A stretch of 64,000 nucleotides of DNA, taken from IMG/VR virus record IMGVR_UViG_3300044971_002889; one strand, written 5' to 3'. A model generated the notes under the pieces. The model did not search any database. It saw nothing but the letters and a program-made list of their open reading frames with translations, and was not told the DNA's origin. The translations under genes were made by a program, and so were the position numbers. Below, piece after piece: positions 1 to 64,000 of the stretch; positions within the stretch are counted from its first letter, which is position 1, and each line of letters begins with the position of its first letter. This stretch comes from a virus.

Positions 1-19
1 GCATATGCCCCCCTTTTTT

Positions 20-517
20 TTATTTCGTATTCAGATATTTAATTACTTCTTCTGGAGTAGAATTTACATAAGGATCGTCTTCTGCATTAGAACGCTGTCC
101 AGGTTCTACAGACATCCATTCAATTACACCATCATTAATTACTGCAGCATAACGCCAAGAACGATTGCCAAATCCAAGATTGTTTTTCGATACAAGCATT
201 CCCATCTCACGAGTAAACTCAGCATTGCCATCAGGAATTAACTTAACCTTTTCAATTCCTTGGTCTTTTGCCCAGGCATTCATTACAAATCCATCATTAA
301 CAGAAATGCAATAAATCTCATCAATTCCCTTCTCTCGGATTACATCATAGTTATCTTCAAATCCAGGAAGTTGATAAGCACTGCAGGTAGGAGTAAATGC
401 TCCAGGGAGTGAGAAAATTACAACTCTCTTATTAGAAAAAATTTCAGTAGAAGAACGGGTCACAAATTCTCCATTCTCACGAAATACAAAATTAATAGCA
501 GGAACTTGATTATCCAT
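20..517 (-). CDS. Peroxiredoxin (PRX5/type II family)
   Basis: SLPGAFTPTCS peroxidatic motif, CISVNDGFVMNAW, RSWRYA. Confidence 0.92.
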   Translation of the reverse strand: MDNQVPAINFVFRENGEFVTRSSTEIFSNKRVVIFSLPGAFTPTCSAYQLPGFEDNYDVIREKGIDEIYCISVNDGFVMNAWAKDQGIEKVKLIPDGNAEFTREMGMLVSKNNLGFGNRSWRYAAVINDGVIEWMSVEPGQRSNAEDDPYVNSTPEEVIKYLNTK

Positions 518-529
518 ATAAATTAAAAA

Positions 530-649
530 TCAAAAAATACCAGGAATAATTTGTCCAGTTGTGATGTAAGTGCCAACAGCAATTACAAATCCAAGCATAG
601 CGAGACGAGCATTAAGAATCTCAGCCTCAGGGGTCCATCCAAATTTCAT
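530..649 (-). CDS. hli: High-light inducible protein (39 aa, not in ORF track)
   Basis: Manual translation [39 protein letters not shown]; AExxNxRxAMxGF chlorophyll-binding motif and TGQIIPGIF tail. Confidence 0.93.
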   Translation of the reverse strand: MKFGWTPEAEILNARLAMLGFVIAVGTYITTGQIIPGIF

Positions 650-957
650 TTTGTTTCTCCTTTGTAAGAATGTTGTTGTTTAAGTTCAGTATTGGGTTGA
701 GAAGGAACTACAGGGTTCCTTGATTTATTTTTAATAACAATGAAAGCATCGTTCTGATATGTTACGGTTCCAAATGGTTTTGCCCATTTTGGATTTGCAT
801 CTGGATGAGTTGCAGTTCCTGTAACTGCAACGCCACCAATTTCTACAGAGAGTTCATCGTTGGCATCCCATCCAAGTTTTTCAAGGGCAATTGCAAATTG
901 CCCGAGCATACCACCAGTACCCATAACACTTTCTTCTGGTTCAAGATTTCCAATCAC
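646..957 (-). CDS. Hypothetical cyanophage protein
   Basis: 103 aa ORF packed between petF and hli with overlapping start/stop. Confidence 0.65.
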
Positions 958-1244
958 AAGTTCTCTTCCTGCTCAGTCAGAATAACACAGTCACTAGTAG
1001 GATAGGCAACACAGGTAAGCACCCAACCATCTGCTAGTTGTTCATCATCAAGGAACGATTGCTCCTCATTATCCACAGTGCCGCTGATTAGTTTACCAGC
1101 GCAAGCAGAGCAAGCACCAGCACGGCAAGATGAAGGAAGATCAACTCCTGCCTCTTCAGCAGCTTCTAGAATGTATTGGTCTTCGGCACACTGGATAGTG
1201 GTTTCGCCATCAGGGGTTTGAAGTGTAACGCTATAAACGGTCAT
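954..1244 (-). CDS. petF: Plant-type [2Fe-2S] ferredoxin
   Basis: [13 protein letters not shown] ... VLTCVAYP. Confidence 0.96.
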
Positions 1245-1330
1245 CAGTAAGTCTCACAAAGTTTTTCTACGGATGCTGCCAGAAGAACGAAAAAGGCAAC
1301 ACTAGTAATTGTAAAGATAGTTGAAGTCAT
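1244..1330 (-). CDS. 28-aa single-TM micropeptide
   Basis: Manual translation [28 protein letters not shown]; its TGA overlaps the petF ATG (TGATG). Confidence 0.55.
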
Positions 1331-1343
1331 TGTCAATCAATTG

Positions 1344-1538
1344 TCAGAAGATGCCGAAGAAGAGTTTGCCAGTGCCAACATAAGAAATGAGACCAGCAAT
1401 AATACCGACCATTGCCCAGCGCCCATTGTACTTCTCCTTTACTTGGTTGGGAGTATCCATCCCATAGTTTTCGTAGTACATAGTGGGTTCTTTTGCCCAC
1501 ATGTTTTGCTGACCACGATCATTAGTTGTTACAGTCAT
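1344..1538 (-). CDS. hli: High-light inducible protein (64 aa)
   Basis: MTVTTNDRGQQNMWAKEP ... EKYNGRWAMVGIIAG ... TGKLFFGIF; start moved to the ATG at 1538, downstream of a promoter. Confidence 0.9.
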   Translation of the reverse strand: MTVTTNDRGQQNMWAKEPTMYYENYGMDTPNQVKEKYNGRWAMVGIIAGLISYVGTGKLFFGIF

Positions 1539-1547
1539 TGTACATTC

Positions 1548-1594
1548 GTTAAGAATTGTTACACAATTATATAGCAAAAATAAAGGGGTGTCAA
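1548..1594 (-). promoter_or_regulatory. Sigma70-type promoter for the hli-petF-hli-prx unit, with an HLR1-like direct repeat over the start site
   Basis: TTGACA (1594-1589), 17 bp, TATAAT (1571-1566); plus-strand GTTAAGAATT GTTACACAAT at 1548-1567. Confidence 0.8.
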
Positions 1595-1602
1595 GCACCC
1601 CC
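1576..1602 (-). terminator. Intrinsic terminator after the porin gene
   Basis: GGGGTG-CTTGA-CACCCC followed by TTTATTTTT. Confidence 0.7.
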
Positions 1603-1633
1603 TGTATCATATGATACTTATTTTGTCAGATGA

Positions 1634-3112
1634 TCAGAACCTGAAGGTCGTTTGAATCACACCACCATAGTTAGAAGATGCGTTCTTAAATGCCTGATTG
1701 TTAGAGACATAGAAGATTGCAGGAGTTACGCTAATATTATCGCTAACTTTGTAACGATAAAACGCTTCCCACATCAGAGCGTCTTTGGTCAGAGTAGTCG
1801 CGTTGCCAGGTTGACCGATGGCAAAACCAGAGGCATTGCCCTTAGCAAACACATCGCTCCACTGAACGCCTGCCATCCAAGTCTGAGAGTTGGTTGCAGC
1901 ATTAGGAGTTGCAGGACCACTCACATAGTTCCAACCATAAGCGGCAGAGACCGAAGGAATGATGCCAGACTTCTTGGGTTGCCAGTAAGCATTCAGAGCA
2001 TAACCATTAGAGGTTTGATTAGCGGCAAGAGTACCACCATTACCAGCAACACCGTTAAAGGTACGAATACGAGTGCCTTCAGTACCATTACGATAACCGA
2101 ATGCAATACCATACTGGGGAGCACGATAACCAATCTGTGCCAGAGTGTTCAGAGCACCAGAGGCATCAAATTCACCTTTGGTAGAATCAGAACCGTTCTG
2201 AGCAACATAGTTCAGGTTAGCAACAAAACCTTTCTTACCAGGTTGTGCCCACTGAGCACCGAAACCAGAACCCGTTGCCTTGTTGTAGACACCAGGAGCA
2301 CCAGCAACAGCAAAGAAGTCAAGAACATCCGACTTATATGCAGTGGGAATCCATGCCATCTCAGTGTTACGAACCAGAGCACCAGCAGTCAGGGTCACAC
2401 CCTTAGCAAGTGCGGGGAAGCTGTAGTACAGACGGTCAAGATTGACTTGGTTCGCATAAGATTCTGCCTTGTCCAGTTTGAACAGAGAAGAGGAAGAACC
2501 GAAGGGTTGACTGGAGAAGTTACCAGAACGCAGACGAGTACGAAGCAGGTCCTTACCAGTGAACGAAGTGTCAAAGTTCAGACGAAGATCGTAGTTGAAT
2601 GCAGTATTACCAACATTAGTATTATTAGCAAGACGAGCACCTTCTACACCACCAAGAACAAAAGTTGCTTCACCTTTCAGTTTGGTAGTTGTGGAGAACT
2701 GAGTTGCTTGGAGTTGACCAACTTGGGTTTCCAGTTTGGCAACACGACCACGAATAACAAGAAGTTCGTCAGCAAACTCTTTTGAGAGGCGAGAAAGTTC
2801 ATCAGTAACTTCAGTCACACGGTCAAGGCAAGCATTCAGAAGTGCTGCTGCCTCAAAACGGGTCATTGACTTACCACCAAGATAAGTTCCGTTTTCATAA
2901 CCAGCAACGCAACCATAACGCTCAACGAGATTATTGAGTGCCTGATATGCCCAATCAGTGGGTTTTACATCAGACAGTTGAGTAATGCTTGTGACTTGTT
3001 CCGAAGTGGAATATTGGTTGACTGCTGCCATATTAAGGTCTGCGGCATTCGCAGCAACAGGAGCAACCATTCCCATAGCAACAGGTGCAAGCATCAGTTG
3101 TTTGAGTTTCAT
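1634..3112 (-). CDS. Cyanobacterial outer-membrane porin (SomA/OprB-like, N-terminal SLH domain)
   Basis: Signal peptide, SLH motif SDVKPTDWAYQALNNLVERYGC, coiled coil, QFSTTTKLKGE, terminal QTTFRF. Confidence 0.92.
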   Translation of the reverse strand: MKLKQLMLAPVAMGMVAPVAANAADLNMAAVNQYSTSEQVTSITQLSDVKPTDWAYQALNNLVERYGCVAGYENGTYLGGKSMTRFEAAALLNACLDRVTEVTDELSRLSKEFADELLVIRGRVAKLETQVGQLQATQFSTTTKLKGEATFVLGGVEGARLANNTNVGNTAFNYDLRLNFDTSFTGKDLLRTRLRSGNFSSQPFGSSSSLFKLDKAESYANQVNLDRLYYSFPALAKGVTLTAGALVRNTEMAWIPTAYKSDVLDFFAVAGAPGVYNKATGSGFGAQWAQPGKKGFVANLNYVAQNGSDSTKGEFDASGALNTLAQIGYRAPQYGIAFGYRNGTEGTRIRTFNGVAGNGGTLAANQTSNGYALNAYWQPKKSGIIPSVSAAYGWNYVSGPATPNAATNSQTWMAGVQWSDVFAKGNASGFAIGQPGNATTLTKDALMWEAFYRYKVSDNISVTPAIFYVSNNQAFKNASSNYGGVIQTTFRF

Positions 3113-3137
3113 AAATTTGTTTTGATATTTTAGAACT

Positions 3138-3162
3138 AAAAAACGCCCTGTTTCCAGGACGC
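3138..3162 (-). terminator. Intrinsic terminator, probably ending the glycan operon
   Basis: GCGTCCTG-GAAA-CAGGGCGT plus T-run. Confidence 0.7.
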
Positions 3163-3166
3163 AAGC

Positions 3167-3195
3167 ATCATATAACACTTTCTTAAGATTGTCAA
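3167..3195 (-). promoter_or_regulatory. Sigma70-type promoter of the porin gene
   Basis: TTGACA, 17 bp, TATGAT. Confidence 0.7.
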
Positions 3196-3206
3196 TTAAA
3201 TTTAGG

Positions 3207-4016
3207 TTAAGACTTTAATCCGCTAGGGTCGCTTACCTTACCAAGGTAAGGATCATAATCAGTCAAATCTTTCACATCCATAGACGCACCCATTTGCTGC
3301 CACCAGGTCATAATTCCATCATGACTTTGACGATGAAATACATCAACATGCTCTGGATGAATGGATGACCCTAATTGTAGTCGATAAAGAAGTAGAGGAA
3401 TGGAATAGGTGTTACCAGAATTGTAAATGAGGTCATCAGCAACTGGTCTTGGTTTTACCCCATTATCCAGACGGTACTTATCAACACCTTTGACGTGGTG
3501 ATAAATCAGTTTTGATGCATGATGTCTAGTAATCATATAACAAGCCGTGGAGAAATCATTTACAAATCTCCTATGCAACTTAACATGAATGTCTCCTGTT
3601 TGAATAATTGCTAGTTGCACTACATCCCAATCATAGGGAAGCATAGATGCAAAATCATTCCAAGAAAAATTCCAGTATTGTACTACATCAAGATTACAAT
3701 CATCTTCCATGATAATTGCATAAGGACTGGTTGAATTATCATACCAATGTTTAATTGCTTTTAAATGTGATGTAATACACCCAACCTCTCCCGAAGACAT
3801 TGATTCTGGATATCTACCTTTAATAATATCACTTAAATCATCATCTCTACCATCATATGCAGAAATTCTGGTATAATCTTCTATTTCCCAATATTTAAAT
3901 TGGTCCTCTATATGTTGACGACGATCAGTATCTTCGTCCATATTCAAGTAATAAATGGGTCCAAACCCATTTAACTTATATGCAGATTTATTTTTATCTA
4001 ATAAAGTACTATGCAT
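3207..4016 (-). CDS. Glycosyltransferase family 25
   Basis: YYLNMD...RR, RISAYDG, GEVGCITSH, IIMEDD. Confidence 0.85.
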   Translation of the reverse strand: MHSTLLDKNKSAYKLNGFGPIYYLNMDEDTDRRQHIEDQFKYWEIEDYTRISAYDGRDDDLSDIIKGRYPESMSSGEVGCITSHLKAIKHWYDNSTSPYAIIMEDDCNLDVVQYWNFSWNDFASMLPYDWDVVQLAIIQTGDIHVKLHRRFVNDFSTACYMITRHHASKLIYHHVKGVDKYRLDNGVKPRPVADDLIYNSGNTYSIPLLLYRLQLGSSIHPEHVDVFHRQSHDGIMTWWQQMGASMDVKDLTDYDPYLGKVSDPSGLKS

Positions 4017-4959
4017 GACGTTCAATTACTTTTTCTACACTAGGGATGTAATACTTTTTAAGAACTTCTTTCCAGTCAAACTGTTTTGAATATTCTACAA
4101 TCTCATTTCTATGAGCAATAGAATATTCTCTGTTTTTAATTATAGCATTCTCAACATAATCAATATCGGTAATCTTTTCTTCTGGAATTACTGTAATAAA
4201 TTCTTTATCAGTATCAAGATTTGCTTTACCCCATTCACAAACAACTACTCCAAGTCCAGCAGCAAGTGCTTCCATACAAACAAGAGGATGTGCCTCTCCA
4301 TCTGAAAGAAGAACAAGATTACCATAATCAGTCAATTGATTATAAAGAGTCTCTTTTGACCACTCTCCCAAATAGTTTTTACTAGTATTAAATCTGCTAT
4401 CAGCGAGATTACCAGCAAACCAAAGACTATCAATTGATTGGAATAAATGTTGTCTTTTTCTATAATCAATCTTTGCAAGATATAAACTTCTATCGGGATA
4501 TTCTGGAGTATCTTTAAATGTAAACTTATCAGTATTGACCCCATTAGGTGTTATGTAAGTATTCTCTTTTGGAATATCAAACATAACATTATATACTTTC
4601 TCAATTCCTGGTGAGAGACAAAATACATTTGGTTTAATCCTCATGAATTCATTGGCAACATTAATGTAACCATTGAACATTTCTTTACGTTCTAGATATC
4701 CAAAATGACTTGTAATTGCATTTGGATATTGAATGTAAGGAACAATAGGAATAAATTCATCATAATGCACATGAACAAAGTCTGGTACAAATGCATTAAT
4801 CCCATTGATAATTTGACGATTATCTTTGGTATTAATAATTTGTACTTCATGACCCAGTTCTTCTAGGGCACATTTAGTATCCCAAACAAGAATCTCAACC
4901 GCACCCCAACCAGTTGGAGGGATCGGCATAATTCCAGGACCTATGAGAGTGATTTTCAT
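4009..4959 (-). CDS. GT-B glycosyltransferase (GT4-like)
   Basis: PPTGWGAVE, TPNGVNT, EAHPLVCMEALAAG. Confidence 0.85.
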   Translation of the reverse strand: MKITLIGPGIMPIPPTGWGAVEILVWDTKCALEELGHEVQIINTKDNRQIINGINAFVPDFVHVHYDEFIPIVPYIQYPNAITSHFGYLERKEMFNGYINVANEFMRIKPNVFCLSPGIEKVYNVMFDIPKENTYITPNGVNTDKFTFKDTPEYPDRSLYLAKIDYRKRQHLFQSIDSLWFAGNLADSRFNTSKNYLGEWSKETLYNQLTDYGNLVLLSDGEAHPLVCMEALAAGLGVVVCEWGKANLDTDKEFITVIPEEKITDIDYVENAIIKNREYSIAHRNEIVEYSKQFDWKEVLKKYYIPSVEKVIERHA

Positions 4960-5414
4960 TTTAATTTTTCGGGGTAATCTGTACAAATACCATAACAATT
5001 AGTAACTCTTAGGGTATCCCAAATCATATTATTCCATTCTGGCATAACAATAACAGTATTAGATGTATATGATTTACCAGGATACGCCCAGATATATTTT
5101 TTACTGGTGAGAGTATAATCATCCTCTTGATGCCAAAAATAATTGTATCCAGAGGTATTAACTGACATTTCATGAAGAGTATCTAAGTCTTTACAATGAA
5201 TCCAAAGACTATCAATTCTTGTTGCTAACCACCACCGAGTTACCAGATATTGAGGTTCATCATGACCTAACCATAAAGTATTAGTTGCTTTATGGTATCT
5301 TAGATCTATTTCAACATCATAACCCTGTTCTATACATTTGTCAATTTGTTCTGGACTATTTTCAATTGATGGATTTGGTCCATCAATATTAGCACGATGG
5401 GCAATTAGTTTCAT
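4956..5414 (-). CDS. GDPD/PI-PLC-like phosphodiesterase-fold protein
   Basis: MKLIAHRAN, ENS, DVEIDL, LGHD, WIHCK, GICTDY. Confidence 0.7.
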   Translation of the reverse strand: MKLIAHRANIDGPNPSIENSPEQIDKCIEQGYDVEIDLRYHKATNTLWLGHDEPQYLVTRWWLATRIDSLWIHCKDLDTLHEMSVNTSGYNYFWHQEDDYTLTSKKYIWAYPGKSYTSNTVIVMPEWNNMIWDTLRVTNCYGICTDYPEKLK

Positions 5415-5415
5415 A

Positions 5416-6162
5416 TCAACCTCTAATACAAGCAGCATCCATAGGACAAGGAGCAAGATCAGAGTGCTCAAACCATTTTAAAAATGATCCCATTTTAAAT
5501 GCTTCTGGAGATGGTTCCCAAATGTCTTCATAAACATCTTCAATATCATCAAATGCATTGAGTGCCCAAGTAAGATACTTAGGTCCAAAAAATTGAATTG
5601 TATCTGGAAATCTAGGATGATGTCCTGGTAGATAGAATTTGTATTTGTCGCAGGTATTAAGATCTGGGAAGTTAAGAAGAACAGTATCATATCTTGCAAG
5701 GACAATAAAATCATAGCTGGTATTTGTTTCCTCAGCGTATGATTTGACAATATTTGCAACAGATTTAATGGAATACATTTGGGACATTACATTACTGTAA
5801 TTTTTAGGATTCCAGTGATTACCACTCTCCCCATACAACTCTCTTGCTGGGTGTTTATTAGTAAACTTTTCATCAATGAATTCTTTTGCTTTTGAGGGTA
5901 ACTCAAAAGTTTTTGGACTTTCAATACCCAAAATCAATGGTTGATAATTATCAGCAATAATTTTAGGTGCATCTTTAGAAACAGGACACTTGTTTATTTT
6001 GGACCATGAGGAATAGTCATACTCTTCAGCATCTTCCTCCCACCACATATGCCCAAATACATCAGTATCATATCGGTCAAGAATTACTTCTTTGTAAGTA
6101 TCAATAATTTGTTGGTTGTCAACAAATCTAGGTTGCCCAAAAAATGCAAGTGCTACTTTCAT
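5416..6162 (-). CDS. Putative glycan-biosynthesis protein (GT-like), paralog of 7535-8239
   Basis: MKVALAFFGQPR, DVFGHMW, SQMYS, YDFIVLARYD; located in glycan operon. Confidence 0.6.
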   Translation of the reverse strand: MKVALAFFGQPRFVDNQQIIDTYKEVILDRYDTDVFGHMWWEEDAEEYDYSSWSKINKCPVSKDAPKIIADNYQPLILGIESPKTFELPSKAKEFIDEKFTNKHPARELYGESGNHWNPKNYSNVMSQMYSIKSVANIVKSYAEETNTSYDFIVLARYDTVLLNFPDLNTCDKYKFYLPGHHPRFPDTIQFFGPKYLTWALNAFDDIEDVYEDIWEPSPEAFKMGSFLKWFEHSDLAPCPMDAACIRG

Positions 6163-7535
6163 CAGACTTCTCCTTTATAATGTTCAAGGAAGTAGTTCAG
6201 GTCTTCTGGAGTACCAATACCCCACATACCAGACTTATCGATTTCTTTGATGCGGATTTTTTTACCATCACCAATCGCTTCATTAAATACTGGACAAACA
6301 TAATATTCATTATTAACACGAATATCTTTGGCAATCATTTGTTCTGCATACTTCACATAGTCAGAACCTTTCTTCCAATAGTAGATACCAACAGTGGCAT
6401 GTTCAGAAATTGGTTTCTTCTCAGCAACCTCCTCAACATAACCCTCTTCACCAAGTTTAGCATAAGACCACTTAGGATGAGTCGCTGGGAATGTAACAAT
6501 TCCACCATCAACTTCACCGTTCTGGAATGCATAAAGGGTTTCGTTGCTATCCCATTCCACAAACTGGTCCGAATTTGCCATTACAAGAGGTTCATCATTA
6601 TTGATAAACTCCTTTGCAAGAAGAGTGGTGCAGCAAGCACCTTCAGTTAGACCATCAACTTGAACAATATTGCATCCAGGAGCAATCAAAGGAAGTAGAT
6701 AGTTCAGATTATACTTTTCATAATGTTCCTTTTGAACAATAAAAGTATAATTTGCTTTGATGTTCAGGTTCTCAACAACCACTTGGATCATTGGTTTACC
6801 TTTAACTTCAATCAAAGGTTTAGGGAAGGTGTAACCCTGACTAGCAAACCTGCTACCAGCACCTGCCATAGGAATAAGAACATTCATTGTTTTACTCTCC
6901 CATGCAACTTTTTGTTTTGTACCATTCAGAATTTTTTTAATTCTATCAATCTTTACCTGATTGAGATCTTTACGATCTTCTACAGGAACTAAATGTGCCT
7001 TACTGTCAAGAGCACCTTGACGACCAATATGACTATCTTCGACAATCACGGTATCTGCAGGAAGTGCTCCAAGAGCAGTCATACACTTCCAATACATTGC
7101 TGGGAATGGTTTGTTGCGAACAACGTCTTCATTAGAGACGTACATATCCACAAATTCCAGAAGTCCAAGACGCAATAGAATAATCTTCACAGTATTCCTA
7201 ATACTATTAGATGCAACAGCAATCTTATATCCTGCATCTACAAGTTGTTGGAAGTACCCCATCAACTCATAATCCTTTGCAACGCAGTCGTTAAAAATCT
7301 TAAGTGTTGCTTCTTGCTTATCTCTCCAAATTGTATCATAAAGATCTACAGGAAGACCTTTATTCTTGGTTAAAAGTTCTAGTTTTGCTTTGGTAGGAAG
7401 ACCATCATAAATGCTAACATGCTCTTCTCTGCTGATAGCATACTCATCTCCAAGTGCTTGGTTTAATGCTTCATAATGATAATCTTTACTGTCGATTAAG
7501 ACTCCATCCAAATCAAAGATAACAAGTTTGGTCAT
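6162..7535 (-). CDS. HAD phosphatase fused to sugar nucleotidyltransferase
   Basis: N-terminal FDLDGVL...KP...VEDS; C-terminal IPMAGAGSRF...PKPLI...EKKPIS...GTPEDL. Confidence 0.88.
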   Translation of the reverse strand: MTKLVIFDLDGVLIDSKDYHYEALNQALGDEYAISREEHVSIYDGLPTKAKLELLTKNKGLPVDLYDTIWRDKQEATLKIFNDCVAKDYELMGYFQQLVDAGYKIAVASNSIRNTVKIILLRLGLLEFVDMYVSNEDVVRNKPFPAMYWKCMTALGALPADTVIVEDSHIGRQGALDSKAHLVPVEDRKDLNQVKIDRIKKILNGTKQKVAWESKTMNVLIPMAGAGSRFASQGYTFPKPLIEVKGKPMIQVVVENLNIKANYTFIVQKEHYEKYNLNYLLPLIAPGCNIVQVDGLTEGACCTTLLAKEFINNDEPLVMANSDQFVEWDSNETLYAFQNGEVDGGIVTFPATHPKWSYAKLGEEGYVEEVAEKKPISEHATVGIYYWKKGSDYVKYAEQMIAKDIRVNNEYYVCPVFNEAIGDGKKIRIKEIDKSGMWGIGTPEDLNYFLEHYKGEV

Positions 7536-8239
7536 TATTTTTTATCTCTCCAAAGTACATAGTGCCAGGGGTTTTTAGTGATGGGAAGATTATGCCTCTT
7601 TTGTGCATTAAATCCAATCAAACATTCAGGGTTGATTTCTGCACCCATCTCACATATTTCAACAAAGTTGTCATATACGTCAAAATATTTATCCATTAAC
7701 TCGGAAGACCCAAACGCAAAATGGTCGTTAATACCATGTTCCACATGTGCCCATTCGTTAAGAACATTCACAGTATTCAAATCATAGTTTGAAATGGGAC
7801 CAATAGGAGTATAGAAGTATTCGTCAGTTCTCAAACGGACAACACAATCATACTTGAAATCATTTTCTTCCTCATATTTTTTCTTAAGATTATTTGCTTC
7901 ACTCAGACTATAAAACATTGAGATAATATTATTGACTGGGTGAGGAAATCTAGGGTCTGGATGAATATCTTCTGCTTCAAATTCCTTTGGTTCTTCAAAG
8001 ACAAGACCTTTAGGTTGCCATTTATCAACCATAAAGTCTTTTAGGTCTGATTCCCAACGACCACGGTCCTTGTATTGATCCCAAAAATAAGTTCCAACCC
8101 ATGCCTCATCATACCAAATATGAGCAAATACATCAATCTCACAATCTGGGTTTGCTTCCCAAAAAGTTTGACGATGATTTTCATAACACTCCTTCAAATG
8201 CCTCGGTTGACCCGAGTAAATCATAGCAATTTTAGACAT
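7535..8239 (-). CDS. Putative glycan-biosynthesis protein (GT-like), paralog of 5416-6162
   Basis: IAMIYSGQPR, DVFAHIW, SMFYS, YDCVVRLRTD, NDHFAFG. Confidence 0.6.
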   Translation of the reverse strand: MSKIAMIYSGQPRHLKECYENHRQTFWEANPDCEIDVFAHIWYDEAWVGTYFWDQYKDRGRWESDLKDFMVDKWQPKGLVFEEPKEFEAEDIHPDPRFPHPVNNIISMFYSLSEANNLKKKYEEENDFKYDCVVRLRTDEYFYTPIGPISNYDLNTVNVLNEWAHVEHGINDHFAFGSSELMDKYFDVYDNFVEICEMGAEINPECLIGFNAQKRHNLPITKNPWHYVLWRDKK

Positions 8240-8951
8240 GATATTTACTATTATCTTTTGCTAGGTGTACAATTTTTGGTTCAAAGGTACATGCTTTGGC
8301 AAATACCTCTGGATAAGCAAGACTTGGAGATGCTACAAATACGTCTTCACGATTTTGAATATAAAATTTGTTTAGATGACTCTCATCATGCCAAGTTGCA
8401 ATAATATTATTTTTATAATCATCATCAATTCTCTGGTCAAGTTCTTTGATCATATCCATAACATATGGCAATTTACCTCCCCAAAGACATCCCTGAACAT
8501 AAACAGACAAGTCATCAGATTCTGTAACACAAGCTTTGGATAAAGGCGTTACGTCAAATGCACCAGGAAGTTCATCATGAGGTTGCATTTTTAAATAATG
8601 ACATGGATGATGAACACCAATGTATTTCTTGGTATCATCAAGTAAATCCTCAATGTTGACAGTATCAACAACTCTCATATCTGCATCCAAGAAAATTAAC
8701 CAATCACAATCTTGAATATCATCAAAACATTTTTGAATCATTTTGAATCTATACAAAGTAATAAATGGCCATTCTAGATGTTCTTGATGATATACAATGG
8801 CATTATCTGGAGATTCTGGAATCTCTCCATCCGTAAAAATTATATACTTTTTGTCTACATTTGGCAACAAAAACTTTTCACATCCTTCATACCACGCAGG
8901 CAAAAAGTTTAAATATTTTTCTGTTCCAATAAAAATAACAGCGACTTTCAT
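8232..8951 (-). CDS. Glycosyltransferase family 6 (ABO-type alpha-1,3-Gal/GalNAc transferase)
   Basis: FIGTEKY, IFTD, WPFITLYRF, FLDADM, QGCLWGG, WHDESHLNK, LAKD. Confidence 0.9.
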   Translation of the reverse strand: MKVAVIFIGTEKYLNFLPAWYEGCEKFLLPNVDKKYIIFTDGEIPESPDNAIVYHQEHLEWPFITLYRFKMIQKCFDDIQDCDWLIFLDADMRVVDTVNIEDLLDDTKKYIGVHHPCHYLKMQPHDELPGAFDVTPLSKACVTESDDLSVYVQGCLWGGKLPYVMDMIKELDQRIDDDYKNNIIATWHDESHLNKFYIQNREDVFVASPSLAYPEVFAKACTFEPKIVHLAKDNSKYHV

Positions 8952-9754
8952 TAAATTACAATCCAATCAGGGCAATAAAGATCTTTTGTATCTAGGTGTT
9001 GATTATCTGGACCAAACCAGTTTTTAGGTGCAATAACTTTTTGACTTTTTGCCAACCAAGCACCCCACCAAGAGAATGAGGAATTGGCAATGATGTGTGA
9101 CTTACACATAGTCATAAGACACAAATCGATGTAACTAATATTTCCTTCTGCAACTAAAAATCTATCGTCCTCAAACAATTTTTGTTCCTTACACCATTTA
9201 GGATCATCAGAGAATATAATTACAGTTCGATCATTATCAAAATGACTTAGTGCCTCTTCATAATAATCCAAACCAAGATTATTATGGTTATGTGCAAGTT
9301 GCAAATAATCTGTTCTGCGTATATGCAAAGATACTGGTTCTTCAACACTATTCATCATAGATCTTGAAGGTCGAAGATACTGGGGGTTGAATGTAAAATC
9401 TTCTCTGATCTGATCTTCAATATTTTTAAAGTATTTTTCGCTTTGAAAGTATCCTTCCAAATTAACCCATTTGGGACAGTTATTAAAAAGTTCTTCATCA
9501 AAAGCAAAGGTGCTTTCTTTTAATGTAGGTCTTGCTCCACAAATATGCTGAACATTTAAATTTTGCAAATTTTCAAGCACAAATGGATAAAGTAATTGAT
9601 GGTCACTCCACTCATCATATCCAGATGGGTCATCAGATGGTGGTGGAATCATCCAGTTATATCCATTGTTTGCAGCAATTCCTCTCAAAGAGGCATACTG
9701 AAACATTTGATTTCCAAGTCTTCCTAGTTTTCCTAGATTATTAAATCCGATCAT
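8951..9754 (-). CDS. Alpha-1,2-fucosyltransferase (GT11)
   Basis: GRLGNQMFQYA, GYFQSEKYF, HIRRTDY, FSDD, IIANSSFSWWGAWL. Confidence 0.93.
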   Translation of the reverse strand: MIGFNNLGKLGRLGNQMFQYASLRGIAANNGYNWMIPPPSDDPSGYDEWSDHQLLYPFVLENLQNLNVQHICGARPTLKESTFAFDEELFNNCPKWVNLEGYFQSEKYFKNIEDQIREDFTFNPQYLRPSRSMMNSVEEPVSLHIRRTDYLQLAHNHNNLGLDYYEEALSHFDNDRTVIIFSDDPKWCKEQKLFEDDRFLVAEGNISYIDLCLMTMCKSHIIANSSFSWWGAWLAKSQKVIAPKNWFGPDNQHLDTKDLYCPDWIVI

Positions 9755-10676
9755 AGTTCTCTTTAAACCATTCATACGTTTGATAAATTCCCTGACGGAT
9801 TCCAACTTTAGGACTCCAACCAAGAGACTTAAGTTTGTCAACATTCATTACCTTTCTTGGAGTACCATTTGGTTTACTAATATCCCAAACAATTTCTCCA
9901 CGATAATCAATTACTTTAGCAATAATTTCTGTTAATTCTTTAATTGTAATATCAGATCCAGTACCAATATTGATAATTTCTGAATCATCATATTCATTCA
10001 TACAAATATAACATGCTTCTGCCATATCATCAATATAAAGAAATTCACGAAGAGGAGAACCATCTCCCCAACAAACAAATTGAGAATCTCCATTTAACTT
10101 TGCCTCATGCATTCTACGCATGATACCAGGAATTACATGACTAGATTCTGGATTAAAATTATCATTTACTCCATATAGATTAGTTGGTTGTAAAGAAATT
10201 GCATCAAATCCATATTGTTGACGATATGATTGACACATTTTAATTCCAGCAATCTTAGCAATTGCATATGCATCATTAGTTGGTTCTAAAGGACCAGTCA
10301 TCAACTGGTCTTCAGTAATTGGAATGTTTGGGTGCTTTGGATAAATGCAAGAGGACCCAAGAAATACCAACTTTTTAATACCATAATTATACGCCGCATT
10401 TATGATATTTGATTGGATCATCAAATTATCATAGATGAATTCTGCTGGGCGAGTTTTGTTTGCCATAATGCCACCAACTTTAGCAGCAGCAAGGAATACA
10501 TATTCTGGTTCTTCTGAACAAAAATACCTTTCAGTATCATCCTGATTAGTAAAATCTATATCATCACGAGTCCCTTCAATAATGTTAGTATATCCTTTGC
10601 TTCTTAGATTTCTAACAATTGCTGACCCCACTAGACCACGAGCACCAGCAACTAAAATTTTAGAATCACTGTCCAT
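9741..10676 (-). CDS. fcl: GDP-L-fucose synthase
   Basis: [39 protein letters not shown]. Confidence 0.95.
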
Positions 10677-11673
10677 AAATGCACATATCCTCAACTAATT
10701 CATTAAAAGTAATTTTTGGTTCCCACCCAAGATTTTCCTTTGCTTTTGTGGGATCTCCCAACAAAGATTCAACTTCAGCAGGTCTAAAATATTTAGGGTC
10801 AACTTTAACAACTACTCTATTAGTATTCTTATCAATACCAACTTCATCTAGACCACTACCTTCCCATTTAATCTTCATTCCAAAGTAAGGTGCTGCAGTC
10901 TCAACAAATGCCCTAACTGAATATTGTTCACCAGTAGCAATCACATAATCATCGGGTTCATCTTGTTGAAGCATCATCCACATTGCTTCGACAAAATCTT
11001 TGGCATGTCCCCAATCTCTTTTAGCATTTAAATTGCCAAGATATAAAACATCCTGCAATCCAGCACTAATTTTAGAAAGACCTCTTGTTATTTTACGGGT
11101 AACAAATGTCTCACCACGACGAGGAGATTCATGGTTAAAAAGTATTCCTGTGCAAGCATACATTCCATAGGATTCTCGATAATTCTTTGTAATCCAATAT
11201 CCATATAATTTTGCTACCCCATAAGGAGAACGTGGATAAAAGGGAGTAGTTTCTTTTTGAGGAACCTCTTGCACTAATCCATAAAGTTCACTTGTAGATG
11301 CTTGATAAACTCTACAAGTTTTTTCCATTCCCAAAATTCTTACCGCTTCAAGAATTCTAAGAGTTCCCAATCCATCAACATTACCAGTATACTCAGGCAT
11401 CTCAAACGATACTTTTACATGACTTTGTGCCGCGAGATTATAAATCTCATCAGGTTTAGTTTGTTGGAGAATGTGAATAATATTTGCAGAATCGGTCAAA
11501 TCCCCATAATGTAACTTGAGATGTGGGTGATTAAAAATATGATCAATCCTATGTGTATTAATAAGGGATGCTCTACGAATTATTCCATGAACCATGTATC
11601 CCTTTTCAATCAATAATTCAGCAAGATAAGAACCATCTTGCCCCGTGATTCCTGTAATTAAAGCAGTCTTCAT
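10666..11673 (-). CDS. gmd: GDP-mannose 4,6-dehydratase
   Basis: [45 protein letters not shown]. Confidence 0.97.
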
Positions 11674-11695
11674 AGTAAGTGTATATTCACCAAAA

Positions 11696-11732
11696 ATTAT
11701 AGCACCTCCAAACAAAAACATCAATAATAAAT
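11696..11732. promoter_or_regulatory. Divergent promoters: sigma70-type (minus, glycan operon) and late-type ATAAATA (plus, 11757 gene)
   Basis: Minus TTGATG, 17 bp, TATAAT with TGn extension; plus AATAAATA near 11725-11732. Confidence 0.55.
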
Positions 11733-11756
11733 ACTCTTACTGGACTCATTATCTTA

Positions 11757-12395
11757 ATGGAAAAAACCGCTCAAATAAAAAAGCACGAAGGGAATTATTT
11801 CTACAAAGCATATAATTTTATGCCAGAAGAATCTCTTCCAGAACTATATTCCTCTGCGGTAAAATGGTTAGAGAATACTCGAAAGAGTACACTTGAAGAA
11901 GTATTTCCCCCAGAAGCATCTCAGAATTTATTGGGTAACGCGATACAAGAATCTTTCCTATCTGAGCAAGTTTGGGTAAATTTTTATTCGGAAGCAAAAA
12001 AACATATTGCACAATATTGCAAAGTAACAGGAATCAATATACAAAATATTCGTTTACATTCTTCTTGGATTACTAGACTGCACAATTTAGATTTTCCAAG
12101 TGTACACTCAAAAAATGAGTTGGAAAAAAGATTAGGGTTGCATAATACATTTGGAAATATGCATTCCCATAAAACCAATCCTATAGGAATGGTTTATTAT
12201 TTAAAAAACCCAGACCCAAAATATGGAACTATAGTAAAAATAACAAATAAAAAAATATTTAATAATAACGGAGAAGAAAATACTATTATGATTTTTGACC
12301 CTAGACTATATCATACAGCATTATATCCACCAATTAAAGAAACTGAAGTTTATCCTAGAATTACCATTGTAGTTGATTGTGAGTATATTGATTAA
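11757..12395 (+). CDS. 2OG-Fe(II) oxygenase-like protein
   Basis: SW..., HSH, VYYL, IFD...LYH, R-I-T-I; double-stranded beta-helix pattern. Confidence 0.65.
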   Translation: MEKTAQIKKHEGNYFYKAYNFMPEESLPELYSSAVKWLENTRKSTLEEVFPPEASQNLLGNAIQESFLSEQVWVNFYSEAKKHIAQYCKVTGINIQNIRLHSSWITRLHNLDFPSVHSKNELEKRLGLHNTFGNMHSHKTNPIGMVYYLKNPDPKYGTIVKITNKKIFNNNGEENTIMIFDPRLYHTALYPPIKETEVYPRITIVVDCEYID

Positions 12396-13045
12396 GGTAA
12401 AACCCAATCAGGAACTCCAAAGGGAATATTAATATACCAATCAAATACAATATTATATTTTATAAAATCACTATTAATTAAAAATTTATTTGAACATGGA
12501 TATGAACCACCATTAAAAATAACCAACGAATTCTGTTCTCCAGGAATAGATTTAATTTTATTTCCTATTTTTATATCCGTTCCCATATGTACATTATCAT
12601 TTCTTAGATAATATACAGTTCTTATCATATGTTTTTTAAGCCAGTCGTCATCAACGAGTCCAAAATCATCCTGAAAAATTGAAGATTCAAAATTAATTAC
12701 ACTAAATATGCTATTTGGTTTTGTTGCTGATCTTTCTCCCCAACAAGAATGGGGAACAATTAAAGATTCATCAACACCAACAACTTTAAAATATTCCAGT
12801 ACATGATGTTTTACTCTAAGACAAAATATATTCCAACATCTCTCATCATAGGGAAAATAAGAACTTGATGATAATGCCAATCCATGGCAGTCAATAATAC
12901 ATTTTGTTACTTCTATTGCATCTGCATGTAGTAAATTATATTTAAAATGTTTATCAGAACTTACTTTTAATTCATTCTGCAAATCATCAGAAAAAACATT
13001 TTTAACTACATGTACATAATCAGATTTAATAATATTTTTTTCCAT
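12392..13045 (-). CDS. Degenerate 2OG-Fe(II) oxygenase-like paralog of 11757-12395
   Basis: Aligns by eye with its neighbour (W..F...K.H...Y.KV.G......HS.W..R; VYYL.N; GE.N...IF) but lacks the His ligands. Confidence 0.55.
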   Translation of the reverse strand: MEKNIIKSDYVHVVKNVFSDDLQNELKVSSDKHFKYNLLHADAIEVTKCIIDCHGLALSSSSYFPYDERCWNIFCLRVKHHVLEYFKVVGVDESLIVPHSCWGERSATKPNSIFSVINFESSIFQDDFGLVDDDWLKKHMIRTVYYLRNDNVHMGTDIKIGNKIKSIPGEQNSLVIFNGGSYPCSNKFLINSDFIKYNIVFDWYINIPFGVPDWVLP

Positions 13046-13841
13046 AATTTGGAGAATGTAATGGTGTCTTTTTCGTAAATTTATTTGCCTTTTTAGGGCA
13101 CATTGTACAAACTGGTTCCGCAGTTCTTGTGAAAAATTCTAGAATATCTATCTCAGAACTAGTTGGTAACAATGGGTTATACTTTAAATAAGGATCCCAT
13201 TTTGATGATAGATTATTCCCAAATTTTTTCTTTTGTAGTGGTAAGTAAGCAAGCGCCGCACATTTATATATTTTACCATCCAATAATTGAAAGTTTTCTT
13301 GTCCTCCTGGACAATTATTCCAACTCTCAATATAATCATCACTGCAAATTGGTTCAATAGAACACCCATATCCAGTATATGTTCTTAACCAATAAGTAGA
13401 TGCATCATGTATTTTATAATTTACTCCAGATGACTTAATTTTTTGAATCGCAATATCAAATAATCTGATGTAATTATGGTCCTGCGAATGTTTAGTTATA
13501 GTCAAAATACAATTTGTATCAATCAGTGCTTTTGATAGTCCATCAATTCTATCAAATAGCAATCCATTCGATACTAATTCAAATTCTTGGTCATCTTGTA
13601 TATTCCAAATCTCTTTTGTCATGTAAATAATATCAACGATCTCCTTATTGAGAAGAGGTTCTCCACCTAACATTGACAATTCTTTTGGATAAATTTTTTT
13701 ATTCCAACACAAATACCACTCTTTTAGAGTGGTAAGTGAAATATTTTCTTTGTACCCATCATTAGTATAATGACCACATCCCTCACAAGTAAAATTGCAA
13801 GAATGGGTAACATGCCACTCTAAGTGGGGGATTTTAATCAT
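13026..13841 (-). CDS. Radical SAM protein
   Basis: CNFTCEGC (CxxxCxxC), LGGEPLL, SNG; C-terminal Cys cluster (NC...YKC...CTMCP). Confidence 0.9.
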   Translation of the reverse strand: MIKIPHLEWHVTHSCNFTCEGCGHYTNDGYKENISLTTLKEWYLCWNKKIYPKELSMLGGEPLLNKEIVDIIYMTKEIWNIQDDQEFELVSNGLLFDRIDGLSKALIDTNCILTITKHSQDHNYIRLFDIAIQKIKSSGVNYKIHDASTYWLRTYTGYGCSIEPICSDDYIESWNNCPGGQENFQLLDGKIYKCAALAYLPLQKKKFGNNLSSKWDPYLKYNPLLPTSSEIDILEFFTRTAEPVCTMCPKKANKFTKKTPLHSPNYGKKYY

Positions 13842-14452
13842 TGGGCATCAATACTAGATACATCTCTTTCAGGAGAGAAAGTTCTCATTCCAATATTACC
13901 AGCATACCACCCAGTTGCAATATACTTATTAACTGGTGTGGGATTACCCCTATGCAGATGAGTAAAAGATCCAGGCCAAATTGCAACTCTACCTAATTTT
14001 GGCTTTACTTTTACCCCCTGATATAAAAATTCAGTTTCTCCACCATCTTCAATATCATTAAAGTACACTGTCCAAGCAAGAGTTCTTTCTTTTGTTATCC
14101 ATGTTGTATTTTCTGCATGGAAAGAATGATAACCACCACGCCTTGGTTCCGTTTTTTGAAGAAGAACTGTACAACTATGGTAACTAAATTGTTTTAAATA
14201 AGGGTATGAATCAATATATTGATTCATACAGAAGTCAATTCCTCCCATCAAATAGTTTGCCTCAGATGGAGAAAATGCACTAAGGCATACTTGCTTATCT
14301 GTAACAAAACTATAATTTCTAGAATTAATGAATGAAGTATTATCAATATAATTAATAATAAAATCACAGAATTCTTGATCAAATACATTATCCCAAACAC
14401 CAATAAAGTTATCTAAAACTGAATTAGTTGGTGTAGATTTTTTGTTTTCCAT
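13838..14452 (-). CDS. 2OG-Fe(II) oxygenase (P4H-like)
   Basis: YHSFHAE, YFNDIEDGGETEF, FTHLHRG, KYIATGW. Confidence 0.88.
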   Translation of the reverse strand: MENKKSTPTNSVLDNFIGVWDNVFDQEFCDFIINYIDNTSFINSRNYSFVTDKQVCLSAFSPSEANYLMGGIDFCMNQYIDSYPYLKQFSYHSCTVLLQKTEPRRGGYHSFHAENTTWITKERTLAWTVYFNDIEDGGETEFLYQGVKVKPKLGRVAIWPGSFTHLHRGNPTPVNKYIATGWYAGNIGMRTFSPERDVSSIDAQ

Positions 14453-14467
14453 AAAAACCAAAGAAGG

Positions 14468-14865
14468 ACGCGCCACCTAGTTTTGACTGAACTAGGAAAC
14501 AGGCGGGAGAGATTCCCATCCGCACCAGTCGGCATATTTAAAGTCCATCCGACGAGGACATAAGGGGTCAGATTGACTCCACCACTTAGTTTTAAGAAAC
14601 TAAGAAAAGTTGGGTTAACTTTGATATTTCGGAGATACCAAAGAATGCACATAAAAACAGCACATCCCAAAGTTTAAGTTTGATAGCAAAAGGAATTGTG
14701 AGAAGACCTCCAATAACTTTAATCATCAAACCATATTTAAATTCTCCCCATAACATAGTTTGATAACCAATTATAAGAAGAATGTTTCCAATCCACCGAA
14801 GTAAATCAGATTTAGACATAAGGGGTTGCTCCCGACCAGGGCACTTTTATAGTCATTCCGAGACT
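14468..14865 (-). ncRNA. Structured RNA (possibly manA-type cyanophage motif) split by an inserted ORF
   Basis: Hairpins AGTC/GACT, GTCC/GGAC, GGGA/TCCC, CCTAGTT/AACTAGG; family name from memory only. Confidence 0.5.
14592..14819 (-). CDS. Small membrane protein (75 aa)
   Basis: Three hydrophobic segments; lies between 12-bp direct repeats. Confidence 0.65.
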   Translation of the reverse strand: MSKSDLLRWIGNILLIIGYQTMLWGEFKYGLMIKVIGGLLTIPFAIKLKLWDVLFLCAFFGISEISKLTQLFLVS

Positions 14866-15079
14866 AGGCAACTTCAATTTGCTCAAGATCTTGAACCAGA
14901 CAATCAATGAGAATATCATAATCATCTAGAGGATCTCCAGAAAAGACTACACCTTCATTTTCATAATAACGACGGACTTTTTTAAAGAGTTTTGGGTTTT
15001 TTACATCTAGGTAAAAATCACCGTTTGCAGCACCACGAAGAGTTTGCACATCTTTTTTAAATTTTTCTGTGAGAGTCAT
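14864..15079 (-). CDS. Conserved cyanophage hypothetical protein
   Basis: MTLTEKFKKD...GVVFSGDPLDDYDIL; own promoter upstream. Confidence 0.7.
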   Translation of the reverse strand: MTLTEKFKKDVQTLRGAANGDFYLDVKNPKLFKKVRRYYENEGVVFSGDPLDDYDILIDCLVQDLEQIEVA

Positions 15080-15101
15080 TGCTTTGAATGTTGACCTTAA
15101 T

Positions 15102-15130
15102 AGTATAAGGGTTTGACAGTTATCTGTCAA
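15102..15130 (-). promoter_or_regulatory. Sigma70-type promoter containing the palindrome TTGACAG-ATAA-CTGTCAA
   Basis: TTGACA, 17 bp, TATACT. Confidence 0.75.
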
Positions 15131-15131
15131 G

Positions 15132-15204
15132 TGCTCCTTGCGTGGATCGAACACGCCTCAGGCGAATTATGAGTTCGCTGCATTCACCAGATTGCTAAAG
15201 GAGC
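15132..15204 (-). tRNA. tRNA with CAT anticodon (elongator Met or Ile2)
   Basis: Acceptor GCTCCTT/AAGGAGC, anticodon arm GCGAA-CTCATAA-TTCGC, GTTCGATC T-loop. Confidence 0.9.
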
Positions 15205-15207
15205 AAG

Positions 15208-15335
15208 TGGGGATAGTCGAACTTCACCCAATTTGGGCAAAGTCCTCGGACCCTGCCCAACCATCCCCATACGACGCTACGGAAGATATCCGTAGTAGAA
15301 GTTGGCGTCTACTTAGTTAATCGCTAAGGACTACC
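15208..15335 (-). ncRNA. Unannotated structured RNA between two tRNAs
   Basis: Stems CTTAG/CTAAG, CTACGGA/TCCGTAG, GGGCAGGGTC/GACTTTGCCC, TGGGGATGGTTG/CGACTATCCCCA. Confidence 0.5.
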
Positions 15336-15337
15336 AA

Positions 15338-15409
15338 TAGGACTGCTGAGAATTGAACTCAGTTCACACCGTTATAAGCAGTGGGCCTTAACCAATAGGC
15401 GACAGTCCC
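15338..15409 (-). tRNA. tRNA-Ile (TAT)
   Basis: GGGACTG/CAGTCCT acceptor, CACTG-CTTATAA-CGGTG anticodon arm, GTTCAATT T-loop. Confidence 0.88.
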
Positions 15410-15413
15410 TCGA

Positions 15414-15911
15414 TTAAAAATAGTTAACTATTACAATAGATCTAAAAAAAGAATCCGTGCAAGTTGTACTACAATGATTTTTACTTGGATCAAAGAATAG
15501 TGCTCTATTCTCTATTGATTCTACTTTAGTTCCATCTTCCAAAATAGTAAATCCATTATTAGTATTCAAATAAACTATCAATCCAAAATGTTCATATGGA
15601 TAATCTATATGCATCCCATGCTGGACAATTTTATTTGTTTTTGGATAGACATTTGCTCTTGCTCTAATAATTGCTTTTGGATTTATTTTTTCAAAGATTG
15701 GGTTTAAAGATCCAAAGTATTGACTAGAAATATTGTAGTCTGTATAAAACGTGTGGGTAAAATAAATTCCTTCATCATTGTAAGTATTCTTTGTTGATAT
15801 TCCATGATTTAAAAACCAAGGAATTGTATTATTTCCCACAATTGTTTTTTTAAAATGTTCAAAAATTGATGGTTCAATAAAGTTATCAATAATTTTTGTT
15901 GACTGGTCCAT
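15414..15911 (-). CDS. 2OG-Fe(II) oxygenase-like protein
   Basis: HGMHID, YLNTNNGFT, ENRALFFD...H...R...NYF. Confidence 0.8.
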   Translation of the reverse strand: MDQSTKIIDNFIEPSIFEHFKKTIVGNNTIPWFLNHGISTKNTYNDEGIYFTHTFYTDYNISSQYFGSLNPIFEKINPKAIIRARANVYPKTNKIVQHGMHIDYPYEHFGLIVYLNTNNGFTILEDGTKVESIENRALFFDPSKNHCSTTCTDSFFRSIVIVNYF

Positions 15912-15934
15912 AGTAACAGATGGTCTTATGGTTG

Positions 15935-16135
15935 TCAAGGTGCTTCGTTGTGGTCAGTGTATATTCGTATCAATTCTTCATCTGCTGGCATGAGCACTGC
16001 TTCACCATACTCACTAGTGATGATAAAAGACTTCATTTCCTTTTCAACCAAATTCATTAAGTTATCAAAATCTGCTTGAAACTCTTCCACAGTATACCTC
16101 TTTAAACTACCAAGTTCCTTTTCGATACTCATCAT
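15935..16135 (-). CDS. Small cyanophage protein, Phd/YefM-like
   Basis: YTVEEFQADFDNLMNLVE...FIITSEYGEAVLMP resembles the Phd/YefM N-terminal pattern; start trimmed from the ORF track. Confidence 0.5.
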   Translation of the reverse strand: MMSIEKELGSLKRYTVEEFQADFDNLMNLVEKEMKSFIITSEYGEAVLMPADEELIRIYTDHNEAP

Positions 16136-16790
16136 CAACCTCCGCAGGACAAAGATATTGTACTTTATTATTTTTATATGGGATATAATCCCAATTTTCT
16201 GGTCTCCAATGAAAGTACATGTTCCTATAATAATCTCCTTGAAATGGAGTATATCTAGAGTGAACACATAGACTCTCATATAATAACATGTCACCAGGTT
16301 CAAAAACAACCTTGTGTCTAACACCATCATGATCCCAAAAATCTAAAGGCCAATTTGTATTTTTGGGTTGCTCGTCAATAAAAATTATACAACTAATAAT
16401 ATGAGTTTTTATTTCATCTCGGTGTAAACATAATATTGAGTCTTTTGGATAACTTCTTATTCCATAACCCGTGCTATATTTTAATTTTTGATGAGACCAT
16501 TCTTCCAATATTGGTTGAAGAATATCCGCCCATTCTTTTAATTTTTCTGTGGGAATATGGTTTATATGGGTATAAGGATTTTTAATTCTTTTAGGGTCAC
16601 CTAAAGGATTTCTAAATGCTATCGAACCAGCCGTAATGTGTTCTCCGTATTTAGGATCATAATGAGAATTGGTAGAATCTTCTTTTTGTGAGAAGTCGCA
16701 AGTATTATAAAAATTCAATATTTCAGAATATAAATTCTCTGGAACCCTGACCAGTTTAAACGGATTATCTGCAAAACTTGGCCACTTCAT
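16107..16790 (-). CDS. 2OG-Fe(II) oxygenase
   Basis: YGIRSY, LHRD, WPL, PGDMLLYES..H.R...F.H. Confidence 0.82.
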   Translation of the reverse strand: MKWPSFADNPFKLVRVPENLYSEILNFYNTCDFSQKEDSTNSHYDPKYGEHITAGSIAFRNPLGDPKRIKNPYTHINHIPTEKLKEWADILQPILEEWSHQKLKYSTGYGIRSYPKDSILCLHRDEIKTHIISCIIFIDEQPKNTNWPLDFWDHDGVRHKVVFEPGDMLLYESLCVHSRYTPFQGDYYRNMYFHWRPENWDYIPYKNNKVQYLCPAEVDDEYRKGTW

Positions 16791-17398
16791 TTTAATTTGG
16801 GACCATACATCCAAGTAACCAAAGATACTCTTCTTCCTCTTGTTACTGGAGTAACTCTATGAGGAATTCTTGAATCAAATACAATAACAGATCCTTTTTC
16901 TTTTGGTGCCTGTATAATATTGCCATGATAGTCTATGAATTCTAAGTCACCACCATCATATTCAGAAGGGTCACTAACTAAAACACTTGCACTAAGTTTT
17001 CTAGTCCACTTCCCATTTTTTGAAGTTCCATAATCACTATGCCAACCATAGTGTCCATTTTCAAGATATACTGAGATTTGTATACTTTCAAGTAAATTCA
17101 AATCATATTCCCAATACTTTCTATTAGATAAACCAATATAATAAGAAATTACACTACATGCCCAATGGTCTTCAAACCACCAATTGATTTTAGAATTTCT
17201 AATTTTTGGGTCTATCCGACCATTATCCTCACCACCAACACCAGCATCTTCAAATGGAACTTTAAATTCTTCCATCTCTTTCAATTCTTTGACCATAAGA
17301 TCTACCAAATCTTCTGGAAGAACTTCTCTATGATAAACTAATGGAGAATCTGCAAGAACATGTGGTTCTTGACCGTTTATTTTAATACTTTTATCCAT
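16787..17398 (-). CDS. 2OG-Fe(II) oxygenase (PKHD/P4H type)
   Basis: YGWHSD, RKLS, YDGGDLEF, HRVTPVTRGRRVSLVTW. Confidence 0.92.
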   Translation of the reverse strand: MDKSIKINGQEPHVLADSPLVYHREVLPEDLVDLMVKELKEMEEFKVPFEDAGVGGEDNGRIDPKIRNSKINWWFEDHWACSVISYYIGLSNRKYWEYDLNLLESIQISVYLENGHYGWHSDYGTSKNGKWTRKLSASVLVSDPSEYDGGDLEFIDYHGNIIQAPKEKGSVIVFDSRIPHRVTPVTRGRRVSLVTWMYGPKLK

Positions 17399-17425
17399 GA
17401 ATTAAAAGAACAAATATTGTCCAAG

Positions 17426-17500
17426 TCGGGGTGAAAGGATTTGAACCTTCGGCCCCTGCTTCCCAAAAGCAGTGCTCTATCCAAACTGAGCTACACCCCG
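17426..17500 (-). tRNA. tRNA-Pro (TGG)
   Basis: CGGGGTG/CACCCCG acceptor, CTGCT-TTTGGGA-AGCAG. Confidence 0.95.
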
Positions 17501-17518
17501 TTGACTTGGTATGAGGAT

Positions 17519-17547
17519 ATTATACATCCTCATAATTTTGTTGTCAA
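17519..17547 (-). promoter_or_regulatory. Sigma70-type promoter of tRNA-Pro
   Basis: TTGACA, 17 bp, TATAAT. Confidence 0.8.
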
Positions 17548-18140
17548 GCGTTTAAGACTTCCTCTCTTATATATGAAGCAATCAATACCCCTCGACGAGT
17601 ATCTGACTTATTATAAGCATAATGTTCTGATAATTTTTCATCAAATAAATTTAAGTCTCCATTTTTAAGAAGACGTTCTTCTCCATTAACAACCAATGCT
17701 GAAGGTCCATCGCTTGGAATATCTAAACTAAAATGATACTTTATTACACTTGAATGTAAAAAGTTATCATCAATTCTTTCATCTCCATCAGAATGGGGAC
17801 TAATTTCAACTCCTGGTTCAAGAATAGAAAATACAGCAAGAACTGGTTTAATTGATTGACTAAGTAATATTCTTACTGTCTCAGACTGTTGTACTTGAAG
17901 AGGTGTCCTTAAAATTTGCTGTCTATTAAAAATTAATGGACACACTTTCCAGGGAAAATTTGGAGTGTATGTTGGAACAAACCCCAAAAAATTATTATCT
18001 AATGAAGTTAAATTGTATGTATGAGAATAATCTATAAAATAATTACAATCCCTAAATTCAATATAATCACTTTTAATTTGAGAGTAATTAGATGTAAAAA
18101 TAGAAGTTTGTATTTTACTCAATTTTGGTTCAATAAACAT
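17544..18140 (-). CDS. Aspartyl/asparaginyl beta-hydroxylase-domain protein
   Basis: FSILEPG..ISPHSD, YHFSL.IP, FDE...H.AYN.S...R.VLI. Confidence 0.85.
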   Translation of the reverse strand: MFIEPKLSKIQTSIFTSNYSQIKSDYIEFRDCNYFIDYSHTYNLTSLDNNFLGFVPTYTPNFPWKVCPLIFNRQQILRTPLQVQQSETVRILLSQSIKPVLAVFSILEPGVEISPHSDGDERIDDNFLHSSVIKYHFSLDIPSDGPSALVVNGEERLLKNGDLNLFDEKLSEHYAYNKSDTRRGVLIASYIREEVLNA

Positions 18141-18173
18141 TATTTAATATAATAATTTTTATTATTTATGGGG

Positions 18174-18290
18174 TTATAACCCACTACCATTCCTAAACCC
18201 ATACACGTATCCCACAATAAGACCACACATAAACACAATAAAAATCAAAACTTGTTTACCAAGAAACTCAATAAGTTCCTGCCATTCCAT
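18174..18290 (-). CDS. 38-aa membrane peptide
   Basis: Manual translation MEWQELIEFLGKQVLIFIVFMCGLIVGYVYGFRNGSGL. Confidence 0.5.
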   Translation of the reverse strand: MEWQELIEFLGKQVLIFIVFMCGLIVGYVYGFRNGSGL

Positions 18291-18399
18291 AGTCATCATC
18301 GTCCTCATAAGTTGATGGTTCTTCAAACAACTCAGACATCTTTTGTTGTTTAACTAGTTCTTGCAATTCCTTTAAATCTTCTTCTGTAAGCGATATCAT
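18268..18399 (-). CDS. 43-aa acidic peptide
   Basis: Manual translation MISLTEEDLKELQELVKQQKMSELFEEPSTYEDDDDYGMAGTY. Confidence 0.5.
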   Translation of the reverse strand: MISLTEEDLKELQELVKQQKMSELFEEPSTYEDDDDYGMAGTY

Positions 18400-18575
18400 T
18401 TGTCCTTGAGTAATTCTTCTATTCTTTTACGCATATTTGTGCTATCTTGTTTCAAATAGTCCCGAAGAGAATATCCTCGGTGACCCTTCATAATACAAGT
18501 GCCCTGATAAAACATCGTGGCAGCAAATACTAACAGAAAAACTATTCCAATTATTTCAAGGTGATATTGAGCCAT
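18396..18575 (-). CDS. 59-aa membrane-anchored protein
   Basis: Manual translation MAQYHLEIIGIVFLLVFAATMFYQG...EELLKDK; ATGA overlap with the next gene. Confidence 0.55.
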   Translation of the reverse strand: MAQYHLEIIGIVFLLVFAATMFYQGTCIMKGHRGYSLRDYLKQDSTNMRKRIEELLKDK

Positions 18576-18757
18576 GGTAGTAGAGGTGGTATTACTCCAA
18601 TAAGTCGAAGAAGACCTTCAGCAAAAAGTGAAAGAACAACCCAACCAACACACATTGAAATAACCGAAGCATTACGATTATGTCTTCGTATGGCATCATC
18701 AATCATCTCCTGACACTGCTTCTGTGTCACATAATGTTCTGAATTTATTTTAGTCAT
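18551..18757 (-). CDS. Small membrane protein
   Basis: CQEMIDDAIRRHNRNA followed by a hydrophobic segment. Confidence 0.65.
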   Translation of the reverse strand: MTKINSEHYVTQKQCQEMIDDAIRRHNRNASVISMCVGWVVLSLFAEGLLRLIGVIPPLLPWLNITLK

Positions 18758-19010
18758 TCTGTGGACCACGGAACTCGTCTTGCTCTAATTGGGTCAATCT
18801 CCTTTCCCATGTTATCCCACTTGTTGAACCTTTGCATGGATTTATGCAGGTTTCATCACCAAAGTTATTACATACAAGACCTGCAAGATCATGTGGGTCA
18901 CCTTCTTTCCCAGTACCAGACCAATAATGCTGCCCATTCAACCAAATGGCACCACACTTAGGACATTCCTTCCTATCAATAGACAGGTCGGACAGTTCTT
19001 TATTATTCAT
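18750..19010 (-). CDS. Cys-rich hypothetical protein
   Basis: CPKC...HYW...LAGLVCN...CINPC. Confidence 0.65.
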   Translation of the reverse strand: MNNKELSDLSIDRKECPKCGAIWLNGQHYWSGTGKEGDPHDLAGLVCNNFGDETCINPCKGSTSGITWERRLTQLEQDEFRGPQND

Positions 19011-19242
19011 TAGGATAATCCTTTAGAAATTTTTCGTAGCTCTTTGTGTCTTTAATTAGCTGACGCTTTAATTTCCATCCTAAAACTTTCATTTGCATCC
19101 GAATAAAAAAGTGACGCAATTCAAGATCCAGATATGTAAAAACTCTCATGGTCCCTTCAAGTCCTGCATAGGCAACCATAAGTCCAAGGATTATTATTGT
19201 TATATAAAATCCTAGTAAAGGAGTTGTTGTAGATGGGTCCAT
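19003..19242 (-). CDS. Hypothetical protein with N-terminal TM segment
   Basis: ORF preceded by TTGACA, 17 bp, TACAAT (19299-19271). Confidence 0.65.
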   Translation of the reverse strand: MDPSTTTPLLGFYITIIILGLMVAYAGLEGTMRVFTYLDLELRHFFIRMQMKVLGWKLKRQLIKDTKSYEKFLKDYPNE

Positions 19243-19358
19243 TAAGGCACAGTGCTACGTGTACTTACAAATTGTATATAGGTAATACAATAATGTCAAC
19301 GTCTCATTAGTATCTCCTGATACTAAGTTTAATAACAATCAAAAGAAATAGTTAAAAA

Positions 19359-19444
19359 CGGAAGCGGTAGGATTTGAACCCACGAACGCTGTTAACGTTG
19401 GTTGTTTTCAAGACAACTGCCATAAACCACTCGGCCACGCTTCC
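19359..19444 (-). tRNA. tRNA-Ser (TGA)
   Basis: GGAAGCG/CGCTTCC acceptor, GTTGT-CTTGAAA-ACAAC, long variable arm; promoter TTGACA-17-TATACT at 19490-19462. Confidence 0.94.
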
Positions 19445-19492
19445 AGTATTTGATTTCTTATAGTATAATATATCTATATTATTTTGTCAAAC

Positions 19493-20092
19493 ATGAACAT
19501 AGATGAATATCTTTTAAGTCTAGGATATGACGATAAAGAGACCTTATACGAACCTGGTAAGAAGTTATCTATAAAAATTCCATTTGATTTTAATGGTAAA
19601 AGAATTAATATCTGCCCATACATTGTTCCATATTATAGCAAAAAAAGTTACATAGCAGCAGAATATAATTACTCAGTTTACTACGACAATCCAGAAGTAA
19701 CCAAACAAAAAATTCTAAATTTAATCAAATACATTAAATATCCAGAACCAGGTAGAGTTGGTGATATTGGATGGGAAGCAGAATATCTTGTAGACCCCAG
19801 AGAATTTACTGCTGAAGAAAGAGCACGTATTGTTGTATCTAGTTTTAAAAAATTTAGAACCTTAATTTTAAAAGGTGAATGGTTGGACGGAATCAGAGCA
19901 CAACCAGGTGATATTGTAGCATCTAAACCAATAGGAATTAAATTTGATATGGGATTTAATGAAGAATCGGAAAAAGAAGGAACTCTCCAAAGAAGCATAC
20001 TTTCAAAAAAAGTATTCAGGTTTGGAGAGTTAAAAGAAGATGGAATGCAATATTCAATTATTGGAGAAGATTTAGATATGCATCCTATCTAA
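19493..20092 (+). CDS. Hypothetical protein
   Basis: About 200-aa plus-strand ORF; no recognised motif. Confidence 0.65.
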   Translation: MNIDEYLLSLGYDDKETLYEPGKKLSIKIPFDFNGKRINICPYIVPYYSKKSYIAAEYNYSVYYDNPEVTKQKILNLIKYIKYPEPGRVGDIGWEAEYLVDPREFTAEERARIVVSSFKKFRTLILKGEWLDGIRAQPGDIVASKPIGIKFDMGFNEESEKEGTLQRSILSKKVFRFGELKEDGMQYSIIGEDLDMHPI

Positions 20093-20336
20093 CTTCAAAG
20101 TCCAACTTACGGACTTTCCTTTGCCTTCTACTTTCTTGCCAAGAAATATCATCAGAAGATAAGACTCCAATATTTTTATTTGGGGTCTTAGTACTTTCAA
20201 TAATAATGACTTGACTAAGGTCATTTGCAAAAATAGTATCATTCTTAATAGATGTCATATTAGGACATCCACAAGAAATAGTTTTTGCAACATGAGCTTG
20301 CAGTTCTTTATTGCAAGATTTACAACGTATTAACAT
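20085..20336 (-). CDS. Zn-ribbon-like cyanophage hypothetical protein
   Basis: CKSC...CGCPN; C-terminal RKVRKLDFEVR. Confidence 0.7.
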   Translation of the reverse strand: MLIRCKSCNKELQAHVAKTISCGCPNMTSIKNDTIFANDLSQVIIIESTKTPNKNIGVLSSDDISWQESRRQRKVRKLDFEVR

Positions 20337-20363
20337 TTTATCAAACCATATATTAAATATGTA

Positions 20364-20435
20364 TGGGCGAAGAGGGGATCGAACCCCCGACCGACTGGGT
20401 GTAAACCAGTAGCTCTACCGCTGAGCTATTCGCCC
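20364..20435 (-). tRNA. tRNA-Val (TAC)
   Basis: GGGCGAA/TTCGCCC acceptor, ACTGG-TTTACAC-CCAGT. Confidence 0.95.
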
Positions 20436-20440
20436 TTAAT

Positions 20441-20614
20441 GAGTAGTGAGTGCCCACCACTCGCGGAAGACACTTTCCGCAAAAGCTTCACTTTCGTGAA
20501 GAGTCAATAGACACGCTATTGACATGTTTTTTGTTACTGGCGGGGGTGATCAAGTCCCCGACCTAAGCGAACTTAGGATTTAGTAAGGAAGACCCAGACA
20601 TTTCTAGACCTTCC
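20441..20614 (-). ncRNA. Unannotated multi-hairpin RNA between tRNA-Asn and tRNA-Val
   Basis: Seven consecutive hairpins, including TTCG and GAAA tetraloops. Confidence 0.6.
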
Positions 20615-20616
20615 AA

Positions 20617-20688
20617 CTGCCCAGCCTGGGATCGAACCAGGGACCAATCGATTAACAGTCGATAGCTCTACCGCTGAGCTACTAGGCA
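20617..20688 (-). tRNA. tRNA-Asn (GTT)
   Basis: TGCCTAG/CTGGGCA acceptor, ATCGA-CTGTTAA-TCGAT; promoter TTGACA-17-TAACAT at 20745-20717. Confidence 0.94.
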
Positions 20689-20759
20689 TTATATTTTTTT
20701 ATTTAATCACCTATAAATGTTATCACACTTATTTTAAATTGTCAAGTAGGTTTTTTTAT

Positions 20760-21407
20760 TTAGAGTAAATCATCAATCTTAACTTTTTGATCAAAGCATA
20801 AACAATACCTTGGGGTTGACAAAGTATTATAAACCATATGAGTAGTATTTCCCCAAAAAAACATAAATTTATTATTTTCAAAATATTCACTAAATACTCC
20901 CTTTTGAGTATTCAATGCCAAAAATGCATACTCATCTTTAGATGATTGAACGTCTAATCCCCACAAACCCCTAATAGTGATGTAATCATCATCAGAAGGA
21001 TCATTATCTACATGCCAGTCAATTGCTTTACCTGGATAAACAACACTAATACCAACCCTTTGTCTTAAACCAGACTGATAAGAAACATTAGTTAAAGTTG
21101 GTAGATATTCTGCATTATCGCTGTAAATAATATCTCTTTCATAATCTATATGAGCCTTGGTTTTGTAAACATGCTCATAGTAATGTCTATTCTGTTCAAT
21201 ATAATTATTATATTCAAGATATAATGCAGCAACTTGCCACCCATCATATGGGTTTGATTTTACAGACGTGTAATAATTATTACCTGCCCAATTTGTCCAA
21301 ATAAGTTTATCCTTATTTTGATTAAACTCTTCAACAATTGATTGATAATTGTCAGAGAGGAGTTTAAGTTCAGGATTTATTTCTTCTAAAGAATAAAATC
21401 TTCCCAT
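20760..21407 (-). CDS. Aspartyl/asparaginyl beta-hydroxylase-like oxygenase
   Basis: GISVVYPG..IDWHVD, R...GL, H.VYN....R..L.FD. Confidence 0.72.
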   Translation of the reverse strand: MGRFYSLEEINPELKLLSDNYQSIVEEFNQNKDKLIWTNWAGNNYYTSVKSNPYDGWQVAALYLEYNNYIEQNRHYYEHVYKTKAHIDYERDIIYSDNAEYLPTLTNVSYQSGLRQRVGISVVYPGKAIDWHVDNDPSDDDYITIRGLWGLDVQSSKDEYAFLALNTQKGVFSEYFENNKFMFFWGNTTHMVYNTLSTPRYCLCFDQKVKIDDLL

Positions 21408-21468
21408 AATAGTATGAAATATCAGTAATGGATCTGGTGATATATGTAACATACTCAATTATTAGTTA

Positions 21469-21541
21469 TGGAGAATAGCGGACTCGAACCGCTGACATCC
21501 TGCTTGCAAAGCAGGCGCTCTACCAACTGAGCTAATTCCCC
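21469..21541 (-). tRNA. tRNA-Ala (TGC)
   Basis: GGGGAAT/ATTCTCC acceptor with G3:U70, CCTGC-TTTGCAA-GCAGG. Confidence 0.96.
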
Positions 21542-21618
<77 letters not shown>

Positions 21619-21626
21619 ATAAGACA

Positions 21627-21655
21627 ATTATACCAGTGATGGATTTAATTGTCAA
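21627..21655 (-). promoter_or_regulatory. Sigma70-type promoter of tRNA-Arg/Ala
   Basis: TTGACA, 17 bp, TATAAT. Confidence 0.8.
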
Positions 21656-21657
21656 GG

Positions 21658-21739
21658 TGGGCAGGGAGGGATTTGAACCCCCGTAGGCAGAGCCAGCGGA
21701 TTTACAGTCCGCCTCCATTAACCACTCGGACACCTACCC
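21658..21739 (-). tRNA. tRNA-Tyr (GTA)
   Basis: GGGTAGG/CCTGCCC acceptor, GCGGA-CTGTAAA-TCCGC, variable arm. Confidence 0.95.
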
Positions 21740-21837
21740 ATGTGGACACTGACCTGATGGTTACTCTTTCTGCGGAGGGAGGCGTCAGTTTTTTATATCC
21801 AAGCAAGCACCTTGCTGGAGTCCATGTGGTAATGATA

Positions 21838-22239
21838 TCACTGTTTGGGGCAGTCGTCAACCCAGGGAGCACACAATCTCATTTCACCTCCAAGAACTGA
21901 TTGGGCATAAGACCCATCTGGTGGTTTCTCTGAGTATCGTGGTTTAGGCATTCTAACCTTTCCATCGTCCCCTGTCAAGCGTTCATACTCTGCAATTGCT
22001 GCATCAACATCACGCTTAATTCTTCTTTCAAGTTTCTTATCATCCTTAATCACAAACTCATTAAGTATTGTGCCTGGAAAATATTTTCTTTGAATTTCGT
22101 CCAGTAAGTCCCAAAGACCAGTCTCAGAAACTCCTGTGCATTGTGAAAGTGCTGCAATAATAGAAGATAATACTATACCGATTATTGCGTATTGTTTTAT
22201 GTCTGGTTTTTTCTTACCAAGATTAAAATTAACCCTCAT
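21838..22239 (-). CDS. Conserved cyanophage hypothetical membrane-anchored protein
   Basis: Hydrophobic segment ending in LSQC, then WDLLDEIQRK. Confidence 0.65.
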   Translation of the reverse strand: MRVNFNLGKKKPDIKQYAIIGIVLSSIIAALSQCTGVSETGLWDLLDEIQRKYFPGTILNEFVIKDDKKLERRIKRDVDAAIAEYERLTGDDGKVRMPKPRYSEKPPDGSYAQSVLGGEMRLCAPWVDDCPKQ

Positions 22240-22390
22240 TACATTCAAGATATTTTTGTATCACTTCATTATTTTTCTTTTGAACTTTCAAAAGTTCATC
22301 ATAATCCATACCCAAGTAAGAGGCAAAACCTTTTAGATCTTCATGCCCAAAAGTATTTAAATTGGAAGTTATAGATTTGTCTTGTGTCAT
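22229..22390 (-). CDS. 53-aa hypothetical protein
   Basis: Manual translation MTQDKSITSNLNTFGHEDLKGFASYLGMDYDELL... Confidence 0.45.
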   Translation of the reverse strand: MTQDKSITSNLNTFGHEDLKGFASYLGMDYDELLKVQKKNNEVIQKYLECNEG

Positions 22391-22414
22391 AACTTTTATT
22401 TAAATTAAATTACT

Positions 22415-22440
22415 AAAAAAGGGAGTTCTGTAGAACTCCC
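22415..22440 (-). terminator. Intrinsic terminator after the lysozyme gene
   Basis: GGGAGTTCT-AC-AGAACTCCC followed by TTTTTT. Confidence 0.8.
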
Positions 22441-22458
22441 CAATATTTATTCAGTTTG

Positions 22459-23106
22459 TTAAACTTCTACCGTGATCAGTTTAGAAGCATAATCATGAGC
22501 ATACGAAGTGCGAGCACCATGATGCCCCCAACCAATCCAACTATACGCATAGTCCATGTAACGATTGATGGACTTACCAGGAGTTTTCATCCTGTCCTCA
22601 ATTCGTTGCCATTGAACCTCAGTCGTTAGATAACGAAGTTGCGTGTGAAGTGCTGATGGAGAACCACCATACCTCTTAGCAAAATCACCCAATCCATAAT
22701 AACGATCGGCAGATGTCCATTGAATCAGTCCGTAACCGCGTCCGCAGTTACTCCAACTGGTTCTACTACCACCTTCGCAAATGTTAGGAATAAAAGTTGA
22801 TTCCTGACGAATATTGCCCATGATGGTAGCAAGGGCGTTTCTGTCTTTAATACCACGCTCCTGGAAAAATACCAGGGTAGCATTCTCATGTTCATTACAC
22901 CCTTTACAAATAAGCCTTTTCTCTTTTGGCTTTGGTAGTGCAACCTCGCGGATTGCTGTCTTCTTTTCATCTACAAGATTCATTTTAATTGTCTCTTCCA
23001 CTGGAGGTGGGGGACCTTGCATCTTGTAGTTGACGAATGGCAGTGATGCCGTACTGGTTGTAACCGATGCCAGAAGGGGCAGGGCTACTGTAAAGAAATT
23101 TTGCAT
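22459..23106 (-). CDS. Cell-wall hydrolase, phage tail lysozyme-like family, with signal-peptide-like N-terminus
   Basis: ATIMGNIRQES, GYGLIQWT, QLRYL. Confidence 0.82.
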   Translation of the reverse strand: MQNFFTVALPLLASVTTSTASLPFVNYKMQGPPPPVEETIKMNLVDEKKTAIREVALPKPKEKRLICKGCNEHENATLVFFQERGIKDRNALATIMGNIRQESTFIPNICEGGSRTSWSNCGRGYGLIQWTSADRYYGLGDFAKRYGGSPSALHTQLRYLTTEVQWQRIEDRMKTPGKSINRYMDYAYSWIGWGHHGARTSYAHDYASKLITVEV

Positions 23107-23266
23107 TTAAATTGATAGAACTCTACATCCGTATAGAAAGGGGGTACACCCTCTTTTCAAAGGGCACTTTCCACGGCTCTAAATGTCACTTCAAGGACTC
23201 ATTATGACAAAACCCACCTTTTGAGTGGGTTCCCTGCATAATAAGTTATTATTTAGATTTTGTCAA
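23107..23266 (-). promoter_or_regulatory. Promoter and structured ~125-nt 5' leader of the lysozyme gene
   Basis: TTGACA-17-TATTAT (23266-23238); AACCCAC/GTGGGTT and CCGTGGAAAG...CTTTCTATACGG stems. Confidence 0.55.
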
Positions 23267-23324
23267 GAATTCAATTTAAAACAAATACCACCTAAATAAC
23301 AGTAGTGTTTACTACTTAAGAAAA

Positions 23325-23786
23325 ATGAAAAGACTTCTTCTAGTTTTTTCGTTATTCTTCATTACTCCTGCAAGTGCTGCTGAAATTACATCAAGAATTA
23401 CTGATTCTGTTCAACTAAATGTTCAGGGTGCTGCGGTACAATCAACTCGAATTGGAGCATCTTATTCTGCTTCAGGTACAAATATTCAATCAACCTCCTT
23501 TGGTGGAGTGAATGGTGCTGGAACTTATGATATCAATACAGCAGGTCAAGCATTCAGTTTCTCAGAATCTTTCAATGCTGCTGATACGCCAGTCACCACT
23601 CAGTCGGTCAGTGGTGGAGTTATTGCTTCTCCCAACCTTTATGGGGATTCTGTTACTCAGTTAGCAGGAGACAAAGGTTCTCTCGCTGGTACATTATCAC
23701 CTACTGGTGTTCCTACAGTCACTGCTGGTGGTCCTGGAACCACCGCAACTGCACAACGTAGTATTGAGTTAAGCGTATTCAAATGA
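23325..23786 (+). CDS. Secreted beta-rich protein
   Basis: Signal peptide MKRLLLVFSLFFITPASA-A; S/T/G-rich; CTAAATA late-like box upstream. Confidence 0.75.
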   Translation: MKRLLLVFSLFFITPASAAEITSRITDSVQLNVQGAAVQSTRIGASYSASGTNIQSTSFGGVNGAGTYDINTAGQAFSFSESFNAADTPVTTQSVSGGVIASPNLYGDSVTQLAGDKGSLAGTLSPTGVPTVTAGGPGTTATAQRSIELSVFK

Positions 23787-24148
23787 GACATCTAACTCCC
23801 GTCTTGCTTTTAGCAGCGGGAGTCATTTGTACTCCTGCTATGGCTAATACTGTTGTGCCTAATTTTACTAGAGGTACAATCAACGCAACAACTGAATCAA
23901 CTACAAAAGTTATAGAAACAATTCGCCAAGTTGAATATGCAACTGGCACATCTTATACTGTGACTGGAACTAATATTAACATTCCTGGCACTCCTCAACA
24001 AGGAGCAAACTACAGTATTATGAATCAAGGTGCTCCCTTCCAGTTTAGTGAGACTTATCTCGGTCCTGGAGTGGCAAAGGAAACATGGATAGATCGCACC
24101 ACAGAAACCCAATCAACAACTACATCAATATCAGTCTTTACGCAGTAG
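23783..24148 (+). CDS. Secreted Thr-rich protein
   Basis: Signal peptide ending PAMA-N; ATGA overlap; terminal ISVFTQ resembles LSVFK of the previous gene. Confidence 0.75.
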   Translation: MRHLTPVLLLAAGVICTPAMANTVVPNFTRGTINATTESTTKVIETIRQVEYATGTSYTVTGTNINIPGTPQQGANYSIMNQGAPFQFSETYLGPGVAKETWIDRTTETQSTTTSISVFTQ

Positions 24149-24672
24149 CAACCATTTTAGTATTAACACTTGCAGGTTCTACCAGAAGTAAAGCACAACA
24201 AGCACCTTCTAATACAAATATTGCAGGACCTTCAGCATCTGCTACTGGTAATGTTACAAACCAGGCCGTGCAGGTGTTACAAGGTCCTTATGCAGTCAAC
24301 ACTTATGGTGGAGGTGTAAGTTGTCAAGGACCAACCATGAGTTTTTCCCCATTTGTATTGGGAAGTATGAATGGTAGTCAAGACCCATCAACATTCCAAT
24401 CCCATAATGGTAACGCTGGTGTCAGTATGGGATTTAACTTCCCTTTGGATGGGGGACTAACAGAACTTTGTAAAGAAAGAGCAAGGTCAGAAATCAAAAG
24501 ACAAAATGCTGAATCAGATAAAGCAAGACTTGATTTTGAATTAGTAAGACTTTTAAAGTGTGGTGAGGCAATCAAGTCTGGTATTACATTTCATCCAGAA
24601 AGTCCCTACCATAAAATCTGTGCCGACGTAGTTGTGAGGTATCCAAATGGATCTCATACCACCAATAAGTAA
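24085..24672 (+). CDS. Secreted or membrane protein with Cys residues and coiled coil
   Basis: Hydrophobic leader, SCQGPT, LC...RLDFELVRLLKC...IC. Confidence 0.72.
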   Translation: MDRSHHRNPINNYINISLYAVATILVLTLAGSTRSKAQQAPSNTNIAGPSASATGNVTNQAVQVLQGPYAVNTYGGGVSCQGPTMSFSPFVLGSMNGSQDPSTFQSHNGNAGVSMGFNFPLDGGLTELCKERARSEIKRQNAESDKARLDFELVRLLKCGEAIKSGITFHPESPYHKICADVVVRYPNGSHTTNK

Positions 24673-25516
24673 TGCAAATGGAATTGCCAATATAAAAACT
24701 AATACCAACGAAGTACCAAAAGTTGGTATTAATGGTCCTAGTGTTATTTCAACAATAGAACCACCAGTTCTTCGTAGTGTAGAAGTTCCTGTTGTTCGTG
24801 GAATGGCACTTCCAGTATTTGAAATGCCAAATACTTCTATTAAATATCCAATTATTAATGTACCTACACAAGAAGAGTTTGATGCTGCTGTAAGGGCGGA
24901 TAAAGAAAAGCAGGCACAAGAAGATGCAGCAAAAAATAGAGGACTTCCAGACTCTACCCCCCCACCTCAACTGCCTCAAGTTACTCAAACCCCTCCCACA
25001 CAAACACCTATTGCTGAGATACCAGCGGATAAACCAAAAACAACACCATCTTTTAGTGTTTATGGAGTCGATATTAATTTACCTGACCCTTCTCTTGTTG
25101 CTACGGCTGGTGCTGTCGCAGTAGTAACCACTGCTGCTACAATGGCATCAACAACAGTTTTAAATGTAGTTAAAAACGCTGCTGAACCATTGATTAGAGA
25201 AGCAACAAAAAACAAATTTAAAATTAAAATTAAACAAGTTAAACCTGTTCTACATTATGTCATGTCAGACGGTGGACATGTTGATATATTTGAATACTCT
25301 GCAGATGGCACCCGCTTAGTAGCGCAGACAGATAACGTAGAGCAGTATATCCGCGACCAAGTAGAGACCAATGCTTACTATGAAATGGACAATAAAATTA
25401 TTATTGATGATGTAATGAAAGATAAATTCACAAAAGAGGGGCAAGAGAGATTTAAAGGTCTCTATGCCCCACCTAAAAAGATTGCTAAGAAGTTATCAGC
25501 TCGACTTTCTTTTTGA
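24647..25516 (+). CDS. Pro-rich membrane-anchored protein
   Basis: Pro/Thr-rich linker, hydrophobic LVATAGAVAVVTTAA segment, basic tail. Confidence 0.7.
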   Translation: MDLIPPISNANGIANIKTNTNEVPKVGINGPSVISTIEPPVLRSVEVPVVRGMALPVFEMPNTSIKYPIINVPTQEEFDAAVRADKEKQAQEDAAKNRGLPDSTPPPQLPQVTQTPPTQTPIAEIPADKPKTTPSFSVYGVDINLPDPSLVATAGAVAVVTTAATMASTTVLNVVKNAAEPLIREATKNKFKIKIKQVKPVLHYVMSDGGHVDIFEYSADGTRLVAQTDNVEQYIRDQVETNAYYEMDNKIIIDDVMKDKFTKEGQERFKGLYAPPKKIAKKLSARLSF

Positions 25517-25912
25517 TAGAAGTAGGTCGAAATCTTTCTTCTTTGTTCCACCATCATATTCCCAAGCATAACCTTCAGTAATCATTTGATTGTTGATGGA
25601 AATCTCTTCACCATTGACATATAGATGACCAATGATACGACCATACTTTTCGGTACTATCAGGTAGTTCTGTTTTGATTAAAATATCTTTAGCAAATTTT
25701 AGTCTTTCTTTGAGCCAATCTTTAACTTCGAGACCAAGTTTCTTTTCATACGCATCAGTTGTCCTGCTCTCTGGGGTATCGATACCAGCAAGACGAATTC
25801 GCTTAGTAAGGGAGATATCAAAACCCAAATCAATGTCAGCGTCAATAGTGTCGCCATCTACTACCTTGTGAACTGAACGTATTCTATAGACGTAAGGATC
25901 TTTGTCAGCCAT
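25496..25912 (-). CDS. Thermonuclease (SNase-like) family nuclease
   Basis: VVDGDTID, IRLAGIDTPE, KYGRIIG, INNQMITEGYA. Confidence 0.88.
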   Translation of the reverse strand: MADKDPYVYRIRSVHKVVDGDTIDADIDLGFDISLTKRIRLAGIDTPESRTTDAYEKKLGLEVKDWLKERLKFAKDILIKTELPDSTEKYGRIIGHLYVNGEEISINNQMITEGYAWEYDGGTKKKDFDLLLSKRKSS

Positions 25913-26124
25913 TAGAATGGTAATTTAAACTTCTCAGTATTTAGTTTGGGAATAGGTAGTTTTTCAAATGCCTTATTAACCTGCTTCTCTACAACGGCAC
26001 CAACAAACTCTTCTGGGTTGTTAAGAATCTTCTGTGCTTTCTGATAAGTTACATAAGCACCATAACAAAGTGCTCCACTAATCGCTAGACTTGTCGCTGA
26101 CAGAATGATCGCTAGGTTCTTCAT
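25912..26124 (-). CDS. Small membrane-anchored protein
   Basis: N-terminal hydrophobic helix. Confidence 0.65.
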   Translation of the reverse strand: MKNLAIILSATSLAISGALCYGAYVTYQKAQKILNNPEEFVGAVVEKQVNKAFEKLPIPKLNTEKFKLPF

Positions 26125-26230
26125 CTTTCATTTCCTCAAATGCTAACCTTAATATGTAGTAAATGATATATGCAGTAAAGGCAAGTCCGCAGGATAATAA
26201 TATTACAACACCCCAAGGAAACTCACTCAT
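26078..26230 (-). CDS. 50-aa membrane peptide
   Basis: Manual translation MSEFPWGVVILLSCGLAFTAYIIYYILRLAFEEMKDEE... Confidence 0.5.
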   Translation of the reverse strand: MSEFPWGVVILLSCGLAFTAYIIYYILRLAFEEMKDEEPSDHSVSDKSSD

Positions 26231-26235
26231 AATAA

Positions 26236-27612
26236 TTACCTACTAATCTCTTCCCAGTCCATAGACCCGTGAATATCTGCACCATTAGAATTGGAAGAAG
26301 CAACGAGAGAAAGTTCATAAGGTGTTCCTGTTAATGCATCCCTTTCCAACTGAAACTTAAATAATGCCTCTTTAAGAATATCAACTGGTGTTGAACCTTG
26401 ATTAGACCCGTACAAATATCCAGATGCTAATATTCTTCCACCAGTATAAGTTCCACCATCAATTTTATATTCCACAGAACTATCAATACCAGCATCGACC
26501 CAAGTTCCACCAACAGATGTTCCTGTTGCTCTTACTTGCCAGTTATAAACTGCATTATTTGTAATACCAAGAATTGAAAGTGCAGTTAGAATTATAATTG
26601 CATCCAATCTATTTGGTGTTGCTTTGAGACGAATTGATAGAACTGTATAATAAGTTCCTGCCGTTGTTAAATCGACTGGTGTTTGAATAGGTGTTCCAAC
26701 TGCTTGTTGCAATCCACGAAGTTCATAACCACCCTCTGAAATTACAGTAGAACAAACTTGTTTGAGTGTGCTATCACTAGTTGTAATTCCGGTATTTGCA
26801 ATCTCATATCTCAAAGGTAATGATGCTGTTGTGATATAAGTTGTATTGATAAGATTTGCATGATGGAATGAATGGCAGTGAATAAACTTACCATCAACTA
26901 CAAATCCTATTCTTACCGTTCCAAGTCCTAACCATTCAATATCCATCCACATAATCTGTGCTTTGCTAATATCTAATGTGACACCAGATGGATTTAAATG
27001 TCCAGCACCAAGCATGGTATCAACGTTCCAATCTGCTTGTGCTATTCTTGTTTCTGTTACAACTCCTGGAACATAAGTTCTTTCTACAAAATATAAATTA
27101 TTTCCATCAAGTTCTAAATACATTCCATTATCTGCACCATAGTATCCTACTCTTTGGCGAAGATTTGTTTTTGCCGGATTCATTACAAATGTATTCATTA
27201 CCTGTAATGATTTTCCTGGTTGATATGAAAATACTTTTGTTGTTTCTCTGATGACTGATGCAGTGCTTCCAACACCAACAGTCATATTAATCAGACCTTG
27301 TGCAGTTGAAAATCCAACTGTTGAACCAGTACCAACAACTAAACCACTCCAAAGATTATTATCTCTATATCTGTGCGAACTATCAAAAAGTGTTAATGGA
27401 CTTGAAGTTCTTAAACGACCAAATGCATCGGTTGCTATTGGTGGAAATGTAACAGATGCTGATGATGTTGTAGAAATTGATACTGTTCCAGTAACTGGAA
27501 ATGGATTATCAAGTGTAACAACTTGCCCATTTTTATTGGCAATCATATTCACTTCAAAAAGAGTCCTTTCTTGGTCAAGAAAGTCCTGTGTATTTTTATT
27601 AAATTGTGCCAT
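26236..27612 (-). CDS. Probable virion structural protein
   Basis: 458 aa, beta-rich; DAFGRLR and YQPGKS motifs typical of phage structural proteins. Confidence 0.6.
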   Translation of the reverse strand: MAQFNKNTQDFLDQERTLFEVNMIANKNGQVVTLDNPFPVTGTVSISTTSSASVTFPPIATDAFGRLRTSSPLTLFDSSHRYRDNNLWSGLVVGTGSTVGFSTAQGLINMTVGVGSTASVIRETTKVFSYQPGKSLQVMNTFVMNPAKTNLRQRVGYYGADNGMYLELDGNNLYFVERTYVPGVVTETRIAQADWNVDTMLGAGHLNPSGVTLDISKAQIMWMDIEWLGLGTVRIGFVVDGKFIHCHSFHHANLINTTYITTASLPLRYEIANTGITTSDSTLKQVCSTVISEGGYELRGLQQAVGTPIQTPVDLTTAGTYYTVLSIRLKATPNRLDAIIILTALSILGITNNAVYNWQVRATGTSVGGTWVDAGIDSSVEYKIDGGTYTGGRILASGYLYGSNQGSTPVDILKEALFKFQLERDALTGTPYELSLVASSNSNGADIHGSMDWEEISR

Positions 27613-27614
27613 AA

Positions 27615-27923
27615 TCAGTCACTCCAAGATAATCTTTCTGGTCTGTATCTTTCTGCGTTTTTAACTTTTATAGAATTTGCTGTTGATGGATAAATGTTGT
27701 GAACAATTGCTCCAGGATACTCTCCTTGAAGTTGCTCTGCTAAAGCATTTTTATCCATCATTTTACCTTCAACTTCTAGTCTATATAGTTTTCCCTGCCA
27801 GACCATATCAGCAAGAAAAGATTCGGTTGCTGTCTCTGGTTGAGATGAATTCATATAGAGATTTCCATTGAAATCTCCAGCAATATTGATACTTTCTGAA
27901 ATGAATTGTTGAAAAGATTTCAT
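27615..27923 (-). CDS. Probable internal head protein with capsid-targeting-like N-terminus
   Basis: Starts MKSFQQFISE, resembling the T4 internal-protein targeting sequence MKTYQEFIAE. Confidence 0.55.
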   Translation of the reverse strand: MKSFQQFISESINIAGDFNGNLYMNSSQPETATESFLADMVWQGKLYRLEVEGKMMDKNALAEQLQGEYPGAIVHNIYPSTANSIKVKNAERYRPERLSWSD

Positions 27924-27924
27924 T

Positions 27925-30240
27925 TTAGTTGCAGTTCCAACGACGGAGGGCTTTGTTGATTCTGGAATCTGGATCTCTTGCAGTTTTTGTGGAAGTCAGT
28001 TTTGATTTCATTCCAGACATACGACGGCAGAATGAAGCACGACGTTTTGCTCTTTTACCTTCTGGATTTTTTTCAGTTACTGCAGTTTGAAGTTTTGAAC
28101 CTGGATTCTCACGACGATATGCATTAACTGCTTTTTGACTTAAACCGTCAGTTTTATCTTGACGATTAACTTTTTGCCAGTCTTCCGATAATCCAAAGTC
28201 TGCTCTCCAATTAGAGAAACCTTCTGCTTTTATACGGTTTGGATATCTCTTTCCAAACATTGTTTTCATACCTTTTTTCTTATATCCAGGCCAGCATTTT
28301 TCATCAATTACTTCACTTTCTAGTTCATAGGAATTTTTAAGACTATCAATTACTTTTTGAGTCTCTTGATTTCTTGCTTCTATTTTCTTACCAACTTGTT
28401 GTGCTTTTTTTGCAAGTGTCATACCAGTAAGTGCAGTTCCAGCAGCAAGACCTGCACGTAAAGCTAATGCGGCTGGAGACTCATCAATCTGTTCACCCTC
28501 TGGTTCATAGTGTGCTACTTGGGTTTCAGTTTTTCTTTTTGCTAATGGTAATTGCGGTCCGGTTCTTTTTAAGAAAATTTCCTTTTCATTAGGATTATCA
28601 GTTCTTGATCCTTTGTTGTAAAGTTTTTGAGTCCTTTGCGCTGCTTTATGGGATTCTGGATTGATTGGTGGAAGCATTTGTTCATCGACTCCTTGAAGTT
28701 TTCCTGCTTGTCTAAGAGCAATGATTCTCTGTGTTGGAGTCATTTTTTCTTTTCTATTCATAATTTTTTTTACTGCAACATCAAATGGTTTTTTATCTGA
28801 CATTGTATCAGTATCAGCAACTTGTTCTTTCATTTCTCCACTACCAACATAGTCTGCTGCAGAATCAATATAATCTGCTGCTTTAGTAATTTTTGATTGA
28901 ACCCAAGCCTCAATATTTCCTTCACCCTTTTTCATTTTATTTCTTAATCTTTTTGCGGCACTAATAATTGTAGAAAGTTCTGAACGTGCCATTGAGTATT
29001 CATGATCATAAGATTCTGGAAAATTTCCTGGATGTGGTTTATTGGGATCGTAGTCTTTACCTAAAGCACTTGGTAAAGAATACATATCCCAAAACTTTGA
29101 ACCATATTTGCACTCTGAACGAGTTTCATTCTTTTGACATTTTGGACAATACCTGATCATTTCTGTTGCCTCCGATTTTGTACCCCAATTTGCAGCACCA
29201 ACTTTACGACACTTGACAAGTGCTCCAGATGCATATGCACTTGGCCAAACATCGTATCTTGATTTTACTTTATTATAACAGGCATCTTTAGTTCCACTAC
29301 CTTTTCCTGGTCTATCTTTTGATGCTTCGTTGAGTTCCATTGATTCTCTAATTCCTGGTTCTGCTTTTACGTAATTGGGATCTTTTTTACCTTTAGCAAA
29401 AGTGGAAACCATTGTCGGTTTTGCTCCACCAAACTTTGCTTGTTGACCTTTATCTTTTTTTCTTTTTCTTCTTACTGCAGATTTAATAAGTGCTAGTCCT
29501 TTTTTACCTTTTCTTTTTAGTGCCTTTAGTCTTCCACTACTAAAACATTTTGGTGTTTTAGTTTCTCCTGGTTCATTTGCACATGGAGAACCATCTGCTT
29601 GAACCCATCCAGGTTTTCCATCTTTAGATTTAGAACCTTTGAACCAATGATGAAGAGTTCCCTCATTTAATTTTTTAATCCAATCATCTGGGGTTTTATC
29701 ATGCTTTTCAACAAAGGCATTATGCAATTGTTTTGCTGTCATATCATGTTTTTTCATAATACGACGCATTAGATGATCAATAGAATTATATGAAGTATTA
29801 TCTAATTTTTTTAATCCAGTTTCAAGTTCTTGGACTGCATTATCTTCACAACCACAATGTTCTTTTACATCTTTAAATTTTTTATGATGCTTTTTAGCAT
29901 CCGATTCCATTTTTTTCAAACGAGTATAATAATCTGGAATTTCATCTAGATGTTGAAGAGCAATATCAGTTGCAAGATCTTTATCATTAGTATGCTCATG
30001 TTCAATGGGAATACCCATTTCAAGTTGTTTTTTTACAAAAGAAACATCAAGTCTATGCTTTTTTGCTATCTGCTCAACTGTTTTGTGAGATTTGACTTGG
30101 TGCATTTCATTAAAAGGAGATTTTGATTTAGTAGTTTCACCTTTTGCTCTTTTTTTACGAGCAGCACAATGTGCTTTTTGAGAAAATCCGCTTGGATTAT
30201 CACAATCTATTGATCTTTTATATTTGTCAGACCAACTCAT
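27925..30240 (-). CDS. Large basic multi-module protein (probable head-packaged polyprotein)
   Basis: Lys-rich modules (EHEHT...LQHLDEIPDYYTRL; DACYNKVKSRY..WPSAYASG; KCWPGY; SFC.RM.G) separated by hydrophobic-X-E motifs. Confidence 0.6.
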   Translation of the reverse strand: MSWSDKYKRSIDCDNPSGFSQKAHCAARKKRAKGETTKSKSPFNEMHQVKSHKTVEQIAKKHRLDVSFVKKQLEMGIPIEHEHTNDKDLATDIALQHLDEIPDYYTRLKKMESDAKKHHKKFKDVKEHCGCEDNAVQELETGLKKLDNTSYNSIDHLMRRIMKKHDMTAKQLHNAFVEKHDKTPDDWIKKLNEGTLHHWFKGSKSKDGKPGWVQADGSPCANEPGETKTPKCFSSGRLKALKRKGKKGLALIKSAVRRKRKKDKGQQAKFGGAKPTMVSTFAKGKKDPNYVKAEPGIRESMELNEASKDRPGKGSGTKDACYNKVKSRYDVWPSAYASGALVKCRKVGAANWGTKSEATEMIRYCPKCQKNETRSECKYGSKFWDMYSLPSALGKDYDPNKPHPGNFPESYDHEYSMARSELSTIISAAKRLRNKMKKGEGNIEAWVQSKITKAADYIDSAADYVGSGEMKEQVADTDTMSDKKPFDVAVKKIMNRKEKMTPTQRIIALRQAGKLQGVDEQMLPPINPESHKAAQRTQKLYNKGSRTDNPNEKEIFLKRTGPQLPLAKRKTETQVAHYEPEGEQIDESPAALALRAGLAAGTALTGMTLAKKAQQVGKKIEARNQETQKVIDSLKNSYELESEVIDEKCWPGYKKKGMKTMFGKRYPNRIKAEGFSNWRADFGLSEDWQKVNRQDKTDGLSQKAVNAYRRENPGSKLQTAVTEKNPEGKRAKRRASFCRRMSGMKSKLTSTKTARDPDSRINKALRRWNCN

Positions 30241-30253
30241 TGAAAAAAATGGA

Positions 30254-30676
30254 TTATTCCTTATTATTTAGAAAACCTTGTTTAAGTAACTTTGATAACT
30301 CTGATGTTGATCCCACAAATACTGCGTTATTTGTTACATTATTTGTTGTTTTTACGGATTCTTCTTCAACATCTTTTAGTTTTTTCTGCAAATCAATTAG
30401 TTTATCAGTTACATCTCCAACAGATTTGATTAATTGTCCTGCAACTTCATACGCTCTAGGACTTCCACCTTCACCAGCAAGTTCCATTATCCCATTAATT
30501 GCTTCTTGACCTTTTTCAATTAATGAATAAAGATTTGCTCTTGTATATTCATAGTCTTTTTGAATATCATCCGTTTTAATCGGTGATACATTTAATTCGT
30601 CTTTTACCTTTTCTACTTCAATAATATCACTTTGTATATTAAGAGCAGAATCTAATCCATCATATTTTTTTGTCAT
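30254..30676 (-). CDS. gp16: Terminase small subunit
   Basis: DYEYTRANLY.LI.KG, SPRAYEVAGQLIK, NNAVFVGST; follows gp15. Confidence 0.85.
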   Translation of the reverse strand: MTKKYDGLDSALNIQSDIIEVEKVKDELNVSPIKTDDIQKDYEYTRANLYSLIEKGQEAINGIMELAGEGGSPRAYEVAGQLIKSVGDVTDKLIDLQKKLKDVEEESVKTTNNVTNNAVFVGSTSELSKLLKQGFLNNKE

Positions 30677-30682
30677 AATCTA

Positions 30683-31480
30683 TCACAGGTCTCTTTGTTG
30701 TGTTGGACTATAAATTCTAGAATCGCTAAAAGATTGCCATTCTTCGTTAAATCCAAAATCATCATCTGGTTCTGCATCAATAGGATCTGGTGTGACTGTA
30801 TACCTCATTTCCCTCTTAGCAGTCTCCACGTCTGTAGATGTATATAAATCGACTTGAACTTTACGAATAAGACCATCAGTAGAATCTGCAACAGGCCCAA
30901 ACAGATAGGTTTTTGCAGTAAAATTTAAAGTATAAATTAAAATTCTTCTTGTGGAAAAATCTCCTTCATAATCATCAGTAAAAGAAACACTATCTAATAC
31001 AATAGGAATATCTCTTTTTTCTCCGATTGAATCTACTAAGTCTACAGTTAGATTAAATGCTGGTTGAAAATATGGAAGTATTTGTTCCACTACTTGTAAA
31101 GCATCATCTTGCAACTTAGTCATTATATTTAACTGAAAACCAATATTATATGGTACTGGCATGAAAACTTTTTTTATCTTATTGCCATCTAATGCTTTAA
31201 AAGTTTGTGTAATGCCAGATTTTCTTGTGGAATCATATTGAATAGATGTCATTTCAAATGACATTCTTGGTAATGTCATTGCAATTGGTTTATTTAATTC
31301 TGGTTGCTGATTTATACGTGCTAAAAATTTTTGAATCGGTCCATATGCTAAGGGAACTTTCATCTCACTTATACTATCACCTGATGAATCTTTATGTCTT
31401 ATATAAATTTCATTAAAAACTGTTCCAAAAGCAATAACAGTTTTTCTAATGATTTCGTGATAGTAGTATGTTCCTAGCAT
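30683..31480 (-). CDS. gp15: Tail sheath stabilizer/completion protein
   Basis: YYHEIIRK...FGTVFN, VPLAYGP, LPRMSFE, PVPYN, EQILPYFQP. Confidence 0.92.
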   Translation of the reverse strand: MLGTYYYHEIIRKTVIAFGTVFNEIYIRHKDSSGDSISEMKVPLAYGPIQKFLARINQQPELNKPIAMTLPRMSFEMTSIQYDSTRKSGITQTFKALDGNKIKKVFMPVPYNIGFQLNIMTKLQDDALQVVEQILPYFQPAFNLTVDLVDSIGEKRDIPIVLDSVSFTDDYEGDFSTRRILIYTLNFTAKTYLFGPVADSTDGLIRKVQVDLYTSTDVETAKREMRYTVTPDPIDAEPDDDFGFNEEWQSFSDSRIYSPTQQRDL

Positions 31481-32871
31481 TAAAATGTACCGAATGGATT
31501 TGATTCTGAAAAATCTACGATGCCGTCAGCCGCATTTTCGATTTCTACATTTTCACTATATTTATCATATTGATCCCAAGTATCATACGATTTTATAGAG
31601 TAACTAGCACCAGAGGCAGCGCCAACTAATAATTCTCCAGGATAAAACTCTTTTGTTGCAGCATTATCTACAAAAGATACTTTAAGTATTTTTGTATCAA
31701 AATCCCAAGATTTAACTCTACCTCTAGTTCCAGAAATTGATCCAAATACTTCTTCATTAAATATATAAGTTCCAATTCCAGAAATGACTGGTGGTGGTGC
31801 AATTGTAACTGTAGGTGCAACAGTGTATCCTACTCCGGGATTTATAATTCTAATAGAACTAATTGTTTGTCCTGCACCAACGATTGCCATTGCAACAGCA
31901 GTTTGTCCAACACCAACAGATCCTGCAATACTTACTATTGGTGAATTTATATAACCACTACCACCATTTGTAATGACAAATCTACTAATTCCACTTCTAC
32001 TAGTTTCAATTGAACAAGTTGCTATTGCGTTCGTACCGCCACCACCAACTATAGAAATTGTTGGAATTGTAGTATATCCTGCTCCAGCATTTGTCAATAC
32101 AATAGATTGAATAGAATAAACTCCTGCTTTAGAAGTTGTAATAGCAACAGCACTAGCATTTTGACCACCTATTGGTGCCGATGAAATTGCTACAGTTGGA
32201 GTTGAAGTATAATCATATCCATCATTATTTAAAAATATTTGTCTAATATATCCAGTGTTGATTATAGGTGTCGCAGATGCTGTAGATCCTGCACCAATTA
32301 ACTGGAGTGTTGTAATATAACCTTGATCTTCTATTTGAGTGTCTATTTCATCTATTGTTGTATCAATTACTTCATCTTCATATTCAAATAATTCACACCT
32401 AAGTTCATATACATATAATTTTCCCAACTGATAAAAATTGACCTCATGTTCAACAAATTTTACTTCGAAAATTCTTTGTCCTAGAGGAAAATAAACTAAA
32501 TCACCCTCTCTAGGTCTAGAAGAAAGAGTAATCTCTTCAGAGTTTTCTACGTTTAAAAAAGGAGATATAAAATCTTCAAATCTTTCTTTTGAAATGATAA
32601 TACTTAATTCATCTTTTAAGTTAACTCCAAATTTAGTTAAAATATCCCCTTGTCCTGTATATCCATCAAAGTTATTAACATAAGCTTCAATGGAAAAATT
32701 ATCATCAAATTTTGATGATTGTATTTCTTTAATTACAGTTTGTTTTCGTACAAATTTTCTTGGTATGTAAATAACATCCACACCATATATTTTCAATTGT
32801 TCATTAATTAAATCTTGTACTAGTCTTTGTTCTCCTGGAGAACCTTGTAAGAAAAAAGGATTTAGTGCCAT
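31480..32871 (-). CDS. gp14: Neck protein
   Basis: E.LKIYG.DV.YIPR, RPREGDLVYFP, FYQLGK, DFSESNPFG. Confidence 0.9.
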   Translation of the reverse strand: MALNPFFLQGSPGEQRLVQDLINEQLKIYGVDVIYIPRKFVRKQTVIKEIQSSKFDDNFSIEAYVNNFDGYTGQGDILTKFGVNLKDELSIIISKERFEDFISPFLNVENSEEITLSSRPREGDLVYFPLGQRIFEVKFVEHEVNFYQLGKLYVYELRCELFEYEDEVIDTTIDEIDTQIEDQGYITTLQLIGAGSTASATPIINTGYIRQIFLNNDGYDYTSTPTVAISSAPIGGQNASAVAITTSKAGVYSIQSIVLTNAGAGYTTIPTISIVGGGGTNAIATCSIETSRSGISRFVITNGGSGYINSPIVSIAGSVGVGQTAVAMAIVGAGQTISSIRIINPGVGYTVAPTVTIAPPPVISGIGTYIFNEEVFGSISGTRGRVKSWDFDTKILKVSFVDNAATKEFYPGELLVGAASGASYSIKSYDTWDQYDKYSENVEIENAADGIVDFSESNPFGTF

Positions 32872-33713
32872 TATCCAATAAAGTCGTAAGGGGGAAGTTC
32901 ATAATCCATTGCCATTCTTTGCATTAAGTCTTGTAGTTCTTTTTCGGCATCTTCGTAAATTTCTCTACCATTTAATTCAATTCCTCCTGGCAACTTAACT
33001 CCTCTAAATTTAATCAAATTTTGACCCCACTGTTTTTTCATTAATGCTGTTAAATATTTTTTAAGAAAACTATCATTATAAACTTTAGTAAAATCATTAG
33101 GATCTAAAATTCTATAACAATCTATAATTATAAATGAATCTGCTTTTTGAGCCCCCCATTCAATATCGAGATACATTCTGTTTTGTCTTTTATTGAATCT
33201 TATCTGCTTGTCTGTTGTTAATAAAAAGTCAATATCCTCTAGATAACTTTTTACCATCGCATATTGTAAAAGTTCAACAGAATTGAAATAATAGAGATCA
33301 TTTAAAAATAACTGATATTTAATACTAAACATCCCACCAGAAATAGAACTAGTATCAAACTTAAATACTTTTTCAATACCAATTACAGAATCTGGGACTT
33401 GAATATAGTTTGCAGTTTCGTAGAAGTTAAATGGAGTCGTTCCTATTCCGGATATATTTGAAAATCCTGTTGTTGTTACGATACCAACTCCGTCAGTTCC
33501 TTTAGCTTTACCTCTATCAATATCTTGTTGTGTTATTTTGTATTTTAAATACATTCTTTCAACACCATCAAAATGGCGTTCTTGAAAATATTGTAAGGCA
33601 TCATCAACTAAATCATCTATTTGATCATCGTCAATATTAATTTCTAAAACAGGTGCTCCCAATTTTCTTAAGCAATAATCTATTAATTGTTGTCTAGTTG
33701 CTGGTTTTGCCAT
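32871..33713 (-). CDS. gp13: Neck protein
   Basis: YCLRKLGAPVLEIN, QWGQNLIKF, LPGGIELNG. Confidence 0.93.
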   Translation of the reverse strand: MAKPATRQQLIDYCLRKLGAPVLEINIDDDQIDDLVDDALQYFQERHFDGVERMYLKYKITQQDIDRGKAKGTDGVGIVTTTGFSNISGIGTTPFNFYETANYIQVPDSVIGIEKVFKFDTSSISGGMFSIKYQLFLNDLYYFNSVELLQYAMVKSYLEDIDFLLTTDKQIRFNKRQNRMYLDIEWGAQKADSFIIIDCYRILDPNDFTKVYNDSFLKKYLTALMKKQWGQNLIKFRGVKLPGGIELNGREIYEDAEKELQDLMQRMAMDYELPPYDFIG

Positions 33714-34198
33714 TAATAGAATCCTCCATCTATAACGTTAGCCCAAGTTGGAACACCTGAACTATTTGTTGAAAGTATATAGTTTGTTTCAGACATTGCT
33801 AAAGAAGTTGATGCTGTAGATACAAGTTGAGTGTTATAATCAAAGTAAGCAACACCATTAGGTTGAGCAGATGGATAAAAAATTGATTGCCCAATCGTAA
33901 GAATTCCAGTTATACTTGCATTTCTGGCAGTAAATTCATCAAATACTAAATCATCACTTATGTATAGATCACCATCTATATAAACATCATTTTTAAAAGT
34001 ACTTACACCAACAAATGTTGATATACCACTAACGTTCAATTGAGTAACAGAAGCTATGCCTCCTATTACATTTTCAGAAGTTAATGCTTTTCCTCCAGAA
34101 CCACTAGAAACACTACTGACTATTTTTACAGCATTTTGCTGCCCTACTCTTACTTTAATGTCTGCTTGTTGCCCTACTTTGACTTTAATGTCTGTCAT
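33713..34198 (-). CDS. Hypothetical virion protein
   Basis: DIKV(K/R)VGQQ duplication, VSGISTF motif, terminal IDGGFY. Confidence 0.6.
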   Translation of the reverse strand: MTDIKVKVGQQADIKVRVGQQNAVKIVSSVSSGSGGKALTSENVIGGIASVTQLNVSGISTFVGVSTFKNDVYIDGDLYISDDLVFDEFTARNASITGILTIGQSIFYPSAQPNGVAYFDYNTQLVSTASTSLAMSETNYILSTNSSGVPTWANVIDGGFY

Positions 34199-34539
34199 TA
34201 TCGGGTAACTCCCTCCGTTACGAGAACCATCCCTTCAATGACTCTATTTTTCACTCCATATATATCAGTTATTACAACATCATAAACATATCTTCCAGGT
34301 TTTATATTTGTAGTTTGGGCAGAAGTTAAAGAAATTAATATTTTCCCCAAAGATTCATCTTCGACACTTGCTGTAAATGTTACAGATGTAGAACTTCCAG
34401 CCCACTTTCTCATTTGAGCAGCAACAGAATATCCATCTAAGTTAAATCCAGAATTAGTATTAGATCCTTCTAAATTAAAAGACTGACTAAAATCAGAACC
34501 AGAATTAACTACAAGATTATTTACATATACTGCTGCCAT
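34198..34539 (-). CDS. Hypothetical virion/baseplate-associated protein
   Basis: NL.VNSGSDF, AQMRK, GRYVYDV, RVIEG.V.V; late promoter upstream. Confidence 0.65.
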   Translation of the reverse strand: MAAVYVNNLVVNSGSDFSQSFNLEGSNTNSGFNLDGYSVAAQMRKWAGSSTSVTFTASVEDESLGKILISLTSAQTTNIKPGRYVYDVVITDIYGVKNRVIEGMVLVTEGVTR

Positions 34540-34561
34540 TTATTTTTTTAGGTCTACTTTT

Positions 34562-34569
34562 TATTTATA
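34562..34569 (-). promoter_or_regulatory. T4-type late promoter
   Basis: TATAAATA about 22 nt upstream of the 34539 ATG. Confidence 0.75.
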
Positions 34570-34741
34570 TGCCAACTGAACCTAAAGAACTAATAACCTC
34601 TTGCTGTCTTAAATATAATTTGCAGTATAATTTTGAAAATTTTTTAAGTTCGTCAAAATCTAAACTATCGATACATCTAACATGTTTTTCATATTCAAAT
34701 AATTTATCTATTGATTCTAATTTTATTTCATTTGGATCCAT
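34565..34741 (-). CDS. 58-aa NblA-like protein (not in ORF track)
   Basis: Manual translation MDPNEIKLESIDKLFEYEKHVRCIDSLDFDELKKFSKLYCKLYLRQQEVISSLGSVGI; GGAG 5' of the ATG. Confidence 0.5.
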   Translation of the reverse strand: MDPNEIKLESIDKLFEYEKHVRCIDSLDFDELKKFSKLYCKLYLRQQEVISSLGSVGI

Positions 34742-34931
34742 TGATAATCTCCTTCAATAGTAGTTTAATTTCTTCAATATCTTTCTTCATTTCATCTAAT
34801 TCTCTTTTTTGAGAATTTCTATTATTTAAACTATTAACATATTGATTATAAGATACATTATCACAATTAACAATTGCACCAGACTCTTCATCCCTGTATA
34901 AATTTGGGTGTCCTTTTACTGGTATCATCAT
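34728..34931 (-). CDS. Conserved small cyanophage protein
   Basis: VKGHPNLYRDE.SGAIVN plus C-terminal coiled coil. Confidence 0.7.
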   Translation of the reverse strand: MMIPVKGHPNLYRDEESGAIVNCDNVSYNQYVNSLNNRNSQKRELDEMKKDIEEIKLLLKEIINGSK

Positions 34932-37900
34932 CTGATCGCAATACTCCTTAAGTCTTTGAATCTTGGTGGATATGCTTGATTTGTAGATGACATTACAATT
35001 TTTATTGTGTATCCACTAAACTCTCCAAGATTATTGGCAGAAAATTCATATTCTAAAAATTGATTTTCTCCACTTGGAGGTACAAACACATCGGGTAATC
35101 CATCATTATTTGCAGGATCTATGACATCTAAGTATCCATCATTGTTATTGTCTATGGTTAAATTATTGTATCCTGGGAATAACTCAAATGCTTGGGCAAC
35201 TTCACTAGAATCTTGTCTAATTAAACTATACAATACCCTAAAGTCTGCAGAAGAATGTCTGTATGCAGATATTATAACTTTGAGTGATGTTGCAGGTTGA
35301 GATAGTCTAACTTCATTTGAAACATAAACAGATACATGTGGATCATCAAAGAATGAATTAACTCTATTATCTATAGAATAATTAGATATTGGTGAATTAA
35401 TTCTATTACTATGAAAATCTGTAAAACAATTATCTAAGAATATTTGAGGAGAAAGATACTTATTTCTTGTCTGTAAAGTAATTGCTGTAGTAAATGATTT
35501 ATTTCTTGGTAATGCGGTTAAATACGTATCTTCGTTTACTTTGGAGCAAACGATTCTAGTAGACGATAACTCATTAATAGAATTTAATTGTATGTCTTCA
35601 TAACCCAAGTCATTGAATGATACTTCATTTCCAGAAACACTTGTTCCACTTACACTCCTAATTTTAGCAGACACTGTTGTTGCATCTGTTGGTGATATAA
35701 TTCTATAGAATGGTATAATTGCATCATATTGAATATTTTCTGTGGCGAATACATTTTTTCCTCCAGCATTTAATTCATTTGTGAAAGAAAGTTGGGAATA
35801 TCCTGTAGGAGAATTGTCAGAACTTCTATTTACTCCATTTGAAGTTCTATCAATTTCAATATAATAACTATCAATATCCAATCCAAAGTCACTAATGTCA
35901 TGGGTTGTATTAATTCTTCTTAAAGAAATACCATCAAATTCATATTTGTAAATTTGTATATTATTGCTATGAGGAATTGCAAGTGTTGATAATTGTCCTC
36001 TTGATATTGTCTCTAAAGTTCCTGTTCCTACAGATTCATATCTAATAATTTCGTTTTCTACAATTGCATATCCAGGGTTTGTACCATTAACTTCTTTCCC
36101 CTCAAAAGTGACAAAATTTGCAGTACTTGCAACTGAAATTGAAGTAGAGGATGCAGTTATTGATTGTGATAATGTGGTTGGAGTAATATTCGGTAAAACA
36201 CCAGAAATAGATACTTTGTTATTTGGTGCATACATTCCATGGTTAAAATGATCAACTCTAACAAAGTTTCCACTATATAAGGATCCAATAGGAGTAGAAC
36301 TTCTAATGTAAGTGGAACCCATGGTAACAGGGTTATTAGAATTATCATAATAAACTAAGTTTGCAGTTCCATCAGTAGTAAATGATTCTGCTTGTACGTT
36401 TCCAAGATATAAAGTATCAATGCCATTATTATTTCCGGTAATTGTTATTCTAGCTTCTCTTCCACTATTACTAGAAACTGAAGAAGTTACAATACCAACA
36501 ATATCTCCAACTGCATAACCATTTCCAGGACTTACAATTGTTACACTTGTAATAATTCCTGCGGTTGCAGAAATATTTAAAGTAAGACCAGACCCATTAC
36601 CAATTACATTAAATGTAGATACACTAGTATCTGTTACATAATTAAATCCACCTGTAGTTACACCAACAGAAGATACTGAACATCCTGTTCCAAATATGTA
36701 CCCATAATTATAAGTTTTTACGCTTTCACTTATTTTTCTTCCCGTTGTTAAAATTCCAATAGTGTTTGCATCTGTAGTTGTAGTAATTCCTACGCGCAAC
36801 AGTCTTGGAAGTGCAGTTAACGGATTGTTTTGAAGATTTTTAACGTATTTGTTACTTTGACTAAGTGTTGGATTGAAGAAATAAACAGTTGATGGTGTAT
36901 TAGTTATAAAGTTTGCACGATATAAAGTAAACTTCATATCCTGATATTGATTGGCAGTCCATATAGATCCATTTTGAGATTTAAATAAACTTCCAAGAGC
37001 AAATTGTTGACTGTATATAACAGAATTTGCATCAGGTAATCTTGCAGATTGAATTGTTTTTTTGCCCATTTCTGCAATAAAAACTTCATATTCAACACTT
37101 TCTGGAGCAAGAAGAACAATTGCATATTCTAATCCAGGAGCAAGATAAATTGGATAATCAAATGTTACTTTTGTTACTGCAGAAGCATCATCTGATATAT
37201 TAATTTGATTTGGTCTAAGAGTAACCGAATTTCCAATTACAGTTCTTGTTGGAGTTCCAAGTTCTACAGTTCTTACCTGAACTGTTAATGGATTATTTGC
37301 AGTATCTTTTTTGTAAAAATATAAATCAACATCAGTCAAATAAATACCATCTTCATCATCATTTTGAGTACCACTTCCACCTACGCTAAATGATTGCGCT
37401 AAAGGATCATAAAACTCTGTTGTCACATTTGTTATAGTTGTAGTTGTTGTTCTAGTTGTGCTTACTGTAGAAGTATTAGTAACTGTAGTCTCATATAGTT
37501 CAAGAGTACCTGCAGACACATAATTAGTTTCTGCACTTGATATAGTTGTACTTCCTGCAACTGCAGTTTCATTTGTAGAACTAGATGTAACTTTATAAGT
37601 CTTAGTACCGGTATTAATTCTTACATCAGGAGCGGGTGAAGTATTTGGATCTCTAATAAAGAAAGATCCTATTAAGTCTCCAAAATTATCAGATATTAAT
37701 CTTAAATCTTTTACATATGCTATAGCTCCACTTGTCTGTCCAACAAGTCTTGCTCCTTTAGTTAAATATCCAGAATAAAGTCCTTGTGCCTCTTCAGATA
37801 GGGAATAAGTATCTATATTCAACACTTTAGATGATGCACTATATGCAGTTGCTAGAGACTCCGTTTTAATATATGGGTTTACATCAAATGTAGTTGATGG

Positions 37901-40900
37901 AGATTGATAGTTTCCAAACTTATGATTTGGTGTAGCAACTCTAAATTGTATGATTGGAGTGTATAATCCAGATGATGATGGAACCCATCCAGTAACTGTT
38001 TCTCCTACTAAAAATGCTGAGGATGCTCCATAATTTTGTAAAGTTGAATCGGTAGCAATTTCAATAAGTTTTGGTACAAAATCTACTGAACCATTTCCAT
38101 CTAAAAACTGATAATATCTTGTATATGGTTTTAGATTAGAAATAGAAAATTCAGTATTTCTAGATCTCATGTACTCTTCTGGGCGCGATTCAACCAAATT
38201 AGTAACACTTGACGTAGTGGTTACTGTATTAGTTGTATCGGAAACACTTTGCTCTGCAGAAGAAGATCTATCAATTTGACCTCTTCTACGTCTATTAATA
38301 ATTCTTACGTTTACATTTTCAACTTCAACCCTATCCCTTTCAATTAAAACAAAATCAGTTATTGATATTGTTTTATTGGGCAATTGTATGGTTCTCACCC
38401 AGTTATCTCTTTCTGGGGATAATTTTACCGTTCCATTATATGTTACTACATGGAATGGATTTACATTTTCTACTTGAGTCGCTAGAGGCTGTGAAATCCA
38501 TTTTTCTGGAGTATATTTAAGAGTAACAGTTGGTCCAGTTTTCTTTACATTAGAATCTAGCAAATCATAATTTGTAGATAAATCTACATTTTCATCAGAT
38601 ATGTTTTCTGCAGGAGCAAGATAATTTCTAAGACTATTTCTAGAAATAATCGGTCTCATTTCTTGAGAATCGGAATCAATTTCAATAGATGAAAAGGACT
38701 TATCTATTCTTAAGTCATCTTTAAAATCATCTACAAAGAATCCAGTTTTAAATCTATTAAAACCTTGAGAATCTTGTACTTGTAAAGTTTGCGTACTTAA
38801 CTCTAAAAGTGATAGTGAAGTTACTCTCTCAAGATTTTTAACTCTATTTTCAATTAGTCCAATATCTCTCATAGTATATCTTCTATTATCTACAAGAGAT
38901 AATGATGCATTTTTTACATTATACAAATATGGGGGCAGGGTAATTGTTGCCAATTCCATTAAATCATCTAACTTTAATGGAGATTTTGGATTTTGTGAGG
39001 ATAGACCTTCTAAGTAAATAAAATCACCATTTTTACTTAAATATATTTTATCAACTCTTCCCAAATAGTAATCATATCCAATGATGGTACTTTCATTTGG
39101 AGTTAAATTTAGTTTAATGGATGAACTAAAATTTCTATTAATAAAATCAAAGGGTGAAGAAGTATTTGTGGTAAATACTGGTACTTTTGGTCTAAAATCT
39201 AGCGTGTCTGATGCTCTAACTTTATCAGATCCAATCAAAGGCATATCAGACTCAAATTGATCTTTATTATAACTTGCTACAGTATACACATCTCCATTGT
39301 CAGTTGAAGGTACACTATAATAATCAAATACAATTAAAAGTCTCTTTGAAGGTTCAGTTTCTCCCCTATTTCTTATTAATTTGGAATAGTCATAATATTG
39401 TTCTTTTTGACCCTTATCTAAAATAAATTTATTAGTAATATCGTTGTAATTTCCAGGAGTTATAAAATCTATTTCCCCAGTAATGTTTGATTCTTTAAAA
39501 GTTACAATTTCAGTGTCAGCAAATCTATTTGAATTTAAATAAACAATTCCAACACTATTAGTAGACTTTGATACAACTCTAGCTACACAACCACTTTCAG
39601 AACCTATTATATTTTCACCAATAATAGCATTTATACCAATATTCAAAATAGAACTAAATGATAAACTATCCAATGTTGGATTTGATGTATCTAAAGATTC
39701 ATATACAGACAATACTCTAGAAACATCTGGATAATTGAGAGAAATTTCTTCATCTTGAACTCTCAGACCATAGTATTGATTGTACTGCAATCCATCATTA
39801 ATAGAAGTACTAAGTCCAGTGCCAGACTCTGGATACTTAGAGTAAATTACATTTAAAGTATTACTACGATTATATTGCTTTTGCTTACTTTGTACACCAT
39901 TTTTAATAAAAGTTGCATTAATTGAAGATGTTGTTTTTCCAGAAGTAAGATTTGATAAAACTACTTGATTATTAGATAAAGAGAACTGATCTGATGTTAA
40001 AGTTTGTGTTGTTCCATCAGTATAATGTACCGAATAACGCTCCTCGTCAAAAGGTACAAATAATGCAGTTGATAATCCAGAAGGTAATGAAAAATCTGTT
40101 ACTGAAAGAACTATTGGACTATTTGAAGACTTAGAACTAGTGGATTGTGCGCTAAAAGTTAAAACAGAATCATTTAAATCTACTTGAGATACATTTGAAT
40201 TTGGTAACTTTGCATATAAGTATCCCTTATCAGAATTTCTAATTTTTGGTATTCCGAGACTGAATGAAAGATTTGTTGCAACACCTACTGATCCATCACA
40301 AACACCACTAACTGTATCAATTCCCGAAACAACCATTGAAGTTCCAGTAGAACTTACACTGGAAACTATATTAAAAGTTTCACTAGATTTTCCAGGTGCT
40401 TGGTATCTTATGATTGATCCTGGTTTTATTGTATTGAAAACTTTTCCTGGAGATGTTACTACTCCACCTGCAGAAATACTAATAGTATCGGAGGCATTGA
40501 ATCCAATAGGAAGTTGTTTATCTAATACAGAATCTCCTATAAAGGAAGTAGAAAATCCCGATACTGATGTTGATTGATAAACTTGCTTAATATCTTCAGT
40601 TCCATATACAGTAATTTCTGAAATAGATCTGGGATATATTTCCAACCCATTAATTATTATTTGCTCACCTCTAATAAAAGTACCAGATGTTTGTCTTAGT
40701 TTAATCGTTGTTGTATTATTTCCTGCTTCAGATGTATATCCAGATGCACCACTACTTTTTCCTTTGACATAAGATGAGAGTGGTAATTGCTGTGCAGATA
40801 AATTTTGATTTAGAACTAAGGTTGTATAAGTTTGTACATCATAAAGATAGAAATCCCAATTTGTTGTTGTTCCAGAGTAAGCAGCATCAGTTAATCTAAA

Positions 40901-42220
40901 GTTATAAACTTTAGCATCTCCAATTTTTGTAATAGAACTAGGATTGCCAGAAGAACTCCTTCTTACGGAGTGAAGTTCTACAGATTCATTTTGCTTGGGG
41001 GAACCTGTTATGTTATTAATTCTTAATAAATTTCCCATTTCAAAGGGAACATTTACATTTTCTACATTTTGTGTTTCTCTTGGTTTTTTTACATCTAAAA
41101 TTGTAGTTGTGGTTTTTTCAATATCATAACCCCTTACATATGCTTTTCCTGGAGATAATTTTACACACATTAAATCATTAGATGGTGTATTTCCAGATTC
41201 TGTTTTTTGATTATCAAAAAATACACCATCATTCCCAAGTCTATCATTTAAGGAATTATGTAGAGAAATCTTAAATGGTTCTACTGAATAATTTCCAGAC
41301 TCATCAAAAGTTCTTTGCGCTAAGTAGTCTCTTATTAAAGAATATTGTGTTTTAGTGTTAATCTTTTTAATTTGTCCATTTTCAATTCTAAGTAACTCAA
41401 TAAAATCAGTATCACTATCTACACTATCAATTGTTTTTTTAGTAAGTGATAAATCTATTTTAAATCTATCCGCTCCGGGAGCAGCATAATTTGTAAAACC
41501 TTTAGCATTATCATATAAAGAAGAATCTTCTTTAGCAGATATAATTTCTTCAGATATCTTTAGTCCAACTCTATATGATGGTGTATTTGTATAATAATCT
41601 AAGATAATAGTTTGCTTTGATACTCTTGCAAATGTCCCTCTTACAAAATATATTCCATCATCAATAGATGCAGCAGATCCCGTAGACGTTGCCTCTGTTG
41701 ATATTAAAGATCCAAATGGTGTTCCTGCAAAAATAGTAGTATTTCCATATACAATACTTTCATTACATACTAGTGATTCCCCATCTTGAAATGGATTAAT
41801 CTTGAAATCATTATCAGAATCAATATATTTTACATATAAAGTAACATAATCTAAATTATTAGTTGAATTTGGTATTTCAACTTTTTGAACAAAAGCTGTA
41901 ATTCCAGAAATCTGCCCCTCAATTAATTTACCAATATATTGTTGTATGTATGAAGATACACTAACACCAAAAGAAGTTGAATTTAATTTAACTGCGAAAA
42001 AATTAGGATCATACGTAATATTTCCTGGAATTACTACAGATCCCTCTTTAAATAAATGACTGCCAAATGATTCAATTTGGTTTTGTAAAATTGATTGAAT
42101 ATTATTTAATTCTCTTGCCTGTACTGGTTTTCCCGGATTAAAAAGAACTTTATAAAAATTCTTTTCAGCATCAAAATCATCAAAATAAGGACTTACATTT
42201 AGATTTGTCTTTTGTGCCAT
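34928..42220 (-). CDS. Large virion structural protein (DUF4815/VrlC-like)
   Basis: TNLNVSPYFDDF, PVQARELN..Q, APGADR, RRYTMRDI, DPLAQSF; 2430 aa. Confidence 0.85.
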   Translation of the reverse strand: MAQKTNLNVSPYFDDFDAEKNFYKVLFNPGKPVQARELNNIQSILQNQIESFGSHLFKEGSVVIPGNITYDPNFFAVKLNSTSFGVSVSSYIQQYIGKLIEGQISGITAFVQKVEIPNSTNNLDYVTLYVKYIDSDNDFKINPFQDGESLVCNESIVYGNTTIFAGTPFGSLISTEATSTGSAASIDDGIYFVRGTFARVSKQTIILDYYTNTPSYRVGLKISEEIISAKEDSSLYDNAKGFTNYAAPGADRFKIDLSLTKKTIDSVDSDTDFIELLRIENGQIKKINTKTQYSLIRDYLAQRTFDESGNYSVEPFKISLHNSLNDRLGNDGVFFDNQKTESGNTPSNDLMCVKLSPGKAYVRGYDIEKTTTTILDVKKPRETQNVENVNVPFEMGNLLRINNITGSPKQNESVELHSVRRSSSGNPSSITKIGDAKVYNFRLTDAAYSGTTTNWDFYLYDVQTYTTLVLNQNLSAQQLPLSSYVKGKSSGASGYTSEAGNNTTTIKLRQTSGTFIRGEQIIINGLEIYPRSISEITVYGTEDIKQVYQSTSVSGFSTSFIGDSVLDKQLPIGFNASDTISISAGGVVTSPGKVFNTIKPGSIIRYQAPGKSSETFNIVSSVSSTGTSMVVSGIDTVSGVCDGSVGVATNLSFSLGIPKIRNSDKGYLYAKLPNSNVSQVDLNDSVLTFSAQSTSSKSSNSPIVLSVTDFSLPSGLSTALFVPFDEERYSVHYTDGTTQTLTSDQFSLSNNQVVLSNLTSGKTTSSINATFIKNGVQSKQKQYNRSNTLNVIYSKYPESGTGLSTSINDGLQYNQYYGLRVQDEEISLNYPDVSRVLSVYESLDTSNPTLDSLSFSSILNIGINAIIGENIIGSESGCVARVVSKSTNSVGIVYLNSNRFADTEIVTFKESNITGEIDFITPGNYNDITNKFILDKGQKEQYYDYSKLIRNRGETEPSKRLLIVFDYYSVPSTDNGDVYTVASYNKDQFESDMPLIGSDKVRASDTLDFRPKVPVFTTNTSSPFDFINRNFSSSIKLNLTPNESTIIGYDYYLGRVDKIYLSKNGDFIYLEGLSSQNPKSPLKLDDLMELATITLPPYLYNVKNASLSLVDNRRYTMRDIGLIENRVKNLERVTSLSLLELSTQTLQVQDSQGFNRFKTGFFVDDFKDDLRIDKSFSSIEIDSDSQEMRPIISRNSLRNYLAPAENISDENVDLSTNYDLLDSNVKKTGPTVTLKYTPEKWISQPLATQVENVNPFHVVTYNGTVKLSPERDNWVRTIQLPNKTISITDFVLIERDRVEVENVNVRIINRRRRGQIDRSSSAEQSVSDTTNTVTTTSSVTNLVESRPEEYMRSRNTEFSISNLKPYTRYYQFLDGNGSVDFVPKLIEIATDSTLQNYGASSAFLVGETVTGWVPSSSGLYTPIIQFRVATPNHKFGNYQSPSTTFDVNPYIKTESLATAYSASSKVLNIDTYSLSEEAQGLYSGYLTKGARLVGQTSGAIAYVKDLRLISDNFGDLIGSFFIRDPNTSPAPDVRINTGTKTYKVTSSSTNETAVAGSTTISSAETNYVSAGTLELYETTVTNTSTVSTTRTTTTTITNVTTEFYDPLAQSFSVGGSGTQNDDEDGIYLTDVDLYFYKKDTANNPLTVQVRTVELGTPTRTVIGNSVTLRPNQINISDDASAVTKVTFDYPIYLAPGLEYAIVLLAPESVEYEVFIAEMGKKTIQSARLPDANSVIYSQQFALGSLFKSQNGSIWTANQYQDMKFTLYRANFITNTPSTVYFFNPTLSQSNKYVKNLQNNPLTALPRLLRVGITTTTDANTIGILTTGRKISESVKTYNYGYIFGTGCSVSSVGVTTGGFNYVTDTSVSTFNVIGNGSGLTLNISATAGIITSVTIVSPGNGYAVGDIVGIVTSSVSSNSGREARITITGNNNGIDTLYLGNVQAESFTTDGTANLVYYDNSNNPVTMGSTYIRSSTPIGSLYSGNFVRVDHFNHGMYAPNNKVSISGVLPNITPTTLSQSITASSTSISVASTANFVTFEGKEVNGTNPGYAIVENEIIRYESVGTGTLETISRGQLSTLAIPHSNNIQIYKYEFDGISLRRINTTHDISDFGLDIDSYYIEIDRTSNGVNRSSDNSPTGYSQLSFTNELNAGGKNVFATENIQYDAIIPFYRIISPTDATTVSAKIRSVSGTSVSGNEVSFNDLGYEDIQLNSINELSSTRIVCSKVNEDTYLTALPRNKSFTTAITLQTRNKYLSPQIFLDNCFTDFHSNRINSPISNYSIDNRVNSFFDDPHVSVYVSNEVRLSQPATSLKVIISAYRHSSADFRVLYSLIRQDSSEVAQAFELFPGYNNLTIDNNNDGYLDVIDPANNDGLPDVFVPPSGENQFLEYEFSANNLGEFSGYTIKIVMSSTNQAYPPRFKDLRSIAIR

Positions 42221-42223
42221 TTC

Positions 42224-43792
42224 TTAAAATTCCAGGATAATTTTAATGTCTTCTTTTTGTCTGATGTTGCGAGAAACGAGAGGTCTATTGTCAATATAAA
42301 TTATATCTCCCGTCTTTTTATTTATCTCAGGATTTGATAATCCATTAGTAAAAGAAACTCCCAAGTTTATAATTGCACCATTTACAGTTGTAGTAATTCC
42401 TGTTAGAGATGAAATTTTAGTTCCATTAAATCCACTATTTTCACCAACAACATTACCTCCAGAACTACTAAAATTGATATTGGAATTTGCTTGAGTTGAT
42501 ACTCCCACATAGTCAGTTTGATCGTGAGTTGAACCGTAATATAAAGATCTATCTCTAAAATATTTTAATACTTTTGTATCAGAATCATATGATGCTACAT
42601 ATCCAACTGCAATTCCATCAGAAACTGTTTGTGTAATTTTTTCACCAATTGTTGGAGGAATACTATTCACAGTATCAAATTTAATACCATAGAGACCTGA
42701 GAACTGAGAATCACTAAAAACTTCAGTTGATATAAATTTTGTCGGATTTTTCAATATTCCAATCTGACAAAACTTAGTATTGATTGGAAAATCTCTGGAA
42801 GAATCATCAAATCTACTATAGATCATTACCCTATCGGCACCTAATTCTTTATATAAGTCATATCCATGACCTCTGGAGGGTGGGATTATTGGAATGAGTC
42901 TTGCTGGGTTTGAAATATTTCCACCAGGTTGTAGCGCCCCCAGATCAACTATCCCGTAGGTATATCCACTACCACCAGAAGTAACTGTTGTATTAATAAT
43001 TTCCCCGTTTGTATTTACTTCTACGAAAACTCTACCTCCAGATCCATTTCCTAAAATATCTACCTCTCCAGAAGAATAATTTCTTCCTGGATTGTCAATA
43101 TAAACTGTTTTAATTTGATTATCATTTATTGTAGAGTCTCCATTTTCTCTTACAGAAACAATTTGAGAATCGGTAGAAGTACTCCAATTATTAGGGAGAG
43201 TAATATATTCTGTAGAATCAAATTTTACAATATCTCCAGGAGAAACAGTAAATAAGTACTTCCAAATGTATCCATCTTCACCAGTACCTGCCACTGATGG
43301 TTCTAAATCAGTAAATGTTGGTTCATATAAAGACTGATTTCCTGTTGTATTAATTCCACTAGAACCATTTTCAATACAAATATAAACTTTATAGTCACTA
43401 TTCATTGCATAATATTCTGAATCATATAGTCTAGCTCTTTTTGCTATTGGACTAAGATTTGTAATACTGTAATCATGTCTATACATGTCATATTTTTTTC
43501 CTCTAACCCAGTCAACTCTTTTTATAACTCTTCTTACATTTGATGATGTAACTTTTTTTCCAAAAAGAAGAGTATCTTCATATTGGGTCAAATAGTCTAG
43601 ATTGTCAACGGGATTTGGAACAATACCATTTGTTACTCCACTGCCACCATCCCAATTTACATCTCTAGCAAATCCAGTATATCTGTTTGGATTAGTTAAC
43701 CCAACCCAAACATAATATGAATCATTATCTACTGATTGAATAAAATTAGTAGCATTTAAAATTCTAAATTGATCTGTTACAAGTGCAGACAT
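42224..43792 (-). CDS. gp8: Baseplate wedge subunit
   Basis: YDMYRHDY, YKVYICI.N, DGYIWKYLFTV, QKEDIKIILEF; late promoter TATAAATA at 43821-43814. Confidence 0.9.
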   Translation of the reverse strand: MSALVTDQFRILNATNFIQSVDNDSYYVWVGLTNPNRYTGFARDVNWDGGSGVTNGIVPNPVDNLDYLTQYEDTLLFGKKVTSSNVRRVIKRVDWVRGKKYDMYRHDYSITNLSPIAKRARLYDSEYYAMNSDYKVYICIENGSSGINTTGNQSLYEPTFTDLEPSVAGTGEDGYIWKYLFTVSPGDIVKFDSTEYITLPNNWSTSTDSQIVSVRENGDSTINDNQIKTVYIDNPGRNYSSGEVDILGNGSGGRVFVEVNTNGEIINTTVTSGGSGYTYGIVDLGALQPGGNISNPARLIPIIPPSRGHGYDLYKELGADRVMIYSRFDDSSRDFPINTKFCQIGILKNPTKFISTEVFSDSQFSGLYGIKFDTVNSIPPTIGEKITQTVSDGIAVGYVASYDSDTKVLKYFRDRSLYYGSTHDQTDYVGVSTQANSNINFSSSGGNVVGENSGFNGTKISSLTGITTTVNGAIINLGVSFTNGLSNPEINKKTGDIIYIDNRPLVSRNIRQKEDIKIILEF

Positions 43793-43826
43793 TTATATTG
43801 CTGTTTTTTTTTATATTTATATGAGG

Positions 43827-46800
43827 TTATGACAACTTATCTTTAATAAGAGATCCCGTGTCTCTTAATCCATATCCTCTTCTTTGTATAATCGGATATG
43901 TTGAAAGACCAGCACTATATCCTTCACTACTTATACCCAGACTTGACATATATCCAGTGACAGCAATTGAAATTGGTGATGAAGATCTGGTAAATCCAGA
44001 CAATCTACCCCAACTCATTCTCCCTACAGGATAATTAAGAGTTCCTGTAGTTGCAATTCCAACAATAGATGTGTCTGAAGCAACATTGCAAGTTATAATA
44101 CCTGTTGTTGAATTAAATGCATGAATTTTATATACATTATTTAATTTTGATGTACTAATAGCAACAATATCAAAATCTGAAGAATCAATTGATGTCACTC
44201 CATTTCCTACAGTAGTATTGGAAATATAAACGGGATACCCAACTTGAAGATTTGAAAAATCTAATGGATTGAGAGGATTTGAAATATTTCTTATTGTAAA
44301 TTGTATTGCTAAAGAACTTCCAATTCCATTTGCAGTTTCAATTCCTATAACTGAGGCATTAAATCCCTCAACATCCGAAATTCCAGTTACAACTTCAAAT
44401 TGTGTAGAGAAATCAGTAGTTGCTATTCCAACATTTGTATTCTTAAAGATGACCCCACTAAAATTAATTGGAGACTCATTTTCATAATTGAACAATGAAG
44501 AGTCATCAACAAATATTTCAGTGTCAGTAGAATCTAAATCACCTATAATATTTGCGGTAGGATAAATTTGAGATTCGATAGAATCTCTAGACTTAGAAAC
44601 AATATCTCCATTAATTAGTAAATCAACTTTTTGTTTTGTCCAGTATAATGGTTTTTCATTGGCAGTATCAATACCTTGAGAAGTATATAAATTAGTTTCA
44701 ACTTTATCAGATCCAGCAATATCATAAATTACTCTTTTATTTTGAGTAATAGTATTGCTAATATTATTATTACTGAATATCTGTACAGTATCTCCTACTT
44801 TTATGGTTTCTATGGTATTTTTTTGAATACTATCTACATCTCTAGTTCCTCTATAGAAGAATATTGAAATATCATCTTCTGGTTTTGGGGGTACTGTAAA
44901 TACGAATGATGTACCACCATTGAACTGATAAGAACTTCCTGGTTCCTGTAATATACCATTTACAAAAATTAAAAGAACATTATTCAAGTCTATTAATTGT
45001 GAATCAATTTGATCTTCATCAACTTCAAAACTTAGTAACTCGGAATTATAGAATAGTGGGAATCTAGTTCTTGTTCCATTTTGATAATTTTTTATGGAAT
45101 CAATATAGTCCAATTCTCCAAACTGCCAAGCGGCAAATGAATCTGTAAATGTATCAAGAACCGTTAATTCAAATTCACTGATTGGTGATCCTAATCTAGC
45201 ATCAGTAACTAATCCTACAGGTTTAAATATATCACCTCTTCTAAATCCATAACCATTTCTTGTAATTTTGAAATCTGTCACTTCAAAATAAGTAGATCCT
45301 ATTCCAGTAGTGGAACTTGCACCAACTTTAACATTTAATAACAATCCAACTCCAGTATCTGTTGTTGCACCTATCCCTAAACGAGACACGCCAATAACTG
45401 GTAAATTTTCATAAGATGGAGAAGAAACATTAATCGTTGGATTAGAATATCCACTACCTCCTCCAACCACTGTGAAGGATAAAACTCCTCCCATACCTAC
45501 ATTTGCAGTAATTGTTGCTGCAGAACCAGTATGCCCCGATTCTGTAACTGCCACAGATACATTTCCTCTATATCCAGATCCAAGAATATCTTGAGTACCT
45601 AATCCAACGGAAATAATTGTTCCTCCAGCACCAATAACAGCAGTAACTGAAGCACCAACTAAAGGAGCATATCCTAATCCAGAAGTAGATCCTAATGAAA
45701 TAATTATACCACCACGAGGTAATTGATTCATGTTCACATCATATTGTGAAGTATATAAAGAAGAATCAGATCTAATCCCACTAAATGTAATATTTGTTGT
45801 TCCTGATAAATTATTTTCTGCAATAGAATAATTATTTCCAGAATTGTTTAAAGTGGTTGGTGATTGGAAAATGCTATTAATAAAGACAATTCCATTTCCA
45901 CCACTAGTACCTAACCCAACAGTATTAATTCCCTGTGAAGTTAGAATAAAAGTTTGACCTATTCCTGTAAATTGATCAGAAATATCATCATATATTTGAT
46001 TTGAAGTGTAATCTTGTCTTAAAAATACTCTACCTGTAAATGTTGCTCTTTCTCTTGGAAGAGCATTTTCATCAGGGCCTACTAAATCTAGTTGGTTTCC
46101 TCTTGGTGGTTGTGTAAAATAAATTTTATTTCCAGAAATATTATAAGATCCTCTATAAACTCTAGTATTTGTGCTATCTGTATGTACTCCCACAGAAGAT
46201 CCTACGAATCCTCTAGTAACTTCCACTAAAGGAACATTTCCAGTAAAAGTAATTGGACCTATATTTGTAGTTCCTAAACCGACATTTTCAACTCTTACAT
46301 ATTCATCATCTATTTTCAATAAATCTGTGGGATTAATTGAACTAATTCCACTTAGTGCAAAAATTGTTGATGCAGTTCCAATTTGACCACCATTACCTAA
46401 TAAAGTATGACTTACATAAGAATAAGAAATTGGGTACTGAGCAAGATTATTGATTGTAATTAAAGATTTTTCATTTTTCTTAAACATCTCTAATTCATGA
46501 GCATTACCCAGACCCACAGAAGTAAATGTTACTCCAATTCCTTGTTCCGCATATTCTTTTTTAGTAGCAATTCTAATGGTATCTTTGGTTTCTCTGATTG
46601 CATAAATTACTTCAGGTAATACTGTAGTAACTACTCCAACATAATTTTCAGTAGCACCAATTCCTATTGCAGATGTTCCGATACCAATAAAAGTTGATTT
46701 TGGTCTATAAATTAATTGTTCACCAGTGTTAAAAAAGTGATTGGGGATGGTACATATACCAGTTGCAAAATTTAGAGAATTTGATGGATCAAATATCTTC

Positions 46801-49800
46801 ATGAATATTGGGTTTCCATTGTAATTAGTCTCAAAATCTAATTTATTAATTAGTGGTGAATTGACTCCAAAATATTGTGCTATTTTTACAGATTGTGTAA
46901 TTGGAGAATACACTAAATCTGGTGGGATATTAACAACATCTAAGTCTCTGTAAAAACACTCATTAAACGATATTATTTCTATATTTCCAGAAATAGAAGC
47001 ATCTGGATAAAAACTAAGTATAATATTATTAGAATCAACGCTTGCTTCAAAAGTTCCTATTCCACTTGTACTTCCAATTGATAGGAATGGATATTGTAAA
47101 GTATAAACATCATTTCCATCATACATTGTCATTATTTGATGTAATGCACTAGTTTCACCTAATGCAACCCTTATTGTTGATTTAACTGATGTAAATAAAG
47201 ACTTATCTAAAATAATTACACTTGTAGAACCAGAAGAAACATTATTGAAATTGGATTCAAAAACTACTGTTCTTTCATTTGTGTTTGTTTGCCCTGGAAG
47301 TTTAAATCTATAAAAGTCTCCTCCCAATGCAGTAGTTCCAAATCCTACTGTTTTAGTCCTTACGATTATATTTTCAGATTCTGTATTTGTGTAATTTAAT
47401 GATAATAATCCTCCAGATAGTGACGCTCCAAATGATCCTATAGAACCATAACTCTCACCTTCTTCATTATTGAAATAATATTCTGTAATGTAGGTATCTG
47501 AACCATCATGAGATACATAAATTTCAACATAGTTCATAAGAGAACTATCATTATTCAAAACATGAATATTTGAATAAATTGATGAATATTTTGCAGAATC
47601 CAACTGAATAATAGATGTTGTTACGCCACTAGAAACAATTCTATTTTGAGATATTAAGTCAATGCAATTTAAACTTAATGTTGATCCAATTCCTGATTTA
47701 CTTGTAAAGGTATCTTGCAATACTTTAATATCAAAACTAGAATTAAAAGGATCTTCTGGTTCAAATCTCAGATAGAAAATGCCATCTTCGTCTACATGTC
47801 CTGCAATATTTGCAAGTAAAGAATTAGAGTCAAAAGTTGTTGATCCATAACTTATAGTTCCAGTGGTTATTTCTCCCTTGTATAGGGTAAAAATATCTTG
47901 ATCATCATTAATTGTAACTACTTCGCTAAACTGAGTTTCATTATTTAAAGTATTTTTTACCTGTACTAAAAATTTATTATATTGATTTGAACTTACTATT
48001 GGTAAAATATTAGACACATTTGTTCTTTCATCATCATAGCTAGAAAATTCAGAACTAATATCATCAATTTTTAATACTTGATTTGTTTTGCACAATACAT
48101 AATCGGATAAACGAACATTATCAAATTTAATAAATTTAGATCTATCATTTACAGTATCTACATCAACTACAAGGTCAAAATTATTAATAGTATCAACTCT
48201 ATTATCCTCAATAAACATACTAATGAGTGATACAGTTGATTCTGTAGTTCCTATTCCAGATTGGACATTTTGTTTTAATTCAGTATCTGAGAAGTTTTTA
48301 GTACCACTAGTATGTAATAAATTATTTACAGGTGTTACTATTTCTTCCCAAGTTTTAGTACTTTTTACTGTATAAGAAAGATTTTGATAATAATCATTAT
48401 CTGGTATTACTTGAGAATCATCATTTAATTTTCCAGTTTGGTCACTCCATCCAAAATTTTGAAGATTGAAATAATCAATATTGTAAATTCCTTCAGTGGT
48501 CTTAACTACATCAACAGTCGCTTCACTAAATGATTGTAGTCCTCTTATTCTCTCATTTGATGAAAGTGTGTAACTTCCTGTTACTCTTATTATATTTTCA
48601 TCACAATTTGTAACAATTAAGTCTCTAGTTATAAATCCTAATCCATTATCAGATGATAAAGTTTCACCTACTAAAAATGGTAAAAACTTTTGAGTAACTT
48701 CAAATTCAGGATAATTTTTATAGTTTGTAATAGATGCATAGGATTCCTGAATAGTTTTTGCAATTCCAGGATTAGTTGTTAAACCAGAAACACTAAATTC
48801 CAACTTATCAGGATTTAATGCGAAGTAGTTTGTTACTGTAAAGAATCTATAACCATAATCTGAAGAATTAAATCCATCCCCAGAAGAATTTGTTTTTTCA
48901 ATTCCTTCTACAAATATTCTATCTCCAACTGCAAAGGGAGATGATGTAAATCCTGCAATAGGTGTAGTTAAAATACACGTAACTATACCAGAAGAAGATG
49001 ACTCTACTCTACTTATTGATATTGAGTTAGAATTATTAATCGCTCTAATTGTTGCTGGTTTAATTGGAAGACCCTTAGGTTCTACTTCAATTTTTACTTC
49101 ACCAATTGAAGATCCAGTTAAATTTGCCTTTAATAATCCAGATTGAATTAATTCTCCAGTATCAGAATCTACTAATACTAAATCTGGTTCAGAAGTATAA
49201 TCTTGTCCACCATTTAAAATAGTTATACTTTCAATTGTATTTGAAGATGAAATATAAACTGATTGTGGGATGGTTGCAGTTGGTCTCAGAGTTTTATCTG
49301 AAGCATACTCAAATCCTTCATTTATAATTCTGCTTTGTGTAATTTTTCCAATGCTTTTCGAAGATGGAATAATAAACCCACCTGCACCATTTTTGGAATT
49401 AGATCCAGTAAAACGAGGAAGTGACTTATATCCATATCCACCAGAAATAAGGTTTACTTTACTAATACCACCTGCTGCAGAATTGGAAATTGTAGAATAT
49501 TTTATAGTATCACAGTCATCTTTTTGATAAGAAAGTTTTTCTGGTGTTTTCTTTAAAGAAATTGTAAAAGATGTATTTGCTACACCAATAACATCATAAA
49601 TTCCATTATATTCACTATCAACAAATAATATCTCAGAATAATTAACAACATCCGAATCTGCTGTACTAATATATCCAGATTTTTCTAAACTATAATAAAG
49701 TTTTTCTGGAACAGAGTTTGTATAGTCAAAAGTTATAGAAGAATTTGTAAATCCAGCAGTGCCAATTCCTAAAATTGAAAGTGATTCTGTAGTTGCAACA

Positions 49801-52800
49801 GAAACAAATTCTTTACTAAAATCTTGATCATAGTAAATTTTTAATTTGTATCCTAGTAAAGAAGAATCAGATAAGTCAAATACAAGATTATTATTTTTAA
49901 TGACTTGAATTTGTGGATTGACTAAACTAATACTTTGTGTTCCAATACCAGTACTTAATATATCAACAGAAGTTGGTGGATTTAAAACAGAATCTAAGTA
50001 AGTTTCACATAATTTTATATTATTATCATCTATTCTATAAACATAATATTTTCCCGTTGATATTCCTGTTGGTATAGAGTTTGCTTCATATAAAACTTTA
50101 TCTCCGGTTTTAAGTCCGTGAGAATTTATCTGAATTTGATTAGTTACTGTATTAATTCCAGAGGAGTTAAAACCAATTGGGTTAATAATTAAACTATTTG
50201 TTAAAGAATTAAGTTTAACCTTAATTGATGTTGATGTCCCAATCCCAACAGATAAGTCTGGTTTTAGAACTAAAGATACTTTATCACCAATTGATAAATT
50301 ATGAGATGTAGATACAGAAACTATGGAATTTATTTTATTCACATCAGCATTAACTTGACTGAAATTAGATTCAATTGAATATTGATAGTTGTTATTTGCA
50401 GAAGACCAACTAATATTTCTAAAGAATAATCCTCCAGTATTTGTTGTTAATCCAACATTAGTTACTATACCAATGTAATCCTTAGACTTATTGATTACAT
50501 ATAATGTTTGAAAATTTCCACCTAAAATATTAAAAGAACTACTTGTAGGGGTATTTGAAACTGCGATAGGATCAGCACCACTAGGTTTTCTAAAAATTAC
50601 TTCCTGACCTGTATTAAATGGATGATTTGGTACAAAAATACTTTGAGTTGGAATAAAAGTATTATATGTTGTAATTCCAATATTATAATTTACATTTATA
50701 CCCGTTCCAGTTGTTGTTCCAATTCCAACAGATTTTGTTGGATTATAGTAAACTTTATCATTTACCTTTGACTCAAAGTACTCTGTAGACTTATTTACAG
50801 TAAACGAGTTTGGAAGGAAATATACAGGTGTTGTTTGTGTATGTATTCCTCCACTAGTATTTCTACTTGCTCTTACAACACCAAAGTTATTGTAGATATT
50901 AAGAACTGAGAAAATTTCATTATCAATTTTAAAACTACTTCCAATAGAAATATTTCCTGGAATAGATGTCAGGTAAATATCTGTAACTATTCCTGTAGAA
51001 GCATATGCAGGTATTTCTTTATCTAATATTGTAGAATAAGTTGTTAATCCTACCTTGTAAGAACCATTTAAATTGGATACCTGAGTAGATAGTCCAGATA
51101 TATTAATATTGTCATTGTTTAAAAATTCATGATATGGTAAAACATTGACATTAATAGTATTTTCATCTACCCAAGTAATCAAAGAATCATTAAAAGATTG
51201 AATGGTTGTGTTAATTTGATTGATTTGTTTTCCTGTTATTTCTGAAACTTTTGCAAATATTCCACCACCTTCACCACTATCATCAAAATTAATTTCATCA
51301 CCTACTTTATAGTCTGTTCCAGAACTTACTATTTCTAAATCAGAAACGCTTCCTAAAGAAACTGATTCAATTAAAGTTTTTTGCTCAATGATTTCATTTG
51401 ATTCTACAATAAAATCATTATCAGCGTATTCTTCGTTTACTTTATATGGAAAAGTATTTCTAATTAAAGATGACCCATTAAAGTCAAAAGTTTGATCTAA
51501 TTCTATATTTTCTTCAATATATGGAGATCTATATTCATTTCCAATAAAGTACGGAAACTTTCCGACGACATCTCCGTTAACATTATTTTGAACAGTTGCA
51601 AAGTATGCATATATTCCTTCTGGAAATTCTGGAGTTTTGCAAAATCTTCCATTATATTGATCTAAGTCACCACTATTTGTAAACTTGTAATCCTCAACAA
51701 AATATCCAAGTGGAAAACTTTCGGTAGATGGTCTATTTTCAATATCAGTTATTGAATAACCCGGCTCTAATTTTTTAACTAATCTAGTATCATTGGGATC
51801 AGAATATCCATACGATCCATAAATTGGATTTCCATCATAAGACCAACCAATGATATTAGAGTGAATTGTATTTCCTCCATTATCTTTAATATTATTTTTC
51901 AATCTTTCAGAATATCCAATAACTGCATACTCTAGATTATTTTCTGTTTCAATTAGTACTTCTGTAGCAGGATCTCTGTAGTTTGCTTTTTGTATTCCAT
52001 ACTTATATGAATTATTGAGAGTCAATGATCTAACACTAGACTCAAATACTGCATTTTTTCCTGCCGATACAGCAAGAATTATAGTATCTGTACTGCTATA
52101 TCCAGCACCAGGATTTACAACAATAACATCTACAATTTTATTATTTGAAACTACGGGTCTTAGATTTGCTCCTACACCACTACCCAACACTACTAAGTCT
52201 GGTGTAGAGTAATAATCTTGTCCACCATACAGAACTGTAACATCAGCAATTCTACCATTCTGAATTAATGGTTTGAATTGCGATTCTTTCCCATTCTTTA
52301 CAATGATTTGAGGTCTTTGGTGAGTATTTAAAATGAGAGATCCATAGTTAGATCCTTTCTCATAAACATAGAGTTGATCTATTTTTCCTCTAATTATTGG
52401 AGTTGCTACAATAGAACCTCTGACTTGTGTACTTCCTAGTCCTACCGAAGTGTATTCTACGGACAAAGAAATATTGGGATAACTAAAAATTTGATATCCA
52501 GATCCACTCGTCGAAAACTTTACGTAATTTTTTCTTTGATAATTTGATAAAATGTTACCACCAATACCAGCATCACAAAGTCTGAATTTATTTGAATCTA
52601 CTTTTAATATTTGATATTTGTTTAAAGTAGATAGACCTACTATTTCTGTAGTTTCATAACTATAAGTTATTATTTCTCCATCAGAAAATCCATGATTTTC
52701 AAATTGTATGGTGTGATCATAAGTAGATATTCCAACTGGTTTTACTCTAAGTTTTCTATTGGTGTATGTACCACCTTTTATAATTTTTATTTCACTTAGT

Positions 52801-55589
52801 TTATTTTTTACCTCAGTTTTAAACTTTTGAATTCCAATGTTTCCTATTGTGGTAAATCCAACAGTGTTAATTCCTGCAGAATAATCTGAAAGACTCTGAT
52901 AAAGTTCAATAGTCCTATCATTGATTACTTTTGAATAATACGTTGCACCATTTACTAATGTTTTAGATTGATCTAAATCGGAACCACCAAATGTTCCAAT
53001 ACCAATCGAACTGAAGTTATTATTATTGTAAACAATTGCTTGTCCGTCAGTAAGGTTATGACTTTTCGTAAATGCAATTCTTTCATTAATAGAATCTAAA
53101 CCACCACCACTAGAAAGTGGTCTAGCATCAAATTCAATTTCTCTAACATATTTTTCTATAACTGGTTGAAAACTTGCTCCAGACCCATTGCCACCAGTAA
53201 GTGCTACAGAAACTACAACATCTACATCAAAGTCTTGAGGATCTACATATATTTTTTCAACAGAACCAGTTATCACTGGTTGCACAAGGGCATTTCCTGT
53301 AGATAAATTTAATAGTGGAAGATTTATAACATCATATCCATTTCCTCCGTTTAAAACATCAACTTTTTCTAAAGGCCCATAATAAATTTTATCCTGAGTT
53401 TTATAACTGTATATTTCAACACCATTTTTTAATAAACCAATTCCTCCAGGAACCGTTTCATGTTTTTTATTATCACCTAAAGTTTGATTTAATTTAAATT
53501 TTTTAAGAAGTTTTTGGGGAGAAATTAATTTAGATTTCTGTGAGTATAGTACAAACTTATGAGTGCCTGTTACTATACCATTTGACAATTCTCCAAAGGA
53601 AACATAATCATCAGATCCAACAGTACTATTACTTAAATATAATCTAATTCTTGTGTTATTAATATTAAGATTAGAATTTTTTAATACCTCAACATAGTAA
53701 GAACCTTCTGTCAATCCTTGTATAGGTGTACTTCCATCAGTATAATAATATACTCTATCTCCTGTTATAAAAGAAACAAAATTATTAGTTCCAAATTCAA
53801 TTATAGTATAACTTTCATTTTCATTTTTTCCTGATAGACTATTTACAGTATACTCAAAAATATTTGCTTCTATTGGATATGATGGAAGAGAATTAGATGC
53901 CACATACAAATTCTCATTATTTTCATCATAAACATTTTGAACATCAGAAGTTATTTTATTATTTCCAAATTGTATAGGTGATGTTGTTGAAGATGACTTT
54001 TTAACCTTCCTTCTAATGTCATATTTAACAGTCGAACTTAATCCCGAAGTACTTACATTAACTGTTATTTGATTATTAGAAACTGATGTAACTGTTACAT
54101 CATTAAATCCAGTAATTACAGTTTCAGCATTCCTTTGTAAAATCTCTATTTTATCGCCTATTGCTAAACTTGTAGCATCTACAAGAGATTTTGTAGTAAT
54201 ATTATTTCCTGTAAAAGAATCTACTTGATATCTAGAACTAGTATTATAAATCCAAGTATTTGCAAAAATTTTGTTCGGTTCTGATCCTTTTGATATAATT
54301 TTTCCTAGATTTTGTGGATATAGTTCTTCACCCTCTAAAAAGTTATATGAGTCTGAATCAATAACTACGTTTGACAAGACGCCAGTTATAACAAATTCTA
54401 CTTTTTTACTTTCATCACCATCTTCATATCCATAGTAAGTATCATTAGATATGACTGTAGAAGTTTTTTTAATATTGATTGGGTTGTTAGAGTTTATATA
54501 ACAACCTAAAAACTGGTTAACAGTTTTTTCACTATAAAATATTTCAGTATTATTATAAAAAATACTTCCAGATTCTGAAAATCCAATTGTAGAATCAACA
54601 GTAATTACTGTTTTATTACTAGTTAGTGTAACATCTTCTACTATCTTAGTATTTGGAGTTATAGAAAAAGTTCCAGTAATGTTTGGATAAGTATCATCAT
54701 ATCCAACAAAAAAATTAAGTTTATAATAAGTTTTTCCTTTTCTAGTAATAGTTTCTACTTCAGAAACTGATGCAGTAGTATTTTTTTCATCGGTAGATTT
54801 TTTAATTGTTTGTCCCGCTAATTTGGTGGGATTACCAGAAATTACATCAATTACTGCAACTTCTCTTCTTATGAATCTAGAATCGGATGGTTTAATTAAA
54901 AATTGCTCTAAATCTACTACAGTTGGTTTTTCTCCAAATAAAACATTAAATAAAATTCTAAAAGACTCTTCTGTTCCTTTTGATTCATAAAGAGTTCTTG
55001 CTTCTTTTATAAAATTTCCAACGTTTAAATTTTCAGTAAAATCTACTCCTTCTAGACCTGGAGTTAGACTAAACTTTATTTTTTTATAAAATTCTTGTAA
55101 AAATAATGAACTAAGATTTTCAATTTTTGTGTCTTTACTGTGAGGTGCTGCTGAAGATTTCGTAAAAACTAATTCTTCGTACTGAAGATCTTTATGGTAA
55201 TTAGTAATTCCACTAAATCCTCTAATACATCCAGTAAAAGAAGTTTCAGTCGATCCTGTGTAAGTTATTATTTCATTATCAATTTTTAATAAACCATACT
55301 GTGGTGGAAATCCTTTAGTACTTTCTACTTCTATTGTAGAACTTGTACTTGTGATAGTGCTACCAAGAGTTACACTACCTATTATAACTTCAGGAATAAG
55401 ACTATCAAGATTTATGTACTGATCCAGATTTTCAACAATATCTGTTGGGCCGCCCTGATATTCTTGAGAAATATAGTACTGCTTTAAAAATTCAGATGCT
55501 TTTGGATTTTCATCTAAAACAAATTCTGGTAATTGACTGTCAATTATTTGTTGTACTTTTATTCTCGACTCGAAACCATTTTGTACCAT
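43827..55589 (-). CDS. gp7: Giant baseplate wedge initiator-like protein (3920 aa)
   Basis: QLPEFV, FLKQYY, Y.SKGT.ESF.ILF..LFG, DNDYYQNLSY, LHTSG; lies between gp6 and gp8. Confidence 0.75.
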   Translation of the reverse strand: MVQNGFESRIKVQQIIDSQLPEFVLDENPKASEFLKQYYISQEYQGGPTDIVENLDQYINLDSLIPEVIIGSVTLGSTITSTSSTIEVESTKGFPPQYGLLKIDNEIITYTGSTETSFTGCIRGFSGITNYHKDLQYEELVFTKSSAAPHSKDTKIENLSSLFLQEFYKKIKFSLTPGLEGVDFTENLNVGNFIKEARTLYESKGTEESFRILFNVLFGEKPTVVDLEQFLIKPSDSRFIRREVAVIDVISGNPTKLAGQTIKKSTDEKNTTASVSEVETITRKGKTYYKLNFFVGYDDTYPNITGTFSITPNTKIVEDVTLTSNKTVITVDSTIGFSESGSIFYNNTEIFYSEKTVNQFLGCYINSNNPINIKKTSTVISNDTYYGYEDGDESKKVEFVITGVLSNVVIDSDSYNFLEGEELYPQNLGKIISKGSEPNKIFANTWIYNTSSRYQVDSFTGNNITTKSLVDATSLAIGDKIEILQRNAETVITGFNDVTVTSVSNNQITVNVSTSGLSSTVKYDIRRKVKKSSSTTSPIQFGNNKITSDVQNVYDENNENLYVASNSLPSYPIEANIFEYTVNSLSGKNENESYTIIEFGTNNFVSFITGDRVYYYTDGSTPIQGLTEGSYYVEVLKNSNLNINNTRIRLYLSNSTVGSDDYVSFGELSNGIVTGTHKFVLYSQKSKLISPQKLLKKFKLNQTLGDNKKHETVPGGIGLLKNGVEIYSYKTQDKIYYGPLEKVDVLNGGNGYDVINLPLLNLSTGNALVQPVITGSVEKIYVDPQDFDVDVVVSVALTGGNGSGASFQPVIEKYVREIEFDARPLSSGGGLDSINERIAFTKSHNLTDGQAIVYNNNNFSSIGIGTFGGSDLDQSKTLVNGATYYSKVINDRTIELYQSLSDYSAGINTVGFTTIGNIGIQKFKTEVKNKLSEIKIIKGGTYTNRKLRVKPVGISTYDHTIQFENHGFSDGEIITYSYETTEIVGLSTLNKYQILKVDSNKFRLCDAGIGGNILSNYQRKNYVKFSTSGSGYQIFSYPNISLSVEYTSVGLGSTQVRGSIVATPIIRGKIDQLYVYEKGSNYGSLILNTHQRPQIIVKNGKESQFKPLIQNGRIADVTVLYGGQDYYSTPDLVVLGSGVGANLRPVVSNNKIVDVIVVNPGAGYSSTDTIILAVSAGKNAVFESSVRSLTLNNSYKYGIQKANYRDPATEVLIETENNLEYAVIGYSERLKNNIKDNGGNTIHSNIIGWSYDGNPIYGSYGYSDPNDTRLVKKLEPGYSITDIENRPSTESFPLGYFVEDYKFTNSGDLDQYNGRFCKTPEFPEGIYAYFATVQNNVNGDVVGKFPYFIGNEYRSPYIEENIELDQTFDFNGSSLIRNTFPYKVNEEYADNDFIVESNEIIEQKTLIESVSLGSVSDLEIVSSGTDYKVGDEINFDDSGEGGGIFAKVSEITGKQINQINTTIQSFNDSLITWVDENTINVNVLPYHEFLNNDNINISGLSTQVSNLNGSYKVGLTTYSTILDKEIPAYASTGIVTDIYLTSIPGNISIGSSFKIDNEIFSVLNIYNNFGVVRASRNTSGGIHTQTTPVYFLPNSFTVNKSTEYFESKVNDKVYYNPTKSVGIGTTTGTGINVNYNIGITTYNTFIPTQSIFVPNHPFNTGQEVIFRKPSGADPIAVSNTPTSSSFNILGGNFQTLYVINKSKDYIGIVTNVGLTTNTGGLFFRNISWSSANNNYQYSIESNFSQVNADVNKINSIVSVSTSHNLSIGDKVSLVLKPDLSVGIGTSTSIKVKLNSLTNSLIINPIGFNSSGINTVTNQIQINSHGLKTGDKVLYEANSIPTGISTGKYYVYRIDDNNIKLCETYLDSVLNPPTSVDILSTGIGTQSISLVNPQIQVIKNNNLVFDLSDSSLLGYKLKIYYDQDFSKEFVSVATTESLSILGIGTAGFTNSSITFDYTNSVPEKLYYSLEKSGYISTADSDVVNYSEILFVDSEYNGIYDVIGVANTSFTISLKKTPEKLSYQKDDCDTIKYSTISNSAAGGISKVNLISGGYGYKSLPRFTGSNSKNGAGGFIIPSSKSIGKITQSRIINEGFEYASDKTLRPTATIPQSVYISSSNTIESITILNGGQDYTSEPDLVLVDSDTGELIQSGLLKANLTGSSIGEVKIEVEPKGLPIKPATIRAINNSNSISISRVESSSSGIVTCILTTPIAGFTSSPFAVGDRIFVEGIEKTNSSGDGFNSSDYGYRFFTVTNYFALNPDKLEFSVSGLTTNPGIAKTIQESYASITNYKNYPEFEVTQKFLPFLVGETLSSDNGLGFITRDLIVTNCDENIIRVTGSYTLSSNERIRGLQSFSEATVDVVKTTEGIYNIDYFNLQNFGWSDQTGKLNDDSQVIPDNDYYQNLSYTVKSTKTWEEIVTPVNNLLHTSGTKNFSDTELKQNVQSGIGTTESTVSLISMFIEDNRVDTINNFDLVVDVDTVNDRSKFIKFDNVRLSDYVLCKTNQVLKIDDISSEFSSYDDERTNVSNILPIVSSNQYNKFLVQVKNTLNNETQFSEVVTINDDQDIFTLYKGEITTGTISYGSTTFDSNSLLANIAGHVDEDGIFYLRFEPEDPFNSSFDIKVLQDTFTSKSGIGSTLSLNCIDLISQNRIVSSGVTTSIIQLDSAKYSSIYSNIHVLNNDSSLMNYVEIYVSHDGSDTYITEYYFNNEEGESYGSIGSFGASLSGGLLSLNYTNTESENIIVRTKTVGFGTTALGGDFYRFKLPGQTNTNERTVVFESNFNNVSSGSTSVIILDKSLFTSVKSTIRVALGETSALHQIMTMYDGNDVYTLQYPFLSIGSTSGIGTFEASVDSNNIILSFYPDASISGNIEIISFNECFYRDLDVVNIPPDLVYSPITQSVKIAQYFGVNSPLINKLDFETNYNGNPIFMKIFDPSNSLNFATGICTIPNHFFNTGEQLIYRPKSTFIGIGTSAIGIGATENYVGVVTTVLPEVIYAIRETKDTIRIATKKEYAEQGIGVTFTSVGLGNAHELEMFKKNEKSLITINNLAQYPISYSYVSHTLLGNGGQIGTASTIFALSGISSINPTDLLKIDDEYVRVENVGLGTTNIGPITFTGNVPLVEVTRGFVGSSVGVHTDSTNTRVYRGSYNISGNKIYFTQPPRGNQLDLVGPDENALPRERATFTGRVFLRQDYTSNQIYDDISDQFTGIGQTFILTSQGINTVGLGTSGGNGIVFINSIFQSPTTLNNSGNNYSIAENNLSGTTNITFSGIRSDSSLYTSQYDVNMNQLPRGGIIISLGSTSGLGYAPLVGASVTAVIGAGGTIISVGLGTQDILGSGYRGNVSVAVTESGHTGSAATITANVGMGGVLSFTVVGGGSGYSNPTINVSSPSYENLPVIGVSRLGIGATTDTGVGLLLNVKVGASSTTGIGSTYFEVTDFKITRNGYGFRRGDIFKPVGLVTDARLGSPISEFELTVLDTFTDSFAAWQFGELDYIDSIKNYQNGTRTRFPLFYNSELLSFEVDEDQIDSQLIDLNNVLLIFVNGILQEPGSSYQFNGGTSFVFTVPPKPEDDISIFFYRGTRDVDSIQKNTIETIKVGDTVQIFSNNNISNTITQNKRVIYDIAGSDKVETNLYTSQGIDTANEKPLYWTKQKVDLLINGDIVSKSRDSIESQIYPTANIIGDLDSTDTEIFVDDSSLFNYENESPINFSGVIFKNTNVGIATTDFSTQFEVVTGISDVEGFNASVIGIETANGIGSSLAIQFTIRNISNPLNPLDFSNLQVGYPVYISNTTVGNGVTSIDSSDFDIVAISTSKLNNVYKIHAFNSTTGIITCNVASDTSIVGIATTGTLNYPVGRMSWGRLSGFTRSSSPISIAVTGYMSSLGISSEGYSAGLSTYPIIQRRGYGLRDTGSLIKDKLS

Positions 55590-55590
55590 A

Positions 55591-57546
55591 TTATGACCTC
55601 GTTAAACTCCCATTTGAATAACTTGAGCGATAAGAATTTTTAGCAAAAACAACACCAGAAATATCTTCACCAGATGTAATAGTATCCTTTATCATATTTA
55701 TTTGACTTTTTGAGACATCAAAAGAAACATAAAGATCTTTTAATCCAATAACATCATTTGATTCTGGATATGCTTGTATCTCAATAATGTCATTTTTTAG
55801 AATGGTTGATGTAATAGTAAGAGTATTGATTAGTATTTCACCTGCTTCATAATTAACTACACCAGCAGACTGCACAACAATAAATGGTTCTAAAGAATTA
55901 TTAGATTGTGTTTCTGAAGAAACTTCTGTTGCTGGTTTTACAATTGCAATTACTCCTGTTTTTCCATCTGAATTTGGCACATCACTAAAGTAAACAGTAT
56001 CCGATTCTCCTAAAATTTTAAATCCAGTTGACTTGATATTATATCCATATTGATTCACATGGAATTGATTACCAAAACAAATTTCATATTGTGCTTGCTG
56101 ATTTATAAGTGCTTTTAAATCTCTTCTTATTCTTACTTTCGTGATATTTGATGTAATTGCAGTATCAGTATTGTCTATAACTTGTAAAAGTTTACTATAT
56201 TTAAATCTTCCTCCAAATTTATTTAAGTCAACAGATTCTGAATATTTTGTGAGTGATGTATTTACTTTTGTCTTTAGATCAGAAACACTTGCAACTAAAT
56301 TATCATTATAGTAGATATAAGATTCAATCTCTACATAAAGTATTTTAAGATCTATAATTTTTGCATTTATTCCAGATACGGTGTATTGTTTTAATTTTGA
56401 AAGTATATTATCTTTATCAAAATCAGAAACAAAGGTGCCATTTTTTGGTTTAATGCTGATTAAAACAGTACCAAATTGTGGAGGTGTTAACTCTTCACCA
56501 CCAATTACAGATATAGATTCTGCATTTCCATATATCTTAGATTTAATAATAGTTTCATAATCATTTGCAGTTACTGCCCTATATTGTGATGAATATAATC
56601 TAGGAGCAAAATAACGAATAGAATCTATAGTTTCAATGTCTGAACCATTTTGAGATCTTTGATTTGTAGTAACTGCAATTGTATTCTGTGGAATTACATT
56701 CCTATCATCAGAATCTCTTAAAGATCCTGCAAAAGTAAATGTTTCTACACCATTTCCATCTTTTCCGCTTGTTATAATATAGTTTGCAGTAATTATTGCC
56801 CCATTTTCTAATTTTTGACCAAAGAATCCATCTCCAAAAAGAAGTTGATATTTTTCATCTTGAACTTCTTGAATTAAGAATATTTGGGAATTTGAATTAA
56901 TTTGAAATATATTATCAACCAATGAATATTTTATTCCCAGTCCAGTGTCACTTGATCCTTTTACATAAACTCTAATTGTTGATGTATCAATAAAAGAATT
57001 ATTGAGAATAAATTTTTGATCTAAAGATGCATTTACAGTAAATTTTTTGTTAAGAAATGTACCTTCTTTAATTTTAATATTAGTAAATGATGCTACTCCA
57101 TTTACAACAGGGACTGTGATATTTTCTGGAGCAGAAAAGACATAAGATGATCCTCTTACAGATCCTGTGCAGACAAGTCCTGCCTGCAAGGTGAGTGTAG
57201 GAGTATAAACGGGTGTATTATCTTGTAAGTAACTACTTGGAGGTACATTCACCGTGAACGATACAGTTGCCTCTGCAGCATTTCTTGAGTATGGTACGTA
57301 TCCTATGTTTCTTGCAAGGGATACAACATTTTCTCTTACGGTTGCTGAGTCTAAAAAAGACTCATTTATAACCATGTTAGAGTTAAACGCCGTAATATAG
57401 GTGTTATATGCTAGAGTATCAATTAAAACAGAAAAGTTCGATCCTTCAAAATCAAAATCCGTAAATGTAGAGTTAGCACGGAGATAATCTTTGATCGAAG
57501 TCTTTATTTGATCGAAATCTAGATTCGTAAATTTAGTAAAAGGCAT
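55591..57546 (-). CDS. gp6: Baseplate wedge subunit
   Basis: LDFDQIK, DFDFEGSN, ESFLDSA..RENVVSLAR.IGY, RAVTANDY. Confidence 0.94.
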   Translation of the reverse strand: MPFTKFTNLDFDQIKTSIKDYLRANSTFTDFDFEGSNFSVLIDTLAYNTYITAFNSNMVINESFLDSATVRENVVSLARNIGYVPYSRNAAEATVSFTVNVPPSSYLQDNTPVYTPTLTLQAGLVCTGSVRGSSYVFSAPENITVPVVNGVASFTNIKIKEGTFLNKKFTVNASLDQKFILNNSFIDTSTIRVYVKGSSDTGLGIKYSLVDNIFQINSNSQIFLIQEVQDEKYQLLFGDGFFGQKLENGAIITANYIITSGKDGNGVETFTFAGSLRDSDDRNVIPQNTIAVTTNQRSQNGSDIETIDSIRYFAPRLYSSQYRAVTANDYETIIKSKIYGNAESISVIGGEELTPPQFGTVLISIKPKNGTFVSDFDKDNILSKLKQYTVSGINAKIIDLKILYVEIESYIYYNDNLVASVSDLKTKVNTSLTKYSESVDLNKFGGRFKYSKLLQVIDNTDTAITSNITKVRIRRDLKALINQQAQYEICFGNQFHVNQYGYNIKSTGFKILGESDTVYFSDVPNSDGKTGVIAIVKPATEVSSETQSNNSLEPFIVVQSAGVVNYEAGEILINTLTITSTILKNDIIEIQAYPESNDVIGLKDLYVSFDVSKSQINMIKDTITSGEDISGVVFAKNSYRSSYSNGSLTRS

Positions 57547-57547
57547 T

Positions 57548-57949
57548 TTATCTTGTTGCCTCTAATATGAATGAAAACTGCTGTACTGGAAGTTCTTGAC
57601 CAATAATTTCAAATGTGATTGTCACTTCAAATTCATTTAGATCTGGTATAGGATCAACTTGAACAATTACGTTTGCAACTCTTTGTTCATAGTTATTAAT
57701 CACTTCAATAATTTGATCTTGAATTGTTGAAGCAGTTGCATAATCAACAAAATCAAACAAACTGCTTCTTACATTTGATCCAAGAGTGGGGTTAAAAAAC
57801 CTTTCAGTTGGAATTGTTTCAACTAAATTACGAACTGAGCGAATAATTGCCCTTTCATTTGTTAAAACAGACAGATCTTTAGTCACCGGATGTGGGTCAA
57901 AAGATAAACTAATATCTTTGAAAGATCTGGATATCCTGGTGACTGCCAT
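57548..57949 (-). CDS. gp25: Baseplate wedge subunit
   Basis: FKDISLSF..HPVT.D, AI.RSVRNLV.T...ER.F.P..GS. Confidence 0.92.
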   Translation of the reverse strand: MAVTRISRSFKDISLSFDPHPVTKDLSVLTNERAIIRSVRNLVETIPTERFFNPTLGSNVRSSLFDFVDYATASTIQDQIIEVINNYEQRVANVIVQVDPIPDLNEFEVTITFEIIGQELPVQQFSFILEATR

Positions 57950-57972
57950 TTTGAGATAAATTCTTTACTTAT

Positions 57973-58221
57973 TTATGACGATTTCCAAGATGTTCCATAT
58001 GTTGGTTCAGTTCCGTAGTCCCAATCATCATAATCTTCATCATTACGAATTTTTTCATGCAATTCTTGTTGTTTTTTTAAGTCATGACGAGGTGCAAGGT
58101 CATGCATAACTTCTTGAATTACTCTTTTTTGTGGTTGAGATTGATAATCAGTTGCAAGATGGGTGGTTCCCCACATCTCTTTCATGTATTCCCAATCTCT
58201 ATCAACTGGTAAATTAGACAT
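57973..58221 (-). CDS. Hypothetical cyanophage protein
   Basis: 82-aa ORF with AGGAG RBS. Confidence 0.7.
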   Translation of the reverse strand: MSNLPVDRDWEYMKEMWGTTHLATDYQSQPQKRVIQEVMHDLAPRHDLKKQQELHEKIRNDEDYDDWDYGTEPTYGTSWKSS

Positions 58222-58288
58222 TTTAGCTCCTGTTTTAATGAATAAAACAGAACTTTTATAAAGGAGGTTGCTATCTCCTTATATCTAT

Positions 58289-58615
58289 TTAACGATCTAT
58301 CTCACGGATGGAATATGAGTCTGAATTGAGGTATTTTAGGATCTCAATGGCAATTAATTTGGGATTTCCTTCTCCACAAGTATAAACATCAACTGCTAAA
58401 CACCCATTTTCTGGCCATGTATGACACGAAACATGACTTTCTGCTAATGCTATAACAACTGTACATCCCTGAGGAAGAAAACAATGTGAAAATGTGTTCA
58501 AAATCGTCATTTTTGCACGATTTATTCCCTTAATCATAGCATTTTGAAGCGATTCTACATCATTAATCGCTTCAAAATCAACATTGTACACCTCTAAGAG
58601 CAGGTGTTTACCCAT
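58289..58615 (-). CDS. speD: Pyruvoyl-dependent S-adenosylmethionine decarboxylase proenzyme
   Basis: GKHLL, F.PQG.T, LAESHVSCHTWPE, DVYTCG. Confidence 0.9.
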   Translation of the reverse strand: MGKHLLLEVYNVDFEAINDVESLQNAMIKGINRAKMTILNTFSHCFLPQGCTVVIALAESHVSCHTWPENGCLAVDVYTCGEGNPKLIAIEILKYLNSDSYSIREIDR

Positions 58616-58654
58616 TGAGTATTGTTCCAATTCAGTTTTACACAAAAAAAATAT

Positions 58655-59254
58655 TTATTTTACCCAAAATCCCAGACGTTCGTAACTTTTATCTTCAATG
58701 AAACGATATCCTTCACTATTTTTTTCTATTTTTTCTCCCCATACTGGTATTGCGACTGTATTTTGATATCTAAAATTTGGATTTCTTCTAAATTGAACTT
58801 CAATTAAATGACTTCCAATGAATTCACAATTAATCCATTCATATTTTTTGTTTAAATTTTTCAAAATTTCAGGAAAATCTATTTTTCTTTCAATTTTTTC
58901 CCATTTTTCCCATTGATGAATGGGATCATCTTCATTTTTTGTACCTAAAATTGTTAAATCTTGCTGTTCCCAATGAAAATCAACACTTAAATGTTCACCT
59001 TCGAAGATTTCACACCAAAATTCTGATGGATGTATATCATCTGTTCTTTTTTCAATCCATTCTTTACGAGCAAGACGGCTCATTCCAAACAAATTAAAAG
59101 ATGGACGTACAATATAAAAGTCGGGTTTGGGAACTGTGGTTCCGGCAGGACCACAAGTATAACCTAAACGCCGACTTAGAAATAGTTTATTATAAACCCA
59201 GAGGTCTGATGGATGTATTTGATTCCATTCATCATCACACTCTAAGTAATACAT
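58655..59254 (-). CDS. ATP-grasp-like protein
   Basis: IVRP..NL.GMS, E.FEGEHLSVD, NCEFIG..LIEVQFR pattern. Confidence 0.5.
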   Translation of the reverse strand: MYYLECDDEWNQIHPSDLWVYNKLFLSRRLGYTCGPAGTTVPKPDFYIVRPSFNLFGMSRLARKEWIEKRTDDIHPSEFWCEIFEGEHLSVDFHWEQQDLTILGTKNEDDPIHQWEKWEKIERKIDFPEILKNLNKKYEWINCEFIGSHLIEVQFRRNPNFRYQNTVAIPVWGEKIEKNSEGYRFIEDKSYERLGFWVK

Positions 59255-59409
59255 TATCCTTTACCTTGACCTCTATACTTTTTACGTGCTCCATTGCGAG
59301 AAGACGCAGCATATTTAGTTCCTCCTCCCATTCCTTGACGAGACTTCTTAGGAGGCCCTGGAATATAAGAACCATTCTTACTCAATCCACCTTTTGCTTT
59401 TGTTGCCAT
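59254..59409 (-). CDS. 51-aa Gly/Lys/Arg-rich basic peptide
   Basis: Manual translation MATKAKGGLSKNGSYIPGPPKKSRQGMGGGTKYAASSRNGARKKYRGQGKG; TAATG coupling to the next gene. Confidence 0.65.
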   Translation of the reverse strand: MATKAKGGLSKNGSYIPGPPKKSRQGMGGGTKYAASSRNGARKKYRGQGKG

Positions 59410-59573
59410 AATTGATTCTCCATTAAAATTTCAGTTTCAAGATCTTCAGGTCTTGGAGAACCTGTCTGATAAAAATCTATCGACAAGTCCTCCATAATAT
59501 TGAAATATTCTTCCTCAGTAAGACCAGTATATATTCTACGACCCTTACAAAGGATATTGTAAGATTCTGCCAT
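59382..59573 (-). CDS. Conserved hypothetical protein
   Basis: IY..LTEEEYF..MEDL...FY.TG.P. Confidence 0.65.
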   Translation of the reverse strand: MAESYNILCKGRRIYTGLTEEEYFNIMEDLSIDFYQTGSPRPEDLETEILMENQLWQQKQKVD

Positions 59574-59577
59574 TGTA

Positions 59578-60336
59578 TCAGATCACTCTTGTTTTTTCGT
59601 GTCCAACGCGAATGCGAGGATCACACCAGATTTCAAAACCTGCTTCTTTTGCATCGAGGCAGAATGATACATCTTCTCCACACATGTCTTGAACTTGTCC
59701 AGATTCAAAGACTTGCATCTTTGGAGCAAACCAAGGATACTTGATTTCTGGATGTTCAAATACTCCATTCTTAATCAGAAGCCATCCAAACCCTGCATAG
59801 TCAACTGTAAATGGTTTACGACGCTTTGAGATACTCTCAACGGTTTCGTGATTCATCACACCACCATTACCTCTAAAGTCATCCTCATCCAACCAGTGTG
59901 CCACTGAGGTTGTATGACCATCTTCTGTTGCATACCATCCAGAAGCGATGTCCTTATCCATCAGAACAAGTTGCCAGAATTTTTCTGTATTGAAAACAAT
60001 ATCAGAGTCAATCCAAAGTTGCCAATCATAATTGAGTTTGCCATCCCAGGGAATCTGATCAGGCCCACGCAGTACATTCGCACCTAAACATTTGCATCTT
60101 GCAAAGTTTACCATGGATGAATAGTCCTGCGAGATCTGGATGCTTGCTCCCGATTGTACAATATCAAAACACAGTTGTACAAAGTTTTTTAGATAGGTAT
60201 ATGAGACTCCTCTTCCAGGAAGACAAAAGACAATGGATTTTCCCTTCACCATTTCTCTTGCTAAATTATAGTCCCATTCTTGTGTAGTCTGTGAGGCAAC
60301 TGGTGCCTTTGCTTTTACGGTAAAACCCTTGGCCAT
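59578..60336 (-). CDS. GT-A fold glycosyltransferase-like protein
   Basis: LWIDSDI, GFGWLLIK..VF, GEDVSFC, VGHEK; promoter TTGACT-17-TATGAT at 60389-60361. Confidence 0.75.
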   Translation of the reverse strand: MAKGFTVKAKAPVASQTTQEWDYNLAREMVKGKSIVFCLPGRGVSYTYLKNFVQLCFDIVQSGASIQISQDYSSMVNFARCKCLGANVLRGPDQIPWDGKLNYDWQLWIDSDIVFNTEKFWQLVLMDKDIASGWYATEDGHTTSVAHWLDEDDFRGNGGVMNHETVESISKRRKPFTVDYAGFGWLLIKNGVFEHPEIKYPWFAPKMQVFESGQVQDMCGEDVSFCLDAKEAGFEIWCDPRIRVGHEKTRVI

Positions 60337-60385
60337 TTTTCAATACTAATGTACATTCATATCATACAATATTATCTATAAGAAG

Positions 60386-60556
60386 TCAATCCGCCTCAGT
60401 TAAAATTACTTCACCCCCATCGATTGTAAACTTGATTTTTGTATCCTCATACCATGAGAGTTCATTCATAATTTGCTCTGGGATTGTGATGTAATAGTCT
60501 CCACTAATTGGATCAACCTCTATGGATTCAAAAATATCTCCGGAATTTTTTTTCAT
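60386..60556 (-). CDS. AbrB/MazE-like small DNA-binding protein (56 aa)
   Basis: Manual translation ...GDYYITIPEQIMNELSWYEDTKIKFTIDGGEVILTE. Confidence 0.6.
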   Translation of the reverse strand: MKKNSGDIFESIEVDPISGDYYITIPEQIMNELSWYEDTKIKFTIDGGEVILTEAD

Positions 60557-60771
60557 TTTTTGTGAAACCTTTTTTCGTTTTTATATATGGGCGAATTTTT
60601 TTATTTTTGAGTCTTATATAAAGATCGCTTGGGTAACACTTTGTAGGTTAGGGTAGTGTTGCGTTTTTATATCGCACCCCATGGGCACCGCAACCGCGCC
60701 ACCCTAACTGTCAAACACGAACGAACATAGGGCGGCAGAGTATAAAGAACTGCCGCCCACGAACGTATAAA

Positions 60772-61053
60772 TTAAGCGCCCAATTCTCCCAGACGAAGTG
60801 CTATCTTATGGCACGCAATCCGCCGCCCGTTCAGTGTGAACGTGTGGCGACGATTGCCGTTCTTGGTAACTTTAACCGTGCAACCTAGCACTATGTCGTG
60901 GGGAGGATTGCCCTCACCAGCATAACCCTGGCAGTGCAATTCTGCCTCTCCGATCATACCGTCGCCGTGCAATCCTCCACGGTTAATAGAGTCGATTGCG
61001 AACTGTTCAACGTCACGGATACGTTGGAAGTTCTCGTTAAATGTAGAAAGCAT
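60772..61053 (-). CDS. Early-region hypothetical protein
   Basis: ATG preceded by the repeated CACCACAC leader. Confidence 0.6.
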   Translation of the reverse strand: MLSTFNENFQRIRDVEQFAIDSINRGGLHGDGMIGEAELHCQGYAGEGNPPHDIVLGCTVKVTKNGNRRHTFTLNGRRIACHKIALRLGELGA

Positions 61054-61077
61054 GGGTCGAAAGTGTGGTGAAAAGTG

Positions 61078-61281
61078 TCAGAAAAGAACGCGAACTTTAA
61101 TCTGGTTTTTTGACTCTAACCCACCGTTAGAGTTTAAGATACCTACGCTGAGGCATTTGTTATACAAACCCATGTAGAGTTTGCCTACGCTAAGACCTAA
61201 GATCTCATCCCATTCTGCACACTTAGGGTTGAAATTAAAGTAAAAGAACTCAGAAAAGTGCAGCGGTGTGGTGATACGCAT
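61078..61281 (-). CDS. Early-region hypothetical protein
   Basis: Start trimmed to MRITTPL, preceded by the same leader motif. Confidence 0.5.
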   Translation of the reverse strand: MRITTPLHFSEFFYFNFNPKCAEWDEILGLSVGKLYMGLYNKCLSVGILNSNGGLESKNQIKVRVLF

Positions 61282-61342
61282 GATGAAAAGTGTGGTGAAA
61301 AGTGGAAAGAAAGGGGTGAGAATGTCACCCCTTAAGTGTAAC

Positions 61343-61651
61343 TCAGCGATCGGATTTGCGAACCGTGATAAACGGTGCCCCGATGGATTCTTCACACTTA
61401 CCTTGTGAGATTCCAGTCTCTTTGAGTAAGGTGATCTGTGCATTCAACGCTTTATCAGTTACCTTGACTGAGCGTTTGCCTTTGTTCAGTGTGACCGAAC
61501 CCCAGCAGGTTTTAACCGTCTGAGGTTCTTCAATCAGCGCAATCATCTGCGCTTTGAGAGAATCAACGCGCTGTTTAGCAGCGTCCGCGTCTTCCATTGC
61601 CTGCAAAAGTGCGGGCAAAAGTGTTTCAATCTGACCGACAATAAGTGTCAT
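61343..61651 (-). CDS. Early-region coiled-coil protein (weakly Gam/Gp157-like)
   Basis: Coiled coil, then TVKTCWGSVTL. Confidence 0.5.
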   Translation of the reverse strand: MTLIVGQIETLLPALLQAMEDADAAKQRVDSLKAQMIALIEEPQTVKTCWGSVTLNKGKRSVKVTDKALNAQITLLKETGISQGKCEESIGAPFITVRKSDR

Positions 61652-61965
61652 GGGTCTTGAAAAGTAAGGGACAAAAGTGAACCTAAACCGCAAACCTTAA
61701 GGTATGAAATACGGCGATAGGTGATCAGTGCACCCGCGCGACCCGACCCGCGCAGCGCCTCCGCGCTGCGCCCCATCGCCGTATTTGTTTTTCAAGGTTC
61801 GCCTGCTCACTGTAAGGGCAACGCCTGCAGGGGTCAAACGCAAACGGTATCGCCCTGATACCAAAAAACAGATCCGACTGATCAGCGATCCTAATGGGCA
61901 AACGCTTGACGGATCGGGCACTGGTGTGGTTGGGATCGCAGCAGCGTCAGGCAGTTTGTATAAAG

Positions 61966-62185
61966 AACTCAAACACCACTGATTTAATTTAACTCAAACA
62001 GTGCTAAGTGAATTTAACTCAAACAGTGTTGTCTTAATTTAACTCAAACACCACTGATTTAATTTAACTCAAACAGTGTTGTCTTAATTAAACTCAAACA
62101 CCACTGATTTAATTTAACTCAAACAGTGCTAAGTGAATTTAACTCAAACAGTGTTGTCTTAATTAAACTCAAACAGTACTGAGTA
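61966..62185. repeat. 25-bp period tandem array (9 cores)
   Basis: Core AATT(T/A)AACTCAAACA plus 10-bp variable parts in the order A,B,C,A,C,A,B,C,D. Confidence 0.93.
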
Positions 62186-62320
62186 TAAAGAATAAGACAG
62201 GACTGAATGTAAAGAATAAACCACACCACTGACAATAAATTACATTCAATCCTGAGTTATTCTTTATACTCAGAAAAAAGTATAAAGAATAAAGAACTAC
62301 TACAGATTCATTCTTTATAC
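62179..62320. repeat. Two adjacent inverted repeats
   Basis: CTGAGTATAAAGAATAA (62179-62195)/TTATTCTTTATACTCAG (62257-62273) with inner arms; GTATAAAGAAT/ATTCTTTATAC (62280-62320). Confidence 0.85.
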
Positions 62321-62479
62321 AAACTTAGCAGGAGATCCACAAGATTTGTAGAATGCAATCATTCTTTCTGCCTCTTCTTTTGTGGTGAAAGATTGTGTGC
62401 GCCATTCACAATTATTGTATGGTGATTGGAACTTAATTGTGTAACCAATTGAGTTAATCTCGCGGGTGTTGTTGTGCAT
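62315..62479 (-). CDS. Small early-region protein
   Basis: WRTQSFTTKEEAERMIAFYKSCGSPA. Confidence 0.6.
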   Translation of the reverse strand: MHNNTREINSIGYTIKFQSPYNNCEWRTQSFTTKEEAERMIAFYKSCGSPAKFV

Positions 62480-62511
62480 GAATCTAGTTGTGATTGTGTG
62501 TTGTTGTGTGT

Positions 62512-62606
62512 ATCTCGATCGAGATTGTATGATGCACATTCTCGACGAGATTGTATGATGAATGTGTGTACATCTCGTCGAGATAATGTGTGCGCTCTCG
62601 ACTAGA
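62512..62606. repeat. Four short palindromes TCTCG-N(1-2)-C(G/T)AGA
   Basis: At 62512, 62540, 62572 and 62596; two are followed by TTGTATGATG. Confidence 0.75.
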
Positions 62607-62754
62607 TTTTTGCCTTTGCTTTTCTTACATCACGAATGAAGTTTAGGTAATTGATGCGTGTGGTTTTTTCTAATTCTGCACACTCATCTGTACGATGTCG
62701 ATGCCATTCTGCAAAGGCAGATTGCCACTCAGATTTAAGATTTAAGGTGTCCAT
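62602..62754 (-). CDS. 50-aa early-region protein
   Basis: Manual translation MDTLNLKSEWQSAFAEWHRH...KAKAKI; TGATG coupling. Confidence 0.5.
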   Translation of the reverse strand: MDTLNLKSEWQSAFAEWHRHRTDECAELEKTTRINYLNFIRDVRKAKAKI

Positions 62755-62909
62755 CAGTAGTGGTGGTGTGACATAACATTGTTGGGATCATTATACCACT
62801 CAGAATGTTCATAAGATTCTGACATTCTGAGCATAAGATCGTCGGTCAATGTAACCATTCCGGTGGTTACTAACTGCAGGATTTCTTCAGCGGTAAGAAA
62901 GGTTTGCAT
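62754..62909 (-). CDS. 51-aa early-region protein
   Basis: Manual translation MQTFLTAEEILQLVTTG...WYNDPNNVMSHHHY. Confidence 0.55.
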   Translation of the reverse strand: MQTFLTAEEILQLVTTGMVTLTDDLMLRMSESYEHSEWYNDPNNVMSHHHY

Positions 62910-62972
62910 GGTGATAGTTGGGGGGGGGAGAGAGGAGGAGATCGATCGAATCCCCTCCCAGAGTATAAAGAA

Positions 62973-63170
62973 TCAGAGGAGATTCATTGCCCAAACATTA
63001 TACTCACCAAAGTCAATTCTCTCCCATTCCATGTGACCGTATTCTGTCACAAACTCATTGGAGAGTTTGAGTAATTTAGCGGTGATCATGGCATGGTGCC
63101 ATGGCACTGTGCCGTTGCTGGGATCCATGTAGGACTGGAGAGCAAGAAGGCGGTGGCGGTTGGTGATCAT
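62973..63170 (-). CDS. 65-aa early-region protein
   Basis: ATG preceded by TCAGTTCACACCACACCACC. Confidence 0.6.
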   Translation of the reverse strand: MITNRHRLLALQSYMDPSNGTVPWHHAMITAKLLKLSNEFVTEYGHMEWERIDFGEYNVWAMNLL

Positions 63171-63205
63171 GGTGGTGTGGTGTGAACTGAGAGAAGTCTA
63201 CAGGG

Positions 63206-63373
63206 TCAGCGGCGGATCATCTCAGCGGCGGTGGACAATGCCTCACCTGTCACACTACGGATGGGGCGGATCGGTTCCCAAAACCAGTAGAGCAGCAGAG
63301 CAGCGATCAGAACCTTAAGCATGGTCTGGCGATGGTAGGAAGCGGAACGGGAGCGGGTGAGAGCATTCAGCAT
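63206..63373 (-). CDS. 55-aa membrane peptide
   Basis: Manual translation MLNALTRSRSASYHRQTMLKVLIAALLLYWFWEPIRPIR... Confidence 0.5.
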   Translation of the reverse strand: MLNALTRSRSASYHRQTMLKVLIAALLLYWFWEPIRPIRSVTGEALSTAAEMIRR

Positions 63374-63410
63374 GGCAGGATGTTGGGGGGATTGCTCCCC
63401 CCGTAGAGGT

Positions 63411-63671
63411 TCAACCGATCAGCGCAGCGATCAGGCGATCCCGCTTACGGATGGCAGCAGGGTAGATGAACCATGCGCCACGCTTGCCGTTGCTGGTACG
63501 GATGGCGTCTAGGATGCCCTCCCGCTCCATCTCAACCATCAGAGCGTGAACGGTGCCCTTATGCTTGCGGGGATTGAGACCCATGCCGCTCACGATCTCA
63601 GAGCATGTTTGCGGACCATTCTGAATCAGGGTGGCGCGGACGGCAGCGCGGATGATGGTGCGGAAGTTCAT
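63411..63671 (-). CDS. Winged-helix DNA-binding protein
   Basis: L..NGPQTCSEIV..MGL.....GTV..L..EMEREGIL; promoter TTGACC-17-CATACT upstream. Confidence 0.6.
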   Translation of the reverse strand: MNFRTIIRAAVRATLIQNGPQTCSEIVSGMGLNPRKHKGTVHALMVEMEREGILDAIRTSNGKRGAWFIYPAAIRKRDRLIAALIG

Positions 63672-64000
63672 CGGGTGGTGTGGTGAACTGATACCAGTAT
63701 GGGGGCAAAGGGTGCAAAGGTCAACCCTCCGAACCATAATGATTGCTGATCGGTCAGGGGGTTGACTGGGGGTGCGGATGCCGTGCTAGGATTGAGGTAG
63801 AACCTTTTTTTGTGCTTGTGCCAATCTGCGAACTGTCCACTGCTGGGGTCTTATGGGGTGGTGGTGCCTGTAGGATAATGGGACAATCGAAAGAGAGCGG
63901 GGGTACGCTTGATGATGAAATGGTCGCCACGCCCCCTGCCAACTTTTTTTAGGGAAAAAAGTATAAAGAAAGGGGGCGAAAGTTGCCCCCCTGAATTATA

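Follow-up and report, generated by a model that had tools for sequence, protein, structure and literature searches.

What lies between the genes for tRNA-Asn(GUU) and tRNA-Val(UAC) of this virus, which are set 181 nt apart on the minus strand (20436-20616), and is it an RNA in its own right or a by-product of the processing of its two neighbours? The window, which is the whole 64,000-nucleotide (64-kb) stretch of DNA that was analysed, is part of a T4-like cyanomyovirus with nine minus-strand tRNA genes and a wcaG RNA, and among cultured phages its best matches are Synechococcus phages. The same DNA turns up in metagenomes of lakes or fresh water (14 runs), and any one of these could be the sample that the window came from. 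The preliminary description took the spacer to be one undescribed RNA of seven hairpins, co-transcribed with the tRNAs, or alternatively two RNAs joined by an A-rich linker. The spacer is a genuine, conserved and folded non-coding RNA that is virus-specific, single-copy and absent from RNA catalogues, and it is one arrangement of a modular family, not a single seven-hairpin design. The parts of the locus, read 5' to 3' along the tRNA strand, are:

20717 to 20745, minus strand: putative sigma-70-like promoter (TTGACA, 17-nt spacer, TG-extended TAACAT), a match to the consensus only, at 10 of 12 positions
20617 to 20688, minus strand: tRNA-Asn(GUU) without an encoded CCA, the 5' anchor of the family (ARAGORN; Rfam tRNA 65.6 bits)
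20587 to 20614, minus strand: H1, an 11-bp hairpin with loop AAAUGU, the 5'-terminal module, 2 nt after tRNA-Asn
20534 to 20586, minus strand: M1 module, a single-stranded conserved CUAAAU plus hairpins M1a and M1b
20582 to 20586 with 20534 to 20538, minus strand: 5-bp helix closing around M1 in this window (RNAfold)
20562 to 20577, minus strand: hairpin M1a
20541 to 20560, minus strand: hairpin M1b with the 10-nt loop ACUUGAUCAC
20524 to 20533, minus strand: A-rich linker at the M1/M4 junction, unpaired in the MFE and centroid structures
20486 to 20523, minus strand: M4 module, a rare insert made up of M4a and M4b
20503 to 20523, minus strand: hairpin M4a with loop CGUGU
20486 to 20501, minus strand: hairpin M4b with a GAAA loop
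20441 to 20480, minus strand: M8 module, M8a abutting M8b, the usual 3'-terminal module
20463 to 20480, minus strand: hairpin M8a with the invariant loop AGUGUC
20441 to 20462, minus strand: hairpin M8b, 9 bp, loop G-NCAC-U, ending 5 nt before tRNA-Val
20364 to 20435, minus strand: tRNA-Val(UAC) without an encoded CCA, the 3' neighbour (ARAGORN; Rfam tRNA 69.1 bits)

When the minus strand of the spacer is folded it reaches a minimum free energy of -64.0 kcal/mol against -44.1 +/- 4.0 kcal/mol for 200 dinucleotide shuffles, none of which folds as well (RNAfold, z -4.98, 0/200), which is an exceptional fold, and all seven of the stems that had been picked out by eye between 20441 and 20614 on this strand are returned by RNAfold. 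The plus strand gives a weaker fold (-57.9, z -4.23) that is still better than its shuffles. It had also been claimed that the spacer holds no ORF and that none of its stems is followed by a U-tract, both of which are borne out, as just ORFs of 21-38 aa overlap the spacer, and the minus strand has no U-tract after the stems and no intrinsic terminator. A small ORF starting at the AUG of the H1 loop was considered and ruled out; AUA, ACG or AUU replaces this AUG in many members of the family.

Searched by BLASTN against 50,697 phage records, the spacer matched over its first 29 nt alone, in the freshwater phage S-SRM01, and it was pattern scans that led to the family. The S-SRM01 locus has its first hairpin and its last two in common with the window, with compensatory changes in them, and a different middle. 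Pattern scans of IMG/VR returned 100 stretches for the 3' hairpin pair, 99 of which are genuine, 69 stretches for the hairpin M2 and at least 120 for the 5' hairpin H1. In all, over 150 viral contigs carry the family, as do the isolates S-SRM01 and S-PM2. S-PM2, a marine model phage, has H1, M1 and an M2-like hairpin in which the stem is wholly replaced and the loop near-identical (CCUCUAAC vs CCUCUAAU).

A covariance model, R1, was built on 14 members of the family with the window left out. Its sole match in the 64-kb window is the spacer, at full length (20437-20615, minus strand, 109.6 bits, E 1.4e-26), and it picks out a single locus per genome in five whole phage genomes (196-249 kb), these being three IMG/VR records that CheckV rates as 100% complete and the full records of S-SRM01 and S-PM2. 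A dispersed repeat or MITE is ruled out by this one locus per genome. No real copy was found by an exact-pattern scan of 185,579 prokaryote genomes (one per species), which returned two chance matches without flanking hairpins, apparently inside coding sequence; as the scan used exact patterns, diverged host copies could be missed. Some cyanophages have no copy of the family, and in S-CREM2, where tRNA-Asn and tRNA-Val are 3 nt apart, the element is lacking, so that it must be dispensable in some backgrounds.

The preliminary description left open whether covarying homologs of the stems exist. They do for five of the seven stems, which are kept by compensatory changes, the sequence of the other two (M4a and M4b) being invariant. 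In H1, 46 distinct sequences have 96.8% of alignment cells paired, with 5 of the 11 pairs changed on both sides and a covariation score of 0.448 compared with 0.245 in shuffled alignments (0/500). M8a and M8b together, with 55 distinct sequences, have 98.8% of cells paired, two-sided changes at 8 of 15 pairs and a score of 0.380 compared with 0.189 when shuffled (0/500). For M1a and M1b there are 50 distinct sequences, in which 99% of cells pair and 3 pairs show compensatory changes. If the partner strand of H1 or M8 is slid by 1-3 columns, at most 67% of cells pair and the covariation score is at most 0.16. An unguided RNAalifold consensus contains the same five hairpins (H1, M1a, M1b, M8a and M8b), which are thus shown to be maintained by selection on the tRNA-sense strand. 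Since the sequence of M4 does not vary, the case for the stems of M4a and M4b is a thermodynamic one alone.

The closing helix around M1 fares differently. It had been seen as part of a three-way junction, and the helix does form in the window, yet only 53% of its cells are paired across 50 relatives and it is absent from the RNAalifold consensus. It is therefore no feature of the family, and the junction has to be given up as a general description.

The strand to which the structure belongs is given by its G-U pairs, which make up 30% of the cells in H1. Read on the other strand, such pairs in H1 and M8 turn into A-C mismatches, and pairing falls from 96.8% in the sense to 67.4% in the antisense direction for H1, and from 98.8% to 84.8% for M8, thus the structure belongs to the tRNA strand, as the G:U pairs had led the preliminary description to suppose. 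The loops are near-invariant on these varying stems, with GAAAU in H1, AGUGUC in M8a and G-NCAC-U in M8b. Of the UUCG and GAAA tetraloops which had also been noted, GAAA is the loop of M4b, and where the window has the UUCG of M1a, relatives usually have UUUU, AUUU or UUUA. Within M8, the M8a loop AGUGUC could pair with its complement GGCACU in M8b as a kissing loop; 4 of its 6 pairs never vary, 2 of the 6 change on one side only, the U-G position is broken in 4 of 55 sequences and there is no covariation between the M8a and M8b loops.

The RNA is tied to one tRNA at its 5' end and has a varying one at its 3' end. Among the viral-contig matches listed, 142 of 164 H1 copies come directly after tRNA-Asn(gtt) and for most of the remaining 22 the contig stops short. 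A gap of 0-2 nt separates H1 from the tRNA in every unique array that has it (104/104 among the matches listed), and in 76 of 92 unique arrays among the matches listed the gap from the end of M8 to the following tRNA is 3-5 nt, a spacing which the window shares. The downstream tRNA is variable in relatives and may be Thr, Val, Leu, Met, His or Ala.

Between the ends of the array at least nine further modules come and go, giving about 30 architectures among the 115 unique arrays listed, with an array length of 67-316 nt, the long arrays (280-316 nt) having modules of about 100 nt. Throughout these changes the modules keep to the order H1-M7-M3-M1-M5/M6-M2-M4-M8-M9, with zero conflicts in the 115 unique arrays listed, and the H1-M1-M4-M8 of the window fits this fixed order. 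The same architecture was found in just one other contig among the matches listed (L011), where the spacer is identical to that of the window. The nearest relative on record (L218) has 96% identity to the window over the upstream flank, tRNA-Asn, H1 and M1, and in place of the window's M4 and M8 has M9, an odd tRNA-like gene and further hairpins; that the two differ after M1 despite this identity implies that modules turn over between close relatives.

M4 is a rare module, being found outside the window in three IMG/VR contigs (L011, L070 and L079), in all of which the module sequence is identical, and a 17-nt pattern scan for further copies gave just chance matches beyond these three, mostly in coding-looking DNA. 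An A-rich run precedes M4 in L070 and L079 too. The suggestion that the spacer might be two RNAs joined by the A-linker comes near the mark, in that the linker does mark a junction between modules: the RNA is a chain of independent modules and the linker is the junction of M4, seated between M1 and M8.

Other features are found at the 3' side of these arrays. A conserved odd tRNA-like gene, which starts CCUCUGGUAGUCUAUUGG and has a normal T-arm, comes after the modular RNA in several of them (980-1052 of L215, which is S-PM2, and 1805-1876 of L218); ARAGORN calls it tRNA-??? with a 2-nt anticodon in S-PM2 and does not call it in L218. A tRNA-His with the anticodon AUG (atg), not GUG, is found by ARAGORN just after M9 in at least 14 contigs, for example L010, L042, L053 and L064.

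No family in Rfam 15 matches the region 20436-20616 at its threshold and none is credible at E<=10, where the overlaps are at chance level (SpF41 with 22.8 bits against a threshold of 52, mostly over tRNA-Asn, and sau-63 with 13.2 against 100); a wider Rfam scan at E<=1 found nothing in the spacer either. GOLLD, ROOL, manA, YrlA, tmRNA, ToxI, abiF and the ribozymes of Rfam 15 are without a match in the spacer, neither ARAGORN nor the Rfam tRNA model (RF00005, even at E<=10) finds a tRNA in it, and running Rfam over the marine relatives and the related freshwater loci put no name to the modules either. A search of the literature found no description of the family, in agreement with the view that the structured RNA had gone undescribed. 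The 8,495 unnamed structured-RNA candidates of IMG/VR that were predicted in a 2023 survey (PMC10690425) might include it.

The same scans returned several RNAs of other kinds. On the minus strand of the window the wcaG RNA scores 60.8 bits and a second, partial wcaG match immediately upstream of it is weak (23.2 bits, E 0.65), the pair being placed at 14462-14561 and 14570-14649. Two other spacers flanking tRNAs in the window, 15205-15337 and 21740-21830 (minus strand), had likewise been noted as structured; they have no Rfam match at E<=1 and contain none of the modules of the Asn-linked family. The abiF RNA (RF03085) exceeds its gathering threshold within the tRNA arrays of the freshwater relatives S-SRM01 (L006 1294-1330), L114 (9501-9537), L109 (2367-2403) and L151 (5315-5351). 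Near the tRNA array of L047 there is a permuted tmRNA of the cyanobacterial type (6071-6330, minus strand), with scores of 65.2 bits for cyano_tmRNA (threshold 70) and 47.9 bits for tmRNA_permuted (threshold 47).

Between the tRNA genes of marine cyanomyoviruses there is another conserved and structured element, distinct from this family and some 125 nt long, seen in S-8S53 (L001 666-792), S-H34 (L003 668-765) and S-SCSM2R (L004 666-792) and, by a 17-nt pattern, in more than 120 IMG/VR contigs. It consists of a hairpin, a long-range CUCACAU/AUGUGAG stem and two more hairpins, its upstream tRNA may be Thr, Asn, Ala, Gly or Arg and its downstream tRNA is often Asn. This element has neither an Rfam match nor a match to R1. 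A homology of H1 with its first hairpin, with which it shares CUGGAAU, was considered and is unsupported, R1 missing those loci.

How the RNA might come about can be read from its position. We think it probable that a modular RNA is co-transcribed with the tRNAs, freed from them by processing, protected at its ends and provided with loops that serve as docking sites. Transcription together with tRNA-Asn and tRNA-Val would begin at the promoter-like site, which a consensus scan places 28 nt upstream of tRNA-Asn. RNase P generates the 5' end of every tRNA, and where a tRNA is without an encoded CCA it is RNase Z that removes the 3' trailer, just past the discriminator base. RNase Z would thus cut behind the CCA-less tRNA-Asn and leave a 5' end 0-2 nt before H1, and the RNase P cut that forms the 5' end of tRNA-Val would put the 3' end of the RNA 5 nt after M8b. 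The RNA of about 180 nt that this would release has a hairpin at each terminus, and these are proposed to shield it from end-dependent RNases, that is from 5'-end-dependent RNases and 3' exonucleases, so that it could accumulate. Its conserved loops AAAUGU, ACUUGAUCAC, AGUGUC and G-NCAC-U may serve as docking points for a protein or RNA partner, or for several.

Co-transcription with the tRNAs is suggested by the promoter-like site, by the strand bias of the G-U pairs and by metatranscriptome contigs. One such contig of 151 nt spans 20444-20588 of the window, and in a second study a contig of 235 nt with a depth of 43.6 contains the M7-M1-M9 chain of a relative; in both cases the ends and strand are unreadable and contaminating DNA is a possible source. 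The RNA runs consist of assembled contigs and the parts of the spacer left uncovered in a run carry no meaning. The geometry of release and end-protection of the 180-nt RNA we infer from the spacing statistics. Cleavage may also occur between modules, at AU-rich linkers, in which case the product could be several small RNAs in place of one.

Of the other explanations, one makes the modules anti-defence decoys that mimic the RNA ligands of RNA-guided or RNA-neutralised host defence proteins and are swapped as the hosts change. We regard this as unlikely, and the ligands of type III toxin-antitoxin systems or of Abi nucleases are tentative candidates for what would be mimicked. The locus would then be a cassette array of RNA decoys, each module imitating the ligand of a different host defence or regulatory protein in the course of an arms race, a picture we likewise hold to be doubtful. 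It would suit a family found only in viruses, with invariant loops on variable stems and some 30 architectures among the 115 unique arrays listed, and it would suit the difference in modules between the window and a nearest relative that is 96% identical over the flank and H1-M1. The presence of abiF RNA above the Rfam threshold in related tRNA arrays, with no annotated AbiF gene within about 1.5 kb in S-SRM01, would also be in keeping with it. However, the strict order of the modules would be explained at least equally well if a single ancestral RNA had lost different modules in different lines, no host counterpart was found for any module, and Rfam finds neither abiF nor ToxI nor any other RNA linked to defence in the window. 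Were the locus a decoy array after all, phage tRNA operons would be a general delivery platform for anti-defence RNAs, the array being released by the tRNA-processing enzymes, and the modules gained and lost among phages that are otherwise near-identical would be the trace of an arms race with their picocyanobacterial hosts.

It is also rather improbable that the hairpins are simply an aid in cis, serving to insulate the neighbouring tRNAs, to direct RNase Z and RNase P or to shield tRNA-Asn, with the excised spacer going to waste. The tight packing against both tRNAs is what such an aid would lead one to expect, as is the lack of a terminator on the tRNA strand, and other tRNAs of S-SRM01 are flanked by spacer hairpins as well. 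Yet the element is confined to one locus in each genome and adjoins one tRNA species only, its loops are near-invariant across viral contigs in a way not required of plain insulator stems, the arrays extend to 280-316 nt with modules of about 100 nt included, and some phages process an Asn-Val pair with a spacer of 3 nt. Invariant loops on covarying stems, together with one locus per genome and a single tRNA species, point to a function of its own and not to processing waste.

A decaying tRNA gene, with M1 and related modules as relics that have no present function, is very improbable as an explanation. M1 does have two arms, one of them with a T-arm-like loop, and in the window an acceptor-like closing helix, the M1b loop contains UUGAUC, which is near the UUCGAUC of neighbouring T-loops, the module M7 of relatives has a perfect T-arm and rnaC of T4 a canonical one. 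Against this, ARAGORN and the Rfam tRNA model (even at E<=10) score no part of the spacer, the acceptor-like helix is not conserved, and the compensatory changes and invariant loops amount to ongoing purifying selection. A tRNA origin of the modules would not exclude a present function.

An element acting as DNA or from the opposite strand, be it a palindromic repeat, a recombination site or a plus-strand terminator at M4a, is scarcely credible: M4a followed by ATGTTTTTTG does match the intrinsic-terminator consensus (20503-20533, plus strand) and the plus-strand fold does beat its shuffles (z -4.23), but on that strand H1 and M8 have A-C mismatches in place of their G-U pairs, the element is single-copy and not dispersed, and the plus-strand gene ending at 20092 already has a terminator-like site at 20097-20117.

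The family suggests that the tRNA operons of abundant aquatic viruses also make non-tRNA RNAs that are missed by current annotation. Its invariant loops point to specific partners, and natural 'deletion mutants' exist for every module. Two of the phages that carry it are in culture with their hosts, S-SRM01 on Synechococcus KCZYC6 and S-PM2 on WH7803. Should the modules prove to be decoys or regulators, an RNA layer would be added to the takeover of the host by cyanophages.

Several known systems resemble the family in one respect or another. GOLLD and ROOL are orphan structured RNAs that are often found near phage tRNAs, each built as one large architecture several hundred nt long, in contrast to the cyanophage family, which is a chain of small independent hairpin modules of 67-316 nt in all. 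The analogy with them that was drawn in the preliminary description is thus a loose one, with no Rfam match to either, and the RNAs of the T4 tRNA cluster provide a better one. YrlA, a bacterial Y RNA (RF02553), is modular with tRNA-like parts, and relatives of the window's RNA carry a module with a perfect T-arm. The arrangement in the window is without the T-arm module, unlike tRNA mimics of the YrlA type, and the YrlA match that was obtained (26.6 bits against a threshold of 69) falls over real tRNA genes elsewhere in the window, outside the spacer.

The abiF RNA (RF03085) is closer in its setting, as it is a small hairpin RNA that likewise sits between phage tRNA genes, both in S-SRM01 and in related contigs. 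The abiF-motif RNA binds the AbiF toxin directly and neutralises it (PMC12373285). The window is without a match to it and no module resembles it in the Rfam scan, and the link is one of context only.

The closest known analogue is the pair of small stable RNAs of T4, rnaD (species 2) of 119 nt and rnaC (species 1) of 139 nt (PMC2330249), the likeness being one of position and inferred biogenesis and not of homology, as R1 run over the T4 region with its filters off gave a best score of 5.7 bits (E 1.8). Like the cyanophage family these are non-tRNA RNAs of similar size inside the tRNA operon of a T4-like myovirus, with rnaD starting 1 nt after tRNA-Arg and rnaC 6 nt later, as H1 of the window starts 2 nt after tRNA-Asn. 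They differ from each other in their folds, rnaC (L346 1909-2047, minus strand) folding far better than its shuffles (z -4.57), with a canonical T-arm GGUUCGAAUCC and an end-closing helix, and rnaD being indistinguishable from its shuffles (z -0.83). They differ from the cyanophage RNA in lying at the end of the tRNA cluster and not between two tRNAs, and in being tied to tRNA-Arg; the cyanophage family is attached to tRNA-Asn and is built from modules in varying combinations. The T4 genome record says of these RNAs only 'small, stable RNA', with no function named, and the hundreds of natural variants in the cyanophage family offer a comparative handle on stable RNAs of the T4 type.
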